Positions 1-64,000 of a stretch of DNA of 64,000 bases are shown here, piece by piece. The stretch comes from Rebecca billardiae RCC1528. Taxonomy: Eukaryota; Protista; Haptophyta. Where the stretch lies: the NCBI GenBank assembly GCA_965240325.2, contig OZ251224.1:124001-188000 (forward strand), in the 5' to 3' direction. How positions within the stretch are numbered: the stretch's first letter is position 1; every line of letters begins with the position of its first letter. The position numbers and the translations under genes are program-made. The notes below the pieces were generated by a model. It worked only from the letters and a program-made list of their open reading frames with translations, was not told the DNA's origin and did not search any database.

Positions 1-799
1 ACACGGCGGTGCCCGTGCGCGCTGCTCCGAGCGCAGCTGCGGCCACCCCGGCGGCATACCGCCGGTCGAGGGCACGAAAACCGATTTTTCGGGAAAATGC
101 AGAGCAGCGGCGCCCGAGCGCGCCCGAGCTCGTCGCAGCACAGTCTCCTGGTGGCTGCGCCCCGTGAAGCCACGCCACGCGGGGCGCTGGCGTGCGCGTG
201 GCCTGCGCCCACCGTGCGCTGCCCGATCATGGCCGTCGACCGCTCCGAGCGCCTCACCACGCGTGCTCGAGCCCACCGATACTGACGCCCGAGCACGGTG
301 CCGGCAGCGCTCGCAGGTGGGCGTCGGAGAAAACACGCCGGCCGAACGAGCTTGAAGCGTCCGCCGCGATGCCAACGGCAGCGGACGACGTGCGCGCCAC
401 CTCGGCGCCAGTCGCCCAGCCCTTGCGCGGCGGTGCGGGCTCGCTCGTTCGCCGCCATCAGCTGCGCGCGCGCAGCCCGATCACTGCCCGCTGGTTCTGT
501 TGTCGAGCAGCTGCGGCCTGCCACGCGCACTGCCGGACATTGAGCCACAGCGCGAGCACGCGCCTCGTCTGGCACGCGCGAGCACTCAGCATCGTGCGTG
601 GCCACCATGACGCGCCCATCTGCGCCAGCAGCGATGAGCACGCCGCCGTTCAGCTCGCATCGGGCTCGCTCGCGACGCAGCAACGCGCGGCCGTAGCGGC
701 AGCAGCGGCGCCGTCGAGCACGCGCAGCAAACAAATATGCAGCGCGGGCGAGTCGACGGTCTGGAAAATGCGCGATCACGCCACAGCAGGCTGGCAGAG

Positions 800-1480
800 C
801 CCGCCCGAGCTGCAGCATGCCGTAGGTGCTGCCCCAAGCTCTCGACTGCCCGTAAGCGGCGGCATGTGCGGCGGCGCCGGCGGCGGCCATGCTGCCACGC
901 CGTTGCGCGCCGCGGGGCGCCGTCGGCACCTCTGTGGTGAAGCGCACAGAGCTCGAGCCCACGGGGGCTGGCGACCGTCAAACCGACACCCCATGACGCG
1001 GGGCTGCGTGCGCCAGCTGCGCGCACTCCGTGGGCCCACCTAGCCCGCTCGAGCAGCTCGCCTTGGGTGCGCGCAGCGGCTCGAGCACACTGGTATGGGA
1101 CGCCTGCCTGCGGTGCCGCCGAGCACATGCGGCCGACGGTCACTCAGCACGGGCGACTCGACGGCGGCGAGCAGGCGCGACGGCCTCGCCGCGCCGCGGA
1201 AAAGCCTGCCCGGGCTGCAGCACGCCGTAGGAGCAGCCCAGCGCCCTCCTCCGCCCTCCAGCTTCGGCGCGCGCAGCAGGCCCGGCGGCGGCCATGCTGG
1301 CGTGCCCAAGCATGAAGATGGGCGCGGCCGGCCGCGCCGTCGCAAAGCGCGCAGAACTCGAGCTCGGGGGGGCGGACGGCCGCCAAACTGGCGCGGCAGG
1401 ACGTGGCACTGCGTGCGCCAGCTACGCGCACCCGCTGCGCCCGCGTGGCCCGTGCGAGCGCCGCGCCTCGAGCACACGCA
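800..1480. repeat. Imperfect tandem duplication, ~405-bp offset, in a non-genic region
   Basis: TGCAGCATGCCGTAGGTGCTGCCCCA (~811) recurs as TGCAGCACGCCGTAGGAGCAGCCCA (~1216). GGCGGCGGCCATGCTG and CTGCGTGCGCCAGCT(G/A)CGCGCAC also recur at a similar offset. No recognisable protein. Confidence 0.6.
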
Positions 1481-2769
1481 GCTGCTCGACACAGCCACGG
1501 CAGTGTGGCTTGTGCGCGTGCACGTGATCAGTCTCAGCTCTGAGGCGCGCGCTCAGGAGGGCTGCGGCCGGGCCGAGCGCGATCTGCGCGGACGGTACAG
1601 CCTGGCGGCTCATGCCAGCCAGCCCAAAGCCCGCTCCGCCATCCGCGTCATGGCGCTCCAGCCTCTCGCGTGCTGCGCTGCAGCCGCGCTCGGCACTAGA
1701 CGTCGCCCAGCCCGCCTTGCACGCGGCTGAGCAGTGGCAGCCAGGCGAAGCGTCGTCGCGGGCGAGGCTGCGCTGGGTGATGCGGCTCGGGTCGGTGGGC
1801 AAGTCGCACCCCGCCGTCGGTCGCCTCCACGCCTCAGGCTCGCTCGAGGTCAAAGACAACTGCGCGGCGCGGCGTTTGCGCGGGCGGGCCGCGGGCGTGG
1901 CGGGGTGTACGCGTGCAATGTCACAGCCTCCCACACAATTTCAGGAGGGTGAGACGCACCGCCAGCGGCACCCGCACACAATCCCACCCTGCGCGAGCCA
2001 CCTGCCGTGTCGACTGAAGCATCAGGCTCGGGCGCAACCGCGGGCGGTGCATGCAAGAAGCTCGCGAAACGCACCGCGCGCGCCGTGAGGGCGAAAGGAG
2101 AGCACCCGTCAGGGCGGCGAGGAACTTGCCCAGCGCCACGCGGAAGACGACCCCAGCCCGCGTCGACGCATAGTCGGGCCCGCGAGCAGCCTCGTCGGTC
2201 TTCGCCGAGTAGATCGCGCCGCGAGCCGAGGCACCGCTCGTTTGAGGCTCCGTCCGCCGCGAAGTCGCGGCTTCCACCCGAGTTCCACTGTCCGGCCGAG
2301 ACCGGATTCGCTGACTCGAGCTGCGGACCGTCCGAAGCGTCACGGAAAATTCCAATCCTGCACTGTGTACATCATGTTCTCATGGCAGCTGAGAGTGCTG
2401 AGACTGAGTCGTCGTAACGACTCGCGTAACTCGTAAGCGTTGTCGTCATCTCCGCCTCCGGTCATCGATGTCATGCACGGCGGAGATGAGACGAGAGCAG
2501 TGTCGAGCCTCGATGCGGATGGGCGGACAAGTCGGGCGCTCGCGCGGCACGCAGCCAGCGGGCACGCGGCGCCGGCTCACGGCACTGCGCGCAGGGCGCA
2601 CGACGATTACTCGTGCGCCGCTGCCGGGTGGCGCGTGTGCTCGGGTCAGGAGGGGGCGAGGCCGCACCCTCGCGCTGCGGCGCTGCTGCGCGCCAGGCAT
2701 GCGCCGCGGCCGGCGTGGCGCGGCGCCTGCGCCTCGCGCGCGTGCGCGCGCGCGCGCCCGGCCTGCCGC

Positions 2770-3771
2770 TCAGTGCGCCTTGACGCTCTTCTGCTTGGGC
2801 GGCGGCGCGCCGCTCGCCGCCCCGCCCTTCGCCTCGCCCTTCCCCTTGGGTGGTGTGTACGCGCTGTTGTAGAACTTGGTGAAGAGGTAGAGCATGCTCA
2901 GCATCACCCAGATCTCGACCAGGCAGATGTGGAACGGGTACACGCCCGTCACTGCGGCCCAGGTGGCGTGGCCGAGGCAGACGCAGAACTGCACGAGCTG
3001 CGCCTGCGTGAGGTACCGCTTCCACGGGCAGCTCCAGCCGAGCAGCGCCATCGTGTAGTAGGAGTACATGAGCACGTGGATGATCGAGTTGAGCAGCCCG
3101 CCAAAGTACGCGTCTCCGCCGTTGCACAGCTTCACGACGCAGAACCACGCCCAGATGAGCAGCACGTGGTGGTACACGTGCAGGAAGGAGACCTGCTGCG
3201 TCTTCTTGCGCAGCACCATCCACAGCGTGTCGAGCAGCTCGACGTACTTGTTGTTGTAGTGCACCCACGTGACAAAGCCGAGCCGGAAGCTGTTGGGGCC
3301 GAGGTCGACCTTGTTGCCCACTGCGGACATGCCCGCGCGCCTCACCTCGAGCACAAACGCCACCACGCACCACACGTTGATGATCACCTGCGCGGGAGAG
3401 AGGGCGGCGCGCGTGTGCCGCGCGAGAGGCGTGCCACGGCTCAGCGCCGCGCGCCCGCGACGCCGCGCGCACGGCGCGCGCGCGCCCCGCGCACGAGCCG
3501 GGCGCGCGAGCGCGCGCGTGGCGCGCGGTGAGACCCGGCCGCGCACCTGGTAGAGGTTGTAGGTGAACATGTAGTCCTTCAGGCCCTGCATCGGCTTGCG
3601 GCCCTCGAAGTATTTGGTCAGCCCCCACACGCCCGTCAGGTAGACGGCCGTCATCACGCACGGCAGCGAGAGCCATGCGGTCGAGTACGCGCCCTTCTCG
3701 TTGTTGATGTTCTCGTGGAAGCTGTTCCGGTTCTGCGAGAGGACGAGAAGGTAGCCCGCCGCCAGCATCAT
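2770..3771 (-). CDS. ELO: ELO/GNS1 fatty-acid elongase, likely delta-5 (C20 PUFA) elongase; exons 3771-3547 and 3387-2770
   Basis: Motifs KYVELLDT, FLHVYHH (His box), HVLMYSYY and LTQAQLVQF. A 159-nt GT-AG intron (3388-3546) removes an Arg-rich insert. The N-terminus MMLAAGYLLVLS resembles Pavlova C20 elongase as recalled. Confidence 0.95.
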   Translation of the reverse strand: MMLAAGYLLVLSQNRNSFHENINNEKGAYSTAWLSLPCVMTAVYLTGVWGLTKYFEGRKPMQGLKDYMFTYNLYQVRGRVSPRATRALARPARARGARAPCARRRGRAALSRGTPLARHTRAALSPAQVIINVWCVVAFVLEVRRAGMSAVGNKVDLGPNSFRLGFVTWVHYNNKYVELLDTLWMVLRKKTQQVSFLHVYHHVLLIWAWFCVVKLCNGGDAYFGGLLNSIIHVLMYSYYTMALLGWSCPWKRYLTQAQLVQFCVCLGHATWAAVTGVYPFHICLVEIWVMLSMLYLFTKFYNSAYTPPKGKGEAKGGAASGAPPPKQKSVKAH

Positions 3772-4511
3772 CGGCAGCCTGCCGAGCAACCGCACCAACA
3801 GGCAGGCGCGCGCGCAGCGCACGCGTCAGCCGCCGGTCCCGACTCGAGCGCGCGTGCGCGCGCGCATGCCGTGCCTCCCCGCGCCGAGCTCGGGCGGTGG
3901 CCGGTCGAGCGCACAGTGGCGGGGGCCCGTGGCGGCGCAGCGCACCAGAGCCCCGCCGTCAGGCGCTCCGCCTCTTGCTGCACCTTGCCCGCTGCGGCCT
4001 TCATTGTCAGCTGTGTGCAGCAGGGAAGCCCTCGCCGATCTGAGGGGAATCCGACGCCGTGGCCCGCGCCTGCTTTTCGACAAGGACCGTCGGCCGCCCT
4101 CGCTGTCGGCCGATTACTTAGGGGAAATCGAGGCCGTACGGCCCTCTGATTGGCTGGCGGGCTTGACCGCCATCGTGGGAGCTTCTGATCCTTGCAGGCG
4201 CGGGCAACGACCTGCCGAGGTTCCAGCGGAAGGGCCCAGGTGCGGCCGCATCCGCGTGGTCGTTTGTCGTCAGTTGAGCTCCGGAATTTTCAGCAATTTC
4301 CGCGAGGCTTTGGTCAAGGAACTCGGTCTGAAGGGACGATGGCGGATCGGCTCTCTGGGCACAGCCGAATCAGACCTTGATGAGCAGTCCGATCACCACC
4401 CAGGAAGGGCCAGTCCCGATCGGCGGCATGATCGCGATGCGCGCGGGCCGATGCAGCCGACATGATCCCGGAGCCTGACAGCGCTGCACACTTCCGGCGG
4501 CCCGCCGGCGA

Positions 4512-5148
4512 TCAGCCGCCGCCGCCGCCGCCACGCCAACGCTGGAACCACCGGCGGCGCTGCCCGCCTTCCACTTGCTGCGCTGGCGGCTCGTCCGCCT
4601 TCGCTTTGCGCTCCGCAGCGGGCGCGCTCTTGCTCTCGGCCTCTTCCGCCTCCGAGCTGGGGGCGCTCGGAGGCGGCCATGGAGCGGCCTCAGCCTCGTC
4701 CGCGCCGTCCACGCCCTCGGCTGCCGAGCTCGCTCCCTCGGCAGCGCCGGCTGGAGACTCCGGGCTCGCCGGCTGGGCGGGAGGGCTGGCTGGTGGTGCT
4801 GCAGGTGGCGGCTGCTGCGCACGCGGGCGGGGTGGCGGCGCGGCCGGCGGGGGAGGCCGTGCGCGCGGGCGGGAGGGCTGCACTGGCGGTGCAGGGCGCT
4901 GTGCCCGGCGGAGCAGAGGTAGCGGCGGGGGCGGGGCAGCTGGCGGCTCCGGCTGTCGCGGGCCCGCCTGCTTGTCCCGGCGCGTGCGTAGAATGACTTG
5001 CTTGTACGCGCTGAGCGAGCGAGGCGTGTCCTCCGCCTGCCTGCTCGCAGCCGCCCGTGAGCGCTGCGCTGCGTTTGCACTCGCCGCCTGCGCGGCGCGC
5101 CCGGCCCCGGGCGCTGCCGATCCCGAGGTGGCGGCTGGTTGCGCGGCT

Positions 5149-5179
<31 letters not shown>

Positions 5180-8174
5180 GAGCGAACGCAACCGGCGGAG
5201 GGATGGCCGACTGCTCGAAAGCGGCGGTGGGCGCCTGCTGGACGCCCTCGTCGCCCTCTCCACCCTGCTGGGCAGCTGCCTGCTCCATCTCAGGCCCTGG
5301 CTCGGCATCGGCATTGGCGGCCTCCGCCTCATCCGCCGCCTCCGTCTCCGCCGCTGCTTCCGCCTCGGCCGCTGCCTTGGCTGCCTCAGCTTCGACCTCG
5401 GCCTTGGCTGCCGCCTCCGCCTCGGCGCGGGCCGCCTCCTCCGCTTCTGCCTCCGCCTTGGCTGCCGCCTCCGCCTCTGCAGCTGCCTTGGCAGCCTCTG
5501 CCTCCGCCTCCGCCTTGGCTGCCGCCTCCTCCGCCTCCGCCTTGGCTGCCGCCTCCTCTGCCTCCGCCTTGGCTGCCGCCTCTTCCGCCTCCGCCTTGGC
5601 AGCTGCCTCTTCCGCCTTCGCCTTGGCCGCCGCCTCCTCTGCCTCCGCCTTGGCTGCCGCCTCCGCCTTGGCTGCTGCCTCTTCCGCCTCCGCCTTGGCC
5701 GCCGCCTCCTCTGCCTCCGCCTTGGCTGCCGCCTCCGCCGCCTCCGCCTCGGCTGCCGCCTCCTCCGCCTCGGCATTGGCTGCAGCCTCCGCCTCCGCCT
5801 TGGCAGCCTCCGCCTCCGCCTTGGCTGCCGCCTCTTCCGCCTCCGCCTTGGCAGCTGCCTCTTCCGCCTTCGCCTTGGCCGCCGCCTCCTCTGCCTCCGC
5901 CTTGGCTGCCGCCTCCGCCTTGGCTGCTGCCTCTTCCGCCTCCGCCTTGGCCGCCGCCTCCTCTGCCTCCGCCTTGGCTGCCGCCTCCGCCGCCTCCGCC
6001 TCGGCTGCCGCCTCCTCCGCCTCGGCATTGGCTGCAGCCTCCGCCTCCGCCTTGGCAGCCTCCGCCTCCGCCTTGGCTGCCGCCTCTTCCGCCTCCGCCT
6101 TGGCAGCTGCCTCTTCCGCCTTCGCCTTGGCCGCCGCCTCCTCTGCCTCCGCCTTGGCCGCCGCCTCCTCCGCCTCGGCATTGGCTGCCGCCTCGGCCTC
6201 CGCCTCCGCCTTGGCTGCCGCCTCCGCCTTGGCTGCCGCCTCTTCCGCCTCCGCCTTGGCCGCCGCCTCCTCCGCCTCGGCATTGGCTGCCGCCTCGGCC
6301 TCCGCCTCCGCCTTGGCTGCCGCCTCCGCAGCCTCTGCAAGGGCTGCCTCCTCAGCCTCCTCCGCCTCCGCCTCTGCCTTCGCTGCAGCCTCCGCCTCGG
6401 CACGGGCCGCCTCCTCCTCCTCCTCCTTAGCTGCCGCCTCCTCCGCCTCCGCCTCCGCCTCCGCCTTGGCAGCAGCCTTGGCCGCCTCTGCCTCCGCCTC
6501 CGCCTTGGCTGCCACCTCGACACGGGCCGCCTCCTCCGCCTCCGCCTTGGCTGCAGCCTCCTCCGCCTCCGCCTTGGCTGCCGCCTCCTCCGTCTCGGCC
6601 TTGGCTGCCGCCTCCGCCTCGGCACGGGCCGCCTCCTCCGCCTCAGCCTTGGCTGCAGCCTCTGCCTCGGCACGGGCCGCCTCCTCTGCCTCTGCCTCTG
6701 CAGCAGCCTTGGCCGCCTCTGCCTCTGCCTCTGCCTTGGCGCTGGCTGCAGCCACCTCAGCAGCCTTGGCCTCCGCCTCTGCCTTGGCCTCCTCTTCAGC
6801 CGCAGCCTTGGCGGCTGCCTCCGCCTCGGCCTGCGCTGCTGCAGCTGCCTCTGCCTCCACCTTGGCTGCCTCTTCCGCCTCTCCCTCTGCTGCTTCCTCC
6901 TCTGGGCCAGCTCCAGCAGAGGTCTGTCTCGCGTCGTCTGATGCGCTCGGCTCCTCGTCTGCTGTCGCGTGGGCAGCTGCATTGGCCTCGGACTGGGTCT
7001 CTGGCCCTGCGTTGGGCTCCGCCATTCCCACTGTCACATTCGCGTCAGTGTCCTCTGCAGCAGCAGCCAGAGTTGGGGTGTACACGATGCCGACTGTGCG
7101 CATGGCCTTGTCCTCGCGCTCCGCATCCGGCACGTCGTCTTGGTCGCCTCGCCGCTTCTCGAGGATCTCGCCCACGGCGCCCATGGCGCTGCCCGCCGCG
7201 CGCGATGCGCCCTGCGCAGCCCCCCTCGCCACCTTGCCCAGCGCAGCGGCAGCGTCTCCGGCACCGCCGGGCGGCGTGGGCAGCTTGACGCTGCCTAGGC
7301 CGAACGGCAGCGGCCACGGCTCGCCTTCCGGACCCGCCGAGCCCTGAGAGGTGGCCGACGGCGGCGGCGTCGTTGGCGCATCATTGCGGCCGCCCTCTGC
7401 GCCGCCGTCCCCGTCGATGAAGACTGCCTTCACCACTGCACCCACGCCTGCAATGCCGACCAGTTCGATCACGTTGGGCATGGACGGCAGCAGTGAGAGT
7501 GGGAAGCCGCCTTTGGCTGACGGGGAGACCGCCGGCGGTGATGGCGATGGCAGCTTGGGCCCGAGCGCGGAGAAGGGCAGCCCCCGTGGCACGCGCGGCG
7601 CTGAGGGCAGGGATATCTGCGGCAGCTGTGGCAGCTGTGGCAGCGCCGCCGACTTGCCGCTGCTGGGCGAGTCCAGCGGCTCGGGCTCGGGCTCGGGCTC
7701 GGGGGCGGGGCTTGTCGGCGGAGCACTCGGCTCTGTCGGCGTCTCCGCCTCATCCTGCCCCCCTGTCTCCTTCACGCCGCACGCCTCGGGCAGCTGCACG
7801 TCGTCATCGCCCGCCAGCTGCAGGAAGGACTGCAGCTCGGCGCACTGCGCCTCCACGTCCTCGGAGGACCCCGCGGCAGCGGCGTCGGCGATGGAGGCGG
7901 CCCGTTTGCGAAGCTGCCGCCCGATGACCGTGTCATCTTCGTACGCCTTGCGCGAGCTGGCCACCGGCGAGGGCACGTCTGCTGCATGCGCGAGCCCACG
8001 GCCGGGCGGCGCACGCGCAGCGTGGTACGCGGGGAGTGCGGCAGCGGCACCGCCGACAAAAGAGCGGCGAAGCAGCGCTCCGGGCTGGTGCCGAGGCACC
8101 TTGCCCTGGGCCACCACCCGCTCCGCGCATAGCAGGGCCAACAGGGCTGTCAGCGTGAGTGCTGAGCCACGCAT
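4512..8174 (-). CDS. Secreted or organelle-targeted protein with a ~500-aa Ala/Glu/Lys (AEAEEAAAK) helical repeat
   Basis: Signal-peptide-like start MRGSALTLTALLALLCAERVVAQ (ATG 8174), hydrophobic segment VIELVGIAGVGAVVKAVFI, long open frame with synonymous variation among repeats. A possible 5' intron is unresolved. Confidence 0.7.
5380..6890 (-). repeat. Coding minisatellite (27-nt EAEEAAAKA units) with an internal 252-nt block duplication
   Basis: Sequence at 5629 recurs at 5881 (offset 252 nt = 84 aa). Confidence 0.9.
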
Positions 8175-8385
8175 GGCTTCACGACGGCGGACGGCCGTCG
8201 AGAGCTGCTCGAGCGAGCTGTTCAGCACCCAAGCTTGTGGCGATCGAGCCGTTTCACGATTCTCGCGCAGCAGCCTGGTGGAAGGAAGCCAGCGCTCCCG
8301 CTCCCGACTGCTCTCCAGCCGCAGCCCGCAGAGCAGCGCCAGCCGAGCGCGGCGCCAGGGCGAGGCCGTCGGGCGTCGAGGACTC

Positions 8386-10865
8386 ATGGCCGCAGCGAGC
8401 GGCAGCGCGCAGGCCGACGGCGCGCCGGGCGGCTCGGCGCCGAGCGAGGTGCTGCGCATGTGGACGGAGTGTCCGCGCCAGGGCAAGCTCCTCCGCGGCT
8501 TCGTCGCGCACAAGCTGCCCCTCGACGAGCTCAGCTCCGACGCGCTCGGCGTGGACGAGGCGGACCGGTTCACGCCCACCATGCTGATCGAGCGGCAGCT
8601 GCACGCGAAGCAGCCGATCGGGCTGGCGATCTCGCTGCTGATCGAGCTGCCGCGCGTGCCCGCCGGCCCGCCGCCCGCGCCGCGCGAGGCCGAGTGGGAC
8701 GACTGGGACGTCGCGTACGCGTGCGTGCCGTGCGCGGCGCCGCTGCCGCTCGGCGCGCGCGGCGCGGGCGCGCTCGCCTACTCGGAGCAGCTGCCGCCGC
8801 CGCAGCTGGTCGCGCAGTTCGTCGAGCGGTGCGTCGCGTTCTGGCGCGTCGAGAAGCCCGACGCCGCCGACGCCGCCGAGCCCGCCGGCAGCACCAACCA
8901 CCTGCGCGCCATCGGCGTGCACTGCAACACGGGCTTCAACCTGAGCGGCTACCTCATCTGCCACTTCCTCGTGATGACGCTGCACGTGCCCGCCGCGGCG
9001 GCGCTCGGCGCGTTCGCGGCGAGCCGGCCGCCGGGTATCTACGACCGCTCCTTCATCGAGGCGCTCTTCCGCTTCCACCGCCAGGTGCGGCGGCGCGCGC
9101 GCGCGGAGGGCCCACGCAGGGGCGCGCGGCGCGCGGCGGGCGCGCGCGTGCTGCGCGTGACCCGCCGCGCGCGCGCGCGCGTGAGCCGCGCCCTGCGCCG
9201 CGCCCGCAGGCCGTGCCCAGCCCGGACTCGGCGCGCCCGTCGGACTGGGCGCCGCCGCAGACCTGGCCGGCGTGGCACAGCCGGCTGCGCGAGCAGCAGA
9301 GCGCGGCGACGCTCACGGCCGCCGCGGCCGCGGTCGCGGCGGGCGGCGCCGCGGGCAAACGGCCGGCGGCGGCGGTGGCGGTGGCGAGCGGCGGCGGCGG
9401 CGGCGGCGGCGCGAGCGGCGGCGGTGCGCAGGCGCCGAGCGCGAGCGCCGCGGCCGGTGCTGCCGACGGCGCGGGGAGTGGCGCGGCCGCGCGCAAGCGG
9501 CCGGCGCCGCCGCCCGTGCCCGCCTTTGCGCAGCCCGCGCCGCCCGCCGCCGCAGCGAGCGGCGGCGGCGGCGCAGGCGCAGGCGCAGGCGCCAAGCGGC
9601 CTCGCGACGGCGGCGGCGACTCTGCGGTGGCGGCCGCCGCGCCGCTGCCCACGCTCGGCGGGCTGGGCGCGCACGCCGCCGCGCGGCCCCGCCCCGCCGG
9701 CAGCGGCGCCCCCCTCCGCCCCTTTGGCACGGCCGTGCACGGCGGCACGCGCGCGCGCGCCCGGCGCATCTGCTGCCAGCTGCTCGGGCTGCGGCCGCCG
9801 GCGGAGGGAGCGGCGGGCGCGGAGGGCGGCGCGGCGCCGGGCGCGGCCGACAGCGCGCTCGTGCCGCTGCTCGACGCGCGCGCGCCCGAGCTCAGCGCGC
9901 GTGCGCTGCACGGCGCTCTGCGCGAGGGCGGCGACGCCCGCTGGCTTGTGAGCTGGGAGCCGCACAGCGCGGCCTGCCGCGCCGCGCCGCAGGCCGCCGG
10001 CTGCGCCGCCGCGCCCGCGGCCGCCGCGCCGGCCGCGGCCGCGGCCCCTGGCGCGGCCGCGGGCGCGCCAAGCGGGCTGCCGCCCGCGCTGCCGTGCGCG
10101 CTGCTCTGGCTCGAGGGCCGAGCCTTCGCGCTGCTCAGCGCGCCCGTGCGCCCCGCGGCCGCGGCCGCGCCGCCGGGCGCGGACGGCGCGGCCGCACCGC
10201 CTCCGCGCGCGGACACCTTTGTGCTGCCCGGGCTGCAGCTGCCCGGCACGCCCGACCGCTCGCTGCTCGGGGGCACGCTGGTGCAGCCGCGCGCGCCCGG
10301 CGCGTCCGCCTCGCCCCGGCACGCGCCGCCCGCGCGCTGGCGGCTGTACTTGCGCGAGCTGCTCGCCCTCGGCGGCAAGGGCTGCGCACACGAGCCGCTC
10401 GAGCGCAGGCTGGCGCTGCTCGCCAAGCACGCGCTCGCGCCGCGCGCCTCGCTCGCGCGCGAGCAGACGCTGGGCGAGCCCGTCGCGCTGTACGCACACG
10501 ACCATTTCAGGCTGCGCCGCGCGACGGTGCGCGCGACGCGCGCGCGCGCCGCGCCGCACCGCGCCGTGTCCTCCAACCGACCCGCCGCCCCTCGCCCCCC
10601 CCGACCCGACCCGCGCTGCGCCGCGCCGCACTGCTGCCAGTTTGCGCTCGACGAGGTGGCGCCCGCACTGCGCGCGCTGCACGGGGTGGGCGGGCTGCGC
10701 TTCGTGCGCAAGGACGCGCCGCACCCGTGCGCGCGAGCGGCCGGCGCGGAGGCGGAGGGCGAGGCGGAGGCGGCGTGGCACGTGTGGAGCGAGGGCGCGG
10801 AGGGCGCGCTGCCCGAGGCGGAGCTGCGCGCGTGCGAGTGGCTGCGCCTGCCGCCCCCGGCGTAG
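8386..10865 (+). CDS. RNGTT-like bifunctional mRNA capping enzyme homolog (Cys-phosphatase + guanylyltransferase folds) with degenerate catalytic motifs; exons 8386-9084, 9210-10526, 10641-10865
   Basis: N-terminal WTECPRQGK..FVAHKLPL, IGVHCNTGFNLSGYLICHFL and FAASRPPGIY. C-terminal WLVSWE, LLGGTLV, LYLRELLALGG, EPVALY and HGVGGLRF follow the GTase motif order. GT-AG introns of 125 and 114 nt join the frames. Confidence 0.8.
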
Positions 10866-11128
10866 CCCACTCCACTGCCCACGGTGGGGCCGGGCGGTGG
10901 GCGCGCGCGATCGTCACCGCCTCGCCGCGGTCCGGCGAGTAGCGGCGCGCGGACCGTGCACGGGCGAGCGCCGATGCTGCCTGCTCGCCCGCCCGCCCGC
11001 CTCCGCCGGAGGCGGAGACGCGGAGTGAGCGGACTGGCAGGCGGAGTGGCAGCGCAGTAGCCGAGTCCATCACGTCGCTCACAGTCACACTCACATCAGC
11101 TCATCAGCAGCGCAGATCTTCATTATTC

Positions 11129-11132
<4 letters not shown>

Positions 11133-11177
<45 letters not shown>
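11133..11177. repeat. (AG)n microsatellite, ~22 units
   Basis: Direct reading; lies between convergent genes. Confidence 0.97.
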
Positions 11178-11178
<1 letters not shown>

Positions 11179-11455
11179 GACATATATTATGGCGGCGCGA
11201 TCAGTCGTCCGGAGTACAATGGTGAGTAGTCAGACCGCGGAGACGATGACGTCCAAATTCAAAAAGCAGTATAGCAGTCGTCCGATTGATGCCGCGAGAT
11301 AGTAGTGACGAGATTGACGGCGCGGGGTCCGCCGGCGAGCGGCGGCGCGGCGTTGATGATGAGCACGCCTACGCGCGAGGGTCTGGCCGGCCGTGGGCGT
11401 GGGCACGGCGCAGGCGGGCCCCACTGTGGCCGGCGCCGAGCGGCGCCCCTCTCGC

Positions 11456-14419
11456 TCAGGGCGCGCGCTCGCTCGCGCGCGGCGCGGCGCCGCCGAGGCG
11501 CGCGGGGTGCGCGGGCGAGCCGGGCGGCGGCGAGCCGGCCGACGGCGCGAGCTGCTGCGCGGGCTCGGCGGGCCCGCTGAAGCTGACGCCTCGCTCGTAC
11601 CACTCGAGCGCGTCGTCGTCCTCCGCCGCGTGCTCCGGCCCCTCCTCCCACGGCGCGTCGCGCACCGTCGGCATGTAGGAGCGCACGACCTCGTTGAAGC
11701 GCCACACGGGAGCGAGCTGGATGATGTCCGCCAGCCGGCCAAACCCGCGCATCGAGCGCATGCCGCCCGTGTACATGACGTGGAAGGCGTCGATCTGCGC
11801 GACGATCGTCTCGCGCGAGGCGAGCGGGCAGAGCGGGCGCACGTCCACGTCGGCGAGCGAGCGGCCGAGCGTGCGCCACAGGTAGAGCTCGAACGCGCAC
11901 CACAGCCGGTCGAAGAGCGTGTCTCCCAGCAGCACGAGCAGCCGGCGCGCGCGGCAGAGGTACACGACGGTGTGCGCGAGGCGCGGCGTGGGGTCCCACT
12001 GGATGCCCTCGGCGATCGAGGGGTCCCAGCAGACGACGTCGATCCAGATGCGCGGCGCGCGCCCCGTCGCCGCGCGGTGCTCCGCCGCGTACGCGCGCAG
12101 CGCCGCCACGCGCGCGCGCGGCGCGTCCTCGAACGAGTGGATCACGTGGCAGTCGACGACCTCGCGCTCGGCGGCGGCGGGCGCGTCCGCGCCGCCGGCG
12201 CCGTCCGGGGCGGCGGCGTCGTCGTCGAGGGCGAGCGCGGTGGCGCGCTGCACGCGCAGCTCGTGCGTCGACGCGGGCTCGCGCGGCCCCGCCGCCGCCG
12301 CGCGCGCGCGCTCGCCCAGCCCTCTGGGCGTGCGCCCGCGCGCGAGCGGCGCGTTGGCGAGCATCGCGCGCTCAATGTGGCCGAGCGCGTCCTCGCCCGA
12401 GAGGGTCACGCCGTGGTGCACGCGCAGGGCCTCGTCGACGAGGGTGCGCGGGACGGCGGGCGTGTCCGTGCCGTACCCGATCGCCGCGGCGATCACGAGC
12501 AGCGGGCGCGGCACGCTGTGCAGGTAGCTCCCCATCAGCCCGCGCGCGAGGCCGTCGAGCAGCCCGCCCACGCGCGCCAGCCCGCCCGCGCGCGCGCCCG
12601 ACACCGACGACACGGAGGAGGCGAGCTCGGAGAGCGCAGACGAGAGGCGCGCGGGCACGCGCACCCACGCCCAGCGCGCGCCGGCGGTGCCGAGCGCGGC
12701 GCCGGCGAGCCTCAGCGCCGCGCCGGCGAGCCGCCGCTCGGGCCACCCGCCCGGCGGCTGCGCCAGCCCGCTCAGCGCGAGCAGCGCGCCAAAGCACGCC
12801 GTCTCGGCGAGCGCGCGCGAGCGCGGCCGCGCGTGCGCCGCTCGCACCGCGCGCTCGAGCAGCGCGACAATCTCCGAGCGCGAGCGCACGCCCGCGCCGT
12901 CGAGCGGCTTCGAGTCGTACGCCGAGCGGCGGCCGAGCTCGTTCTTGCCCGAGAGGCGGCCGTAGTACGTCTGCGCGCCCGCCGCGCTCGCCACGCTCGC
13001 CGCGCCCGCCTGCACACTCTCGACGTCGGACACGGAGCGGCGGCGCAGCGCGTGCGACTCAGACTTGCCCGCGGTCGCGAGTACCGCCTGGTGGTAGGTC
13101 TGGCGCAGCAGCAGCGCGACCGTGTCGGCGGGGACGGTAAGCTCGGGCGAGAGCAGGAGCAGGTGGCGCACGCGCCGCCCGCCCGCCGCGCTCGCCGCCA
13201 CGCCCACCCACGCGCCGCCCATCCCTGTGAACGCCTCCGCGGTGCTCGGCAGCACCGTCATCAGCGCGACCACGTCGTACGGCTTCACGTAGCCCTCGAG
13301 GTAGGAGACGATGTCCGCGTCCGCGCCGAGCGCGTCGAGGCCCTCGCGCGCGAAGGTGTCGGCGGTGGCGCCGCAGAACGTCTCGAAGTACCACTGCTTC
13401 GTGCACCGCGCGGGCAGCTCGCCCGCGCACAGCCGGCGCCACAGCCCCTCCAGCCCCAGGAACTGCGCGTCGGCGAGGTAGCGCATCAGCGGGCAGCGCG
13501 TGCGCATCGCGAAGGAGCGCGCGAGCTGCATCGGCAGCAGCGGCACCGCGGCGCGCGAGGTGACGCGCAGCTCGACGCCGTGCGCGAAGCACCACGAGTA
13601 CACCGCCTCCGCCGCGGCCATGTCGAACTGGTTGTTCACCGCCTGCCGCCGCGCGGCGCGAGCGAGCGCGCGGGGCGCGGCGGCGGCGCGAGCGGCGGCG
13701 GCGCGTCGTCCGCGGGTGCGCAGAGGCCGTCAGCGCGCGCGTGCGCGCGCGCGCGGCGCGGCGCGCGCGGCGCGCGGCGCGGCGCGGCGCGCGCACAGAG
13801 TCGGGCCGCCAGCCGCCCTCCCCGTCGCGCTCGAGCCCGCCCTGCACCGCCACGGTCGCCACCTTCTCGCGCACGAGCTCGGGCGCGCTGCCAATCACGT
13901 CCGCAAAGTCGCGCATGGAGGAGATGAGGAGCATGGTGACGGAGCGGCGGTGCGCGGTGCGCAGCGCGTCAAGGAGCAGCGTGTCGCCGGGCACCAGCCG
14001 CGCCGTGTCCACCTCGTCGTACCCCTCGAGCTTGTACTCGTGCGGCTGCGTGGTCGTCGCAGAGCCGCGCGAGCCGACGCCGACCGGGATGTCCTCCGTG
14101 TCGACGAGCTGGAAGGCGGCGAGGGCGAGCTTGGCGCGCGCCTCGGGCTGCCCGCCGCCGTTGGCGATCACGGCGCGCACGCGCACCGTGCCCTGCTTGT
14201 GCAGCACCGCCGCCACCAGCAGCGCCTGCCGGGCGGGGGAAGCGAGCGCGCATCGCCAAGCGCGCGCGGCGTGTGAGGGCAGCGCCGAGCGGCGCGGCGC
14301 GCGCGGCGGCTGACGCGCACCTTGAGATCATCCGGGTCCGGCCCAGGGTCGGTCACGATGATCAGCTCGAGCGGAGGCCGGCCGCGCAGGCGGGCCAGCC
14401 ACTCGGCTGGGCCCCTCAT
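11456..14419 (-). CDS. Nucleoside-hydrolase-fold protein (XopQ/HopQ1-like) fused to a C-terminal TIR/HET-like domain; exons 14419-14321, 14225-13797, 13642-11456
   Basis: IIVTDPGPDPDD Asp motif, VAVQGG, spliced PDSAVNNQFD and KPYD. C-terminal DCHVIHSF..RIWIDVVC..LLVLLG..DRLWCAFELY. GT-AG introns of 95 and 154 nt give one continuous frame. Confidence 0.8.
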
Positions 14420-14725
14420 CGAGGCAGCTGCTGCTCGGGCGGCGGCGCCAGATGGCGCTGCACCAGGCGACGCTACCCGGCACGGGCGCTTCGAATAGTG
14501 CCCGTGGCTCATTCTCTATTTGTCCGCGGGTCTTCCGGGTAACTCCTCGGAATACGTCTTCCGCCGAAACCGTTGCGAAAACAGCTTTTCGCCTTTTTGC
14601 GACGGCGGTTTCTCTTTCTTTTCTTTTTCCCGGTTCCGAGTTCCGACGAAGTCATGCATGCCGACAACTCGCGGCCACTCCCTGTCTTCCAGACCAGAGT
14701 AGTAGTAGTAGGATGAACCCCTCTC

Positions 14726-16327
14726 TCACCACCCGCCCCCGACGAGCACGTGGCGCTGGTGGCTCGACGCGAGCTCGCCCGTCGTCATCTCCAGAAGCCG
14801 CCCGCCGCCCCACGGCGCCCGCGCGCCCCCTGACGCGCCGCTCGGCCCTGCGCCCGCCGCCGCCTCCGCCGCCGCCGCCAGCCGGTCGAGCTCGGCCAGC
14901 CGCTTGGCGCGCTCACGCCGGGAGTGCGCGCACGCGCCGAGGCCGACGGCCGCGCCGCTGTGCGCGTCGGACGAGCCGCTCGCGTCCGCCCAGCGCGCGA
15001 GCAGCGCGAACGCCGCGTCGGGCGCCTCCGCCGCCGCGCGCGCGAGCGGCGGCGCCGGCCGGTGCGCCGCGCCGGCGTGCGCCGCCGGCTTGGCGCAGTG
15101 TCGGCCGAGCGCGGCGCGCAGCCAGCGGGAGCTTGCGCCGCGCCGCAGCTTGCCCACGCAGCACGGCGAGACGAGGAACGGCACGCGCCGCCGCGCGGCG
15201 AGCGCGAGCGCGTCGTCCGACGCCTGCCCGCACGCGTGCAGCGAGAGCACCAGGTCGCACCGTCCCTCGTACTCCGCGATCGGACCGCAGTGCGCGCGCA
15301 CGCGGCCGCCCAGCGCTGCGTCGGCCGCGCGCGCGCTGAGCCTGCGCAGCGAGGCGGGCTTCAGGTCGATGCCGACGAAGCGCACGGCCGGCGCCGCGTC
15401 GCCGAAGAGCGCGGCCGCGCTCGCCGCGAGCGGCAGCACCAGATTCCCCGTGCCGCAGCCGCAGTCCACCACCGTGAGCGGCTGAGCCGCCTCGGCCTCG
15501 GCGCGCGCGCCGCGCCGCAGCCGGCGCGGGCGCGCGCCGCCGCCCGCGCCGCACGCAAGCGCGCCCGCCGCGCGCAACGAGGCGATGGTCTGCGCGAAGG
15601 CCTCGACGGTGCGCCGCTTGCGCTCGCCGCGCAGCGCGCCCGCGCCCATCCGCCGCGCCGAGCCGCACGGGTCGCACGCGCGCGCCATCGCGCCCCAGTC
15701 GACGAGCGGCGGCGGCGCGCAGAGCGGCGACGCGCGCTCCGCGGGCGCGCGCGCGCGCGCATGCGCGACCGGCGCTCGCGGCGCCGGGCGCGGCCACGTG
15801 CGCACGCCGCCCGGGGCGACGGGGCAGGGCTCGGCCTCGACTGCGGAGAGTAGAGCGTCGAGTCGCTCGAGCTCGCGCGCGCGCCGCCGCCGCTGGTGCT
15901 CGCGCCGCGCCAGCGTCGCCGTCGACGGCGGCGCGCTCGCGCGGCGGCGCGGCGCGGGCAGCGGCTCTGGCGGCGAGGCGGCGAGGCGCTCGCAGCGCAG
16001 CTGCCGGCCCGAGGCATCGCCGGGGGCTGCAAGCGAGGCGAGCTGCGCGAGCGCGCGCTCGACGTCGGCGCCATCCTCCAAGCGCACGATGGCGGTGCCC
16101 GTGTGCAGCTGCGCGCGCCCGTCGGCGAGCGCGCGAGGCCCGCCTGGCCGAGCGAGCACCGTCACGGCCGCAGGGCGCACCCCGCGCGTCTGGAGCTGCT
16201 CGCGCAGCCAGCCCTCAAGTGAGGCGGCCGGCTGCGTCCACGGGAGCGACTTCACCGCGAGGCGAGGCGCCGTGGGCATCGTCGCGGCGAGCGCCGCGGC
16301 GAGCAGGGCGCACGCCACGCCGGCCAT
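14726..16327 (-). CDS. Class I SAM methyltransferase (Methyltransf_32/GSTCD-like) with N-terminal targeting peptide and RRM-like region
   Basis: VVDCGCGTGNL (motif I), FVGIDLK, LSLHACGQASD and VSPCCVGK. Confidence 0.85.
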   Translation of the reverse strand: MAGVACALLAAALAATMPTAPRLAVKSLPWTQPAASLEGWLREQLQTRGVRPAAVTVLARPGGPRALADGRAQLHTGTAIVRLEDGADVERALAQLASLAAPGDASGRQLRCERLAASPPEPLPAPRRRASAPPSTATLARREHQRRRRARELERLDALLSAVEAEPCPVAPGGVRTWPRPAPRAPVAHARARAPAERASPLCAPPPLVDWGAMARACDPCGSARRMGAGALRGERKRRTVEAFAQTIASLRAAGALACGAGGGARPRRLRRGARAEAEAAQPLTVVDCGCGTGNLVLPLAASAAALFGDAAPAVRFVGIDLKPASLRRLSARAADAALGGRVRAHCGPIAEYEGRCDLVLSLHACGQASDDALALAARRRVPFLVSPCCVGKLRRGASSRWLRAALGRHCAKPAAHAGAAHRPAPPLARAAAEAPDAAFALLARWADASGSSDAHSGAAVGLGACAHSRRERAKRLAELDRLAAAAEAAAGAGPSGASGGARAPWGGGRLLEMTTGELASSHQRHVLVGGGW

Positions 16328-16361
16328 GCTGGGGCGGGCCCGCGGGCCGGGCGGCCCAGCG

Positions 16362-17981
16362 ATGGCGGCCGCACTGCAGGCGCGCGTGCTGCCCCTCTTC
16401 CTGCTGCTGAGATGGCGCGCGCCCGGGGCGTGGGCTGTGGCGGGCGCTCGCAAGTGCGACGCAAACCACATCCGGCCCACGCCCGACCCCGACTACCGCG
16501 CGCGCGCGCAGAGCTGGGCGGCGGACGCGCGCGGCGCGAGCGGCGACGCGTGGCGCTGGCCGCTCGGCAGCGCCAACCTGAGCGACGTGTTCGACGCGCG
16601 GCAGTACGCGGCGGTGCTCAGCGCGCGCGAGGTGTACGGCGGCTTCGGCGCCGCCACGTGCCGCCGCGCCATGCTCGGCACGCTCGAGGGCGCCCTCGAG
16701 CGCGCGCTGCCCCCGGGCGTGCGCGCGCTCGCGCTCAGCTTCCGTGCGGGCCGGCACCAGCCCAAGCGGTACGGGCACGTGTGGAGCTACGTGCACGCGT
16801 TCTTCTGCGCGCTGGTGGCGCCGCGCGAGCTGGGCTTCGCGCGCGGCCGCCCGCCGCCGCCGCTCGACGTGTGGCTCGACGCGGGCACCACCAACTGCAG
16901 CCGCGGCCACGCGGTGATCCTCGGTCTGTTTGGCGGCGCGTCCTCGGCCGCGCGGCACGGGCTGCGGCTGCGCGCCGCGCCGTGGGTGCCGCTGTGCGTG
17001 CACGGCGAGTGCTTCGCGTTCGGCGGGCTGCCGCTCGCGCTGCGCGGCCGCGTCGCGCTGCTCGCGCACCTCGACGCCGAGCCCTTCGCGCTCGACGCCG
17101 CCTCGCTCGAGGCGTTCCGCGCGCACGTGCGCAGAACGCACGTGCGCGGAGCGAGCGTGCCGCCCGCGCACGCGGGGCGGCAGCGGCCGGAGGGCGCGGA
17201 GGGCGCGGAGGGCGCGGAGGGCGCGGCGGGCGCGGCGGCGGACGCGCGGCCGCTCGCGCTGTACGTGCGCACGTCGCGCTGGCCCACCAACCGCACCGTC
17301 GCGCGCGAGACCGAGCTCGTGCGCGCGCTCTCCGCGTGGGCGGCCAGCCGCCACCCGACCCTCCGGTTCGTGGCCGCGCACGTGCACGAGCTGGAGTACG
17401 CGGCCGAGGTGGGGCTGTTTGCGCGCGCCCAGCTGCTGGTGAGCCTGTGGGGCTCGGCGCTGCACAACTGCCGCTTCATGCCCGCGCGCGCCGTCGTCGT
17501 CGAGCTGTACGGCGCGCTCGACGGCCACTACGGCGACACGCTGCTGTACAGCGGGCTGTGCGGCGCCCAGAGCGGGCTTCTGCACGCGCCCCTGCTGGTG
17601 CCGGGGGCGTTCCCGACGCGCGGCGCGGCGCTGTTTGAGGTGGACTCCGACCGGACGGTCGCGCGCGTCTCGGCCGAGTGGCTGCTCGAGCGGCTCGAGA
17701 CCATCTTCCCGCCGCAGCCGTGCGCGCCCGTGCCGTGGGAGTCGCTGCTCCTCGAGTTCGACGCAGCGCTGGCGCGCGTGGGCAAGAACCCGAAGAACAA
17801 CCGACCGCTCGCGCGGCCGGGGCTGGCCAAGCCGAGAGGGCGCGGGAAGGGCTGGCTGCCGCCGCACTACCGGCAGCCAGGCCGCGTCGGCTGCAACGCC
17901 ACGCGCCCGCGCCGCCGGGCGCGCCGCGGGCTGGCGCCGGGCACGCGCCTCCGCCCACGGGCGCAGCTCAGGCGGCCGTAA
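16362..17981 (+). CDS. Glycosyltransferase family 61 (DUF563)-like, signal-anchored
   Basis: LYVRTSR...RTV, then EVGLFARAQLLVSLWGSALHNCRFMPARAVVVEL matching the GT61 C-terminal signature. Hydrophobic N-terminus. Confidence 0.75.
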   Translation: MAAALQARVLPLFLLLRWRAPGAWAVAGARKCDANHIRPTPDPDYRARAQSWAADARGASGDAWRWPLGSANLSDVFDARQYAAVLSAREVYGGFGAATCRRAMLGTLEGALERALPPGVRALALSFRAGRHQPKRYGHVWSYVHAFFCALVAPRELGFARGRPPPPLDVWLDAGTTNCSRGHAVILGLFGGASSAARHGLRLRAAPWVPLCVHGECFAFGGLPLALRGRVALLAHLDAEPFALDAASLEAFRAHVRRTHVRGASVPPAHAGRQRPEGAEGAEGAEGAAGAAADARPLALYVRTSRWPTNRTVARETELVRALSAWAASRHPTLRFVAAHVHELEYAAEVGLFARAQLLVSLWGSALHNCRFMPARAVVVELYGALDGHYGDTLLYSGLCGAQSGLLHAPLLVPGAFPTRGAALFEVDSDRTVARVSAEWLLERLETIFPPQPCAPVPWESLLLEFDAALARVGKNPKNNRPLARPGLAKPRGRGKGWLPPHYRQPGRVGCNATRPRRRARRGLAPGTRLRPRAQLRRP

Positions 17982-18595
17982 CAAGGCCTCGTCGCCAGGC
18001 TGGCTGCGGTCGGCGGCGCGCGGTGGCAGACTGGCAGCGCTGCCGCAGCGAGAGTTCGGCACCGTACGGGGCTGCGGGGGCGCCGGTGCCCGCGCAGTGT
18101 GAGCTGCCGATGCGATATATGCGGTCATCATTAGTACTCATTGAAATCGGCCGATTCGGAATGCCGGGCCCGGCGGGCCCCAGAGGCCCGAACCCGGGCC
18201 CCGCGCGGGACCGCGCCGCGGCCCGCGCCCGGATTCCGGAAACGGACAACGGTGGCCGGGGCGTGGACGCTGCCGCGGAGTCCACGGTCAGATTCCAGAG
18301 CGAGACCGTCAATCTCTAGCATCCGCTCATCAGGCCCAGGGCGCGCCCCCTCTCCCTCGGCAGACGGCCGTCGCCCGTCGGCGCCGCTTCGCCCACCCCG
18401 CCTCGCCCGAGTTTGGGGCCGGGCCGGCTGCAGTGGTCGAGTGGAGCCGCCATGCTGAGACTGAGCTTCCCAGCAATCTGAGGTCGGCTCGCGCGCGCGC
18501 GCAGCTTTTTGATTTTTGAAGGCCGGGCCTTTCGCGGCTCGGCGAACGACGCCGTCCAACTCGTGCCAAGCTTGCGACGGTCGCCCGCGATCATC

Positions 18596-18913
18596 ATGTC
18601 GTCGTCGCTGGACCCGGTGTCGCTCACCGTCGGCGTGGGCGTGGGCGTGGTGATCATGGCGATCATCCGGCGCTTCGGCCCGTCCGAGTGCTCCTCCAGC
18701 CACATCAACCCGTCGATCCAAAAGTCCGAGCCCAAGGTGGCGACCATGTGCGCGCTCAAGGACGTGGAGGACATCTTGAAGGACAAGCCCGCCGCCGCCT
18801 ACTGCCGGTGCTGGCGCTCTAAGACGTTCCCGATGTGCGACGGCAGCCACGCCGCGTTCAACAAGGAGACGGGTGACAACACCGGACCGCTCGTCATCAA
18901 GAAGAGCAAGTGA
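18596..18913 (+). CDS. CISD: CDGSH iron-sulfur (NEET/mitoNEET-like) protein
   Basis: N-terminal TM helix, [29 protein letters not shown] and [10 protein letters not shown]. Confidence 0.95.
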
Positions 18914-19400
18914 GTGCGTGTGCCAAGGTGCGCACCTGAGCGCGTGCCGGCCTTGCGAGCGCCGTGGCCCGGCGCCGGCAGTCTGCCAGCGGGCAGTACT
19001 GCGCCCTGGCCTCCGCTTGACGGCTCGGATCACCCACGCTGCCTGTGCATCTTCTCTTCCGAATCCAGACGACGGGCATATGATCGTCCGGCATCATCAT
19101 CGCCGATGGCCGAGACTTCATCCCGGACTTCATCGGGCGCGGCTACGCGCCGCTGTGAGTGTGACCGATTAGCCCGGCCCCCGGGCCGCGGCTACGCTAA
19201 TCGCTATACTCAACAACGACTCGTCCTTGCAGGACCACAGTCATATCATGCAACGCGTCACGTATTATAATAAATTAAAAGTAGTGGATGATATGCCCCG
19301 CTTTAGGCGGCCCTGCCCTGTGCGGCTGGCCGGCTGTGGCCCTGTGCGCGGCCTTGACCTGCCGACAGTCTGCCGTCCTGCCGCGCGCGAGTTTATTAGT

Positions 19401-19420
19401 TATATATATATATATATATA
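19401..19420. repeat. (TA)10 microsatellite
   Basis: Direct reading. Confidence 0.95.
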
Positions 19421-19528
19421 CTGTGATGACATTAATATAATACGCGTCATCGTTATAAATATTGATATGAGCCTGACGATGGGAAGTGACGAGATCGAGG
19501 GCGATGAGTCAGCGGCGGACGAGCCGGC

Positions 19529-22945
<3,417 letters not shown>

Positions 22946-23080
22946 GGGTGGGCTCACAGCCGACGGGCCGCCATCGTTCGTCCGCTACCGAGCCGGACGA
23001 GCTCTCTGCTGACCAGCAGCTGGGACTTCTTTGCTGGGACCTGGGAGTCAGACTCTGAACTCCCTCATCCCCCGGCCTCC

Positions 23081-23341
23081 ATGGCTGCCGACGCAGGCGA
23101 CGCGAGACGCGGCCCAGACAAGGCCATCAGCGAGCTGGAGAACCAGATCGCGCACCTGAAGCGCTCGACGGCGGAGCTGGAAGCGCTCTTGGCCTCGGGC
23201 GTCGACGACGACGGCGCCTCGTTGGGCGACGAGGACCGCGCGATCTACGCGGAGGCGGTCGCGGAGAACGCGCGCGCGCTCCAGGCCAAGCAGGCACATC
23301 TCGACGAGCTCAGACGGCTGCAGCAGGGTATCGCGCTGTGA
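23081..23341 (+). CDS. Small coiled-coil protein (86 aa), unknown function
   Basis: ATG in GCCTCCATGG context, host-like codon usage, heptad pattern ISELENQIAHLKRSTAELE...EAVAEN. Divergent from the WD40 gene. Confidence 0.7.
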   Translation: MAADAGDARRGPDKAISELENQIAHLKRSTAELEALLASGVDDDGASLGDEDRAIYAEAVAENARALQAKQAHLDELRRLQQGIAL

Positions 23342-23653
23342 GCCGCATGCGGCCACGTGCGAGCATGCTGTGCGCTAACACCCTGGCTTCCCTCTACTCA
23401 CCGTACTGTCGCAGTCTGACGTACGTGTGGCTATCTGAAGTTCTGTGCCGGGCTACGGCACGCCTACACAGACAGGCGGGCTGATGTCCGAGTGATGATC
23501 TGCCACGAGCCAGGGTGCGACCCGCCACCGGTGTCAGGTGATGGCGGTCGTATAGCACGTAGTATCCCGTCTACGAGTCAGCACGCGAACGCCTACTCAG
23601 TGTATGGCCGCGAGCGTGTCGCGTGACGGACTCGGTCGCCGGGACTGGGCGGC

Positions 23654-26063
23654 TAGGGGGTCCATGACAGCAGCCCACTGATTTGTGATTTTCGACAACT
23701 ATGCGATTTAGGTGTCTGACGAGCGAGGCGCTCGCGAAGGCACCCACAAATATGTCCCGGAACCCAGCCCAGCCGTCAGAAGCACGCAAAACCGACTCCG
23801 CGTGCCGTCACGCGGTCGTGCGCGCGCGCCAGCTGCGCCACTGTGTCACATACAGATTCAGCCAAACGTCAACGACTTGTTATGGCGGCTAAATGACGGC
23901 TAAATGACGGTATATCGTCGAACATACTTATTCATAACCGTTGCAACCCGCCCAAATAAAATTACGGTGGAATTGCTGATTTTTAGAAGGCACGATGAGT
24001 GCGCGTAGAGGGCGAGGAAAAACTACTCCAAGATCGAGCATGTTACCCATTTAATTAGAGACACGTACCCGTATATATGCGCATGTCTACCCGTTTATTA
24101 TATAAAGCGGGTGCGTTTTAAATATATATTCAGGGTGCTGTCAATATGGGGGTACCTTGTTCACTATTCGTGCCGGGTCATCCGAATAGGCCGCGCCGCC
24201 GCGCGGAGACCGCGGGCTCATGCCACTCGAACCGTGCCGCAGCAGGCCCGGACGGACCTGATGCGGGCGGCGGGCTGCGTGCCGAAGCACACTACCAAGC
24301 CCACCTCTGAGCATGCCACCATCCCCATAGTCGTGAGAGAGTCCTCCGCCATCGAGGCTTGCGTGCGCAGACTAGCAGTCGCCGCCGCCGAGCTTGCCGC
24401 GGTCCGTTCGGCGACTTCCGTGCCCGTGCTCTGTGTCACCGGCGTCGTCGCCGTTCGTCGTACCCTAGCCCACGCGAGGGCGTCACCGGTCCACCAGTAC
24501 TGCGGCGGACTGCGCGCGCTTCGCCGCGCGCTCGCCCTCGAGCTCCGGCGCTCTCCTCTCGCGCTCGAACTCGGCGCAGTCGGCAGCCATGGCAGCCCGC
24601 TCGGCCGCAGCTCGATCTGTGCCCCCGCGCGCGCTGCGCTCGGTTGCGTTGGCGCGCAAGCTGGCGCGCGCAGCGTCGGCGACGGCGCGCGCGATCGCCT
24701 TGCGCGACGAGTTCAGCTCCACCTGCTGCTCCGTCAGGCGCACCTGCTGCTCCAAGATGATCGCGTGCTCAGCAGGAGTCACGCGCTGCTCGTGCAGCTG
24801 CACCTGCACGCGGCCTGCTGCGGACGCGCGCGGCGCGCTGGCGTCGGGGGGCGAGTAGAGGTCGCGGAAGGGGCAGCTGTCGTCGCCGGCGCCCAGCGAC
24901 GTGTCGTCGACATCCAGCTCCGCCTTCCTCTCCGCCGCCGACGCGCCCTGCTTCCGGCTCAGGATGCGCTCCATGTCCTCGTGCTTGCCCTTCCACCACC
25001 TGTGCACGGTCATCAGCCAGATGCCGATCACCTCGAGCCGCGGCGAGTCGTGGCGCAACGAGATGCCGAGCGCATCCACGCAGACGAGCGTGAGCGCCTT
25101 GGGCTTCTTCGTCCGACCGTCGCGCGCGGTCTGGGCGCACGCAGGGGTGAACACTCTGACCAACGGCTTGTGCTTCTTCAAGTTCTCAAGCATGAGCTCC
25201 ACGAGACCACGAGCGTGCGGAGGAGGTCGAGGAGCATGAAGTCGAGCACCGATGCGTACCGCGGGCGAGTGCCGGCCACGCGCCAGCTGGTCGAAGGCTG
25301 TAGCACGTGGATGGCGCGCGCCGCCACCGCCGTCTCCTCGAGCTGCTGCGCGCTGACGTTGACGTCAGGCCGTAGCTCGGGCCTGCACGGTTGCTCACAG
25401 TCGAGGCCGTCCGCGGAGGAGGCGAGCCCCTCGGCGGTGCCGGCAGGGACCTCGGGCGGGTCGCACACACCCATGGGCACGCGTGCATCATCATCTGCCG
25501 CGCCCTGGACCTCGTCATGCCCGGCACAGCGGTCCGCAAGTTGGTCGGCGGCAGCTGGCCCTTGCGGCAGAGGCGTCGCGGGCACGTCCGAGGGCGAGAT
25601 GGCAGCGACGGGTGGGGAAGGAGACAGTGTCCAGTCGTTGTCGATGCCCATCCCACCATATTGCGCATGTTCGTCTCCGTATTGCTCTCCTGCACGTGCT
25701 CCCAGGACGCGCTCCTTGGTCGCGAGCAGCACACGTCGAGCACGCAGATTCAAATGATGAAGCACGAGCGTCGTTTGGCCAGCGACTCCCAGCGAGAGCC
25801 CGGTCCACACGAACCGTGGCTACGTGTCCGTGTCCACCGAGTCGCTCGGCGAGGCGCCTGCGCCGATGTGGGCGCGCCCAATGGCGAGCGGACGGCCGTC
25901 GACGAGGGCCATCAGCCTTGCCGACCCCGTTCAGAGCTCCGCTCCCGCGCCGGGCCGAGCCGAGCGCGGATTTGGAATCTGCCGATCGCGAAAACACGCC
26001 GAACAAGTTCTGAAAAGGAAAAGAAAAGAAATCAAAACTCGATTTAATCAGATGGACCCCCTA
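23654..26063. mobile_element. Putative non-autonomous DNA transposon with 12-bp TIRs carrying a disrupted minus-strand ORF
   Basis: TAGGGGGTCCAT at 23654-23665 and its exact reverse complement ATGGACCCCCTA at 26052-26063. AT-rich subterminal zones. Frame-shifted ORF pieces 25178-25810, 24483-25202 and 24218-24439. Confidence 0.6.
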
Positions 26064-26126
26064 CAGTGGGCGGTCCGCGCGCGGCGCTGGCGCGCCAGAC
26101 GCGCCCGGTTGGGCAGCGCAGGCACC

Positions 26127-26252
26127 CTCAGCGGCCAGGACGACGACTTCCTCAACGGCAAGGGCGACGACTTCCTCTGCGGCCAGGGCGACGACTTCCT
26201 CAACGGCAAGGACGACGACTTCCTCAACGGCAAGGGCGACTACTCCCTCAAC
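26127..26252 (+). repeat. 24-nt tandem repeat, ~5 units (LxGxGDDF when translated)
   Basis: CTCAACGGCAAGGGCGACGACTTC-type units with substitutions. Confidence 0.9.
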
Positions 26253-26513
26253 TCGGCAAGGCCACTAGGCCGCGCACACCGGCCCGGGCGACCACATCCA
26301 CTACCTGCACTACGGCATCAACTTGAACAGCCTCGGACGACGACGACACGGGCAACTACATGATGACCAAGGCCGACGACGACTGCAAAACAGCGGCATC
26401 CCCGGGCGCCTACTACCTCAGTGACCGTGTGATCAGCATCGGTTACGACGACTCCCTCACCCGCGGCCAACGCGCTCCGACATCCTCCATTAACTCCATT
26501 CAGTACTTCGACA

Positions 26514-26569
26514 GACGAATCAGGAGAGCTGCGCCCTCGTGCCTGTGTCTTTAAATCATAGAATTGGTC
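26514..26569 (+). repeat. Dispersed repeat; inverted copy at ~62433-62488
   Basis: GACGAATCAGGAGA(G/C)CTGCGCC...CCTGTGTC(T/G)TTAAATCATAGAAT(T/G)GGTC shared, with a handful of substitutions. Confidence 0.8.
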
Positions 26570-26932
26570 CGCCGCCCGCGGTGCGGCCGTGGCGGCCGCC
26601 GTGCCTGGTCATGTGGTGCCGCCGGATCAGGCGGATCACTCGGATCAGTACCACGGGGACGCGGCACGCGGGCACGCAGCCCACGCTGCCGCGCTGCCCG
26701 CCAGCCCGGCCGGCCACGGGCCAGTACGCTTCAGGACGATCGAGCGCAGTCGTAGTCGTCATCGTTTTATTATATTTATAACTCGCGCGCCGGCGGTTGC
26801 TGACGCGTACGACGACGTGATGTATGCCGATATGACGAGCAGTCGTAATAACAGACTGCATCGTCAATGCTGATGTTGCGCAGCATGCTGTTAGCTGCGC
26901 TGCCTGACGAGTGCTGCTACTACTGCGCTACA

Positions 26933-27098
26933 CAAGGGCGTTCCCGGGATCCTGCCACACGCTCCTGAAATGCAAAGCCCCCGCTGCGGGGGCTTTGCCT
27001 TTTTCCGTATTCAAATGTACCCGCTTCGAATGGAGGAAGGTCGTTTCAATAGGAAGGTGGTTCAATTTGGCGTATGACCAATGCGGGGAACGCCCCTG
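26933..27098. mobile_element. 166-bp MITE-like element with ~13-bp TIRs and an internal perfect hairpin
   Basis: CAAGGGCGTTCCC ... GGGAACGCCCCTG, and hairpin GCAAAGCCCCCGC-T-GCGGGGGCTTTGC at 26972-26998. No TSD seen. Confidence 0.55.
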
Positions 27099-27171
27099 GA
27101 TAGACGTAGTGCAACAGCACCTCCAGCCGCTGCAGAGACAGAGACGATGTCCGCGTGCGTGGCATCACTCA

Positions 27172-30100
27172 TCAGACAAACATGGGCATCTCGTCGTCGG
27201 AGTCCTCACGCTCGACAACGAGTAGTGCTGGCAAGCTGCTGTCGTGCTGGAGCAGCGTGTTCGCGGCCTCGACGCCGCCCAGTGGCTCGTCATTGATCCC
27301 CGCCGCAGCGCTCGGTGTGGGCTCCGCCTCGGCCGCGGCCGCGCTGCTGTTGCCAGCGCTTGCAGTCGAGGGCTCGGGCACCAGCTCAGCGCCTGCGTCC
27401 GGTGCTGCCAGCAGGCTCCCCTCCGCGTCCAGCGCGGCGCGGCGCTCTCCGTGGCTGATGAGCGGGCTCGGCTCGGACTCGTCCGGGCCGAGGGCGGCGT
27501 CCACGCTGCCGGGCGATGAGCGGCGCATGCGGCCCGGCGTCAGCGTCACTATCTCGTAGACGGTACGAAGCGCGCCCTGGGTCCACTCCTTCGTAGCGGT
27601 GCCCGGGGCCTCAGCCAAGCCGTGGGCGAGGTGCGCACCGCCCTCGGGAGGCGAGTGCACGCGCGGGGCGGCCGAGCGCACGCTCGGGGTCGAGCCCAGC
27701 CGCCAGCTGAGGCCCGCGAGGGCGGCGGAGATGGCGCCGCGCACGACGGCGTTGAACGCCTCGATCGCCGCGGCGGCGTCCTCCAGCCCGCGGCTCTGCC
27801 CGCGCATCCGCAGCTGCGCGGTGCTCAGCCCGCTCGGCGCAAACCTCGAGACGATTGCCTCCATGATGAGTGCGCGGTCCGCCGGCACCGACGCCTGCGC
27901 GCCGCGCATGTCGAAGGAGGTGAGCGCGCTCTCTACGTCCTCGGGCGCGCGGTTGAGCGCGCGCAGCAGCCGCTCGCGCTGCGCGAACGGCATCGCCAGG
28001 TGGAACGAGCCGCCGCCCGCGCCGCTCCGCGCCCTCGGCCCGGCGCGCGCGTCCCCCTTGAACGACTTGCGCCCCGCGCCGGGCGTGCTCAGCCCGCTCA
28101 GCACGAGGTGCGCGTGCATGATCTCGAAGAGGCACCACATGCGCGAGAGCGCCACCGCCGCGTCGTACGGGTCGAGCACGAGCACGACGTGCCGGATGTG
28201 CCGGATCACGCCCGCGATGTGGATCACGTCGGACTCCACGCGGTGCTGCCGGATCGAGAAGATGCTGCGTTGGGCAGGCGGGCAGGCGGCGGTGGCGGCG
28301 CACGCGCGTGGCTGGTGAGCACCGGCGCGCGCGCTCGCTCGCGGCCGACGGCGCGCGCGCGGTGGCGGGGGGCGCGTGCGCGCACTCGATCCACAGGTAC
28401 TGCTTGTCCGGCCTGAGCGCGTGCAGCTGCATGTGCTGCTCCACCGCGTCGATGAGCCCCCTGAACGTGCACGCCTGCGCGTGGCTCACAAAGAGGGTGG
28501 CGCGGTGCACGCCCAGCGTTCCGTCGGCCGTGCGCGCCTTGCGCTCGCGCTCGCACAGCGAGAGATGGCTGTCGGCGGTCAGCTGCGAGACAAGCTTGGA
28601 GACCGAGTAGGTGGGGTCGTCGGGGTCGATGCCGTTGTCGTCGGCGAACTCGCACAGGAACGCGAGCGACACGCCCAGCGTCAGATGCTCGGGCAGCGCG
28701 CCCTCCCAGCTCGAGGGCGGCGCCGAGGCGTGCACGCCATCGCGCGGCGCGCGCTGATGCGAGTCGGGCGGAGGGCACGCTGCGCACTCCGCCAAAGCCG
28801 GCGGATGGCGCAGCGGTGGCAGCCGGTTCGAGCGAGTAGCGGCGCCACCGAGCTCAGACATTGGCGAAGTGCTCTCGCTGCAGATCCTCAGCTCGTGCCT
28901 GGGGCCGCTGTACTTGTGCCTGGCGGGGAAGCGCGCGTGCGCGGGCGAGCCCCAGTCGGCGCTGTGGGGTGCCTGGGCGGCAGCGCTCGCTGCAGACACA
29001 CGCGCGGGCGTCTCCGCGGTGGGGCCGACGGGCTCCGACGGGGTAGGCGGCGGGAGCGCGTCGACGCTGCAGGGCCGTCGCTGCCGCCGAGGAGCGAAGC
29101 CGAGCTCGAGCAGCTTGTGCGCGTGCGACGTCGGGCTGTCCGGTGAGACAGCCGTGATGCGCTCGGACGACTCGCTCGCCCGCGAGGGCTGCAGCGCGCG
29201 CACGCACTTGCACAGGCGCGCAGCGAGGCACGCGTGCACACATTCGAGCGGCCCGCGACGGATCGGCTCGCCGATGGGCTCGCACACGGGCAGCTGCGTG
29301 ATCATCCGCACCGTGTAGAGCAGCGTGAGCGCCACGTGCACCGCCAGCCTGCGCTCGGCGCCGAACACCGACCAGGGCCACAGCGTGCTGACCAGCATGA
29401 TCACGCACGAGAAGCCGACGGAGCGCCACGCGTGCCGGCTCAGAGACGCGCGCACCGAGCAGGGCGTGTACGTGACCTGCTGCAAGCCCGCCGCGCGGAC
29501 GGAGCGCAGCGCCGCCACCGAGAGCGCGAGCACGGCGGCCGGCTCGACCAGCGTGATCAGCGCGACGCGCACAAACACGGCGGGCCCGCGCGCGCGGTTG
29601 CTCGTCTGCAGCAGCGTGCTGATCGCACCCTCGAGCACGAGCAGGCAGCACGTGATGCCCAGCAGCACCCGCGTGCACGCGCCCTTCCTCAGGACGAACG
29701 AGGCGAGCCTCGACCCCCGGCTGCCCTCAAGGAAGTAGACTGCATCGTCAGCCGCGGGCGCGGCAGCGTGCGTGGGAGCGGGAGCGCGCGGGGCGCGTGA
29801 GTTGGGTGCCGCGAGATGGCTCGCGGGCGCTGCACGCAGGCGCAGAGCAGAGCCGCGCGCGCAGCCCCGCCGCCACTACGCGCGCGCACCGCAGAAAGCA
29901 GCCGTCGCGAGCGACGAGAGCGCGCTGCACGGCGCGAAGAGCATCTGCTGCATCTGGAACCACGTGATCTCCCGCGGCACGCGGAGCATCATCGCGCCGA
30001 GCAGCAGCAGCAGCAGGCTGCCCAGCAGCGAGAAGGAGAGGATCATGTGCGGGATGCTGAGCTGACCGCCCGAGTCCACGCGCCAGAACGCGAGCAGCCG

Positions 30101-30739
30101 AGTGAGCGCCATCTCCACGCTCAGCAGATTGGGCAAGATGACCACGAGTGCGAGCCACGACGCGACCGGCGACGAGATGAGCGCCTCCAGTGGGCCGGGG
30201 CCGGGCGCGAGGCGGCCGCTGAGCGCCTCGCCCGCGCGGAGCGACTCGACGAGCGGCAAGGCGGCACTGGAGGTGATGTCCGCGCACGTCACATTCCAAT
30301 GGTGCCCAACATCGCCGATGCTGCGCGCGCCGTACGCGAATCCCGGCTGCGCGTCCATCAGCGAGGCGTATCGCTCGTGGAACGAGACCCAGCCCACGGC
30401 TCCGAGCTGCGCGGCGGCGCGCGCGTGCTGCTCGGCGCTGCACTGCACCGTCCAGGCGTCGACGTGGACGATGATGGCGCCTCGGAAGTGCGCCGTGCCT
30501 CGCATGGCAGCGGCTCGGGTCAGCACGGGTGGGCACCCGTCCCCAGCGGAGTCGTACGCCCAGTCCGCCGCCTCGGTCAGCGCGAGAGGCGCGGCCGGCA
30601 CAGCGCGAGCCGTGGGTGCTGAGCGGCTGGACGTCGCGAAGCGAGCCGCCTCGTACGTCGCGCCGTCGCTCGTCGCGAGCCAGCCCGCGTCACCCGCGAG
30701 CGTGGTCACGCACAGGAGTCCAAGCGTGCCGACGACCAT
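27172..30739 (-). CDS. Receptor-like protein: signal peptide, PA-like ectodomain, 7 TM helices, cytosolic TIR/HET-like domain; exons 30739-29890, 29739-28386, 28264-27172
   Basis: PA-like FRGAIIVH..C..AAAQLGAVGW, seven hydrophobic segments, then GVSLAFL..ATLFVSHA..YLWIDIFSIRQH..VVLVLDP..LSRMWCLFEI. GT-AG introns of 150 and 121 nt restore the frame and the WID motif. An alternative ATG lies at 30871. Confidence 0.8.
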
Positions 30740-32026
30740 GGTCGTTGAGAGCCGTGCTGGCGCGGTGAAGCTCGCGCGTCGCCGGCGAGTTGTGGGAGGT
30801 TGGTCAAACCGCGGTTCACTTTGGTGGTGGATTCGCGCCAAAGATGGATGCTCGTTGGAAAACGCCTCCATGATTAGGACCGCAATTGAAACAAGTTTGT
30901 GTGAAAGGAACCGGAGTTCGTGTGTATCCTACCGCGATCTACTCAGATCCACATCTCCAGATGCCCCCACGTATTCGTGGTATCGCCGTTGCTTCATTAA
31001 TTCAAGCCGGGATACCTAGGTTAATTAATTCAAGCCGGGACCTTGAGGCCCTTGTTATGGAGATGGATGGGGCTTGAACCGCCGCTTGTGTGAGTCGATC
31101 CTCTAGATCTCGGCTCTGGGTACGATGGGGTATTTTTTAGAATTCCCTTTGTATGGGTGGGGTACTACCTGGTTATAGTGTGCCTGAAATCGCCGGACCG
31201 TATGTGAGTATGTGACAGCCATGGCTGCCGCACGCCGACCGCGTACGCACGGTCCGGAGCGCATGTCGGATGGTCAAAGCACGTGCGCCGGCCTCTTGGC
31301 CCGCCCTTCGATGAGCTCGTCGCGTCTCTCCTCACGCTCCAGCCATGCTGCATGCACTAGAGTGCACCGTGCGGGCCGGCTGGCGAGCTGCAGACGCGGT
31401 GGATGCCCGGTTGGCATGTGCGCCTAAGGCTGGGCGCCCAGGCCTTTAGGGCGTACGGGGGTGGACGTGCACACTTGCGTTCAGTCCTTTGAAGCGCGCG
31501 CCGAGGCTGTTTCGGAGGCGTGCACCTACTCGCGGATGTCGGCGGCACTCCGTCACCGAGTGGGCAGCCCGCCGTGGCCACAGAGGCCACGGCGGGCACT
31601 TCATTCGGGCGAGATGTACATGGCCCCATGGCGGCAGGGAACGTTCTGTGTGTACGCTGCGGGTCCCGCCGAGGTCAGTGATACGGGCTTCGCCTGGGTG
31701 TGTGGCTTGAACACACTGCTCGGGGGCCCACGGATCGCCGCGCATGACGCAGGGCGCGGCCGCGGGTTACCAATACCCTCCGGCTCCGCCAGCCCGTTAG
31801 CCTACATAGCTGCGCTAGCAAATAGTAACTAGGCCATTATTATATAAAAATACGTGCGGCACATGCGCAGTGTGTCAAAACTCAAAATATTTTATAATAT
31901 ATATAGACGGAGTTTTATTATTCATCGTCAACGAGAACCCTAGCGCGCTACTCTGGAGCCCTTCCCATATTATAATAATAAAATAATATATATAATTGCT
32001 GAATGGCCAGCGTCCGCAATTGGCCT

Positions 32027-32124
32027 TCTCAAACCGGTAGAAAACCCGTTTGCCGACTGAGCTAAATCGGCTCGCGCGAGCCGATTTAGCTCAGTCGGCA
32101 AACGGGTTTTCAACCGGTTTGAGA
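32027..32124. repeat. 98-bp loopless palindrome (one mismatch)
   Basis: TCTCAAACCGGTAGAAAACCCGTTTGCCGACTGAGCTAAATCGGCTCGC|GCGAGCCGATTTAGCTCAGTCGGCAAACGGGTTTTCAACCGGTTTGAGA. Part of the right arm is repeated at 32424-32452. Confidence 0.95.
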
Positions 32125-33031
32125 TAACCGTAAGTCACCTGGGGACAGTCCCGCGAGGGGCTGTAGTCCGTCCCAGTCTACCGACTACGGATTTGTTGAC
32201 GAGGTTGTTCCTTCCCCGCCCGGTCTGTCCCGGGCGTCCTGCCCTGCGTGCTCGTCTGCGCTGTGTGGCTTCGTAGAGGCTCCGGCTTCTGTGTGTGTGT
32301 GGGCGGTGAGCCCTTCACTGCGGCTGTGGCTTCTTGAGGCTCGTTGTGTCATCGACATCGTTGTTGACCCGGGGGTGACTGTACCCGGGGGCTGCGCTTC
32401 TCGTGGAACCGTGCTCGTCTTCTGTCGGCAAACGGGTTTTCAACCGGTTTGATCTTTGGCACTACGCCAGGTTAACGGCGAGTTTTCGGATGAACCAAGT
32501 GTGCGTGCACGTTAAACTGATGCTGATGATAATAGCAGTATAAACTGAGTAGTCAAGGGCCTTGCTTATTATTGCAGTAGTGATGATAGCACTTATTATT
32601 ATTATATTTATAGCCAGCTCGGCACTGTTTACGAATCCGACGAATAATATCGTGTTACCACAGTGTATAATGCCGAATGCGGCGGCGGAGTTTCATGGCC
32701 GCGCGTAATAGTATTATTCGTCGATCTATATAATCCGATTATTTATTCGAGTCCTCGGGTACGTGAGTATATATATGCATATATATGCATATATATGTAT
32801 AGATCGAGCTTATATATATTAATTAATTAATTAATATAGCAGTCGTGTGACGATTTAGTACAAACTGTAAAAATACTCAGAATATAATAATAGTTATAAT
32901 AATGATCAAACGTAGTATACGTACCCGAGACGTAGTGGCCGCCCGCGCAGCACGGCCGTCCCGACGGCGTGACGGACCGTAGGGAACACCAGCTACAGTA
33001 GGAGTAGGATAGCGCTGCTCCGCAGCAGTCC

Positions 33032-33982
33032 TCACCTGCCGCCGCCCTTCTCGTCGTGCTCGTGCTCGCACAGCGGGAGCAGGAGCTGCTCGAGGCTCGA
33101 TCGGCGCCGCAGCAGCCCGGCCCGCTTCGCCTTCGCGCGCTGCATCGTGATGTACTCGTCGGAGGCGAACATGAAGACGAAGGTTGCAAAGTTGGCGGCC
33201 AGGTTTTTCAGCATCAGGCTCGACCAGCAGCGCAGCAGGTACTGCGGCCGCATCACCGCCGAGAACGCCTCAGCGCGCGCTGCGCTGCCGTGCTTCCCGT
33301 GCCCGTGCGCAGCGTCGAGCTGGGCCTGCACGGCCGTGGCCGTCTCGGTCACGAAGGCGGCGGAGGTCTCGACGAGCGAGACCGCGGGCGTCACGACGCT
33401 CGCCAGGTACGCGGCGCGCACCGCCACCTGCTGGTTGTTCTCGCACGGCCTGCTCAGCGGGCCCTGCCGCACGTACGGCACGAGGAAGTCCTTCATGCCG
33501 AAGCAGAGCATCATGCGCAGCCCCTCCCCCGGCGCAAAGATCGCGGTGTTGAGCGCATATGAACGCAGCCCGGCGGCCGTGCCGAAGAGCCGGACGGCCG
33601 CCGCCGGGTACCGCTCGCCGCTGATCTTGGCGAGCTGCAACATCCGGAAGAGGTTGAGAACGGGCGAGAACACGAGGCCGCAGGCAAAGCTCGCGGCGAA
33701 CGGCCGCTCCTCGCGCAGCTCAGTCGGGATCTGCAGGTTGAGGTACGTCGCCGTCCCCTTCATGCCGAAGCGCGCGACCCCGCCCGCGTACGCCGAGCTC
33801 AGCGACAGCGTGCTCTCCCGCATGTGCGCAAAGAAGCCGTGTGCGAGGGCGGTGTCGTGCGCGATGACGATGCGCGCCCGATCGAGGGGGATGCCCAGCA
33901 GGTTTGCGCTGATCCCGGCGGACACGGCGCCCGCCAGCTTCACCGTCTCCTCCGACGCGCCGCCTGCCAGCGCCGCCGCCAT
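33032..33982 (-). CDS. Divergent mitochondrial-carrier (SLC25)-like membrane protein
   Basis: 316 aa. AGAVSAG..IPLDRAR matches PX[DE]XX[KR], followed by YAGG..RF. Repeats 2 and 3 are degenerate. Confidence 0.55.
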   Translation of the reverse strand: MAAALAGGASEETVKLAGAVSAGISANLLGIPLDRARIVIAHDTALAHGFFAHMRESTLSLSSAYAGGVARFGMKGTATYLNLQIPTELREERPFAASFACGLVFSPVLNLFRMLQLAKISGERYPAAAVRLFGTAAGLRSYALNTAIFAPGEGLRMMLCFGMKDFLVPYVRQGPLSRPCENNQQVAVRAAYLASVVTPAVSLVETSAAFVTETATAVQAQLDAAHGHGKHGSAARAEAFSAVMRPQYLLRCWSSLMLKNLAANFATFVFMFASDEYITMQRAKAKRAGLLRRRSSLEQLLLPLCEHEHDEKGGGR

Positions 33983-34064
33983 GATTGCGGACCTCGCCCC
34001 ACGTGTTCACGCCCGTGCGTCCACCCTGATCTGATGCGAAGTCGCGCGATCGCGCCCTTCGCAA

Positions 34065-35058
34065 GGCGAGCGGTGCGAGCGGAGCGGAGCGAGTACTATC
34101 AGCGGCGGAGGGCGGCGAGGCCGCGCACGGCGTGAGGCGCGACGTCGGCCGAGTCGGTCCGCAGAGGATGCGCGGCGCTCGGCCCGCTGCGCAGCAGCAG
34201 TGCGCCTCACTTTGCCCCGAGCGCCGTCCTCCTCGTCGCCTCCTTCCCGCCTTGGAGCAGCACGCATGTGCGCGCCGCCACAATGAAGGCGGCACGGGCT
34301 CGCTCGGAAGACCGCGCGCGCGTGGCGCGCGACTTGGTCGGCTGCGCGCGCGCGCTGCCGCGGGGCAAGGTAGCGCCATCGAATGCGCGCGCCGTGCCCG
34401 CGCGAGCCTTTGCTCACGGACATCTCATGAGCGTAGTGCTCGCTTGCCTGCTTGCTCTCACAAATGGTTCGCTGTGCCTCACGCCGGCACTGTTCGGGTC
34501 GATTAGCAGGGCGTTGAGTGACATTGGAAAGCCAGGACGAAGGCCAAGTCTTGTGTATTCCTTCTCAGCACGAATGCAAGTGGAAGCTAAGGCTCGGCAT
34601 CGATGGTACCAACACTCACGCCGCTGTCTTTTCCAGCTTCACGACAGTCGGCAAGTCGGATGCGCAGGCAGCATTCGGCATGCGTGTGAGCTCGCACCCA
34701 CGTGCGCGTACACGCTCTCGCGCGGGCACGGCGCGCGCATTCGATGGCGCTACCTTGCCCCGCGGCAGCGCGCGCGCGCAGCCGACCAAGTCGCGCGCCA
34801 CGCGCGCGCGGTCTTCCGAGCGAGCCCGTGCCGCCTTCATTGTGGCGGCGCGCACATGCGTGCTGCTCCAAGGCGGGAAGGAGGCGACGAGGAGGACGGC
34901 GCTCGGGGCAAAGTGAGGCGCACTGCTGCTGCGCAGCGGGCCGAGCGCCGCGCATCCTCTGCAGACCGACTCGGCCGACGTCGCGCCTCACGCCGTGCGC
35001 GGCCTCGCCGCCCTCCGCCGCTGATAGTACTCGCTCCGCTCCGCTCGCACCGCTCGCC
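34065..35058. mobile_element. Foldback structure: 342-bp near-perfect inverted repeats around a 310-bp spacer
   Basis: Arms 34065-34406 and 34717-35058; only one mismatch noticed. Mirrored ORFs appear in the six-frame track. Confidence 0.85.
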
Positions 35059-35147
35059 GAGGCAAACAGAGCCCTCCCGACCTCCGCGGCTGTCGCCAGC
35101 GGAGTTGCGCACCCTTACTACCCTTGCCCTTCGGCAGAGTTCGGCTT

Positions 35148-38100
35148 CATAACTCACTCGGTAGACCCACATGAGAGTAGATTGAGGTGGGGGCCGCGTT
35201 GATAAACGCGTGAGGTGACTAGGTCACACCCCCGAAGCCGTCCAGGATGCGACGCCGACCAGGAAGGACTCGCCGATGCATTCGAGCAACTCCGCCGACA
35301 GAAGCCGATGACCGCCTAGACGCCGAAGAGGAAGTACTCGATGGAGCACGTAGACCGCAGGCGCTGGCAGCCGACGCCCCCCCCCCAACGCAAGTTTGGG
35401 CAGAGCGCGGCGCCGCAGGAGGCAGAGGCCTCGAGGGCCTCCACCCCCCCGACACCGCGCGCACCCAAGGCCATGCCCACCCAGCAACCAGCAGGGTGGG
35501 AGGGCAGGGAGAAACAACTCCCAGAGGAGGAGCAGCCACCAGGGCAGCGGTGACCAGAGCAGCCACGCCGGCCGCCGCGCCGCGGGTGCAGCCAGCGAGC
35601 GCGGCCGCACCCAGACGCGCATGGCTTGCCAAGCTGCTGAGCCAATCCAGGCCCGCGCCCAATCCGGGCCTGGCTCGGCTTGACGACCGGAAAACCTCCA
35701 GGCAGCCGGACCCTGGCTGCCAGCCCGCCCTCATGAGGGCTACCGGTGAGTTATACCCGCATAACCGAGCGGTTATACAACCATAACTCACTCGGTAGAC
35801 CCACATGAGAGTAGATTGAGGTGGGGGCCGCGTTGATAAACGCGTGAGGTGACTAGGTCACACCCCCGAAGCCGTCCAGGATGCGACGCCGACCAGGAAG
35901 GACTCGCCGATGCATTCGAGCACTACTACGCCGACAGAAGCCGATGACCGCCTAGACGCCGAAGAGGAAGTACTCGATGGAGCACGTAGACCGCAGGCGC
36001 TGGCAGCCGACGCCCCCCCCCCAACGCAAGTTTGGGCAGAGCGCGGCGCCGCAGGAGGCAGAGGCCTCGAGGGCCTCCACCCAGGACCCGTTGCACGGGT
36101 GAGTAACCGTGAGCGTATGAAAAAACGACAAGCGTATGAAATCTCGCGGTTTTGTCGCTCGCGCTGCCGCATGGCTGACGTCCGCGCCGATCCGAGCGCA
36201 ATGGTGCATTGCGAAGCCGATTCGCAATGCACCAATCCAATCCGCATGTCAATCGACCCAACCGTCGCTGAGAACGAACGACAAAACCCAGGGCAGGTGT
36301 CCACCACGAAGCCACGCCGCGCGCGCGCTGGCAGCGTGAGCCGGCGCGGTTGCAAAGGGTTGCCCAAAGGCAGAGAGATCAGCCAATGCGGCTACCTTCG
36401 GCAAGCACGCCACCTCAGCGTCAGCATCGGGTGGGGCCGTGAGGATACATGCCCTTGGATGCGGCTCCAGCCAAACGGCTCTCGACGCGGGGAGCCGCCA
36501 TCGGCCGCGAGCGCGTACACGGATACACGTGCTGTCCTCGTGAACGAGGATTCAGGAGACGAGGCGCGGCCCGCGATGCGCAGGCAAGACCTAGGGAGTG
36601 GCTCACGCTTTGATCGCGGGTACGGGTACAGAAGGCGTGCGCACGCAACCACACCGCCTTCGTGAAGCGCGTGGGCAAGCTGCTGAAGCTCTCACGATGC
36701 GCGCTTACTTCTCATCTCCGTGCGCTCGCCGACCGCTCACGCTGCCTTCCGCGCGGCGGACCTGGGAAACCTGCCACCTGGCGCGCACGACGCAGCGCGT
36801 AACGCGGAAGGTGGTAGATCTGCTGCCACGCTCCCGCTGCCGCCGCCGGCGGCGGCAGCGGCATGCCCACGATGCGGCGACGGTGCTGATGACTATCACT
36901 GCCAAAGTGTCGTTTTTTCGGCGCTCACGCGTGCAACGGGTCCCAGAAGGAGGTGTGGAATGCCACACCCCGCAGGGGTGGTGGCCGGGGGCCCGAAGAG
37001 GCCGAGGCCGCCGAAGGGGTAGCGCGAGGACCGAAGGCGGCAGAGGCCCAGAGGGGCTCCCCGCAGGGTTGTATGAGTAAGGACGATCCAGACGGCATGA
37101 GACAGTGGGCACGAAAACATGCGCGGCGGCGGCGGCGCAGGCGGGAAGCAGGCGCGAGACACGCACGCGTAGCGTCAGATAAGGTAGCAGGTCGCATCCC
37201 ACACACAGCAGTGCACGGCAGACTGCAGAGGAGGCGGCAGAGAAGGAGAGAGCAGCACCCACCCGCCAGGCGATGAAGGCAAGCGAGACTGCGAAGCGTG
37301 AGAAGATTGCAGACGGGGACGCCTGGGAGCGGTTCCCAGGCGCCCCCATCGAAAGCAGAGCATGAGAAGATTGCAGACGGGGACGCCTCGAAGCGGTTCC
37401 GAGGCGCCCCCATTGAAAGCAGAGCATGAGAAGATTGCAGACGGGGACGCCTCGAAGCGGTTCCGAGGCGCCCCCATCGAAAGCAGAGCATGAGAAGATA
37501 GATTGCAGACGGGGACGCCTCGAAGCGGCTCCGAGGCGCCCCCATCGAAAGCAGATAGAGCATGAGAAGATTGCAGACGGGGACGCCTCGAAGCGGCTCC
37601 GAGGCGCCCCCATCGAAAGCAGAGAGCAAGCAGGGCAGGTGCACGAGTGGAGAGAGCGAGGGCTGAGGGCTGCCTACCGCCGACGCACACGCACCTGGAA
37701 GAAACAACTCCCAGAGGAGGAGCAGCCACCAGCGCAGCGGTGACCAGAGCAGCCACGCCGGCCGCCGCGCCGCGGGTGCAGCCAGCGAGCGCGGCCGCAC
37801 CCAGACGCGCATGGCTTGCCAAGCTCCGAAGATTGCAGACGGGGACGCCTCGAAGCGGTTCCGAGGCACCCCCATCGAAAGCAGAGCATGAGAAGATAGA
37901 TTGCAGACGGGGACGCCTCGAAGCGGTTCCGAGGCGCCCCCATCGAAAGCAGATAGAGCATGAGAAAATTGCAGACGGGGACGCCTCGAAGCGGCTCCGA
38001 GGCGCCCCCATCGAAAGCAGAGAGCAAGCAGGGCAGGTGCACGAGTGGAGAGAGCGAGGGCTGAGGGCGGCCTACCGCCGACGCACACGCACCTGGAAGA

Positions 38101-38372
38101 AACAACTCCCAGAGGAGGAGCAGCCACCAGCGCAGCGGTGACCAGAGCAGCCACGCCGGCCGCAGCGCCGCGGGTGCAGCCAGCGAGCGCGGCCGCACCC
38201 AGACGCGCATCGCTTGCCAAGCTGCTGAGCAAATCCAGACCCGCGCCCAATCCGGGCCTGGCTCGGCTTGACGACCGGAAAACCTCCAGGCAGCCGGACC
38301 CTGGCTGCCAGCCCGCCCTCATGAGGGCTACCGGTGAGTTATACCCGCATAACCGAGCGGTTATACAACCAT
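35148..38372 (+). mobile_element. Head-to-tail dimer of a non-autonomous Helitron2/Helentron-like element (short copy ~35148-35784, long copy ~35782-38372)
   Basis: Both copies share 5' ends (ATAACTCACTCGGTAGACCCACATGAG) and 3' ends (CTCATGAGGGCTACCGGTGAGTTAT..ATAACCGAGCGGTTAT-ACAACCAT). This is an asymmetric TIR plus terminal hairpin. No transposase ORF. Confidence 0.65.
37300..38025 (+). repeat. ~64-68-bp hairpin-containing minisatellite (5 + 3 units) inside the element
   Basis: GAGAAGATTGCAGACGGGGACGCCTCGAAGCGGTTCCGAGGCGCCCCCATCGAAAGCAGAGCAT units. Confidence 0.9.
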
Positions 38373-38499
38373 TCCTCGCTAGCCGCACAGTGCCGGCGAC
38401 CTGGTCGGGCGGACTGAAGGCGAAGGATTGTCACACGACGTCATCCATCGTCGATCTTGCCGAGCAAGCACTCCTTCCGCCACCTGCTGCGCGCGCGCG

Positions 38500-41400
38500 A
38501 TGCGCGGCGTGCCGCTGGCGGAGCAGTCGGACGGCGAGGTCGGCGGCGACGCTTCGGCTGCCGTCCTTCGATCCTCCCGCCCGGGCGCGAGCGCGTTCGC
38601 CGAGCAGGCCTTTGCCGACGCGCTCGCCAGCCGGCCGGCGACCGCGCCCGCGCCGCAGCCGCTCGCGCCCGCGCTGCCGCAGCAGCCCAGCGGCGCCCAG
38701 GGCGCGGCGCATGCGGGCGCGGGCGCGGCAGGTGGCGGCTGCAGCTCGTCTGCGCCTGTCGCGGCGCGCTCGGGCGTGACGTTCTCATCGGCCGCGTCGG
38801 TGGTTGACCAGGCCGTTCCGTCAAAGGAGGCGCTCGTGCAGCGTGCGCGGCGGTCGAACGTGCCCGGCTTCCGCGCCGTCTACGACGCCGTCCGAGCGCG
38901 CGAGCGCTCGTACCCGCACCACGCCGTCTCGGACGAGTCGCAGCACGCCTCGGGGCGCGCGCTCAACGACATTGTGAGCGTGCCCAAGGCGGCGCCGCCG
39001 CGGCTCTTCTGCCTGGTGAAGCTGGCGTACGCGCTGCCGGAGTTCTCGAAGCTCTCCGTCACCATGCTGATGAACGTGCACGCCATCGCCTTCTTCAACG
39101 AGTTTGGCGCGCACCTGTCGGTGCTGACCTTCTTCATCTCGCTCGCGCGCTCGTTCGACGTGCTCACCGACCCGCTGATGGGCTGGGTGTCGGACGCGAC
39201 GCGCTCGCGCTTCGGGCGGCGGCGGCCGTACATGCTCGCCTTCGCGCCCGGCTACGCGGGCTGCCTCATCGGCCTGCTCAGCGTCGTGCCCGTGATGCGC
39301 GACCTCGCCGATCCGGCGGCGCGCTCGGCGCGCGTCGTCTCTTGGTTTGGCTGCTTTTACGTCACGTTCTACCTGTTCGACACGGGGTCGAACGTGCCGC
39401 ACGCGGCGCTGGGGCCCGAGCTGACGGACTCGCCGACGGAGCGCAACGCCACCTTCTTCCTCGCCGCCCTCTTCAAGATGGCCGGCATCCTCTTCGCCGC
39501 GATGGCGCCGGTCGCGCTCGAGTACGAGTACGGCTGCCACGAGGAGGCGGCGGCCGTGGCACCGGGCGCGTGGCCGACGTGCACGATGGAGGCGAAGGGG
39601 TACGGGCTGCAGCTCACGGCGTGCGCCCTCGCGCTGTGGTACATCCTCGCGATCGGCATCGTGTGCTGCACCGTGCGCGAGCGGCCGGCCTCGACCAAGA
39701 CGCACACGCCGCCGCTCGTGCCGTCGCTGATGGCGACGTTCCGCAACAAGCCGTTCATGGCGCTGCTGCCCGCGTGGGTGCTCGACCAGCTCTCCGTCAC
39801 GATGCTCACGACGATGCTGGTGTACTTCTACACGTACATCGTGCAGCCGGAGAAGACCGTCGAGTGCGCCGCCGAGTGCACGCTCGACGCCGCGGGCGCG
39901 CGCTGGTACGACGCCTACCCCGAGCGCGACGCGCGCGGGCGCTCGACCAAGTCGATCGTGTTCCCCGGCTGCCGCTCGACGTTCTGGTGCGGCACGTCCG
40001 GCTGGATCGGGCTGTCGGTGGTCGCGCTGATCACGGGCGCGGTGCTCTCGCAGCCGGCGTGGCTGTGGCTCACGACCAAGCTCGACAAGCGCAACGTGTG
40101 GCTGCTCATGAACCTGGTCAACGCGCTGACCAACATCGTGTTTGTGCTCGTGGGCGAGGGCGACCCCGTGCTGTGCGTCACGCTCGTCTTCTTCAACGGG
40201 CTGCCGCTCGGCGCGCAGTTCCTCAACGACTCGCTCGTCGCGGACGTGATCGACTACGACGAGTTCCTCACCGGCGTGCGCTCCGAGGGCCGCTTCACCA
40301 TCGGCCAGTCGCTGCTCCCCAAGGTCGTCTCGGTGCCGGCCGCGACGGTGCCGCTCACGCTGCTCGTCTTCCTCGGCTTCACGCCGCCCGACGAGCTGGG
40401 GCGGCCGCAGCCGCAGACGGCGACGATCCGGCTGTTCATCCGCGTGGTGTTCTTCGGCATCCCGTTCGTGTGCTGCCTCATCTCGGTGGCGCTCAAGGTG
40501 CGCTTCCCGCTCAAGACCGAGGCGATCCGGCGGCAGGTGCGCGAGGGCTGCGCGCTGCACATGCAGGGGCTGCCCGCGGTCGACCCGCTCACCGAGCGCG
40601 TCACGTACCCGCTCGACCTGGCGGACGGCGAGGAGGTGGAGCAGTGGCGGCTCGACCACTTCTTCCTGCGCCAGCTCGAGCACCTGTACATGCGCGGGCC
40701 GAAGCCGCTCATCCGCAGCATGCGCGCCAACCGGCTCAGCGCGGCCACCGCGCTCGTCGGCTCGGTCGCCATCTGCTCGGTCGGGCTGTCGCGCGGCTGG
40801 ATCTACGAGCAGGCGCTGGCGTGGCTGTGCATCTTCTCGGCGATGGGCGGCGGCCTGTCGCTGTGCATGCTGCTGCTCGCGCAGGCGCGGCTGCGCGCGG
40901 CGTACAGCCTGCAGTTCCGGCCTGTGAACAAGGTGCGCGCGGCCGCGCGCCGCCGCGCCGCCGCCGCGCCGCGGCCGCGGCCGACTCAGCGCCGAGCGCC
41001 CCGCGCGCCGCGCGCGCGCGCGCGCGCGCGCATGCGCCCGCACGGCAGGCGTTCCTCGGCCGGCTGATCAGCCTATACCAGGGCGACACGAACGTCGAGA
41101 GCCTCTCGGGCGTGACGATCGAGCACGTGGACGCGGCGCTCGAGCGGTGGAAGGTGACCAACGCCGTGCGCGGCGTGCGCGTGCGCGTGGGCGAGCAGGA
41201 CGACGTGCCGCTGCTCGAGCTGATGGAGGCGCTGCAGGGCGCGCTGCGCGGCATCGAGCTCCCAGTCGTGGACGCGGAGAGCGCGACCGCCAGGGCGACG
41301 CGCCAGATGGCCACGACGAGCAACGCCGCGGTGATCAAGCGCGTCGTCGACCAGCAGGGCGGCGGTGCGCCGGGCGCGCCCGCGCCCGGCGCAGCGCCGT

Positions 41401-41609
41401 CGTGCGGCGGCGCCAACGGCGGCTCGATGTCGCCAACGCCGCCGCCGCCGCTCGAGCCGCCGCCCGCGCCGCCTGGGCCCCCGCCCGAGCCGCCCGGCGC
41501 GCCGAGCGGGCTGGAGATGGCGGCTGGTCTGCCACCCGCAGCCACCGACCCTGGGGCGGGCGGCAATGGTGCGGGCACCGCCGGTGGTGGCAGCGTCTCG
41601 CGCGTATAG
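38500..41609 (+). CDS. GPH/MelB/MFSD2-type MFS sugar-cation symporter; exons 38500-40932 and 41049-41609
   Basis: ARSFDVLTDPLMGWVSD..SRFGRRRPY, PHAALGPELT..ER, FRNKPF and ADVIDYDE..G.RSEG.F. 116-nt GT-AG intron. Confidence 0.92.
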
Positions 41610-43046
41610 CATCGCTGCCACGGCATGCAGCACTGCTGCGCTGCTGAGTGCTGCCGCACCGCCTGCCAAGTCGCTCCGAGTCGCGTTCGGCCGCATCGTC
41701 AGTCACACTGACAGTGGGAGTGGCCCGTACAGCGTACTTCAATGTACGCCGCGTAGTAGTGCATCATGCACAACATGGCGGTTATTGTATCCTCGCCACG
41801 TAGCAGTCGTATATATATAAACATAATCACTCACGGATAATGCGCGCTCCGGGCGTCTTCTGAATCTGATCCGCCGTCTGGCCTGTTTTATTTCTACCAG
41901 ATTCCATTTACTATGTCACGGCGACAAACCCGTGCCTGCCAGTGGGAATCGGTGTCACGCCCCGTTCAGTGTACCTCTCACGGCCGATGGCGGCCCCGGC
42001 GTGCGTGAGGAATGCGATTCGTGCACTCCTCGGTGACCGGTGAGTGCACGAATCCAGTTGCGGCGCTCGTCCGCCTCGTCGTCGTCGCACACGAGGTACA
42101 CTGAAGAGCACGGGTCAGAAGCCAGATCTCTCTGCGCGCTCGCGCCCGCGTGGCGAGGCACTGGCAGGCTTGTACTCATCATCTTGGCCAAGACTGCAGC
42201 CTGCCAGATGCGCGAGGACGCGTGTGCACGCCTTTCCGCGCGTCATGGGTGCGCACGGTACGCACTTTGTCGTCATCCACGCCGAGGAGGCCTGAGCAAC
42301 CAGCCCACCAGCCTGCCTTGACCACGTTCAAATGCAGGCTGCAGTGCGAGCGCACGCCGAACGGAAACATCTCACGGTCGACAAGGAAGGGGCGGCGGAG
42401 CGAGTAGAGCTGGTGTCGTTTGCAGTCCATCTGTCGTTCAACAGTCTTGGTTCACCAAATGACACGGGCGCGACGCAGCCAAGGCAGAGTGCTTGCAGCT
42501 CGCAGCGCGCCCGCAACTCGGTTTGCCGCCGCGGCGGCGCGGCGATCGTCACACCGCCGTGCGCTGCGAGGGACCTCTGTGTCATGGCGAAGCACCATGG
42601 CAAGGCTAAGCAGCAGCATGCCTTGGCAACACCGTACGCTACAGCTCAGCGCCCTAGTACGAACATGCGCCAACGACGTGCCATCACTACTCCGCACTCG
42701 CGCCGGCACCACCAGCGGGCAAGCGCCGCCATTTTACCGCGTTTTGGCGGATGTCGCCGTTGGGCTCTCATAAAATAAAACAGGCCGTCTATCAATAGAC
42801 AATAACCGTCGGCGGCGGCGTCCGCAGTGTCAGATCCCTGACACTCACTGACACTGATGGTACGCGACTCATCGTCTTGCATGCTGCCGGCAGGCCGTGA
42901 CGGACTGACGGTCCCGCCGGACACTCCGCGTACTGCGCGCAGCCGGCATACTCAGCACGATGATCATCATCATGAGGCATCATCCGCCGCGTGTATCAGA
43001 TCGCGGTCCTCATCGTCACGCATCCTCATCCCATATCCTTCCCGGC

Positions 43047-43481
43047 TCAGCGATGCGGGCGCGCAGAACTCGTTTGTCGTATGAGGTCCACTTCGTTCTT
43101 CTCCCTCTCCACAGAAGCCTCCAGCTGCGGAATCTGCGCCAGCAGCTCAAGCAGGATCCGAACATCTTCGGCTTCGGTGTCTTCGTGTCTCTTGATCTCA
43201 TCGCAAACGTCCATCATCGCGCAGAGTGCCGATCCGACGTCGTCTGCCAGTGTTTCGCAGTCGTTGGTTGCGTGCTGGAGTTCCTGCTCGACTTCGAGCA
43301 CGACTCGCTGAAGGAGCTGCTCCTCGCACGCGCGCCGCGTCGTCGCGAGGCGACGCGCCCTCTTGCGCTCGCGCGCATCACGTGCCATCGTCCGGGCACG
43401 GCGCTCGAGAGGCACGACGAGCTCGACTTCCAGGACCCTCGTGTGCGCCTGGAGCGCGGCAATGCGCTCGGCGGAGACCAT
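43047..43481 (-). CDS. Possible small coiled-coil protein; exon structure uncertain
   Basis: Glu/Leu-rich helical translation (LEVEQELQHATNDCETLADD...LEASVEREKNE), divergent from MAT1. Confidence 0.4.
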   Translation of the reverse strand: MVSAERIAALQAHTRVLEVELVVPLERRARTMARDARERKRARRLATTRRACEEQLLQRVVLEVEQELQHATNDCETLADDVGSALCAMMDVCDEIKRHEDTEAEDVRILLELLAQIPQLEASVEREKNEVDLIRQTSSARPHR

Positions 43482-43664
43482 CCTCGACAGCAAGCTTGCA
43501 GCCCGACGACGCTCTGCCCTTGCCCTGCCGCGCTTCGCTCGGCGACTCCCTTGGCTCGGCAACGACCGGTCTCCTCGCCTGCGAGGCCCTCCGCCGGCCC
43601 GGCCTGCGCAGGACTCGTGTCCGGACTGCTCATGAGCAAGCCCCGGTTCCTCAGCAGCGGCAGG

Positions 43665-44372
43665 ATGGTCGTCGCCTCGGCGGCGATGGGGTCGTCGGCG
43701 AACCCCTTCCAGCTGGAGAAGAGGTATCGCGACGAGATACTGGCGGTCTACTTCAAGTGCGAGGAGGACTTTGAAGACGTGGAGGAGTACAACGAGTACC
43801 TGATGGAGGTGGAGGACATGGTGCACAGCCTGATGAACGACGAGAACACCCCGGCGACACGCGCCAAGCTCGCGCAGTACAAGAAGCAGTACGGCGAGCT
43901 CTCGGCGGCAAACCGGAGCCGGCGCGCCGTGGCGTACCGGCAGATGCAAGAGGCCGACGAGCGCGAGCGGCTGGAGCGCGAGCAGCGGCGCTTGGAGCAG
44001 CACGAGGCCGACGAGCGCCGGCTGCACGGCCGGATCGCAGAGAAGCGCACGGCGCAGATCAGCATCGCTGAGGGGCGTGGCGCGGCCACCACCGCCACCG
44101 CTGCGCCGCCCGCTGCGTCGCTGACTGCCGAGCTGCTTGTCGACCCGGCCGCCGTGCCGCTGCACATGCGCGAGGAGAAGCAGGAGACGCGCCAGGCACC
44201 ATCTCGCGGCCGTGGTGCGACAGAGGAGGCGCGAGCCAAGGAGAGGCGCGCGGCACAGGCCGCGGGCTACTCGCAGCGGCTCTGGCTTCAGCATGCCGTG
44301 CTGTGGGCGTGCCAAGGGGATGGGCTCGAGTTCGTGCCTCCTGCGGATCATCAGCACGCGATGACGAGATAG
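43665..44372 (+). CDS. MAT1: CDK-activating kinase assembly factor MAT1 (TFIIH), RING-less form
   Basis: EKRYRDEILAVYFKCEEDFEDVEEYNEYLMEVEDMVHSL matches the MAT1 central-domain signature. An alternative ATG lies at 43632. Confidence 0.88.
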   Translation: MVVASAAMGSSANPFQLEKRYRDEILAVYFKCEEDFEDVEEYNEYLMEVEDMVHSLMNDENTPATRAKLAQYKKQYGELSAANRSRRAVAYRQMQEADERERLEREQRRLEQHEADERRLHGRIAEKRTAQISIAEGRGAATTATAAPPAASLTAELLVDPAAVPLHMREEKQETRQAPSRGRGATEEARAKERRAAQAAGYSQRLWLQHAVLWACQGDGLEFVPPADHQHAMTR

Positions 44373-44930
44373 CACCGCCCCGGCGGGGGCGGCTGCCGCG
44401 GGGCGGTCCGATGATGAATCTCATGAATCAATCATTCAATCAATGATTTATTTACTGAATGAATGACTATAATATATTCTGAATGCAGCGTCGCACTACT
44501 GAGACACTACTCCCGACGAGGCTCAGTGATGATCGGATCCTGAGACAGCTGAGTGAGTAGCTAGCTACGTACCGCCTACTACAGTACTATAGTGTACTAC
44601 GGAGTACGGTCCGCGCCGCATTGACAATAATACAATAACTGCTGCCAACGGCCGGGGTGGCCGCGCTGGCCCGCCCACGACGTGAGCGGCCCTGCGCAGC
44701 CTAGCCCAGCAGTCCGTGGGCGGCTGGCCCGCACGGCGTGCACGCGTGTTGGGCCGTCGGCTACACTGCGCGAGGCGGGCGGCCACGCGGCACACGTGCG
44801 CGGCGCAGCGCGGCGCGCCCCGGATCGCCGGCGCCAGCGTGGTGCGCCGCCGGCCGGTGCCCGCCGCCTGGCGCCCGCCGTCGCCAAGCACGCTGCGGCG
44901 CGCGAGGCCGTCGCCTCCCTCGGCCGCGCC

Positions 44931-47470
44931 TCACGCCATGCTCTTGGCCTTGCGCAGGAAGTCCTGCAGCGCGTTGAGCCGGCTGTCAATGTCGTGCACG
45001 TTGGCCGCCAGGCCGCCGCCGCCAGCCGGAGCCGCGCCCACGCCCTCCGCCAGGCCTGGCGCGGCGCGTTTGCGAGCGCGCGGCGCACGGCTGAGCACGC
45101 GCTCGTGGGGGGCGCGCGCGCCGCGCCTGCCCGCGCGTGGCCGCGCCCCGCCCGCCCCGGCGCGCGCGTACCGCCGGCCTTTGCGCGCTGCTGCTGCCCC
45201 GGCAGCTGCGCCTGCTGCGCGCCCTGCGCGCCCTGCGGCTGCTGCGCGCGCCGCCCCTTGGCTCGCACGTTGGCCTTGACGTTCTCCTTGAAGGCCTCGA
45301 GCTCCTCGTCAGAGGAGGCGGAGGAGGCGGAGGAGGAGGGGGCGGAGGGGCGGGGCGGGAAGGAGGGGGGCGCGGCCGAGGCGGTGGGCGCGTCCGACGG
45401 CCGGCCGCCGCCGCCCGAGCGGCGCGGCGGCCGCGCGCCCGCCGGCGTGGCCGCGCCGCTCGGCTCGGCCGGCCGCGCGGCCGCGCGCGCGCGGACGTGC
45501 TGCTCGCGCAGCGCGCCCACGCGCGCGGCCGCGCCCCAGCCGGCCTCCGCGTCGGCCTCGCTGCCGTCCGTGTCGGTCTCGTCCGCGGACGCGCCGCCGG
45601 GCGGCGCGCGCGGCAGCGCCGCGCGGCGCGGCGCGTGCTCGAGCGGCGAGCCCGCCGCGCGGCGCAGCGGCGCGCCGTGCGCGGCGCGCGGCGCGCGGCG
45701 CGCGCCGCCGCCGGCCGCGCTGCCGGCCGCGTCCGAGTCGTCGTCGTCCGTCGCCGAGAGGGCGGCGCCCGCGCGGCGGCTGAGCGGCTCGCGCGCGGCG
45801 CGCGGCGCGCGTCCCTCGCGGCGCAGCGCGGCGTCGTACGGCCGCGGCGACGGCGGCTGCGCGCCGCGCCGCGCGCCGTCGCGCTCGACCGAGGGCGCGC
45901 GCGACGCGGGCGCGGACGCGGGCCGGCCGGGCGCGCGCGCGCCGCCGCCGTGCGGCGCGCGCGCGTGCGGCCCGGCGGGCGCGCGCACGCTCTTGGGCTG
46001 GTACAGGTGGGCGGAGACGGAGCGCACGGAGCGCGCGGCAGGCGAGCCCCAGCGCGACGCGGGCGCGCTGCCCGGCCGCCCCGCGCGGCTCGACGGCAGC
46101 CGCCGCGCCGAGCCGACCGAAGGCGATCGCGAGGAGGCGGGCGAGGGCGCGCGCGAGCCGCCCGCGCCCGAGCCCACCGAGCGCGCGAGCCGGGCGGAGG
46201 TGAGCGGCGCGGCGCGCGCGCGCGCGGGCGTGCCGCCCGCGCCGCCGCCCGCCGCGCGCCCGCCCGCCGCCGCCGCAACCGCGCGCTGCCGGTACCAGCC
46301 GAGCTCCGAGCTGAGCTCGCGCGCCTTGAGCCTCGCCTGCCGCTCGGCGGCGCGCGCGCGCTCCGCGTCCGCGGCGGCCGCGTCGCGCTCGCGCTTGAGG
46401 CGGCGGAGCTCGCGCGAGGCGGCGTCGCGCTCGGCGGCGGCGGCGTCCTGCGCGGCGGCGAGCTGCTTGCGCAGCCGCCTCGCCTCCGCCTCCGCCACGC
46501 CGCGCGCCGCCGCCTCGCGCTCCGCCTTGGCGCCGCCCGCGCCGCCCTCGGCCGCGACCGCCGCCACCTGCTGTTGGATCGCCTTGAGCTCGCGCGCCGC
46601 CTCGCGCCGCACCGCGTCGAGGGTGGCCTGGAGCTCGGCCTTCTCGCGCCGCGCCGCCTCGTACCGCGCGCCCGCCTCCGCGCCCTCCGCCGCCGCCGCG
46701 CGCGCGCGGCGCAGCTCGTCGCGCGCGCGCTCGAGCTTGGCGCGCAGCGCGGCCGCCTCCGCCTCCGCCTCCGGCTCGCGCTCGGCGCCGCCGCGCGCGC
46801 GCTCGGCCGCGGGCGCGGGGGGCGGCGGCGCGGCGGCGCGGCGCGCGGCGTCGAGCTCGGCTCGCAGCGCGCGCACCGTCCGGCGCAGCTCCGCCGCGCC
46901 CTCCGCGCGCTCGTCCAGCGCGAGCGGCAGCGGGTAGTGCACGCGGTCGTACTCCGCCACGTACGTCACGATCAGGTACACCTTCGGCGCGGGCGCGGCG
47001 GCGGGCGCGGCGGGCGGCGGCGGGGCGCCGGGGCGGAGGCGCTTGGACTTGAGCATCTCGAGGTCCGCCGCGCTCAGGATGTCGAGCGAGACCGAGTCCG
47101 ACGCCTGCTGCACCGCGGACTGCAGCATCTTGACAAACGTCGAGAAGCGCTTGAACGAGCCCGTCTTGTGCGCGATCTCCTCCACGTCTGCGAGGGGACG
47201 CGCGCGCGCGCGCGCGGAGGCGGAGGGCGTGCGCGGCGGAGGCCCGACACGTGGGCGGGCGAGCGCGCGCGCGGACCCTCGCCGCGCGCCTGCGCGCGCG
47301 CGCGCACGGCCGCGCGCACAGTGCGCTGAGAAGGCGCCCGTCCACACGTCCCCGCTGCTGCTCAGCTCGGCGGAGACGGCGAGCTCGTCGCCGCGCAGGG
47401 CGATGGAGAGCGCATATGGCTGCCCGTGCAGCATGAGCTCCGCCTCCTCCGACCACGAAGTCTCCCCCAT
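44931..47470 (-). CDS. CCDC61: CCDC61/VFL3 basal-body protein; exons 47470-47320, 47187-45172, 45055-44931
   Basis: Head domain WTGAFSAH-YVEEIAHKTGSFKRFSTFVKML..YLIVTYVAEYDRVHYPLPL, coiled coil, spliced C-terminal DIDSRLNALQDFL. Introns of 132 and 116 nt. Confidence 0.92.
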
Positions 47471-47633
47471 CGCGAGCGTGCGCGCGGCGCCGCTCGGCTC
47501 AGCGCGCGCTCGCTTGAAAGAGCGAGCCCACCGGCACCGCTAGCCCTCGCTCTCAAGCCAACGGTGGTTTGAGTCGTTGGCTGGCCGCACCGGACCGGGC
47601 GCCGGACCCGCGCTCATTCTCGCGCGAGCCGGC

Positions 47634-48470
47634 ATGATGGCGCTTCGGGCGTCCGTGCGGCTCTCGCGCACGCTGCTGTGCGCGCCGCTGCGGCACGGGA
47701 CGGCGCGGCACGGAGCTGGCGCCGTCGCGTGGACGGCCCTGCCACTCGGCGTGCCCGCGCTCGCGCAGCGTGCGCGCCCTCTCGCCGCCAAGGCGAAGAA
47801 GGCCAAGGGCGGCAGGAAGGGGAAGGGCGGGAAGCCGGCCACTGCGGGCGACGACGCTGACGACGACGACGACGAGCACGCGCACGAGGGCGGCGACGGC
47901 GAGGAGGGCGCGGGCGAGGAGGGGGATACGAGCAAGTTCGCCGACCACATCGAGCAGGCGATCGACTCCTTCCGGCGCGACCTCGTGCCGATCATCCCCG
48001 GGCGCGCCACGCCGCACATGCTCGACCACGTGAGCGTCGTGCACCCGGACACAAAGACGGCGCTGCCGATGCTCAGCGCGGCGCGCGTGGTGGTGCGCGA
48101 CCCGCAGCGGCTGGAGCTGACCGTCTTCGACCCGCAGCTCGTCACCGCCGTCGTCAAGGCCGTCGCCGCCGCGGGCATGGAGCTCAACCCGTACGCGGAG
48201 CGCAACGTGGTGCACGTGCCCGTGCCGCGCCCCACCGCCGAGCAGCGGCGCGCGATGGTCAAGTCGGTGCACGCGCTGGCGGAGAAGGCGCGCGAGCGCG
48301 TGCGCAGAGTACGGCAGCAGGCCCTCAAGGCGGGCAAGAACCTCAAGCACACCGCCGGCGCCGACGAGGCCAAGCGGTACGAGGGCGAGGTGCAGGCGCT
48401 CGTCGAGCGCGGCACCAAGAGCATCGGCGAGGTCGCGGCGCACAAGGAGAAGGACCTGCTGGACGGCTGA
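47634..48470 (+). CDS. frr: Organellar (probably mitochondrial) ribosome recycling factor
   Basis: Arg/Ala-rich presequence, GRATPHMLDHVSV, VFDPQL..AVKAV, VPVPRPTAEQR and VRRVRQ..HKEKDLL. Confidence 0.92.
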   Translation: MMALRASVRLSRTLLCAPLRHGTARHGAGAVAWTALPLGVPALAQRARPLAAKAKKAKGGRKGKGGKPATAGDDADDDDDEHAHEGGDGEEGAGEEGDTSKFADHIEQAIDSFRRDLVPIIPGRATPHMLDHVSVVHPDTKTALPMLSAARVVVRDPQRLELTVFDPQLVTAVVKAVAAAGMELNPYAERNVVHVPVPRPTAEQRRAMVKSVHALAEKARERVRRVRQQALKAGKNLKHTAGADEAKRYEGEVQALVERGTKSIGEVAAHKEKDLLDG

Positions 48471-48532
48471 GCACAAGGAGAAGGGCCTGCTGGACGGCTG
48501 AGCACAAGGAGAAGGGCCTGCTGGACGGCTGA
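48440..48532 (+). repeat. Triplicated 31-nt segment spanning the RRF stop codon
   Basis: GCACAAGGAGAAGG(A/G)CCTGCTGGACGGCTGA x3. Confidence 0.95.
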
Positions 48533-49117
48533 GCGAGCCGCACGCCCGACGGCCGAGGCCGGGGCAGGGGCCGGGTGGTCGCCGACGAGCGCCGGCAGCG
48601 CCGCGCGTGGGGTGGGCGCAGGATGCGACTGCTCCCGTTCGAGCGCACTGCTGCTGACGAAGATTCGCCGCTCGTTAGGCGGTCCGCCAGTCGGGCGCCC
48701 GGAGATCTCGTGGACGTGGTTTGCCACCGGGCAGCTACGTTCATCACGGGACAGCGGGGCAGCGTCCCGCCTGGAACCGACGGACGGTCACGCGGTCGGC
48801 GGTGCTGCGGTGCCCCCCGCCCCCCGCCCCGGCGGGCCGGCGAGGCCCCGGGCCCGCTGGTGGCTGGTGCCCAGCCAGGCTGCGGCCTGGCAGTGGCTGT
48901 GGGCGTGGCACCACGGGCAGCGCGCCCGGCGCCGGCTCCAGACCGGATTCAGGCGGCGCGGGCCAGTCGTCTCGTCAGATATCACGGATGCGGACGCGGG
49001 TCATGCTGAGAGAGAGAAGCAGTAGGCTTCGTCGCGCCGTACACGGACACGGTCAATAGACAATAACTACTCAAGTGCCGCGTACGCCGGTGTCGGGTCG
49101 GTGAGACACTCGCGCCA

Positions 49118-51771
49118 CACAGTGCGCTAACACGGGCCGAAAGTTGAATGAGAGGCGTCACGCTGGCTGTCGACGCGCGCGCTGGCCGACCGTCCTCAAG
49201 AGGCCGTGATCGGCGGCGTAGACCGCGCGGCGGACCTCGCGAGAGAGCCTAGTCCTAGTCTTCAGCGGCGCTGATCAACGCCTTCCTCCTCCTTCGCCTC
49301 GAGAGCAGCTCCACATGACACGCGCCGAGACGGCCGCAAAGCGACTCCGAAGCGACTCTGCGAGCGCGCCGCCGGCTGCTCTGAGCATGCGGAGATGGTC
49401 GGCTCTTTCGGGTGCGCGGCATGCGCGCTGGATTGCTGACTTTCATGGTCCAGCTCGGCTGCTCGAAACGTGCACGTCTGCTCTCGCATGCTGGCACGAC
49501 TCACGCTCTCCAAACTGACCGCTGCTCATATCAGGGCATGCTGCAGCAATCTCATCCTCAATCGCATCCCAGCGGCACCCGGGCACAGACGCAGGTGCAC
49601 ATCGACCTGGAGTGGCTGTCGTCGTCGCCACTACCTCTCGGCTGGCGCTCAGCACCAAGTTGCCGCGTAAATGAACGCGCGCGCGACGGCTTTCTGACCA
49701 CGGCCCGTGTTGTGCAGGTCGTGGTCACATGTGAGCGCGGCGCTGCGGAGACGGGGCGGGGTCTCGCACGCCAGTGGCGCTGGCAGCGTGCCGCGCCGCA
49801 GATCGCATCGCGCCGCGCCGTGCTGCGCTGCTCGCGCTGCTGTCAGCCAGGTCGGAGTTCGCGGTCGGTCGTCATGACGTCACTGTCAGCGGCTCCCGCC
49901 AGCCGTCGTCGCACCCGGCGGCCCGAGCTCAGCTGAGAGTGAGGCAGCGCGTCTACGAAGAGGCGATGCGCAACTACAGCAGCATGCAATCAGCGTGGCG
50001 TGCCGCGCCCGCGGGCTCCCCAAGCCTGCCGACTCATCCGCCAGCCAGCCGTCCGCCGACGCGACGCGAGCTCGGACTGATGGCCGTCGGGTCTGCAGTG
50101 GCCGTGCGTCGACGCGCGGGCACGCTGCCCGCGTCGCTGTAATCGATCCCGTGCTGCGTGCGCATACAGGTTTCGTCCGCGGTCGGCCAGTCATCAAATT
50201 TTATTAGCGCAGCAGGCGAGCAGTTCGCATGACGACAACTGCTACTCCTATACGCGCAAGCTACGACCGGGCTATAGCCATAGGCCGCGCGCTACTCTGC
50301 GCGAGTCTCAGCTGCGCCTGGTACGCGGACGTATACCGGGTGCAGTCAGCGGGTCAGCCGATGACACGGTCACTCGGGGCGCGGTCAGGGCGCCGCCGCG
50401 AAGTCAGCACAGTGGTGATGCGCCGAAAACGTGCAAGCGCGTCACGAGGAGACCCCAGACAATCACGCCGGCCACTCGTCGTGCGTGTTTCGTCGCCTGC
50501 TCCACTCAGCCCTCGAGTCAAGCTCAGGTGCCCCTGTGGAGGCAACCCGAGCGCCCAGATGCGCGGCCTCGGGAATCTCCAGCGCGCGCGTACGCGTGCA
50601 GATCTCCTCCCCCGCCTTGAGCGCATGGGGGCCGGACGATACGACTGGATGGCAAGAACGCGTGCTTCTGGCACCTTCGGTGTGCAACGCAGGGTGCTCG
50701 TGCATCAGCTGCGCCCAGTAAGCCACTCGCACGCCAGCTGGGATGCTCGGGCTCATCGCCAGCCACACTGCTCGAGTGCCCGTCGTGTGCCGTATGCTCA
50801 GCAGCACAGCCGACGGGGCACATCTGATGCAGCGTATTCTGACACTGCGCGTGTAGTGAGCTCGTACGCCAGCCCACTGCCTGCGCAGCCCGCTTGATCC
50901 CGATGATCGAGCCAACACGTGGATCCCATGCGCCTGCGCGAGCGCGGCCGCGGCGCGCCCGCGAATGCAAGGGGGTGCAGCTCGTGAACGGTGGAACGCA
51001 GCTGTGATGCACTGGGTCATGCGCGTACAGCGAACAATTTCAGCCGTGTAACTTTCTGCGATGCCCTCCTAGACCCCGCTGTCAGCCGCCGTGTGGCGCG
51101 GCGCGCGCAAGGTGCGCGCGCAGGCTGCCGAGCACCCGGCACGCGCACTCCGGTCAGAGGCGGACGGAGGCGGCCGCGATGGGAGGCATGACCCGCGAGC
51201 CCGAACGAGCGTAGGTGATGCAGAACTCAGCCGCCCCCCGTCTTGGCGCACGCCATGCGGCTGGCGTCTCTGCGCGCGCATGTTCGCGTGCGGATTTCAG
51301 ATGTTCCTGCTCGCGAAGCGAGCGCGGAGAGCCCGCGAATTGAGGGGGGGTGCAGCTCGTCAACGGCGAAACGCAGCTGTGCTACCTTTGATGATGCGTG
51401 TACACCGAACAATTTCAGCCACGTAACTTTCTGCGATTCCCTCCTAGACCCCCCCGTCAGCCGCGGTGTGGCGCGGCGCGCGGGAGGCGATGTCGCCGAC
51501 TGCTGGCGCACCTGCACGCGCACTCTGGTCAAAGGCGGACGGAGGCGGCCGCGATGGGAGGCATGACCCGCGAGCCCGAACGAGCGTAGGTGATGCAGAA
51601 CTCAGCCGCCCCCCGTCTTGGCGCACGCCATGCGGCTGGCGTCGCTGCGCGCGCGTGTTCGCGCGCGGATGGCTGCGCCAGCGATGGCGGCCGGCCTCCG
51701 CGAAAACGTCCCTGATCGCGGAATCGGCCGATTCTGCCAATTCAACTTTCGGTGCCGGCTAGCGCACTGTG
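49118..51771. mobile_element. Putative non-autonomous CMC/Transib-like DNA transposon with bipartite CACAGTG TIRs
   Basis: Left CACAGTGCGCTA-acacggg-CCGAAAGTTGAAT; right (reverse complement) CACAGTGCGCTA-gccggca-CCGAAAGTTGAAT. No TSD and no intact transposase seen. Confidence 0.65.
50960..51670. repeat. ~375-bp imperfect tandem duplication near the right end of the CACAGTG element
   Basis: GAACAATTTCAGCC..TAACTTTCTGCGAT and GGAGGCGGCCGCGATGGGAGGCATGACCCGCGAGCCCGAACGAGCGTAGG each occur twice. Confidence 0.85.
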
Positions 51772-51791
51772 ATGATCGACGAAGCGAGCCT

Positions 51792-54700
51792 TGTCAAAGG
51801 GTGAAGAGAGCGACGGGGCCGTGAGGCCCGAGGCATGACGCTGAGGCTCGTCGGTGCGGACGACGAGGAGTTGGGAGTTCGACTCGAGGTGCGGTGAAGC
51901 GATGAAGCGACACGGAACTGAACTGCCCTGGCGAGGAAGGAATCCCGAGCCGTCTAAGACTGTGCTGGAGGCACTGATAGCCATCAACGGGTAAGTCGGG
52001 AAAGTGGCCATGATGGGCGCGTGTATGATCCCGACTCGATAATGAATGTCGGTGTAGTCTGGTGTAGTGTGACGGTTGGTGATCCGGGTGTGTACGCACG
52101 GGAGAGCGAGTCCGGGTAACGTTGGATCTTGACACCCCCACCCAATCGCAGCGGTGGTCGTACGAAACCTGGTCGACCCGAAGGGACTGGGTGTAGACGT
52201 GTGACCATCGTGTGATTGTAGATGATGCGATGTTGCCGTATGGGATGCATGCGTCGGAGCGGTTGTCCGAGTAGACGATGTAGAAGTCGGGCGAGTCGGT
52301 GCCGGCAGCGTCTCCGTTCAGAAGAGACAGCGTGAGGTCAATGTGCGTCCGACGAGCGGCGACCGATGTAGCACTGGGACTTCGTGTATGCGGCGAGGCC
52401 TTACATGCCCAGGATCTGAGCACGAAGTTTGAGGAAGGCTGCCGGGCCGAGCGGCTTGGTCATGATGTCGGCCGGGTTCTCGGTGCCGGGGATCAAGAAG
52501 AGCTTGAAGGTGCCGGCGCGGGCGTGCTGACGGTTCCAGTGGTACTGGACGTCGATGTGCTTGGTGCGGTTGTGGTACTTCTCGTTGTCCGTGAGGTCCA
52601 CCACCGCCTTGTTGTCCTCGAAGAGCTTGGTCGGCGCGAGCTGCGGGTAGCCGAGGTCGGTGAGCAGCTTGCGCATGAAGATGATCTCCTTGCCGGCGGA
52701 GGTGACGGCCATGTACTCAGCTTCGGTCGAGCTCAGAGCCGTCGTGCGCTGCTTCTCGCGGCGGCCGCTCACCGTCGAGCCGCAGAGGTGCATCACGTAG
52801 CCGGTGACAGACTTGCGCTCGTCGTGGAGGTCGTTGGCGTAGTCGGCGTCCACGTACGCGACGAGCATGACGTCCGAGCCCGAGCGGAAGAAGAGGCCGT
52901 GGTTCGGCGTGCCGGCGAGGTAGCGGATGACGCGCTTGGCAGCCTCGAGGTGCTTCTTGCCCGGCTTGGACATGAAGTGGGTGAGCGTGCCGACGGCGTA
53001 GGCGATGTCCGGGCGAAACTGCGTGATGTGGATGAGCGAGCCGACCACGGAGCGGAAGAACGTCGTCGTCTCCGCGTCGAGCGCGTCTGACTCGGAGCAC
53101 GGGCCGAGCTTGAGGCCCTCGGTCATCGGCGTGTCGGACGTGTTGCAGTTCATGAAGCCCGTCTTCTCGAGGAGCTCGAGGATGTTCTTGGTGACGGTCA
53201 CCATGATGCCGTCCTTGGAGCGCGTGAGCGTGGCCGACAGGTAGCCGTCGATGTCGGCCGTGATGGTCATCTTGTACGAGGATGTGATCTTCGAGATGAA
53301 GTTGTCGCAGGCGGTCGGGTCGTCGCTGTCGTCGAGGATGAGCATGTCGTCCACGTAGATGCACACGGCGATGATGCCCGACTGCGTGTTGAGGACATAG
53401 AGGCACGGGTCGGCCTGGCTCTGCGCGAACCCGTACTCCTTCATCCAGTCGTCGATCATGAGACGCCAGTTGCGGCCGGACTGCTTGAGACCGTAGAGGC
53501 TCTTGAGGAGGCGCAGCACGACGTCGCCCTTCGTCGTCGGCTTGTACCCGAGCGGCAGCTCGAGGTAGATCTCGTAGTCGATCGGCGCGTTGAGGTACGC
53601 CGTCGTGAAGTCGCCGTGGAAGAGGCGGCGCTGCTTGGCCGCGGCGATGGCGATGATCATCTTGAGGGTCTCGTAGCGGACGACCGAGGAGAAGGTCTCG
53701 TCGTAGTCGATGCCCTCGATCTGCGTGAAGCCCTTGCCCACGACGCGGGCCTTGAACCGCTTGATGTTGCCCTTCTTGTCGCGCTTGATGTTGAACACGG
53801 GCGCCGCCTTCAGCGTGCGCATCCCCGGCTTGCGCGGCACCTCCACCCACGTGTCGTTGGCCAGGATGGAGGCGTACTCGGCATCGAGAGCGGCGGCGAA
53901 CTGCGTCGCATGCGGGCCGTTGAGTGCTTGCACCGCCGTCGGCGTGTCCGAGAGTCCGATGGCGAGCAGGAGCGCGTAGATGCGCGGCAGCTTGGAGTAA
54001 GTCGGCGACGCGACCGAGTTGACGTGTGCGCGCGCGCGCGTGCGAGATGAGGGCGGGTCGTCGTCGTTGAGCGCGTTGCCGACATCGAGGGAGTCCTCGG
54101 CGCCGGCGGCGTCGTCGTCAGCGTCTCCGACGTAGGCGTGCGGTGCGTCCCCCACCCGCTCAGCGTGTCCGAATGCGCCGGCGCCATCGCGGCGCCGGAC
54201 GGCGCCGTGGGAACTTCCCCCATTACCCACATCGGCAGCATGGAGGTCGAGCGGCGGCGGCGTCGGCGGCAGCTGCGGCGCGGCGGCGAGCGGGTCGCGC
54301 GCGATGTGAGCGGCGTCGGGGTGGTCGACGTAGAGCGTGTCCTCGTCGAAGCGCACGTGGTGCGAGATGATGAACATGTCCGGGACGATCTGGCCGTCGC
54401 CGGGCACGCGTACGATGATCGCCTTCGTGTAGCGCGTGCGGTTCTTGGGCGGGACGTTCACCATGTGGCCGTCGTCGCCGTGGCCGACGTAGACGCCCAT
54501 GACGGCGCGCGGGTCGAGCTTCTTGAAGTGCGTGTTCGGCGGCACGACGTAGGCGACGCAGCCGAAGACACGCAGCTGAGCGAGATCTGGCGGGAAGCCG
54601 CGCAGCAGCTCGAACGGCGTCTTGTCGAACGTCACCGGCGTGGCGATGCGGCGGATGATGTACGCGGCGTGGCGCAGCGCGTCCTTGGCGTAGGCGTCGA

Positions 54701-57700
54701 TGCGCAGCTTGGAGTGGAACAGGATCGAGCGCGCCGCGTTGAAGAGCGTCTGGATGAAGCGCTCGGCGATCGGGTTGTGCTGCGGCGTGTCGGGCGGCGT
54801 GACCTGGTTGGGGGCGATGCCGTGCGCGCGGCAGATGCCCTCCCAGTCGGTCGAGTTGAGCTCGGGGGCGCCGTCGACGCGGAAGCGGCTGACGGTGTGG
54901 CCGTAGACCGACATGTCGTCGATGAAGCGTCGCATCGCCTCCGGTGCGTCCGAGCGGCGGTCGAGGAAGTAGATGAAGCCGGCCCGGGTGTAGTCGTCGA
55001 CAAACACGATCACGTAGAACTTGGCAAAATCGTCCGGGTTCACGATGAACTTGCCGTCGACGTAGCCGGCGACGTCGACATGGACGAGCACGAACGCCTT
55101 CTCCGAGCGGGGCGACGTGGACGTGAACGAGTTGCGCTTCATCTTGGCGAGCGCGCACGAGCAGTCCGACTTGAGGTTGCGCGCGCCGAGGTGCTTGGAT
55201 GCGGCGAGCGTGCGGTTGACGGCAGCTGCGTGAGCGTGGCCGAGCCGGAGGTGAGCGACGCGCGAGAGCTCGTCGGTGTCCTTGAACTCGACGCAGCACT
55301 CGTCGCAGAACGTGTCGTCGTCCGGCGCGAGGTCGGCGGTCTGCGAGGCCTGGTCCATGGTCACGATGACGAGAGCGCCGTCGGACGTGGGCGGCTGCGC
55401 CGGCGGCGGCGGCAGCGAGGACTGGAGCGGGGCGGGCGGCACGTGGAGGCCGGACGCGGCGATGGTGGGCGACGGCGAGTCGTCGTCCGGGATGAAGACG
55501 GCGCATGCGAGATCGCGGCCGTGCAGAGGAACGAGCTTGTCGCCGTACAGTAGGTACCGGCCGCCCTGCGCGTGGATCGGGGTGGCGCCGGACATGAAGG
55601 TGGTCGGCGCCGCGAGCGAGATGAACGAGATGCCGAGGCGGGTCAGCCAAGTGTCGCTCATGTAGAAGCCCGGGACGTCTGGAGAGAGCGGGACGTCCAT
55701 GAGCGGCAGCGTGATGAGGTCGCCGTCGATCGAGCGCATGCCGAGGGCGAACGAGGCCGAGGTGTTGATCTTGATCCGCGTGCCGTTCGCCGCGCGCGCC
55801 TCCGAGAACTGGCGGAAGGACTTGGCGGCAAACCGAGAGAACGCGGTCGAGGCGATGGTGGTGTCCGCGCCGGTGTCGATCATGATCGAGATGCTCGCCT
55901 GGGCGATGTCGCCTGTGAACGGCGTGCCGATGGCGAAGGAGATCGTCGAGTGCACGTTCTCAATCTCCTCCGGATCGGCGAGCAACGGCTGCTGGATGCA
56001 GGTCGGGTTGATCGGGTCAAACGAGCGGGAGACGCCGCAGATGATGGGCGGGCCGGTGCAGGCGCAGCAGGTGACCGCGGTGAGGATCAAGATGATGGCG
56101 AGGACGGCGAGCGCGACGAGGAAGAGGATGGCACCGTGCGAGGACTTGAAGAGCGCGCGGAGCCGACCCTCGTGCTTGAACCGCGGCGACGGCGGCTCGT
56201 ACTGGACGATCAGGTCATCGATGTAGGCGCCGGCGTCACCGAAAGGCCGTGCGCGATGGATCTCGGCCTCGGCCGCGGCGGCTGCGGCGAGGAACTCGTA
56301 CGGGCTGAGCGTGAGCGGCTCTCCGGCGAGCTGGCCGAGGTGGCCGAGCGGGTAGGTGTGGTTGCCCGCGATGGAGACGTCGTCCAGGCTGGGGCAGTCG
56401 TCGGACGTGTCCGAGGCCGCGTCCGAAGCCGAGGTCGTGGACGAGGGAGTGCACGGGACAAGGTCCGGCAGCTCATCGTCCGTCTCCGAGGCCGAGTCGG
56501 AGGCGGAGGCGTCGCGGTCGTCCGGGGGGTTGGCGAGACGGAACGGCTTGAGGTGGAACGACTTGCGGTAGAAGACGGGCTTGCGGATGGACTGGCGCAA
56601 CGCCATGATGATCACATTGTGGCCGCGCTCGAGCTCGGCCGCCGTCGCGAGCTGGATCGGGGAGCCGGCCTCAGACGCCGGCGGCGACGGCGAGTCGACC
56701 TGCGTCGGCGGCGACGGCGGGCCGAAGGGCGGCGGCGGCGAGCTGGCCTGCGTCGGCGGGTCGAACAGCGGCGGCGGCGGCGAGTAGAGTGCCGGCTGCT
56801 GGTCGATGAGCGACAGCGCCGGCTGCTGCGAGTCGGCGGGCGGCGGCAGCGGCGGCGTGTTGGTGAGCGCCGGCTGCGAGTTGGAGTGCGCCCGCGACAG
56901 CTGCGAGTCGGCGGGCGGCGGCGAGTTGGCGGGCGCCGGCGGCGGCGGCGGCGCGCCGGCGGGCTGCCGCGACGACGGCGTGAGGACGAGCGTCGGCAGC
57001 GAGTTGAAGCGCGCCCGCGACAGCGGCGAGTCGGCGGGCGGCTGCGAGTTGGCGGGCGGCGGCGGCGGCGCGTCGGCGTCGGTCGCCGCCGGCTGCGAGT
57101 TGGGGCCTGACGCCGAGCCCGAGATGGAGATGGCGTTGAGCGTCGGCGTGCCGTCCTGGATGAGCCGCACGCGCGTCGTGGTCGCCGACGGCTTCGCCCG
57201 CTGCGGCGTCGGCTGCGGCTGCGACTGCGAGGGCGCGGAGGGCACGCGCTGGAGCTTGTTGGACTTGTGAGTCGGGCGGCGCGCGCCGCCGGAGCGAGCG
57301 TCGGCTGCGGGCGTCGCGCCCGAGGAGCGCGAGGTGGACGTCTGGGGGCGGTTCGGGCAGTCGCGGTTCCAGTGCATGCCGCCGCAGTACTTGCACGGGG
57401 TAGGAGGCATGGATGCGCCGGGCTGGCCCTTGGAGGTGAGCGCGTTGACGGCCTGGCGGTTGGGGTTCGTGCCGTTGGCGGCGGCGGCGACGCGGTCGAG
57501 ATCGTGCACGCGCTCGATGAGATCCTCCACAGAGATGGGCTGGTCGTTCATCGTCGCGATCACCGAGCTGACGAAGGACGGGTTGCGGCCGTAGAGGTTC
57601 ACGAGGATGACGACGAGCGTGAAGATGTCGTCCTTGATCTCGACGCCGCGCAGCTCCGTGGCGTTGGACATCACACGAGCAGCAAAGGTGTGGAAGCTCT

Positions 57701-58502
57701 CGCTCGGCGACAGCTTGATCGAGAGCAGGGCGTACAGCTTGGCGACGAGCGAGGAGGGGCGGGAGCTGTTGCAGCGCACGTTGAGCGCGTTGACGAGATG
57801 AGACAGCTCGAGCCCGAGACCCGAGTGCTGCAACTGCGCGATGATCGGGTCGAGGATGCGAGGAGCGACCGCCTTGAGAAGCAACTGCACGATGAAAGCC
57901 TGCGTGCGCAGCTGCTTGGCCTGGATGGTGGCGGCGGCGGTGGACGGGGGGCAGACGATGGGCTTGTCCGCGCCGGTATCGTCCTTGCCCGGCTCGAGGG
58001 GCGAGGACGGGTTGGAGAACGCGAGCGCGACGTCCATGTCCGGCTTCGACGTGACCATGACCACAAGAACGGAGATGGCCGTGCGGAGGTCCTGCGGCTT
58101 GAGGACGAGAGCTCGCGGCGGGAGCTGGTCACGCATGTCGCCACCCGGCGGCTCCGCCATGTCAAAGGGTGAAGAGAGCGACGGGGCCGTGAGGCCCGAG
58201 GCGTGACGCTGAGGCTCGTCGGTGCGGACGACGAGGAGTTGGGAGTTCGACTCGAGGTGCGGTGAAGCGATGAAGCGACACGGAACTGAACTGCCCTGGC
58301 GAGGAAGGAATCCCGAGCCGTCTAAGACTGTGCTGGAGGCACTGATAGCCATCAACGGGTAAGTCGGGAAAGTGGCCATGATGGGCGCGTGTATGATCCC
58401 GACTCGATAATGAATGTCGGTGTAGTCTGGTGTAGTGTGACGGTTGGTGATCCGGGTGTGTACGCACGGGAGAGCGAGTCCGGGTAACGTTGGATCTTGA
58501 CA
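51792..58502 (-). mobile_element. Intact, young Ty1/copia LTR retrotransposon
   Basis: 343-bp LTRs (51792-52134 and 58160-58502), TG...CA ends, one mismatch noticed, 5-bp TSD AGCCT, PPT-like ATTGGGTGGGGG, PBS-like TGGCGGAGCCGCC. Confidence 0.98.
52401..58160 (-). CDS. gag-pol: Copia gag-pol polyprotein (Gag-PR-IN-RT-RH), 1919 aa
   Basis: CKYCGGMHWNRDC zinc knuckle, IDTGA protease, HLRLGH plus VHVD/VDG/AER integrase, SLYGLKQ and YVDD RT, DADYA/EAEY/EDN/ADIMTK RNase H. Confidence 0.96.
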   Translation of the reverse strand: MAEPPGGDMRDQLPPRALVLKPQDLRTAISVLVVMVTSKPDMDVALAFSNPSSPLEPGKDDTGADKPIVCPPSTAAATIQAKQLRTQAFIVQLLLKAVAPRILDPIIAQLQHSGLGLELSHLVNALNVRCNSSRPSSLVAKLYALLSIKLSPSESFHTFAARVMSNATELRGVEIKDDIFTLVVILVNLYGRNPSFVSSVIATMNDQPISVEDLIERVHDLDRVAAAANGTNPNRQAVNALTSKGQPGASMPPTPCKYCGGMHWNRDCPNRPQTSTSRSSGATPAADARSGGARRPTHKSNKLQRVPSAPSQSQPQPTPQRAKPSATTTRVRLIQDGTPTLNAISISGSASGPNSQPAATDADAPPPPPANSQPPADSPLSRARFNSLPTLVLTPSSRQPAGAPPPPPAPANSPPPADSQLSRAHSNSQPALTNTPPLPPPADSQQPALSLIDQQPALYSPPPPLFDPPTQASSPPPPFGPPSPPTQVDSPSPPASEAGSPIQLATAAELERGHNVIIMALRQSIRKPVFYRKSFHLKPFRLANPPDDRDASASDSASETDDELPDLVPCTPSSTTSASDAASDTSDDCPSLDDVSIAGNHTYPLGHLGQLAGEPLTLSPYEFLAAAAAAEAEIHRARPFGDAGAYIDDLIVQYEPPSPRFKHEGRLRALFKSSHGAILFLVALAVLAIILILTAVTCCACTGPPIICGVSRSFDPINPTCIQQPLLADPEEIENVHSTISFAIGTPFTGDIAQASISIMIDTGADTTIASTAFSRFAAKSFRQFSEARAANGTRIKINTSASFALGMRSIDGDLITLPLMDVPLSPDVPGFYMSDTWLTRLGISFISLAAPTTFMSGATPIHAQGGRYLLYGDKLVPLHGRDLACAVFIPDDDSPSPTIAASGLHVPPAPLQSSLPPPPAQPPTSDGALVIVTMDQASQTADLAPDDDTFCDECCVEFKDTDELSRVAHLRLGHAHAAAVNRTLAASKHLGARNLKSDCSCALAKMKRNSFTSTSPRSEKAFVLVHVDVAGYVDGKFIVNPDDFAKFYVIVFVDDYTRAGFIYFLDRRSDAPEAMRRFIDDMSVYGHTVSRFRVDGAPELNSTDWEGICRAHGIAPNQVTPPDTPQHNPIAERFIQTLFNAARSILFHSKLRIDAYAKDALRHAAYIIRRIATPVTFDKTPFELLRGFPPDLAQLRVFGCVAYVVPPNTHFKKLDPRAVMGVYVGHGDDGHMVNVPPKNRTRYTKAIIVRVPGDGQIVPDMFIISHHVRFDEDTLYVDHPDAAHIARDPLAAAPQLPPTPPPLDLHAADVGNGGSSHGAVRRRDGAGAFGHAERVGDAPHAYVGDADDDAAGAEDSLDVGNALNDDDPPSSRTRARAHVNSVASPTYSKLPRIYALLLAIGLSDTPTAVQALNGPHATQFAAALDAEYASILANDTWVEVPRKPGMRTLKAAPVFNIKRDKKGNIKRFKARVVGKGFTQIEGIDYDETFSSVVRYETLKMIIAIAAAKQRRLFHGDFTTAYLNAPIDYEIYLELPLGYKPTTKGDVVLRLLKSLYGLKQSGRNWRLMIDDWMKEYGFAQSQADPCLYVLNTQSGIIAVCIYVDDMLILDDSDDPTACDNFISKITSSYKMTITADIDGYLSATLTRSKDGIMVTVTKNILELLEKTGFMNCNTSDTPMTEGLKLGPCSESDALDAETTTFFRSVVGSLIHITQFRPDIAYAVGTLTHFMSKPGKKHLEAAKRVIRYLAGTPNHGLFFRSGSDVMLVAYVDADYANDLHDERKSVTGYVMHLCGSTVSGRREKQRTTALSSTEAEYMAVTSAGKEIIFMRKLLTDLGYPQLAPTKLFEDNKAVVDLTDNEKYHNRTKHIDVQYHWNRQHARAGTFKLFLIPGTENPADIMTKPLGPAAFLKLRAQILGM

Positions 58503-58628
58503 AGCCTGATGAAGTATCATATTATAATATATATATGCACGGATGCTGATGCTCACACGACGATGCTGTTTCGGACGTGATCGATCGACGACGACTGTTT
58601 CGACTCAAGGTAGCAGCGGCCCACGTCG

Positions 58629-59465
58629 TCACAGGAATGCGCAGTCGGGCTGCCGCACGATCCACCACGCTGGCCAAGGGTAGCAGTCGAGCCCCCACGT
58701 GACGTGCACCGAGCCGTTGACAGAGCGCGCGAAGTTCTGGACTGCTGAGATCACACCCCATTGGTTCGCTTGCTTGTAGGGAGCCCGGCCCGCGACCCAG
58801 CCCTTGCCTGGCCGCTTGGTTGAGTTCCAGTATCGCCCGTCGACGATCCGGCGGTAGCGGAGAGGCGAGAGGTACTCGGTGTTCCGAATATCGCCGTAGT
58901 CGTCCCCGCTGAACAGCCCGCCCTCGCGTAGTTTGGGCCACCACGCGCGAAGGTCCCGGGCGACTGCCTCGCGTGTGTGCAGCGCATCGACGTAGAGCCA
59001 GTCAAAGTAGCCGTCAGGGAACTTTGGGGCGGCATCGGTCGAGAGCGCCTGCATCAGCGTGTAGCGCGAGCTGTTCCCGCCCGTCGCTTTGTGAATCGCC
59101 TCCCGCGCCGTGGCCATCACGCGCCTGTGGGTGTTGGGCGACTTGAAGTTCTTATCGCCCGGGTCGCCTGGGCGCGGCGCCCACGCGTCGATCGCGTAGT
59201 AGTGCCCGCGCCAGCTCTGCACGTTGTGCGCTGCGAAGGCGCCCTCGAAGACGCCCACCTCGGCGGCGCGGCCCGTGCGGAAGAAATGCCGCTGCGCCAT
59301 CGTGGCAAAGTCGTCCCGGCAAGGGGGCGGCGCGAGCGAGCTGACGAAGCGGAAGTGCGCGGCGACCCGTGCGAGGCATGCGCCGGCCGCGGCCTCCTCG
59401 TGCGCGCCATGCGCAAGTCCAACCGCCACCACCAATCTCAGGGGCAGCCGCCATCGTCCCGTCAT
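58629..59465 (-). CDS. Class I SAM methyltransferase (Methyltransf_24-like), signal-anchored
   Basis: AEVGVFEG, YAIDAW and FDWLYVDALH..DLRAWWPKLREGGLFSGDDY. Confidence 0.88.
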   Translation of the reverse strand: MTGRWRLPLRLVVAVGLAHGAHEEAAAGACLARVAAHFRFVSSLAPPPCRDDFATMAQRHFFRTGRAAEVGVFEGAFAAHNVQSWRGHYYAIDAWAPRPGDPGDKNFKSPNTHRRVMATAREAIHKATGGNSSRYTLMQALSTDAAPKFPDGYFDWLYVDALHTREAVARDLRAWWPKLREGGLFSGDDYGDIRNTEYLSPLRYRRIVDGRYWNSTKRPGKGWVAGRAPYKQANQWGVISAVQNFARSVNGSVHVTWGLDCYPWPAWWIVRQPDCAFL

Positions 59466-60031
59466 CACCCGCGGCACGCTCCCATAAGAAATGCATGCCG
59501 GTGGCGGGAAGCCATGGTTGAAAGAGAATACCTGTTCAATCAAAACGGCGGTTGTACCCAGATTCGTAAATCTGAACCAACCGCCAAGAACCCGCATCAC
59601 CCGATGCAGACGCCGAAGCAATTTCCTAAGCATTTTCATATTTCAGGGTTCATCCTCTATTCATTCATTATCCTCGATGCGAATCATCGGCCTCTCGGCC
59701 GCATCAGAGCCACTTTCGTTCGGGCCGGATGAGTACCTGTATCCCAGTCGAAGAGGCGAGCAGGTTCTCCTCATAATAATCAAATGTGCACCCGCACACC
59801 CACCTCAGTGATGAGGGTTGGGGTAAACAGATAAGGACCGCATAGGTAGTCAGGGTCCAAGGTTTAGTCATTATATATCGGTTGGAGGTCGGCTTATGCG
59901 TCGGGTGCATCCGGTGAGGAATCTCATCGCGTTCGACCCCACTCGCCAAACCTGGGCGAGCCCAGTCCGAACGACGACACGCGGGGCCTTCGCGCCACAA
60001 ACGTGGGCCGCAACGTACGACACCGCCCGTC

Positions 60032-61978
60032 ATGTCCAGACCGGTGTCCATCCTGCGCAAGCCGAAGCACCACCGCCCGTCGACGGTCGAGCTGCTCGAC
60101 CGGCTGCTCGACGCCGACGCCATCGGGAGCTTCTACGACCATCCGTCGCAGCTCAAGCCCTCGCACAGCAGCGACACGTCCGGCGGCGGCTCGACGCCGG
60201 GCGGCGGCTCGGCGCTCGGCTCCGCGCCCGCTTCGCCGCCGGGCCGCGCGTCGACGCGGCGGGCGCCGAAGACCGAGCCGCTGCGCGAGCGCTTCCGCGG
60301 TGCCCCCCTGCCGCCGGACCACGCCCGCAGCCGCGCGCGCACCCTCGACTTCGACTCGCCCATCGCCTCCGTGCTCGAGTACGAGTGCGACACCGCGCCC
60401 GCGGAGCTGCTCAAGCGATCCAACATGCGCACCGTCGAGTTGCGGCCGGGGCAGGCCGGCGGCCGGGCGGGCGGGCTGTCGTGGCAGCCGCGCACGCTGC
60501 TCGGCCCGCTCTCGCCGCACCCGACGGCCGCCGAGCCGCAGCGCGGCGGCAGCGGCGCGGAGGCGGCGGCGCTGCGGCGCGCGGGTGCGGGTGCGTCGCA
60601 GCCGGCCGCGCGCCGCTCGCCGTGCCCGCCGCGCGTCTCCTCGGCGGGCGGCGGCATGGGCGGCGAGAAGGGGCCGGAGGCGCGGCGCGAGGCGGCTCTC
60701 GCGCTCGTCGCCGAGCGCCTCCCCGCGGACGAGCGCCTCTTCTTCCGCCTCGCGTGCTCGGCGTTCCGCCGCCTCTGCCCCGGGCGCACGCGAACCGCGC
60801 GCGCCGCGCTGCTGGCCTCCAAGGCGCGCGCGCAGTGGGCGCGGCGCGCGCTCGACGTGGACGTGTGCGCGCGCGCGGACGCGTGCGCGCTCGCGGCGGC
60901 GCGTGGCGACCTCGACCTCCTGCGCTGGCTGCGCAAGCACGACGCGCCTTGGGACGCCTCCGCCTGCGCCGCCGCCGCCGAGCGCGGCCACGCCGCGTGC
61001 GTGCGCTGGCTCGTGCGCAAGGGATGCGCCGCCGACGCGCGCGCGTGCGAGGGCGCGGCGCGCGCCGGCCAGCTCGCGCTGCTGCAGGAGCTGCGCGGCG
61101 CGGGGTGCGCGTGGTGCGCGGCGACGACGACGGCCGCCGCGGCCGCCGGACACCTCGACGTCCTCGCCTGGGCCCACGCGGGCGGCTGCCCCGTCGACGC
61201 GCTCGCGGCGGGCGACGCGGCCGCGCACGGCGGTCAGGCGCGCGCGCTCGCGTGGCTCCAGCAGCGCGCGGGCTGCGCGTGGACGGCGGACACGATGATG
61301 GCGGCGGCGGGCGCGGGGCAGCTCGAGGCGATCCAGTACCTCGTGGCGCAGGGCGTGCCGTTCGACGCGCACGCCGCCGCCGAGGCCGCGCGCGGCGCGC
61401 ACGCACACGTGCTGCGCTGGGCGCACGAGCGCGGCTGCGCGCTCGACGACGACGTGTGCCGCGCGCTCGCGAGCTGCGGCGCGCTCGAGCTGCTGCGGTG
61501 GGCGCGGCGCGTGGGCGTGCCGTGGTCGGCGGCGACGGCGACGGCCGCGGCGGCGAACGGCCACGTCGGCACGCTGCGCTGGGCGCTGGACAACGGCTGC
61601 GACGCCGAGCGCCTCACCGTGCACGCCGCCGCCGCCAACGCGCACTGCGCGCCGCACGCGGCCGAGCCGGACGGGGCGCCGACGGCCGAGGGCGGAGCGG
61701 CCGACGGCGTCAGCGTCGCGCTCGAGCTGCTCGGCTGCCTCGCCGCGCACCCCGCGCTGCACGCGCGCGCGCCGGACGTGCGCGAGAGCGCGGAGGAGGC
61801 GCTCCACGGGCTGCGCCGCACCCACGCCTCCAGCGGCAGCACCGCGGCGCCGGCTGACGACGACGATGCTCCGAGCGAGAGCGGCTCGCCGGCTGGGCGC
61901 GAGCGGCACGACTCTGGCTACGGCCTGAGAGCCAAGAGCAAGTCGCTGCCGACCGCTGCCCCCTCGCGGCTGCGCTGA
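60032..61978 (+). CDS. Ankyrin-like repeat protein (GCPWD-type repeats) with an F-box-like segment
   Basis: Repeated CAxAAxxGxLxxLxWxxxxGCxWD units, preceded by LVAERLPADERLFFRLACSAFR. Confidence 0.85.
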   Translation: MSRPVSILRKPKHHRPSTVELLDRLLDADAIGSFYDHPSQLKPSHSSDTSGGGSTPGGGSALGSAPASPPGRASTRRAPKTEPLRERFRGAPLPPDHARSRARTLDFDSPIASVLEYECDTAPAELLKRSNMRTVELRPGQAGGRAGGLSWQPRTLLGPLSPHPTAAEPQRGGSGAEAAALRRAGAGASQPAARRSPCPPRVSSAGGGMGGEKGPEARREAALALVAERLPADERLFFRLACSAFRRLCPGRTRTARAALLASKARAQWARRALDVDVCARADACALAAARGDLDLLRWLRKHDAPWDASACAAAAERGHAACVRWLVRKGCAADARACEGAARAGQLALLQELRGAGCAWCAATTTAAAAAGHLDVLAWAHAGGCPVDALAAGDAAAHGGQARALAWLQQRAGCAWTADTMMAAAGAGQLEAIQYLVAQGVPFDAHAAAEAARGAHAHVLRWAHERGCALDDDVCRALASCGALELLRWARRVGVPWSAATATAAAANGHVGTLRWALDNGCDAERLTVHAAAANAHCAPHAAEPDGAPTAEGGAADGVSVALELLGCLAAHPALHARAPDVRESAEEALHGLRRTHASSGSTAAPADDDDAPSESGSPAGRERHDSGYGLRAKSKSLPTAAPSRLR

Positions 61979-63174
61979 TGGTGAGGACGCGCGCATGACG
62001 CATATGATATGCTGACTGCTATACTTACCGCAGAGTGTCCGCGCGGACAGCATCGCGCCATCGATCGATCATCGCATGTACTAGTGCGGGCGGCGTCACA
62101 GTAGGACTCGCGCGGACGCGACTACTCAGTGTCAGTACTGATCGGTGCAGTCCGTCGTGGACGTGCCAGTCATCCGTGACGGTGGTTCCCGTCATCCCGC
62201 AGTGGCCGTGACTCGCCACCGCCGACCGCGCCGGCTCGGTCCTAGTTATATATTGACTAGTCGCTCGGACGAGGAGTGATCCGCATCGGCGGCGGCACAT
62301 CTGACTGCTGCTATACCGGGCTCGCTCCGGCTTCGGTCCACCCCCCCCCCCAGTCCGGTCACCATTGGAGCGTTACATCTTGACACTGCAATCGGCGGGA
62401 TCGCCGCCTCTGATGATCTACGATAGCTCCTAGACCCATTCTATGATTTAACGACACAGGTAGGACGGCGCAGGTCTCCTGATTCGTCGTCGGCAGTGCC
62501 CGATCGTCGACACGAAGTCGGCGCTGGTGGCAGAGCATAGCCTGAACCGCGATCGAATGGCTTGAGCGCGGCCTTGAGCTGCTGGAGACCACCCCAGGCG
62601 GTCCCTTGGACGACATTACGGCCAGATGAATCAGATATGGATCATCAGCCACACCTGCTCCAATAGGTTCAGACTCTATTTTCTATAACTAAATACCCAT
62701 TCCGGGCACAATTTTCGCATATGTATACAGGTGTCCGGAACGCTCCCGGATCGTGCTGAAATCTGAGTAAGGGGTGGGTAATTACATAGTAAAAATAGAG
62801 TCTTCGAACCTATTGAGAGGTGGTCGGATGCGACTGATTATTAGTCTCGCCAGTTGATGAAGTATCATCATCAATTGGGGGTCGGAAGGGACTCTGCTGC
62901 ATGGTCCGTGCGGTTGACTTCGGCTCGGGGCCAAGACGTAACGGAGCTGGGGGGGGTGGACCGGAGCCGGAGCCACCGTATATACGTGTAACATCCGTCC
63001 GGACCGATATCCCGCCATCTCGCGGAATATTATATTCACGCGCGCATATATATATATGCTTAATTATATTATTATTTGCGCGCGCGTCAGCGTGCCCGCA
63101 TCATCAATAATGTCAATGCTGCTGACGAGCTGATGATATTCGATCTGCCCAGCCGGCCCGCCAGCCGCCAGTCA

Positions 63175-64000
63175 TCAGCCGCAGCCGATCGAGTGCAGGC
63201 CGTGCACGACCACGCCCACGCCCTGCGCGAGCAGCTCGTTGATCGCCTCGCCCGTCGAGCCGCCGCGCGCGATCGCGCGGTCGAAGAGGATGGGCACGAG
63301 CACGGTGACGGCGATGATGATCGGCTCCTCCACGCCGAGCGACTGCACCTCCGCCAGGCTCCAGCTGAGCAGCAGGTAGCGCGTCTGCCCCTCGCCAAAG
63401 CTGAGCGCGTACGAGAGCACGAGTGTGCACAGGGCGGCGTACACCGCCCACACGGCGAGCCACGCGGCGCAGAGGCGGAGGCGCGGGGGCAGCGCGAGCG
63501 CGCGCGCGGCGCGGCCGAGCGCGCCGCGCAGCCCGCGCCGCGCCCTCGCCTCGCGCTCCGCCTCCGCGCCCACCATCTCCTCGAACCAGCCGAGCAGCTC
63601 GGCGTAGGACACGGCGCCGCTGCCGTCTGTGTCGAGCTCGGAGAGCAGCCTGCGCACGCGCCGCGCGCGCAGGCGGAAGCCGAGCGCGTGCAGGAGCGCG
63701 CCAAACTCGGAGGTGTCGATGGCGCCGTTGCCGTCCGCGTCGAACGCGTCGAACTTGTGCCGCAGCATCTCGAGCGTCAGCGCGTCGAGGAGGTGCGTGC
63801 CGCCCGCACCCGGCGGCGGCGGCGCGGCCGGCGGCGGCGGCGCGGCCGGCGGCGGCGGCGCGGTCGGCGGCGTGGGCCGCGCGGGCGAGGGCGGCGTCAG
63901 CGGCTCCGCGCGCGCGCGCCAGCCCTCGGCGGCGGCCGCCGCCTCGGCCGCCGCCGCCTCGCCCTCGCCGCCATCCGTGCCGCCGCCTCCCGTGGGCACG
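63175..64000 (-). CDS. 3' part of a membrane protein with an EF-hand pair and polycystin-like C-terminal TM segments (partial)
   Basis: FDADGNGAIDTSEF and LDTDGSGAVSYAEL loops, then YALSFG..SWSLAEVQSLGVEEP. Runs off the window end. Confidence 0.75.
   Translation of the reverse strand, partial: VPTGGGGTDGGEGEAAAAEAAAAAEGWRARAEPLTPPSPARPTPPTAPPPPAAPPPPAAPPPPGAGGTHLLDALTLEMLRHKFDAFDADGNGAIDTSEFGALLHALGFRLRARRVRRLLSELDTDGSGAVSYAELLGWFEEMVGAEAEREARARRGLRGALGRAARALALPPRLRLCAAWLAVWAVYAALCTLVLSYALSFGEGQTRYLLLSWSLAEVQSLGVEEPIIIAVTVLVPILFDRAIARGGSTGEAINELLAQGVGVVVHGLHSIGCG

What the first reader, a model, noticed from the sequence alone, without database searches (positions are those of the whole stretch)
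8386..10865. mRNA-capping enzyme homolog with both catalytic sites apparently altered
Seen: the phosphatase loop reads HCNTGFNL where RNGTT has HCTHGFNR, so the CX5R Arg is lost. GTase motif I reads VSWEPHS where RNGTT has VSWKADG, so the GMP-accepting Lys is lost. Motifs III (LLGGTLV vs LLDGE) and IV (GGLRF vs DGLIF) lack their acidic residues. The frame, introns and scaffold residues are intact. Inference: a maintained pseudo-enzyme paralog, perhaps a Pol II CTD/RNA-binding adaptor or regulator of the active capping enzyme.
Basis: partly seen in the sequence, partly recalled or inferred. Interest (0 to 1): 0.7.

Follow-up and report, generated by a model that had tools for sequence, protein, structure and literature searches.

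The report
Conserved dead copy of mRNA-capping enzyme
This GC-rich haptophyte alga keeps an intact, conserved gene built like the animal/plant mRNA-capping enzyme but lacking the key catalytic residues of both active sites and its last domain, while separate genes supply an intact capping guanylyltransferase and a candidate triphosphatase; it looks like an unstudied non-catalytic relative of a core RNA enzyme.

Summary
The gene has three exons (8386-9084, 9210-10526, 10641-10862).

- **N-terminal domain:** a true homologue of the RNGTT/Mce1 cysteine-phosphatase RNA triphosphatase (PDB E 1e-15). Its P-loop reads HCNTGFNLSG, so the CX5R arginine is Leu.
- **C-terminal domain:** invisible to Pfam and to single-sequence search. 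It is nevertheless a very diverged guanylyltransferase nucleotidyl-transferase domain. This rests on profile-profile chaining through prymnesiophyte orthologues (98.3% then 99.8%), an own-genome profile search that hits only this gene and the canonical enzyme, and Foldseek top hits that are all capping enzymes.
- **Catalytic residues:** in the alignment, motif I Lys is Glu, and motifs III, IV and V lack their acidic or basic residues.
- **Missing domain:** the OB domain carrying motif VI is absent.

Orthologues with the same losses and the same intron positions occur in at least three other Pavlovales sources. A wider family spans Chrysochromulina and Prymnesium.

The genome also holds an intact stand-alone guanylyltransferase with an OB domain, a candidate tunnel-type triphosphatase, and two Arg-bearing phosphatase relatives.

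Loss of activity is inferred from sequence only. Expression could not be tested because no RNA run was listed. Any adaptor or regulator role is speculative. I found no description of such a protein in four paper searches.

The parts
8386..9084 (+). Exon 1 (233 aa): RNGTT-type cysteine-phosphatase (RNA triphosphatase-like) domain
   Evidence: phmmer against PDB gives 2c46, 1i9s and 8p4b at E 1e-15 to 1e-14. Pfam DSPc scores only 25.5 bits, below its cut-off. It is 57-62% identical to orthologues P0001, P0002 and P0003. GC3 is 0.99 against GC2 of 0.53.
8920..8949 (+). P-loop HCNTGFNLSG: Cys kept, CX5R Arg replaced by Leu (CTG at 8941-8943)
   Evidence: Aligned with HCTHGFNRTG. In alignment A10 the Arg is present in every canonical enzyme and in L003 and L004, and is L, V or T in every family member.
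9085..9209 (+). Intron 1 (125 nt, GT...AG), directly after FRFHRQ
   Evidence: An intron sits at the same position in L007, L008 and L009, with GT or GC donors and AG acceptors. The reading frame shifts from window frame 1 to frame 3 across it.
9210..9701 (+). Exon 2, 5' part: low-complexity Ala/Gly-rich linker with conserved WxPPxxWPxWH, PPVPxFAxP and a basic KRPR patch (NLS-like, inferred)
   Evidence: Alignments A1 and A4. The PPxW motif is shared with canonical RNGTT-type proteins (A10).
9702..10526 (+). Exon 2, 3' part: degenerate guanylyltransferase nucleotidyl-transferase domain (N-terminal helix, motifs I, III, IIIa)
   Evidence: hhalign of A2 against the prymnesiophyte family A7 gives probability 98.3%, E 2e-14. 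A7 against canonical enzymes gives 99.8%, E 1e-27. A2 against canonical enzymes gives 63.6%, E 6.7e-5. An own-genome search with A7 hits window 10323-10520 at E 4.7e-7.
9948..9968 (+). Motif I equivalent VSWEPHS: Glu (9957-9959) at the position of the GMP-accepting Lys. It is followed by a ~40-aa Ala-rich insert.
   Evidence: Alignment A5. Orthologues read AAVEPRA and VALEP. Prymnesiophyte members read WKASG, WKAES, WKARG, WKPTG or WRTLG.
10260..10283 (+). Motif III equivalent SLLGGTLV (canonical TLLDGELV): both acidic residues lost
   Evidence: A5 and the hhalign alignments.
10335..10358 (+). Motif IIIa equivalent RWRLYLRE (canonical RYLIYD), followed by the conserved helix PLERRLALLAKHALAPR
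   Evidence: A5. This is the best-conserved block. It is the part hit by Ceg1 3kyh_C and by the genome-wide A7 search.
10527..10640 (+). Intron 2 (114 nt, GT...AG, in frame and without stops by chance in 80% GC DNA)
   Evidence: An intron sits at the same position in L007 and L008. In L008 it holds a poly-C run and an assembly gap, so it cannot be coding there.
10641..10862 (+). Exon 3 (74 aa): motif IV equivalent GGLRF (10689-10703), motif V equivalent WHVW (10776-10787), conserved C-terminal helix PEAELRACEWL (10812-10847). The stop codon TAG is at 10863-10865. No OB domain.
   Evidence: A2 and A5. PF03919 is found only on contig 22.

Best explanation
The gene encodes a roughly 746-residue protein with the domain order of the animal/plant-type bifunctional capping enzyme RNGTT. 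That order is a cysteine-phosphatase triphosphatase-like domain, a PPxW linker, and a guanylyltransferase nucleotidyl-transferase domain.

The residues that perform catalysis are gone. The P-loop Arg is Leu. The motif I Lys is Glu. The motif III and IV acidic residues and the motif V lysines are lost. The OB domain with motif VI is missing altogether.

It belongs to a conserved family found across haptophytes. In prymnesiophytes the C-domain still scores as PF01331 and mostly keeps the Lys. In Pavlovales it has diverged much further.

Capping in this organism is most likely done by other genes: a stand-alone Ceg1-type guanylyltransferase with an OB domain, plus a candidate tunnel-type (TTM) triphosphatase.

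Most likely mechanism, which is inference and not shown here: the protein is a nuclear, non-catalytic module. It keeps the capping-enzyme folds as binding surfaces, for example for the transcribing polymerase, the RNA 5' end or the active capping proteins, and so recruits, competes with or regulates them.

Shown here: homology, residue losses, conservation, and the presence of an intact guanylyltransferase (with OB domain) elsewhere in the genome. Inferred: loss of both activities, nuclear location, and a binding or regulatory role.
For: N-domain homology and Arg-to-Leu. It is the same in all family members (45 of the P-loops scanned lack Arg).

C-domain homology:
- hhalign chain of 98.3% then 99.8%, and a direct comparison at E 6.7e-5.
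- PF01331 scores 55-85 bits in prymnesiophyte orthologues.
- A search of the whole 72-Mb genome with the family profile finds only the canonical enzyme and this gene (E 4.7e-7).
- An AlphaFold model built with a 17-sequence alignment (pLDDT 74, pTM 0.75) has as its 21 best Foldseek hits only capping guanylyltransferase entries (1p16, 8p4a, 3rtx, 4pz6, 3s24, 3kyh, 1ckm).

Motif table. No OB domain.

Conservation:
- Orthologues P0003 (Pavlovales sp. CCMP2436), P0001, P0002 and P0004.
- Conserved intron positions.
- YN00 dN/dS of 0.28-0.40 where it could be computed, and NG86 below 1 in all pairs.
- GC3 of 0.94-0.99 in the proposed frame.
- The family forms its own clade, with support 92/88.

Other capping genes in this genome (intact guanylyltransferase; triphosphatase only a candidate):
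- L001: PF01331 at 165 bits plus PF03919 at 60 bits, with KTDG, LLDGE, DGIIF and LKWKP.
- L006: a tunnel-type triphosphatase candidate.
- L003 and L004: phosphatases with an intact CX5R.
Against: - No activity assay exists. The catalytic Cys and the rest of the P-loop are strictly conserved, which could mean a residual or altered chemistry.
- Expression is untested: no RNA run was listed.
- For pairs that include this window, the C-domain shows no significant excess of third-position change. This is because third positions are saturated and confined to G/C, so selection on that domain rests mainly on block conservation and on the cross-class family.
- Pfam and single-sequence searches do not see the C-domain.
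- The AlphaFold model used an alignment that contained canonical enzymes, so the fold match is partly circular. The 3-sequence alignment failed (pLDDT 37).
- Nothing tested here speaks to binding partners.
Confidence: 0.8

Rival explanations
1. The protein is still an enzyme with non-canonical chemistry. For example, the N-domain could use its conserved Cys on a phosphorylated or other substrate without the P-loop Arg, or the prymnesiophyte members that keep the motif I Lys could still be guanylylated.
For: His-Cys, Gly, Asn and S/T-Gly of the P-loop are invariant across the whole family. Most prymnesiophyte members keep WK..G and the motif III Glu. One lineage (P0009/P0170, L011) joins the same Arg-less N-domain to a canonical guanylyltransferase with an OB domain.
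Against: In this gene and all Pavlovales orthologues the Lys is Glu, and motifs III, IV and V and the OB domain are all lost. From established knowledge of cysteine phosphatases and covalent nucleotidyl transferases, the P-loop Arg, the motif I Lys, the motif V lysines and motif VI are each needed for activity. No compensating conserved Lys or Arg was seen in the alignments.
Confidence: 0.1
2. It is a decaying or unexpressed gene relic (pseudogene) whose open frame persists only because 80% GC DNA has few stop codons.
For: Long open frames occur in all six frames here. The C-domain evolves fast, with a Pavlovales branch length of 1.57. Pairs that include this window show no significant codon-position asymmetry in the C-domain. 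No RNA evidence is available.
Against: Orthologues in at least three other Pavlovales sources keep the same frame, the same two intron positions with splice signals, and blocks such as LLWLEG, PDRSLL, RWRLxxRE, LERRLAxL and AELRACEWL, while the introns differ in length and base composition. The family reaches prymnesiophytes. Extreme GC3 with much lower GC2 marks the proposed frame. dN/dS is below 1 in all pairs.
Confidence: 0.05
3. Only the N-terminal phosphatase-like domain is real. On this view the C-terminal 550 residues are a low-complexity tail whose likeness to guanylyltransferase motifs is chance.
For: There is no Pfam hit at E<=1 and no PDB hit by phmmer. Ala/Gly/Pro-rich inserts are present. 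The first AlphaFold run failed.
Against: The profile chain at 98.3% and 99.8%, the direct comparison at E 6.7e-5 in the correct register, the genome-wide search at E 4.7e-7, PF01331 in orthologues, and Ceg1 as the only non-low-complexity PDB hit, in the right region.
Confidence: 0.02

Closest known systems
RNGTT / Mce1 (animal and plant bifunctional mRNA-capping enzyme: cysteine-phosphatase RNA triphosphatase fused to guanylyltransferase)
   Same: It has the same domain order. The N-domain is the best PDB match (E 1e-15), with WxxCPRxG, HCxxGxN.(S/T)G and RPPGIY kept. It has the PPxW linker. The nucleotidyl-transferase fold has all motif positions alignable.
   Different: The P-loop Arg, the motif I Lys and Asp, the motif III Asp and Glu, the motif IV Asp and the motif V lysines are replaced. 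The OB domain with motif VI is absent. There is an extra EWxDWDV insert in the N-domain, Ala-rich inserts in the C-domain, and a family-specific C-terminal helix (AELRACEWL).
Ceg1/Cgt1-type stand-alone guanylyltransferase (fungi; here L001 and Prymnesium parvum AB1Y20_002261)
   Same: The nucleotidyl-transferase domain is homologous. The family profile matches this group as well as it matches the RNGTT type (E 9e-29 against 1.5e-25).
   Different: Those proteins keep every catalytic motif and the OB domain, and have no phosphatase-like domain. They form a separate clade, with support 99/97.
Snurportin-1 m3G-cap-binding domain
   Same: From established knowledge, it is a catalytically dead guanylyltransferase-like fold reused as a binding module. 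It is the next group of Foldseek hits after the capping enzymes (3gjx, 5dis, 1xk5; E 1.6e-3 to 1e-2).
   Different: There is no detectable sequence relation, no phosphatase-like domain, and it has an importin-beta-binding domain instead. Cap binding by the alga's protein is untested, and most nucleotide-contacting positions are changed.
Pseudophosphatases of the STYX type
   Same: Both are cysteine-phosphatase folds kept without catalytic competence.
   Different: From established knowledge, STYX-type proteins usually lose the Cys and keep the Arg, and so still bind phosphate. Here the Cys is kept and the Arg is lost, which argues against simple phosphate trapping.
DUSP11/PIR1 and baculovirus BVP RNA 5'-phosphatases
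   Same: They belong to the same subfamily of cysteine phosphatases (PDB 4nyh, 1yn9; E 2e-5 to 9e-4). This genome has two such genes with an intact CX5R (L003, L004).
   Different: They are much weaker matches than RNGTT, they have no guanylyltransferase-like domain, and they keep the Arg.

Membership tests
Active RNGTT-type bifunctional capping enzyme | N-terminal cysteine-phosphatase domain homologous to the Mce1 triphosphatase | tested here: met
   phmmer against PDB, E 1e-15; alignment A10.
Active RNGTT-type bifunctional capping enzyme | P-loop HCx5R(S/T) with both the Cys nucleophile and the Arg | tested here: not met
   HCNTGFNLSG: Cys is present, Arg is Leu.
Active RNGTT-type bifunctional capping enzyme | Guanylyltransferase motif I KxDG with the Lys nucleophile | tested here: not met
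   WEPHS aligns with WKADG. Glu is at the Lys position and His at the Asp position.
Active RNGTT-type bifunctional capping enzyme | Motifs III (DGE), IV (DG) and V (KxK) with their charged residues | tested here: not met
   GGT, GG and HVW sit at those positions.
Active RNGTT-type bifunctional capping enzyme | C-terminal OB domain with motif VI (PF03919) | tested here: not met
   There is no Pfam match. The protein ends about 25 residues after motif V. PF03919 is found only on contig 22.
Covalent nucleotidyl-transferase fold, capping-enzyme branch (PF01331 homologues) | Significant sequence or profile similarity to PF01331 members over the motif I-V region | tested here: met
   Not met by direct Pfam scan. 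Met by profile-profile and transitive tests and by the fold search (which is partly circular).
Haptophyte Arg-less, OB-less capping-enzyme-like family (defined here) | HC[VALN]TG[VIFY]N[VLT][AST]G P-loop, EWxDWDV insert, PPxWH and PxVPxF linker motifs, a degenerate nucleotidyl-transferase domain, and a C-terminal (E)AEL helix | tested here: met
   Alignments A1, A4, A5 and A10. Profile search scores. The family forms a clade with support 92/88.
Processed or decaying pseudogene | Frame disruptions, loss of splice signals, no conservation beyond neutral expectation | tested here: not met
   The frame is open, both introns are GT-AG at conserved positions, and blocks are conserved across species. 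Expression was not testable.

The most novel reading that the evidence does not exclude
The gene may represent an old, widely spread family of non-catalytic capping-enzyme paralogues. Look-alikes occur in the glaucophyte Cyanophora and perhaps in the rhizarian Spongospora. On this reading the family acts as a reader or regulator at the 5' end of nascent transcripts, for example by binding triphosphate or capped ends or the polymerase, much as snurportin reuses the same fold. That would add a new layer of control to capping in organisms that run a fungal-type capping system alongside a relic of the animal/plant type.
Probability: 0.15. Interest if true: 0.75.

Novelty: new variant of a known kind. 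Interest (0 to 1): 0.55.

Why it matters
Capping enzymes are essential and strongly conserved. The split between fused cysteine-phosphatase systems and separate tunnel-type triphosphatase systems has been used as a marker of deep eukaryote relationships (my recollection of the literature, not checked here).

This alga and its relatives appear to carry both:
- a working fungal-type set (the triphosphatase is only a candidate);
- a conserved copy of the animal/plant architecture that, judged from sequence, is disabled.

That offers a natural test of what the capping-enzyme folds do apart from catalysis, such as polymerase docking, 5'-end binding or regulation. It also bears on how capping systems were replaced during evolution. 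In addition, it warns that automatic names such as 'mRNA capping' or 'adenylation domain-containing protein', given to orthologues, overstate function.

Tried and rejected
- **Pfam on each exon:** only a sub-threshold DSPc match for exon 1 and nothing for the C-domain.
- **phmmer of the C-domain against PDB:** nothing relevant.
- **Three-sequence profile against PDB:** mainly an Ala-rich false hit (Amuc_1100), with Ceg1 at E 0.18.
- **hhalign of the three-sequence profile against the single own-genome guanylyltransferase:** correct register, but probability only 2.8%.
- **AlphaFold with three sequences:** failed, pLDDT 37.
- **Alignment of exon fragments as separate rows (A3):** misaligned, so discarded.
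- **RNA evidence:** The look-up of sequencing runs listed no run, so read laying was not used and expression and splicing are untested.
- **NG86 dN/dS:** inflated by GC3 near 1. YN00 failed for most pairs.
- **Codon-position test:** not significant for C-domain pairs that include this window.
- **Origin of the C-domain (RNGTT type or haptophyte Ceg1 type):** could not be decided. hhalign scores are similar and the deep nodes of the tree are unresolved.
- **Is the canonical guanylyltransferase fused to an N-domain in this genome?** No. There is no N-domain match near contig 22.
- **Four paper searches:** nothing on inactive capping-enzyme paralogues or haptophyte capping.
- **Earlier scan notes:** nothing bearing on this gene.
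- **Joined model:** Exons were used by reference. Two references (9210-10862 and 9702-10862) read through the in-frame intron 2 unspliced.
Full report
**Gene model**

The region is about 80% GC, so long open frames occur in all six frames and prove nothing by themselves.

The + strand model is as follows.
- Exon 1 runs 8386-9084 and ends with ...FRFHRQ.
- Intron 1 is 9085-9209 (GT...AG).
- Exon 2 is 9210-10526.
- Intron 2 is 10527-10640 (GT...AG, 114 nt, in frame).
- Exon 3 is 10641-10862, followed by TAG.

The model is confirmed by comparison with three other sources:
- Pavlovales sp. CCMP2436 (protein P0003, DNA L008);
- a JGI metagenome contig (P0001, L007);
- two Logan contigs (P0002, L009 and L010).

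All have an intron directly after FRFHRQ. The two sources that extend far enough also have one after the DxFRxRRxx block. In L008 the second intron contains a poly-C run and an assembly gap, so it cannot be coding there. In the window's frame, GC3 is 0.94-0.99 and GC2 is 0.53-0.74.

Two references read through the in-frame second intron unspliced.

**N-terminal domain**

phmmer of exon 1 against all PDB sequences gives human and mouse capping enzyme (2c46, 1i9s, 8p4b) at E 1e-15 to 1e-14. The RNA phosphatases BVP and DUSP11/PIR1 follow far behind, at 2e-5 to 9e-4.

The alignment places HCNTGFNLSG on HCTHGFNRTG, so the CX5R arginine is leucine. WxxCPRxG, His-Cys, Gly, Asn, S/T-Gly and RPPGIY are kept. 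Pfam sees only a sub-threshold DSPc match.

**C-terminal domain**

Pfam (E<=1) and phmmer against PDB find nothing. PF01331 searched over the whole genome finds only contig 22.

A word search found one orthologue and a second search found two more. A profile of these, searched against 1.84 billion representatives, brought in a family of 520-660-residue proteins. They come from Chrysochromulina parva, C. tobinii, Prymnesium parvum and Prymnesium sp., plus many marine contigs. Their C-domains score 55-85 bits on PF01331, where the cut-off is 29.6.

Profile-profile comparison gives:

| Comparison | Probability | E-value |
|---|---|---|
| Pavlovales C-domain vs prymnesiophyte family | 98.3% | 2e-14 |
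| Prymnesiophyte family vs canonical guanylyltransferases | 99.8% | 1e-27 |
| Pavlovales C-domain vs canonical guanylyltransferases | 63.6% | 6.7e-5 (correct register) |

Further support:
- The prymnesiophyte profile, searched over the 72-Mb genome in six frames, hits exactly two places. These are the canonical enzyme (E 8e-15) and window 10323-10520 (E 4.7e-7).
- An AlphaFold model made with 17 aligned sequences reaches pLDDT 74 and pTM 0.75. Its 21 best Foldseek hits are all capping guanylyltransferase entries, followed by snurportin-1 and DNA ligases.
- That alignment contained canonical enzymes, so I treat the fold match as supporting evidence only. The three-sequence model had failed.

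**Catalytic residues (alignment A5)**

| Motif | Canonical | Prymnesiophyte members | This gene | Pavlovales orthologues |
|---|---|---|---|---|
| I | WKADG / EKTDG | WKASG, WKAES, WKARG, WKPTG, WRTLG | WEPHS | VEPRA, LEP |
| III | TLLDGELV | LVLAGEVV | SLLGGTLV | – |
| IIIa | RYLIYD | WRLLCYD | WRLYLRE | – |
| IV | DGLIF | RGLIF, KGLVF (DGLII in Prymnesium) | GGLRF | – |
| V | LKWKP | LDWRR, LEWRK | WHVW | – |

No member has an OB domain. In this genome PF03919 occurs only on contig 22.

All Pavlovales members carry Glu at the Lys position. All family members lack the P-loop Arg, with L, V or T in its place. The motif V and OB-domain losses add to them.

**Is it maintained?**

- N-domain identity among the four Pavlovales sources is 57-76%. 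C-domain identity is 48-57%. Sharply conserved blocks are separated by variable Ala-rich inserts.
- Third codon positions are saturated within the G/C alphabet (p about 0.4). The introns differ in length and base composition between species; I did not try to align them.
- dN/dS is below 1 in all pairs by NG86, which overestimates it here. It is 0.28-0.40 by YN00 where that could be computed.
- The excess of third-position change is significant for the N-domain in most pairs. For the C-domain it is significant only for L007-L008.
- The family forms its own clade, with support 92/88, and the Pavlovales branch is long.
- I could not test expression, because no RNA run was listed.

**The rest of the capping set in this genome**

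- Contig 22 encodes a stand-alone guanylyltransferase. It has KTDG, LLDGE, DGIIF, LKWKP and an OB domain with motif VI (PF01331 at 165 bits, PF03919 at 60 bits).
- Contig 1 has a candidate tunnel-type triphosphatase (PF02940 at 26 bits, with VEIEARI and FEIEVEY strands).
- Contigs 37 and 26 encode RNGTT-like phosphatase domains with an intact CX5R, and no guanylyltransferase part was seen in them.
- Other haptophytes likewise have stand-alone guanylyltransferases of about 400-460 residues.

The window's gene is therefore an extra gene, not the organism's capping enzyme.

**Interpretation**

The protein is best read as a conserved non-catalytic derivative of a fused capping enzyme. Retention of the two folds, of the linker motifs, of a basic KRPR patch and of a family-specific C-terminal helix suggests a nuclear binding or regulatory role. 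Nothing here tests that.

The strict conservation of the P-loop Cys is unexplained. It keeps a small probability for residual or altered chemistry.

Whether the C-domain descends from an RNGTT-type or a Ceg1-type ancestor is unresolved. The N-domain and the PPxW linker are of the RNGTT type.

**Novelty**

Automatic annotation calls orthologues 'hypothetical protein', 'mRNA capping' or 'adenylation domain-containing protein'. Four full-text searches found no paper on inactive capping-enzyme paralogues or on haptophyte capping. I rate it a new variant of a known kind.

Noticed in passing
L011:3048-5412 (NCBI GCA_035092305.1, contig JAYKCD010009541.1); proteins P0009 and P0170: One unidentified lineage joins the same Arg-less phosphatase-like domain (HCVTGINTAG) and linker to a canonical guanylyltransferase (EKTDG, LLDGELI) followed by an OB domain. 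It is the only such fusion cluster found. It may be a recombinant of the two gene types, or a picture of the ancestral state.
   Followed up: partly
Proteins P0018 (Cyanophora paradoxa), P0105 (Spongospora subterranea), P0046 (Hirondellea gigas), P0035 (Anaeramoeba flamelloides): Degenerate capping-enzyme-like proteins also occur outside haptophytes. Cyanophora has HD in place of HC and TWAPRG at motif I, and shares the EWxDWD insert. Spongospora has HCCSGFNLTG and TWRTVS and no OB domain. The amphipod has HCMQGFNLTG and WISDG. Whether they are one old family or repeated losses is open.
   Followed up: partly
G000 contig 37 (L003:1156-2229) and contig 26 (L004:1150-2214): Two further RNGTT/PIR1-like cysteine-phosphatase genes have an intact CX5R (HCHYGFNRTG, HCTHGVNRTG) and long low-complexity tails. 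Their roles, in capping or in RNA 5'-end processing, are unknown.
   Followed up: partly
G000 contig 1 (L006:1120-2226, minus strand): A small tunnel-type (TTM) RNA triphosphatase candidate, just over the Pfam cut-off (26 bits). Together with the stand-alone guanylyltransferase it suggests a fungal/protozoan-type capping system in this alga.
   Followed up: partly
L008:4964-5248 (Pavlovales sp. CCMP2436): The deposited gene model for P0003 uses an acceptor 15 nt downstream of the one conserved in the other species, skipping YLLEQ. The intron holds a long poly-C run and an assembly gap.
   Followed up: yes
window 4512-8177, minus strand: A divergently oriented long ORF has a signal-peptide-like start (MRGSALTLTALLALLCAERVVAQG) and several hundred residues of Ala/Glu/Lys repeats (AEAEEAAAKAEAE). 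There is no Pfam match. Its mechanical ORF overlaps the start of the studied gene only because stop codons are rare.
   Followed up: partly
window 11133-11177: A (GA)n microsatellite of about 22 units lies in the short AT-richer spacer downstream of the gene.
   Followed up: no
window 11456-13639, minus strand: A 727-residue ORF converges on the studied gene. It has non-repetitive sequence and no Pfam match.
   Followed up: partly

Follow-up and report, generated by a model that had tools for sequence, protein, structure and literature searches.

A window of 64,000 nucleotides from the haptophyte alga Rebecca billardiae RCC1528 (contig OZ251224.1, positions 124,001 to 188,000; all coordinates below refer to this window) carries on its minus strand a fusion gene of three exons (14419/14512..11456, approximately 904 aa), in which a XopQ-like nucleoside hydrolase domain is followed by a domain with a predicted TIR fold. 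A first-pass annotation had reported a hydrolase/TIR-like locus at this place, and the locus is confirmed as real and as one intact gene of this pavlovophyte-like alga. What is new is a member of the hydrolase/TIR family that, in contrast to its many relatives, is devoid of the membrane-spanning block. No published description of this fusion was found in the literature.

Gene structure and coding evidence

The coding part of exon 1 (14321..14419, minus strand, as are all features that follow) ends in ...TDPGPDPDDLK, after which a GT donor is found, and probably starts with the ATG at 14419. This ATG is the second one in frame, the alternative start lying upstream at 14512, and it is favoured because the codon-position GC is higher after it than before (GC3 of 0.85 from 14419 on versus 0.65 for 14512..14420). 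Homologues begin 5–21 residues ahead of the TDPGPDPDD motif. Exon 2 (13797..14225) encodes 143 aa that make up the central part of the XopQ-like nucleoside hydrolase fold and is flanked by intron 1 (14226..14320) and intron 2 (13643..13796), both of the GT..AG type, in phase 0 and without codon periodicity. Exon 3 encodes, in order, the C-terminal half of the XopQ-like domain (13073..13642, exon residues 1 to ~190), an Ala-, Arg- and Gly-rich middle region of ~300 aa that stands where relatives have their multi-pass membrane block (12161..13072, GC3 of 0.95–0.99 in frame), the TIR-fold domain with VDCHVI as strand A, IWID, RRLLVLL as strand C, LWCAFELYLW as helix C, DAFHV and FNEVVR (11618..12160), and a C-terminal low-complexity tail with a pLDDT below 50 (11456..11617) that closes with the stop codon at 11456..11458.

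Several observations support this gene model. From exon 2 through the stop, GC3 amounts to 0.95–0.99 in a single frame, a pattern that the introns lack, and neither a stop nor a frameshift was found in the gene, while both splice sites are intact. The exon junctions are collinear with XopQ and with five homologues (phmmer to PDB; tblastn), and both junctions are exactly contiguous in the intronless loci L133 and L134 of Pavlovales sp. CCMP2436. The three signatures on which the first-pass annotation had built its spliced N-terminal domain are all in place on the minus strand, with TDPGPDPDD (14353..14327) ending exon 1, NNQFD (13636..13622) at the start of exon 3 and PYD (13282..13274) also in exon 3. 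It had further been claimed that PYD shares an exon with the HSF, WID and RLWCAFE motifs of the C-terminal domain, and this was borne out, since VIHSF, IWID and RLWCAFE lie in exon 3 as well and PYD is joined there to the TIR domain by one uninterrupted open frame of uniform coding-type GC3. Relatives, among them a complete MMETSP transcript, also carry both domains per chain. We infer that this copy of the gene is transcribed.

Identity of the two domains

Judged by its sequence, the N-terminal domain is a member of the HopQ1/XopQ-like (HLP) clan rather than a housekeeping enzyme, in agreement with the earlier proposal that it is XopQ/HopQ1-like. In phmmer searches exon 2 matches XopQ residues 48–194 (PDB 4kl0, E 6e-8; 7jlu_B, E 4e-6) and the first 137 residues of exon 3 extend the alignment to XopQ residues 197–332 (E 2e-8); the significant PDB matches of the two exons are XopQ entries only, and as a sequence match this is far beyond chance. 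Exon 1 alone returned no match in the PDB because it is too short, its homologous stretch comprising only ~20 residues, and its TDPGPDPDD aligns with TDPNKDPDD of XopQ via the full-length homologue P0001. The N-domain of P0001 itself reaches an E of 9e-26 to XopQ versus 7e-3 to a canonical hydrolase. Searched singly against Pfam, the three exons gave nothing relevant, including no match to PF01156 IU_nuc_hydro, a family that full-length homologues pass with 35–48 bits versus a gathering cut-off of 34.2. The calcium motif DxxxDxDD, present here in TDPGPDPDD, is the one that replaces canonical DxDxxxDD in the HopQ1-like clan (PMC11685791).

In the tree, the algal clade (99% SH-aLRT) is nested in the XopQ-like group, at a great distance from the canonical IU-nucleoside hydrolase of the same genome, which sits on a branch of length ~9; the bacterial sequences were retrieved with a short degenerate DNA pattern for TDPNxDPDD, and the set is biased towards that exact motif. 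A housekeeping role in nucleoside salvage was rejected, since a canonical IU-nucleoside hydrolase is encoded elsewhere in the genome and lies very far from the algal clade. A type III secretion leader is not apparent either, as the hydrolase motif follows the likely initiator Met by 22 residues versus its location at residues 99–172 in bacterial ORFs, and the gene has two spliceosomal-type introns.

Comparison of alignment columns places TDPGPDPDD at D116, D120, D122 and D123 of XopQ, NNQFD at N280/N281 and PYD at Y398/D399, and shows that the equivalents of L345, W361 and F366 are conserved as well. This copy retains all calcium-binding and catalytic aspartates, among them the equivalents of D120 and D399, as do 15 of 15 algal sequences in the comparison, and a strict pattern, which yields a lower bound, detects TDPGPDPDD in at least 13 of 20 sampled paralogues. 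According to a recent preprint, XopQ turns 2'cADPR into ADPR and D120N/D399N abolishes this activity (Roth et al., 2026, 10.64898/2026.06.15.732069). Bound ADPR is contacted by W361, F366 and L345 at the base, by Y398 at the phosphate and by D120 at the sugar (10.1101/2020.08.13.246413). Five of the six reported contacts (L345, W361, F366, Y311, Y398 and D120) are kept in the algal protein, the exception being Y311, which is replaced by Pro in the algal clade. The algal clade also carries Val in place of Y279 and lacks R154 and R277; all four residues are invariant in the sampled bacterial XopQ-like proteins. Because of these losses, the predicted substrate of the N-domain may differ from 2'cADPR.

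The C-terminal domain had been annotated as TIR/HET-like, of which only the TIR part stands. On the evidence of its AF2 model (pLDDT 78, built on 26 sequences), it is a TIR fold with a catalytic-type glutamate, and three independent structure libraries agree on this. The top 50 Foldseek matches in the PDB are all TIR domains (best 7rts, E 5.5e-4, TM 0.58 by target), VIA-align gives Z values of 9.6 for RPP1, 9.4 for SARM1 and 9.3 for MyD88, and the ESM Atlas rows for the domain are TIR, with PF01582 and PF13676. The Glu of RLWCAFE (codon 11890..11888, exon 3 residue 585) occupies the place of the catalytic Glu of TIR domains (WCxxE, start of helix C) and is found in model helix 100–111, directly after strand 85–92. 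A profile aligns it with WCQYELY of a TLR TIR, at an E of 0.26 that is non-significant by itself. The full family consensus, including this Glu, is present in the C-domain of this copy; in the family as a whole the glutamate is absent from 30–44% of the members, and catalysis may for this reason not be the common denominator of the family.

In Pfam no family matched the C-domain of this copy even at an E of 10, and among 26 members of the family TIR_2 was matched, weakly (E 0.007), by two. A HET domain was rejected, as PF06985 matches 0 of 26 members at E values up to 10 and the word occurs only in an automatic ESM Atlas cluster name. The possibility that a nearby 7TM-TIR gene is a close paralogue or arose by tandem duplication was likewise discarded, since hhalign recovers only a 24-column strand-C/helix-C motif (E 0.039, probability 1%).

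The paralogue family, the missing membrane block and the proposed function

The gene is one of ~55 paired hydrolase/TIR paralogues in a 72-Mb genome, in which at least 113 matches to the C-domain were found. In both domains it is 35–59% identical to paralogues of the same genome and ~50–58% identical to the homologues P0001–P0005. Both domains are carried by 36 of the best 151 representative clusters, and P0003 is a complete MMETSP transcript ORF that contains the two together; the fusion of hydrolase and TIR is the rule in this family. Four hydrolase-like loci in very long ORFs are unpaired with TIR, and for these no further Pfam partner was found save a weak EGF-like piece.

Between the two domains, 18 of 20 sampled paralogues have 2–7 hydrophobic helices and all 36 fused representatives have 3–6, as scored by hydropathy scale only (Kyte-Doolittle cut-off of 1.6 or above). 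In this copy no 19-residue window reaches a Kyte-Doolittle value of 1.4, two weak remnants peaking at 1.36 and 1.15, and no membrane helices were found hidden in another frame of the middle region. The linker that follows the membrane block in relatives (IGYGTD...LVDEA) is conserved here. The protein is probably soluble, because the membrane block of 4–6 helices that its relatives have has been lost from the linker. That this is the only copy seen to lack the block could mean decay.

The reading that we favour, tentatively and at somewhat less than even confidence, is that the predicted protein acts as a nucleotide-signalling unit complete in itself, within the immune or cell-death repertoire of the alga, and is composed of a TIR signal maker and a XopQ-type breaker or converter. 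The TIR domain would cleave NAD+ to an ADP-ribose-type signal, possibly cyclic, and the XopQ-like domain of the same chain would then hydrolyse a ribosyl bond of the TIR product, as XopQ does in converting 2'cADPR to ADPR, so that the signal would be limited, timed or converted. We infer both enzyme activities, the substrate and the immune role. The idea of a generator plus eraser, raised in the first-pass annotation next to a two-step breakdown and a decoy, has become more concrete with the preprint on XopQ (Roth et al., 2026). A wider proposal, which we regard as rather doubtful, would make XopQ-type hydrolases a native counterpart of TIR signalling in eukaryotes, their placement in algae on one chain with the TIR domain giving a short, local pulse of messenger. 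The membrane-free copy would then be cytosolic and could either generate pulses on its own or serve to erase, in general, the messenger that the ~55 membrane-bound paralogues produce, and the bacterial effector XopQ would mimic an off-switch of the host type.

The TIR fold and the XopQ-like identity would also fit with a two-step synthesis, in which the TIR product is only a precursor from which the XopQ-like domain makes the active messenger (linear ADPR or a new ribosyl nucleotide) for a downstream target; in the membrane-bound paralogues this target might be their own helix block. Specificity residues unlike those of XopQ leave room for another reaction, and an obligatory fusion over ~55 paralogues suits substrate channelling. 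However, the one reaction characterised in the clade puts a signal out of action, and a membrane block that could serve as target is absent from this copy; we consider such a synthesis unlikely.

More improbable still is a sensor or regulator of the integrated decoy type, in which the XopQ-like domain would bind an ADPR-type or nucleoside ligand, or bait a pathogen factor, and thereby switch the TIR domain on or off, turnover not being its point. While the conserved contacts to the base and phosphate of ADPR would be compatible with ligand binding, and large, fast-diverging paralogue families are typical of receptors, a pure binding module would not need the calcium-binding and catalytic aspartates that are kept in every algal sequence compared, and the recurrence of TDPGPDPDD among the sampled paralogues speaks against it as well.

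An equally small chance is given to the possibility that a deletion took most of the membrane block and left a copy that is non-functional or turning into a pseudogene. The middle region is the shortest seen (302 aa versus 432–959), this copy is the only member seen without any hydrophobic helix, and what remains of the first and the last helix contains Arg and Glu; moreover, at 78% GC open frames come cheap, and long ORFs are found in other frames. Against decay, every family-consensus residue checked is kept in both enzyme domains, and the coding-type GC3 persists throughout a gene with intact splice sites and no stop or frameshift. Least probable of all is an artefact of the gene model, with the domains expressed separately from an internal promoter or start, or divided in the middle region by an intron or polyadenylation site that was overlooked. 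Complete MMETSP ORFs with the hydrolase only do exist in relatives (P0009 and P0016), but here a single frame of uniform GC3 runs from PYD to the TIR domain and both domains occur together in the 36 representative relatives and in a complete transcript.

Significance and comparison with known systems

XopQ is reported to dampen plant immunity through cleavage of 2'cADPR, a messenger made by TIR domains (June 2026 preprint, Roth et al., 10.64898/2026.06.15.732069). Eukaryotic HopQ1-like proteins have been on record since 2018. A hydrolase of this type hard-wired to a TIR domain dozens of times in a single algal genome provides independent genomic evidence that both activities belong to one pathway beyond the plant-pathogen setting, and the family suggests that nucleotide signals derived from TIR domains, with their turnover built in, are in use in microalgae. 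Being free of a predicted membrane block, this copy is the obvious one to produce recombinantly, with both predicted activities assayed directly on a single chain.

With the effectors XopQ, HopQ1 and RipB of Xanthomonas, Pseudomonas syringae, Ralstonia and Acidovorax (PDB 4kl0, 4p5f, 7jlu) the algal protein shares the fold and the non-canonical calcium motif (TDPNKDPDD in the effector, TDPGPDPDD in the alga), and D116, D120 and D399 as well as the contacts L345, W361, F366 and Y398 are common to both. In contrast to the effectors, the algal gene is eukaryotic, bears introns, is fused to TIR and lacks the secretion leader of ~100 residues; Y279, Y311, R154 and R277 are unconserved in it, and it belongs to a separate, well-supported clade. 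The HopQ1-like proteins of algae, fungi and mosses are of the same clan and likewise eukaryotic (PMC6019455). In that study an algal HopQ1-like clade was already separated from the bacterial one; the word TIR is absent from its text, and it reports neither a TIR fusion nor a rise to dozens of copies (Piechocki et al., 2018, PMC6019455).

The NADase-type TIR domains of plants (RUN1, RPP1, ROQ1), of SARM1 and of bacteria (ThsB, SpbK) have the same fold, with WCxxE following strand C where helix C begins, whereas the algal family lies below the Pfam TIR thresholds, has its own invariant motifs, DAFHV and FNExxR, and is joined to a different partner domain. The proteins from this genome and from further haptophytes in which multiple membrane helices lie between hydrolase and TIR (including P0001–P0005) have the same end domains in the same order, but they carry 2–7 hydrophobic helices between them, whereas this copy has none and the shortest linker. 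Finally, in fusions of XopQ-like hydrolases with NUDIX domains from Planctomycetota and Myxococcota (L029, L031, L059, L060, L088 and L100), a XopQ-like domain is likewise combined in one chain with a second enzyme for ADP-ribose-type nucleotides. Although their partner is NUDIX rather than TIR and their genes are bacterial, these fusions tie the hydrolase clade to ADP-ribose chemistry by an independent route.

Exon structure of the fusion gene

The motifs reported in the first-pass annotation were found in three open pieces on the minus strand, exon 1 (14512 or 14419 to 14321), exon 2 (14225..13797) and exon 3 (13642..11456, stop codon included), which are separated by two phase 0 GT..AG introns (14320..14226 and 13796..13643). 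The GC content of the window is 60-85% and, at the 75-80% GC of this locus, open frames alone are weak evidence: an 844-aa open frame lies antisense to the gene (11393-13927, plus strand) and several further long ORFs overlap it. The splice junctions are supported by four independent results; all searches used separate exons or natural full-length homologues as queries. Residues 4-142 of exon 2 align to XopQ (4kl0) 48-194, and residues 1-137 of exon 3 carry the alignment on at XopQ 197-332. Five database homologues align over both exon boundaries. Pavlovales sp. CCMP2436 has two loci (L133 and L134) in which the three hydrolase pieces are contiguous in a single frame with their junctions on adjacent codons, the hydrolase part lacking introns at both positions. 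Finally, GC3 stays at 0.95-0.99 in a single frame from exon 2 through all of exon 3, while both introns lack this codon periodicity and the gene flanks fall to 58-65% GC. Coding-type bias is absent between the first ATG (14512) and the second (14419) and present thereafter, which makes 14419, the upper coordinate annotated earlier, the likelier start; the predicted product would then have about 904 aa (33 + 143 + 728).

The XopQ-like domain and its relatives

The proposed resemblance of the N-terminal domain to XopQ/HopQ1 is borne out by several observations. In the PDB, exons 2 and 3 match no entries significantly other than those of XopQ (4kl0, 4p5f, 7jlu_B), and the algal TDPGPDPDD stands where XopQ has TDPNKDPDD, both being forms of DxxxDxDD, the motif by which HopQ1-like proteins are defined, unlike the canonical DxDxxxDD (PMC11685791). 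A strict pattern finds TDPGPDPDD in at least 13 of 20 sampled paralogues from the same genome. The N-domain of the database homologue P0001, about 50-58% identical to the window copy over aligned stretches, matches XopQ with E 9e-26 as compared to 7e-3 for the best classical nucleoside hydrolase. A column-by-column comparison, whose numbering reproduces the literature positions of XopQ, shows that D116, D120, D122, D123, R157, D237, D275, N280, N281, Y292, Y333, Q338, L345, W346, W361, F366, Y398 and D399 are kept in the window copy and the algal clade, whereas Y279 is replaced by Val and Y311 by Pro in the window copy and R154, R277, Y181, F319, Y320 and W389 are not kept. XopQ carrying D120N/D399N no longer cleaves 2'cADPR to ADPR (preprint 10.64898/2026.06.15.732069). 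The reported ADPR contacts of XopQ are W361, F366 and L345 to the base, Y311 and Y398 to the alpha-phosphate and D120 to the sugar (10.1101/2020.08.13.246413), and all but Y311 (five of six) are kept. Judged from these residues, the catalytic core and adenine pocket look intact, although the exact substrate may differ from that of XopQ.

A quick-method tree, with the canonical hydrolase of the alga itself as root, holds both window exons in an algal clade (99% SH-aLRT) and also shows a plant-pathogen clade (99%) and a Planctomycetota/Myxococcota/Acidobacteriota clade (96%); its bacterial sequences were retrieved by a short degenerate DNA pattern for TDPNxDPDD and are thus a motif-selected, biased sample. 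The backbone is unresolved and indicates no direction of transfer. The root sequence (contig C17, 2159078-2159998) is the single clear canonical IU-nucleoside hydrolase of the genome (PF01156, E 5.5e-35, full-length in a single open frame) and lies very far from the XopQ-like copies. P0076 and P0077 form a separate lower-GC group with the motif TDLAKDYDD and their own long branch, and may be HopQ1-like proteins of the kind found in fungi or mosses. The source genome also contains about 25 more distant NH-like loci with 30-35% identity to exon 2 that are unpaired with a TIR-like domain (e.g. C12:2177545-2178177, C1:4195363-4196001, C15:880752-881321 and C16:1320951-1321571); they sit in very long open frames, with a weak EGF-like piece upstream of one.

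In Planctomycetota and Myxococcota MAGs, six XopQ-like hydrolases carry a C-terminal NUDIX domain (L029:1656-3743, L031:635-2692, L059:4060-6318, L088:4775-7171 and L100:3156-5138, each with E about 1e-14, and L060:5658-7886 with a weaker match). This architecture suggests that free-living bacteria join two enzymes for ADP-ribose-type nucleotides in one chain. In a single case (L076:3096-6050), the ORF continues after a Planctomyces-type XopQ-like domain into a full amidohydrolase (PF07969, E 2e-104).

The TIR-fold domain and the fusion family

The C-terminal domain has no match in Pfam. An AlphaFold2 model was built from an alignment of 26 sequences (A1; the window copy, 20 same-genome paralogues and five database homologues) and reached a mean pLDDT of 78, with values >88 across most of residues 11-190. 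Three structure searches with the model agree on a TIR fold. The top 50 Foldseek matches in the PDB are all TIR domains (best 7rts, E 5.5e-4, TM 0.58 by target), including RUN1, RPP1, RPV1, SNC1, ROQ1, SPARTA, PdTIR, ThsB and SARM1. VIA-align, which is independent of Foldseek, ranks RPP1 (Z 9.6), SARM1 (9.4), MyD88 (9.3), TIR-1 (9.3), SpbK (9.1) and RPS4 (8.9) highest, and an ESM Atlas shape search returns haptophyte clusters first, followed by plant TIR-NB-ARC and bacterial ThsB_TIR clusters. In the model, the LWCAFE Glu lies in helix 100-111, right after strand 85-92, the place that WCxxE takes in TIR domains of the NADase type, and is the putative catalytic Glu; in a profile search it falls opposite WCQYELY of a TLR TIR domain with E 0.26, alone not significant. 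Of the earlier label "TIR/HET-like", the TIR fold and its Glu therefore stand, while the HET reading (PF06985) has zero matches, the word occurring only in an automatic Atlas cluster name. A neighboring 7TM gene (27172-29668, minus strand) has a TIR-like domain at its end that contains LFVSHAQ, YLWIE and SRMWCLFEI. This domain aligns to the C-domain profile solely over a 24-column strand-C/helix-C motif (E 0.039); the gene is of another subfamily, and we rejected it as a tandem copy of the fusion gene.

The 72-Mb genome contains at least 113 matches to the C-domain and at least 82 to exon 2, which form about 55 same-strand pairs within 6 kb (counted by eye from both match tables). An exhaustive profile search with E up to 1e-3 yielded 2391 representative clusters, and among the best 151 of these the XopQ-like domain is present in 36. 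In nearly all of the best 151 that lack it and have >=450 aa, the TIR-like domain is preceded by 2-6 hydrophobic segments. The family is therefore built on a core of membrane block and TIR-like domain, to which a large subset adds the N-terminal hydrolase. The claim that both domains share one chain, derived from sequence for the window gene itself, agrees with these 36 representatives and with P0003, a complete MMETSP transcript ORF with hydrolase, membrane block and TIR-like domain that provides transcript-level evidence of the fusion in a relative. In the CCMP2436 loci (L133:6001-9307 and L134:6001-9624; GCA_026770615.1), the hydrolase part is followed 1.3-1.6 kb downstream by a TIR-like domain homologous to that of the window; the proteins annotated there (P0006 and P0008) look truncated. 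We found no description of such a fusion in the literature; algal HopQ1-like proteins are already known, TIR being absent from the text of PMC6019455.

Of the 36 fused representatives, 20 retain the putative catalytic Glu, as do 87 of the 115 others and 14 of 20 same-genome paralogues. It is replaced by Q, R, L, A or V in 30-44% of members (A1 and family representatives P0078-P0223), and D26, W109, D138, F140, N170 and R174 are better conserved, the downstream DxF and NxxxR motifs being nearly invariant. Many members may hence be non-catalytic, or the family may depend on other residues. The window copy carries the full consensus.

A copy without membrane block and a possible mechanism

Kyte-Doolittle profiles (19-residue window) show 5-7 hydrophobic peaks (>=1.4) between the domains in all five first homologues, 2-7 segments (>=1.6) in 18 of 20 sampled paralogues (the remaining two being unreadable in one frame) and 3-6 in all 36 fused representatives. 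The window copy has zero such segments between its domains, no hidden helices were found in other reading frames of its middle region, and this region is the shortest (302 aa vs 432-959). In the alignment, it retains the amphipathic helix preceding the first membrane helix and the linker after the last (IGYGTD...LVDEA); the segments in between are contracted and contain Arg, Glu and Asp, leaving two weak hydrophobic remnants (peaks 1.36 and 1.15). Given these features, the window copy is probably soluble.

The two activities, like the substrate, role and expression of this copy, are inferred. We favor a chain that would combine a TIR-type messenger maker with a XopQ-type ribosyl cleaver: the former would cleave NAD+ to an ADPR-type messenger, a ribosyl bond of which the latter would cleave, resulting in a signal that carries its own terminator or in a two-step synthesis. 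This model is based on the one activity characterized for the hydrolase clade, on conservation of the residues that contact adenine and ribose, and on the independent NUDIX fusions in the bacterial sister clade. In a different haptophyte, TIR genes react to infection by a virus (PMC12489294), which makes an immune role of the fusion gene plausible but no more than that.

Follow-up and report, generated by a model that had tools for sequence, protein, structure and literature searches.

On the minus strand of the window, by which we mean the whole stretch of DNA analyzed here (64,000 nucleotides of Rebecca billardiae RCC1528, assembly GCA_965240325.2, contig OZ251224.1, positions 124,001 to 188,000), we found a three-exon gene for a 1098-aa protein that very probably combines a PA-like ectodomain, a seven-helix membrane (7TM) core and a TIR/HET-like domain in one chain (Table 1). 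The gene is real and intact, and it lies where the first-pass annotation had placed it. Taken as a whole, the protein is best explained as a PA-7TM-TIR/HET receptor with a putative enzyme output, an interpretation that we regard as somewhat probable.

Table 1. Gene and protein features in window coordinates (position 1 is the first nucleotide of the window)
Feature	Position	Strand	Content or evidence
Exon 1	29890..30739	-	ATG at 30739; signal peptide, ectodomain, TM1-TM3; GC3 periodicity
Intron 1	29740..29889	-	150 nt, GT..AG, GTGCGCGC...GCAG; in-frame TAG within; periodicity lost
Exon 2	28386..29739	-	TM4-TM7, linker, start of TIR/HET-like domain up to W-I-(D); HMM positions 13-107, E=7e-27
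Intron 2	28265..28385	-	121 nt, GT..AG, GTGCGCGC...GCAG; falls within the Asp codon of WID
Exon 3	27172..28264	-	Remainder of TIR/HET-like domain and low-complexity tail; HMM positions 107-246, E=9e-47
Signal peptide, aa 1-19	30683..30739	-	N-terminal hydrophobic segment; same beginning in homologues
PA-like ectodomain, aa 20-188	30176..30682	-	~170 aa; conserved Cys pair C69, C100
Seven-helix core, aa 189-440	29270..30175	-	Interrupted by intron 1; hydropathy, positive-inside
Juxtamembrane segment, aa 441-464, and Pro/Ser/Ala-rich linker, aa 465-641	28667..29269	-	Composition
TIR/HET-like domain, predicted cytosolic, aa 642-921 (280 aa)	27706..28666	-	Interrupted by intron 2; family HMM, E=3e-81
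Glu782 (GAG) in SRMWCLFE	28123..28125	-	Near-invariant family column E140
Low-complexity C-terminal tail, aa 922-1098	27175..27705	-	Composition; acidic cluster at end, ...MPMFV

It had been proposed that three open reading frame (ORF) pieces join through clean GT-AG introns. Joining them yields a 3297-nt coding sequence without an internal stop, and reading frame, third-position GC content (GC3), HMM matches and the alignment of homologues agree on this structure. GC3 is 0.85 to 1.0 across the three exons and collapses in both introns, and the coding phase moves by one past the 121-nt intron 2. For intron 1, a single donor/acceptor pair preserves the frame, and the resulting exon 1/exon 2 junction (AAFC/VYFLEG) shows no indel in an alignment with 15 homologues. 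Intron 2 splits the codon GA/C, which splicing restores to the D of W-I-D, so that the WID motif is created exactly as the first-pass annotation had described. The spliced protein matched a family HMM, trained on foreign sequences only with no window sequence included, at E=3e-81; the partial matches of exons 2 and 3 meet at position 107 of the model, indicating that intron 2 divides one domain exactly. The start Met of exon 1 is identical to that of the database's own ORF call, P0001, and the stop of exon 3 is a TGA at 27174-27172. An upstream ATG at 30871 was rejected as the start, because coding periodicity is absent above ~30760 and the homologues start at the signal peptide. The locus is GC-rich and resembles a haptophyte-type algal gene.

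If the ORF pieces were instead two or three distinct genes, their apparent unity would be an artefact of joining. However, neither exon 2 nor exon 3 has a usable start codon close to its 5′ end; the family consensus is restored without indel at both junctions; and there are full-length homologues collinear with the joined product, one being encoded by a single ORF. This reading is close to refuted, and we consider it extremely improbable.

The signal peptide, ectodomain, 7TM core and C-terminal domain occur in this order in at least 14 representative proteins or clusters of other organisms, including P0041, a single uninterrupted 803-aa ORF with the whole architecture. The recurrence of this order upholds the earlier view that the locus is one gene, as well as the proposed succession of signal peptide, PA-like ectodomain, seven hydrophobic helices, linker and C-terminal domain. 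Diacronema lutheri KAG8471001 and KAG8471002 are members of the family, and the UniRef title of a Diacronema homologue reads “Heterokaryon incompatibility domain-containing protein.” An exhaustive search returned 93 relatives; of those outside the PA-7TM type, most have no predicted TM segment, and in some of these soluble-type relatives the domain is fused to TPR, H-NOX or other modules. A word-based homologue search returned nothing for exon 2, the window's own ORF only for exon 1, and two proteins only when the full-length alignment served as query. The family is expanded in haptophyte-type algae and conserved across marine protists; as it has no Pfam model, it is missed by present annotations. 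A Pfam search of the neighbouring gene also gave no match.

The ectodomain was tentatively assigned as PA-like from several kinds of comparison. In ESM feature space, the nearest neighbours of the target ectodomain are PA clusters (0.88). The Pfam PA model (PF02225) reached 20.3 bits on homologue P0038, below its cut-off of 23.9, and did not match the exon pieces of the target. Using the ectodomain of a homologue, Foldseek against the PDB returned a PA-bearing aminopeptidase as best match (E=4.8e-4), with VSR1 among the matches, and the Atlas shape rows were PA-bearing in 8 of 10 cases, VSR-type clusters included. Plant VSR, PA-TM-RING and SPPL2 proteins likewise have a signal peptide and a luminal or extracellular PA domain followed by membrane segments. 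VSR and PA-TM-RING proteins are single-pass, in contrast with the target, and SPPL2 has 9 TM segments with YD, GxGD and PAL motifs. A PA-plus-multi-TM protease of the SPPL2 type was ruled out, as the target has neither GxGD nor PAL.

Luminal sorting receptors, such as the vacuolar sorting receptors and PA-TM-RING proteins, typically have a PA domain, and the protein might reside on the route of the Golgi, the vacuole or the coccolith vesicle rather than act as a surface sensor. Its luminal PA domain would then bind cargo or peptides, and the cytosolic domain would serve in trafficking or turnover. The VSR1 and VSR-type structural matches fit this proposal, and the acidic cluster and C-terminal hydrophobic pair of the tail may resemble sorting signals. 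Nothing else in the analysis points to trafficking, however, and the conserved cytosolic module is TIR/HET-like, of a class linked with immunity and cell death. We therefore hold an endomembrane role to be improbable; it would bear mainly on where the protein acts and not on how.

Two regions of the protein are variable. The disordered linker (aa 465-641) is poorly conserved, with no consensus in the full-length alignment, and the C-terminal tail shows no conservation in the homologues. The tail is nevertheless still coding, as judged from its GC3 of 0.78 to 0.9.

The first-pass annotation expected an N-out, C-in protein with seven TM helices. Hydropathy of the target gave seven hydrophobic segments at ~aa 192-436, and Lys and Arg residues are distributed 16 to 6 between the predicted cytosolic side and the outer loops. 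These features fit a predicted N-out, C-in topology that would place the TIR/HET-like domain in the cytosol and the PA-like ectodomain outside the cell or in a lumen. The folds of the 7TM core and of the C-terminal domain were modelled on homologues 31-44% identical to the target, the target's own two domains being split by introns. An AF2 model of P0041 (pLDDT 89.9) comprises 7 TM helices plus helix 8 and superposes on class A GPCRs with Z 18-20 and rmsd 3.4-3.9 A over 230-255 residues. On the evidence of this model, the 7TM bundle has the GPCR fold. Sequence-based classification was less informative: Pfam 7TM families matched neither the target pieces nor 10 homologues, and ESM features of the 7TM region pointed to no consistent family. 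DRY, NPxxY and CWxP motifs were looked for in the TM region and are absent; a canonical class A GPCR was ruled out on this ground, and coupling to G proteins is unsupported for the same reason.

The C-terminal domain had been singled out for the motifs FVSHA, WIDIFSIRQH and SRMWCLFE. All three are present and account for all but one of the family's nine near-invariant residues (V, H, W, D, R, W, C and E); the target also keeps the remaining one, a Pro within the DPW motif, which here reads LDPYD. Tyr replaces the usual Trp of this last motif, and a 30-aa low-complexity insert follows helix alpha-C, a place where other members have inserts too. Both peculiarities could be taken as marks of a silent or decaying paralogue in a large, fast-evolving family, intact in sequence and devoid of expression or function. 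The frame, however, is open over 1098 codons with GC3 of 0.85-1.0 throughout, the splice sites are canonical, all near-invariant residues are kept, and inserts occur at the same place in other members. Decay is accordingly quite unlikely in our judgment.

A TIR-like fold, on which the earlier proposal depended, was recovered by modelling. The AF2 model of homologue P0004 (residues 97-333; 44% identical to the target) has a pLDDT of 94.5. In a wide VIA-align search with this model, 14 of the 21 top rows were TIR domains (Z 6.5-5.0, residues 53-237), led by SARM1 (Z 6.5), Hydra TRR-2, MyD88, SpbK, ThsB, MAL and TIR-1 (Z 6.5-5.5, ~110-118 residues), values around 6 falling in the range that the tool terms common. 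The model shows a TIR-like alpha/beta core of flavodoxin type, in the order betaA-alphaA-betaB...betaC-alphaC, to which ~50 helical residues are added at the N terminus and further helices at the C terminus. Foldseek of the C-terminal homologue model against the PDB gave no row under E=0.3, and its weak rows were mostly TIRs.

Profile comparisons point the same way. Among members, the only recurring Pfam families are HET, TIR and TIR_2; nine of 36 give such sub-threshold matches (best E, 0.0028), one of which runs collinearly along TIR_2 positions 1-109 of 122. For TIR (PF01582) and TIR_2 (PF13676), the best members scored 15.3-15.5 bits, short of the cut-offs of 21.3 and 28. HET (PF06985) was found at E<1 in 6 of 36 members (best 0.0028), over the WID block only, and its top score in the per-protein output was 17.4 bits against 22.5. 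On the three exon pieces of the target, in which an intron splits the domain, the Pfam PA, 7TM, TIR and HET models gave no match, and no Pfam model reached its threshold on the target or its homologues. Aligning the family by hhalign with a profile of 11 bacterial and archaeal TIRs gave P=0.0075 and a probability of 5%; the alignment pairs FVSHA with FISHA and WiD with WYD, and it sets the near-invariant Glu of the family against the Glu that is invariant in the TIRs. Single TIR sequences gave no significant hhalign match (E=0.11 with TcpC and E=0.4 with the adjacent CFT073 TIR protein). Searches of PDB chains with a single sequence or a profile returned nothing relevant, and PADLOC gave one weak, unrelated match. 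As modelled, the C-terminal domain, of ~240-280 aa in receptors of this type, belongs to the TIR/HET superfamily as a divergent member with a TIR-like core.

The first-pass annotation had likened the Glu of SRMWCLFE to that of the TIR pattern, and in the target this residue is Glu782, which the hhalign alignment sets against the invariant TIR Glu. By the same alignment, the family Glu lies at the start of helix alpha-C, as does the catalytic Glu of TIR NADases. The strict conservation of H, D, R and E, all of them polar, suggests an active site. As read from these residues, an enzymatic output of the TIR/HET-like domain is possible, if a little short of probable.

Many animal TIRs retain the Glu yet serve as adaptors. 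The same architecture may likewise carry a TIR/HET-like domain that is a non-enzymatic assembly module: clustering of the receptor would seed TIR-TIR or HET-HET oligomers, which in turn would recruit soluble proteins with the same domain, in the manner of TLR, IL-1R and MyD88. Possible partners are plentiful among the 93 relatives, many of which have no predicted TM segment, and the TPR, H-NOX and other fusions occur in this group. The adaptor TIRs MyD88, MAL, TRIF and TRAM are among the best structural matches, and adaptor-type HET signalling has been proposed (PMC4986451). The invariant H, D, R and E, however, are polar and of catalytic type, the Glu standing at the active-site position of TIR NADases, and the structural matches to SARM1 and to bacterial NADase TIRs equal or surpass those to the adaptors. 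We thus consider a purely adaptor-like role unlikely. For HET domains in general, enzymatic activity was still described as an open question in a 2023 review (PMC10197012).

Several known systems share part of this architecture. The GPCR-bigrams of oomycetes and other protists (PMC6033456, PMC5784254), namely, GPCR-PIPK, -INPP, -AC, -PDE and -TKL, also combine an N-terminal 7TM part and a C-terminal, putatively catalytic signalling domain in one chain, and also occur in protists. They also raise the same question as the target does, of how a 7TM part governs its fused output. The output of the target, in contrast, is TIR/HET-like, which is absent from the published bigram types; the target moreover adds a PA-like ectodomain, and its 7TM part matches no Pfam GPCR family. 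Toll-like and IL-1 receptors have the same succession of ectodomain, membrane and cytosolic TIR-type domain, and the TIRs of MyD88, IL-1RAcP and IL-18R-beta are among the structural matches. These receptors are single-pass with LRR or Ig ectodomains, whereas the target has seven predicted passes and a PA-like ectodomain, and their TIRs differ from the family domain, with its ~50-residue N-terminal helical extension and extra C-terminal helices.

TIR NADases (SARM1, TcpC, AbTir, ThsB, SpbK and plant TIRs) have in common with the family the alpha/beta core, FxSHA, WxD and the alpha-C Glu. Sequence identity to them is 10-15%, however, the family domain is ~100 residues larger, and no Pfam TIR threshold is reached. 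The motifs of fungal HET domains (PF06985) correspond to those of the family as ALSY to FVSH, WIDxxCIxQ to WIDxFSIRQ, and RxWxxQE to RxWCxxE. Fungal HET proteins are soluble or carry the domain at the N terminus of NLRs, whereas the target is of 7TM receptor type, and its family's HET matches are sub-gathering. A relation between HET and TIR, and HET-like, TIR-related domains in haptophytes, have been reported (PMC4986451).

A 2025 study of the haptophyte Gephyrocapsa huxleyi (PMC12489294) bears on our observations. In that study, TIR proteins of this alga, defined by HHsuite matches to six TIR Pfam families, have a TIR domain with the conserved Glu, preceded either by several N-terminal TM helices or by an extracellular region. 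The study reports early induction, upon EhV infection, of TIR genes that encode N-terminal TM helices and places the TIR genes (n=15) in virus-response clusters, and its authors suggest a receptor-like role; it describes no PA domain, GPCR-fold 7TM or HET-like family. The PA-7TM-TIR/HET combination was not found in the literature searched, and to that extent the earlier suggestion of an undescribed receptor class stands. It has to be qualified, because multi-TM TIRs of G. huxleyi (PMC12489294), haptophyte HET-like domains (PMC4986451) and the HET naming in UniRef precede it.

In the receptor that we favor, binding of a ligand to the PA domain or to the 7TM pocket would change receptor conformation or clustering, and this change would activate the cytosolic TIR/HET-like domain. 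The activated domain would most likely act on NAD+ or a related nucleotide, producing a signal or NAD+ depletion, and such a putative NAD-based output might serve in antiviral defence or regulated cell death. A more ambitious version, which we put forward tentatively and deem rather unlikely as a whole, is that a GPCR-fold receptor directly gates a putative TIR-type enzyme that cleaves NAD+ or makes a nucleotide signal. It would form a one-component route from an extracellular ligand (such as a molecule of viral or bacterial origin on the PA domain) to NAD-derived signalling or cell death, and the family would represent an expanded class of haptophyte innate-immune receptors independent of LRR-TLRs and NLRs.

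Coccolithophore blooms are terminated by giant viruses, and we know of no receptor that detects infection in these algae. Bacteria, plants and animals all use TIR-type domains in their innate immunity. If the proposal holds true, a TIR-type domain wired to a 7TM receptor would be a new coupling of surface sensing to NAD signalling or death, and it would extend the GPCR-bigram idea by a sixth kind of output. The family would offer a tractable experimental entry to two questions, one concerning the enzymatic nature of HET-like domains and the other the control that a 7TM part has over the output fused to it.

Trying all GT and AG sites in the stretch read (31000 to 27000) yielded a single frame-preserving model for the minus-strand gene, with a coding sequence of 3297 nt for a protein of 1098 residues. 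This agrees with the first-pass annotation, made by a model from the sequence alone, in which three ORF pieces were joined through GT-AG introns. Third-position GC was 0.85-1.0 over all three exons and collapsed in both introns, with another phase after the 121-nt intron. The latter splits a GA|C codon, and splicing makes the Asp of the W-I-D motif, as first read. Both introns open with GTGCGCGC and close with GCAG; this shared donor octamer and intron end may be a splice-site signature for modelling genes in this GC-rich genome. The likely start is at 30739, as in the database ORF call (P0001), because an upstream in-frame ATG at 30871 sits in sequence without coding periodicity.

Gene structure and splice sites of the receptor-like gene (window positions)
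Feature	Position	Strand	Remarks
Exon 1	30739-29890	minus	ATG at 30739
Intron 1	29889-29740	minus	150 nt; in-frame TAG inside
Exon 2	29739-28386	minus	
Intron 2	28385-28265	minus	121 nt
Exon 3	28264-27172	minus	TGA stop at 27174-27172
Donor octamers GTGCGCGC	29882-29889 and 28378-28385	minus	introns 1 and 2
Acceptors GCAG	29740-29743 and 28265-28268	minus	introns 1 and 2

Around the gene, a 24-nt tandem repeat at 26126-26261 (5.6 copies, 86% matches), about 900 nt downstream of the stop, reads in one frame as a GKGDDFLN-type peptide repeat. A sharp AT-rich dip at 32500-33000 (GC 0.40 versus about 0.65-0.75 nearby) contains a (ATATATATGC)n repeat at 32769-32801.

No start codon was found near the 5′ ends of exons 2 and 3. 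The spliced protein matched an HMM of the family of homologous C-terminal domains, built without any window row, as one domain (E=3e-81; HMM 13-246, residues 642-921). Taken alone, the exon 2 ORF spanned HMM 13-107; that of exon 3 took up at 107 and ran to 246, and therefore intron 2 interrupts a single domain. Exhaustive HMMER searching with the exon 3 part of this domain retrieved 93 relatives, among which at least 14 representative proteins shared a common layout: a signal peptide at the N terminus, membrane helices of which the first lies around residues 190-220 and several others reach to about 440, and then, about 200 residues further on, the WxD...WCxxE domain. The N-terminal 470 residues were collinear with the N termini of layout-sharing proteins, seven of them at E 3e-28 to 2e-13 with phmmer and fourteen after iteration. 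In the alignment, the end of exon 1 (...ATAAFC) and the start of exon 2 (YFLEGS) sit on the family pattern ...FLxYFxxA with no indel. The homologue P0041 is one unbroken 803-aa ORF on an 8.2-kb contig, flanked by genes for a GST and a fatty-acid desaturase. That the pieces form one fused protein, as had been claimed, is upheld by the family HMM spanning intron 2 and by these collinear full-length homologues. Judged from sequence, the gene is real and intact and belongs to an unannotated, conserved receptor-like family of predicted function; it may, less probably, be a silent paralogue.

The homologues P0038 and P0097 are tandem Diacronema lutheri proteins (KAG8471001.1 and KAG8471002.1) with the UniRef name 'Heterokaryon incompatibility domain-containing protein'. 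Their adjoining locus tags, KFE25_009422 and KFE25_009423, code for near-identical PA-7TM-HET-like proteins; therefore the family duplicates in tandem in Pavlovales too. In the window, a minus-strand neighbour (11459-13729), about 13 kb off, encodes a related, much more divergent domain (IWIDVVCWD ... DRLWCAFEL, at about 11885-12049), which matched the family HMM weakly (E=0.0013, HMM 81-158) and Pfam not at all. This makes two TIR/HET-like genes in under 20 kb.

Hydropathy placed seven hydrophobic segments between residues 192 and 436, with 16 Lys and Arg residues on the predicted cytosolic side versus 6 in the outer loops. This bias and the signal peptide predict a cytosolic C-terminal domain, the topology expected in the first-pass annotation. 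An AlphaFold2 model of P0041 residues 1-470 (pLDDT 89.9), from a 17-row alignment including our protein's two pieces, comprised, after a beta/alpha ectodomain (19-188), seven long helices (191-432), with an eighth at 445-464. With VIA-align, its residues 187-443 matched class A GPCRs at Z 18-20 (rmsd 3.4-3.9 Å, 230-255 residues), exceeding the caution level for helical bundles. The GPCR-like character proposed for this part thus holds for the fold modelled on the homologue; G-protein coupling is unsupported, because no Pfam 7TM family matched the protein or ten homologues and the 7TM region contains no DRY, NPxxY or CWxP motif.

Four weak but concordant results suggest that the ectodomain is PA-like. 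By ESM features of our protein (0.88), ten of the ten best family-bearing matches were PA; Pfam PA scored 20.3 bits on P0038, under the cut-off of 23.9; the top Foldseek PDB match of the P0041 model was a PA-bearing aminopeptidase (E=4.8e-4), with VSR1 also listed; and eight of ten Atlas shape rows were PA-bearing. A conserved Cys pair, C69 and C100, fits an oxidising site, outside or luminal; the PA domain may, less probably, have a luminal sorting role. One 532-aa Atlas cluster, mostly from Endomyxa (Rhizaria), resembled the PA-7TM model (TM 0.70 over 418 residues); its length hints at absence of the TIR/HET-like domain, and the PA-7TM module may occur alone.

The family alignment (33 homologous domains plus window pieces, about 240 columns) revealed near-invariant V and H (FVSH), W and D (WxD), P (DPW), and R, W, C and E (RxWCxxE). 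All are retained in our protein, whose domain is 34-44% identical to those of full-architecture members. Pfam assigned no family at threshold over 36 members; the only recurring families, all sub-threshold, were HET in six (best E 0.0028), TIR in two and TIR_2 in one, and one member's match was collinear with TIR_2 positions 1-109 of 122. Using hhalign, we compared the family profile with one made from E. coli CFT073 TcpC and ten plasmid-borne bacterial or archaeal TIRs (11 natural domains in all). The match (P=0.0075 over 75 columns) paired FVSHA with FISHA, WiD with WYD, VLVLDPW with iVvlSP, and the family Glu (Glu782 in our protein) with the invariant TIR Glu; it is supportive, short of decisive, because HH probability was only 5%. 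In the CFT073 locus (L003:37764-40301), tcpC adjoins genes for another TIR-domain protein and a macro-domain protein, an NAD/ADP-ribose-themed trio.

An AlphaFold2 model of the homologous domain P0004:97-333, built from the family alignment (pLDDT 94.5, pTM 0.91), stood in for ours. Foldseek against the PDB returned nothing significant, TIR domains crowding the weak rows. VIA-align, which is independent of Foldseek, ranked the SARM1 TIR first (Z 6.5, 114 residues, 3.8 Å), then Hydra TRR-2, MyD88 and SpbK, followed by ThsB, MAL, TIR-1 and plant TIRs; nucleoside 2-deoxyribosyltransferases, which are related to TIRs, were also among the matches. Z values were moderate, and the list, nearly all one superfamily, covered model residues 53-237. 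In this model, the conserved Glu begins the helix after strand beta-C, the site of the catalytic Glu in TIR NADases. A roughly 50-residue N-terminal helical extension and extra C-terminal helices add to the core. Despite the non-significant Foldseek search, the moderate TIR matches and the Glu pairing sustain the original TIR/HET-like reading and argue that the domain is a divergent member of this superfamily.

By shape, the same 240-aa domain recurred in ESM Atlas clusters (TM 0.83-0.87, rmsd about 2 Å). Across oomycetes, haptophytes and chlorophytes it was fused to TPR repeats, H-NOX, a methyltransferase and DUF285; the TPR fusions came from oomycetes and haptophytes and the H-NOX fusion from haptophytes. 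The domain behaves as a mobile, widely reused output module without a Pfam model.

We propose that the PA domain or 7TM pocket would bind a ligand and that conformational change or clustering would switch on the cytosolic domain. For the latter, NAD+ or a related nucleotide would be the most likely substrate, given that its invariant residues are polar and lie where TIRs have their active site. In the main competing reading, the cytosolic domain would serve as a non-enzymatic adaptor, recruiting soluble proteins that share it. For HET domains, enzymatic activity is still to be established (PMC10197012). The HET-TIR relation has been shown, and HET-like domains were noted in haptophytes (PMC4986451).

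Our search of the literature on TIR, 7TM and haptophytes found no description of the PA-7TM-TIR/HET combination. In G. huxleyi, early EhV infection induces TIR genes whose products bear extracellular regions or multiple TM helices (PMC12489294). Published GPCR-bigram outputs are PIPK, INPP, AC, PDE and TKL (PMC6033456, PMC5784254); TIR and HET are absent from them, whereas our protein carries a TIR/HET-like output. The protein, whose function is predicted, is best described as a combination of TIR-type receptors with GPCR-bigrams, both of them known kinds.
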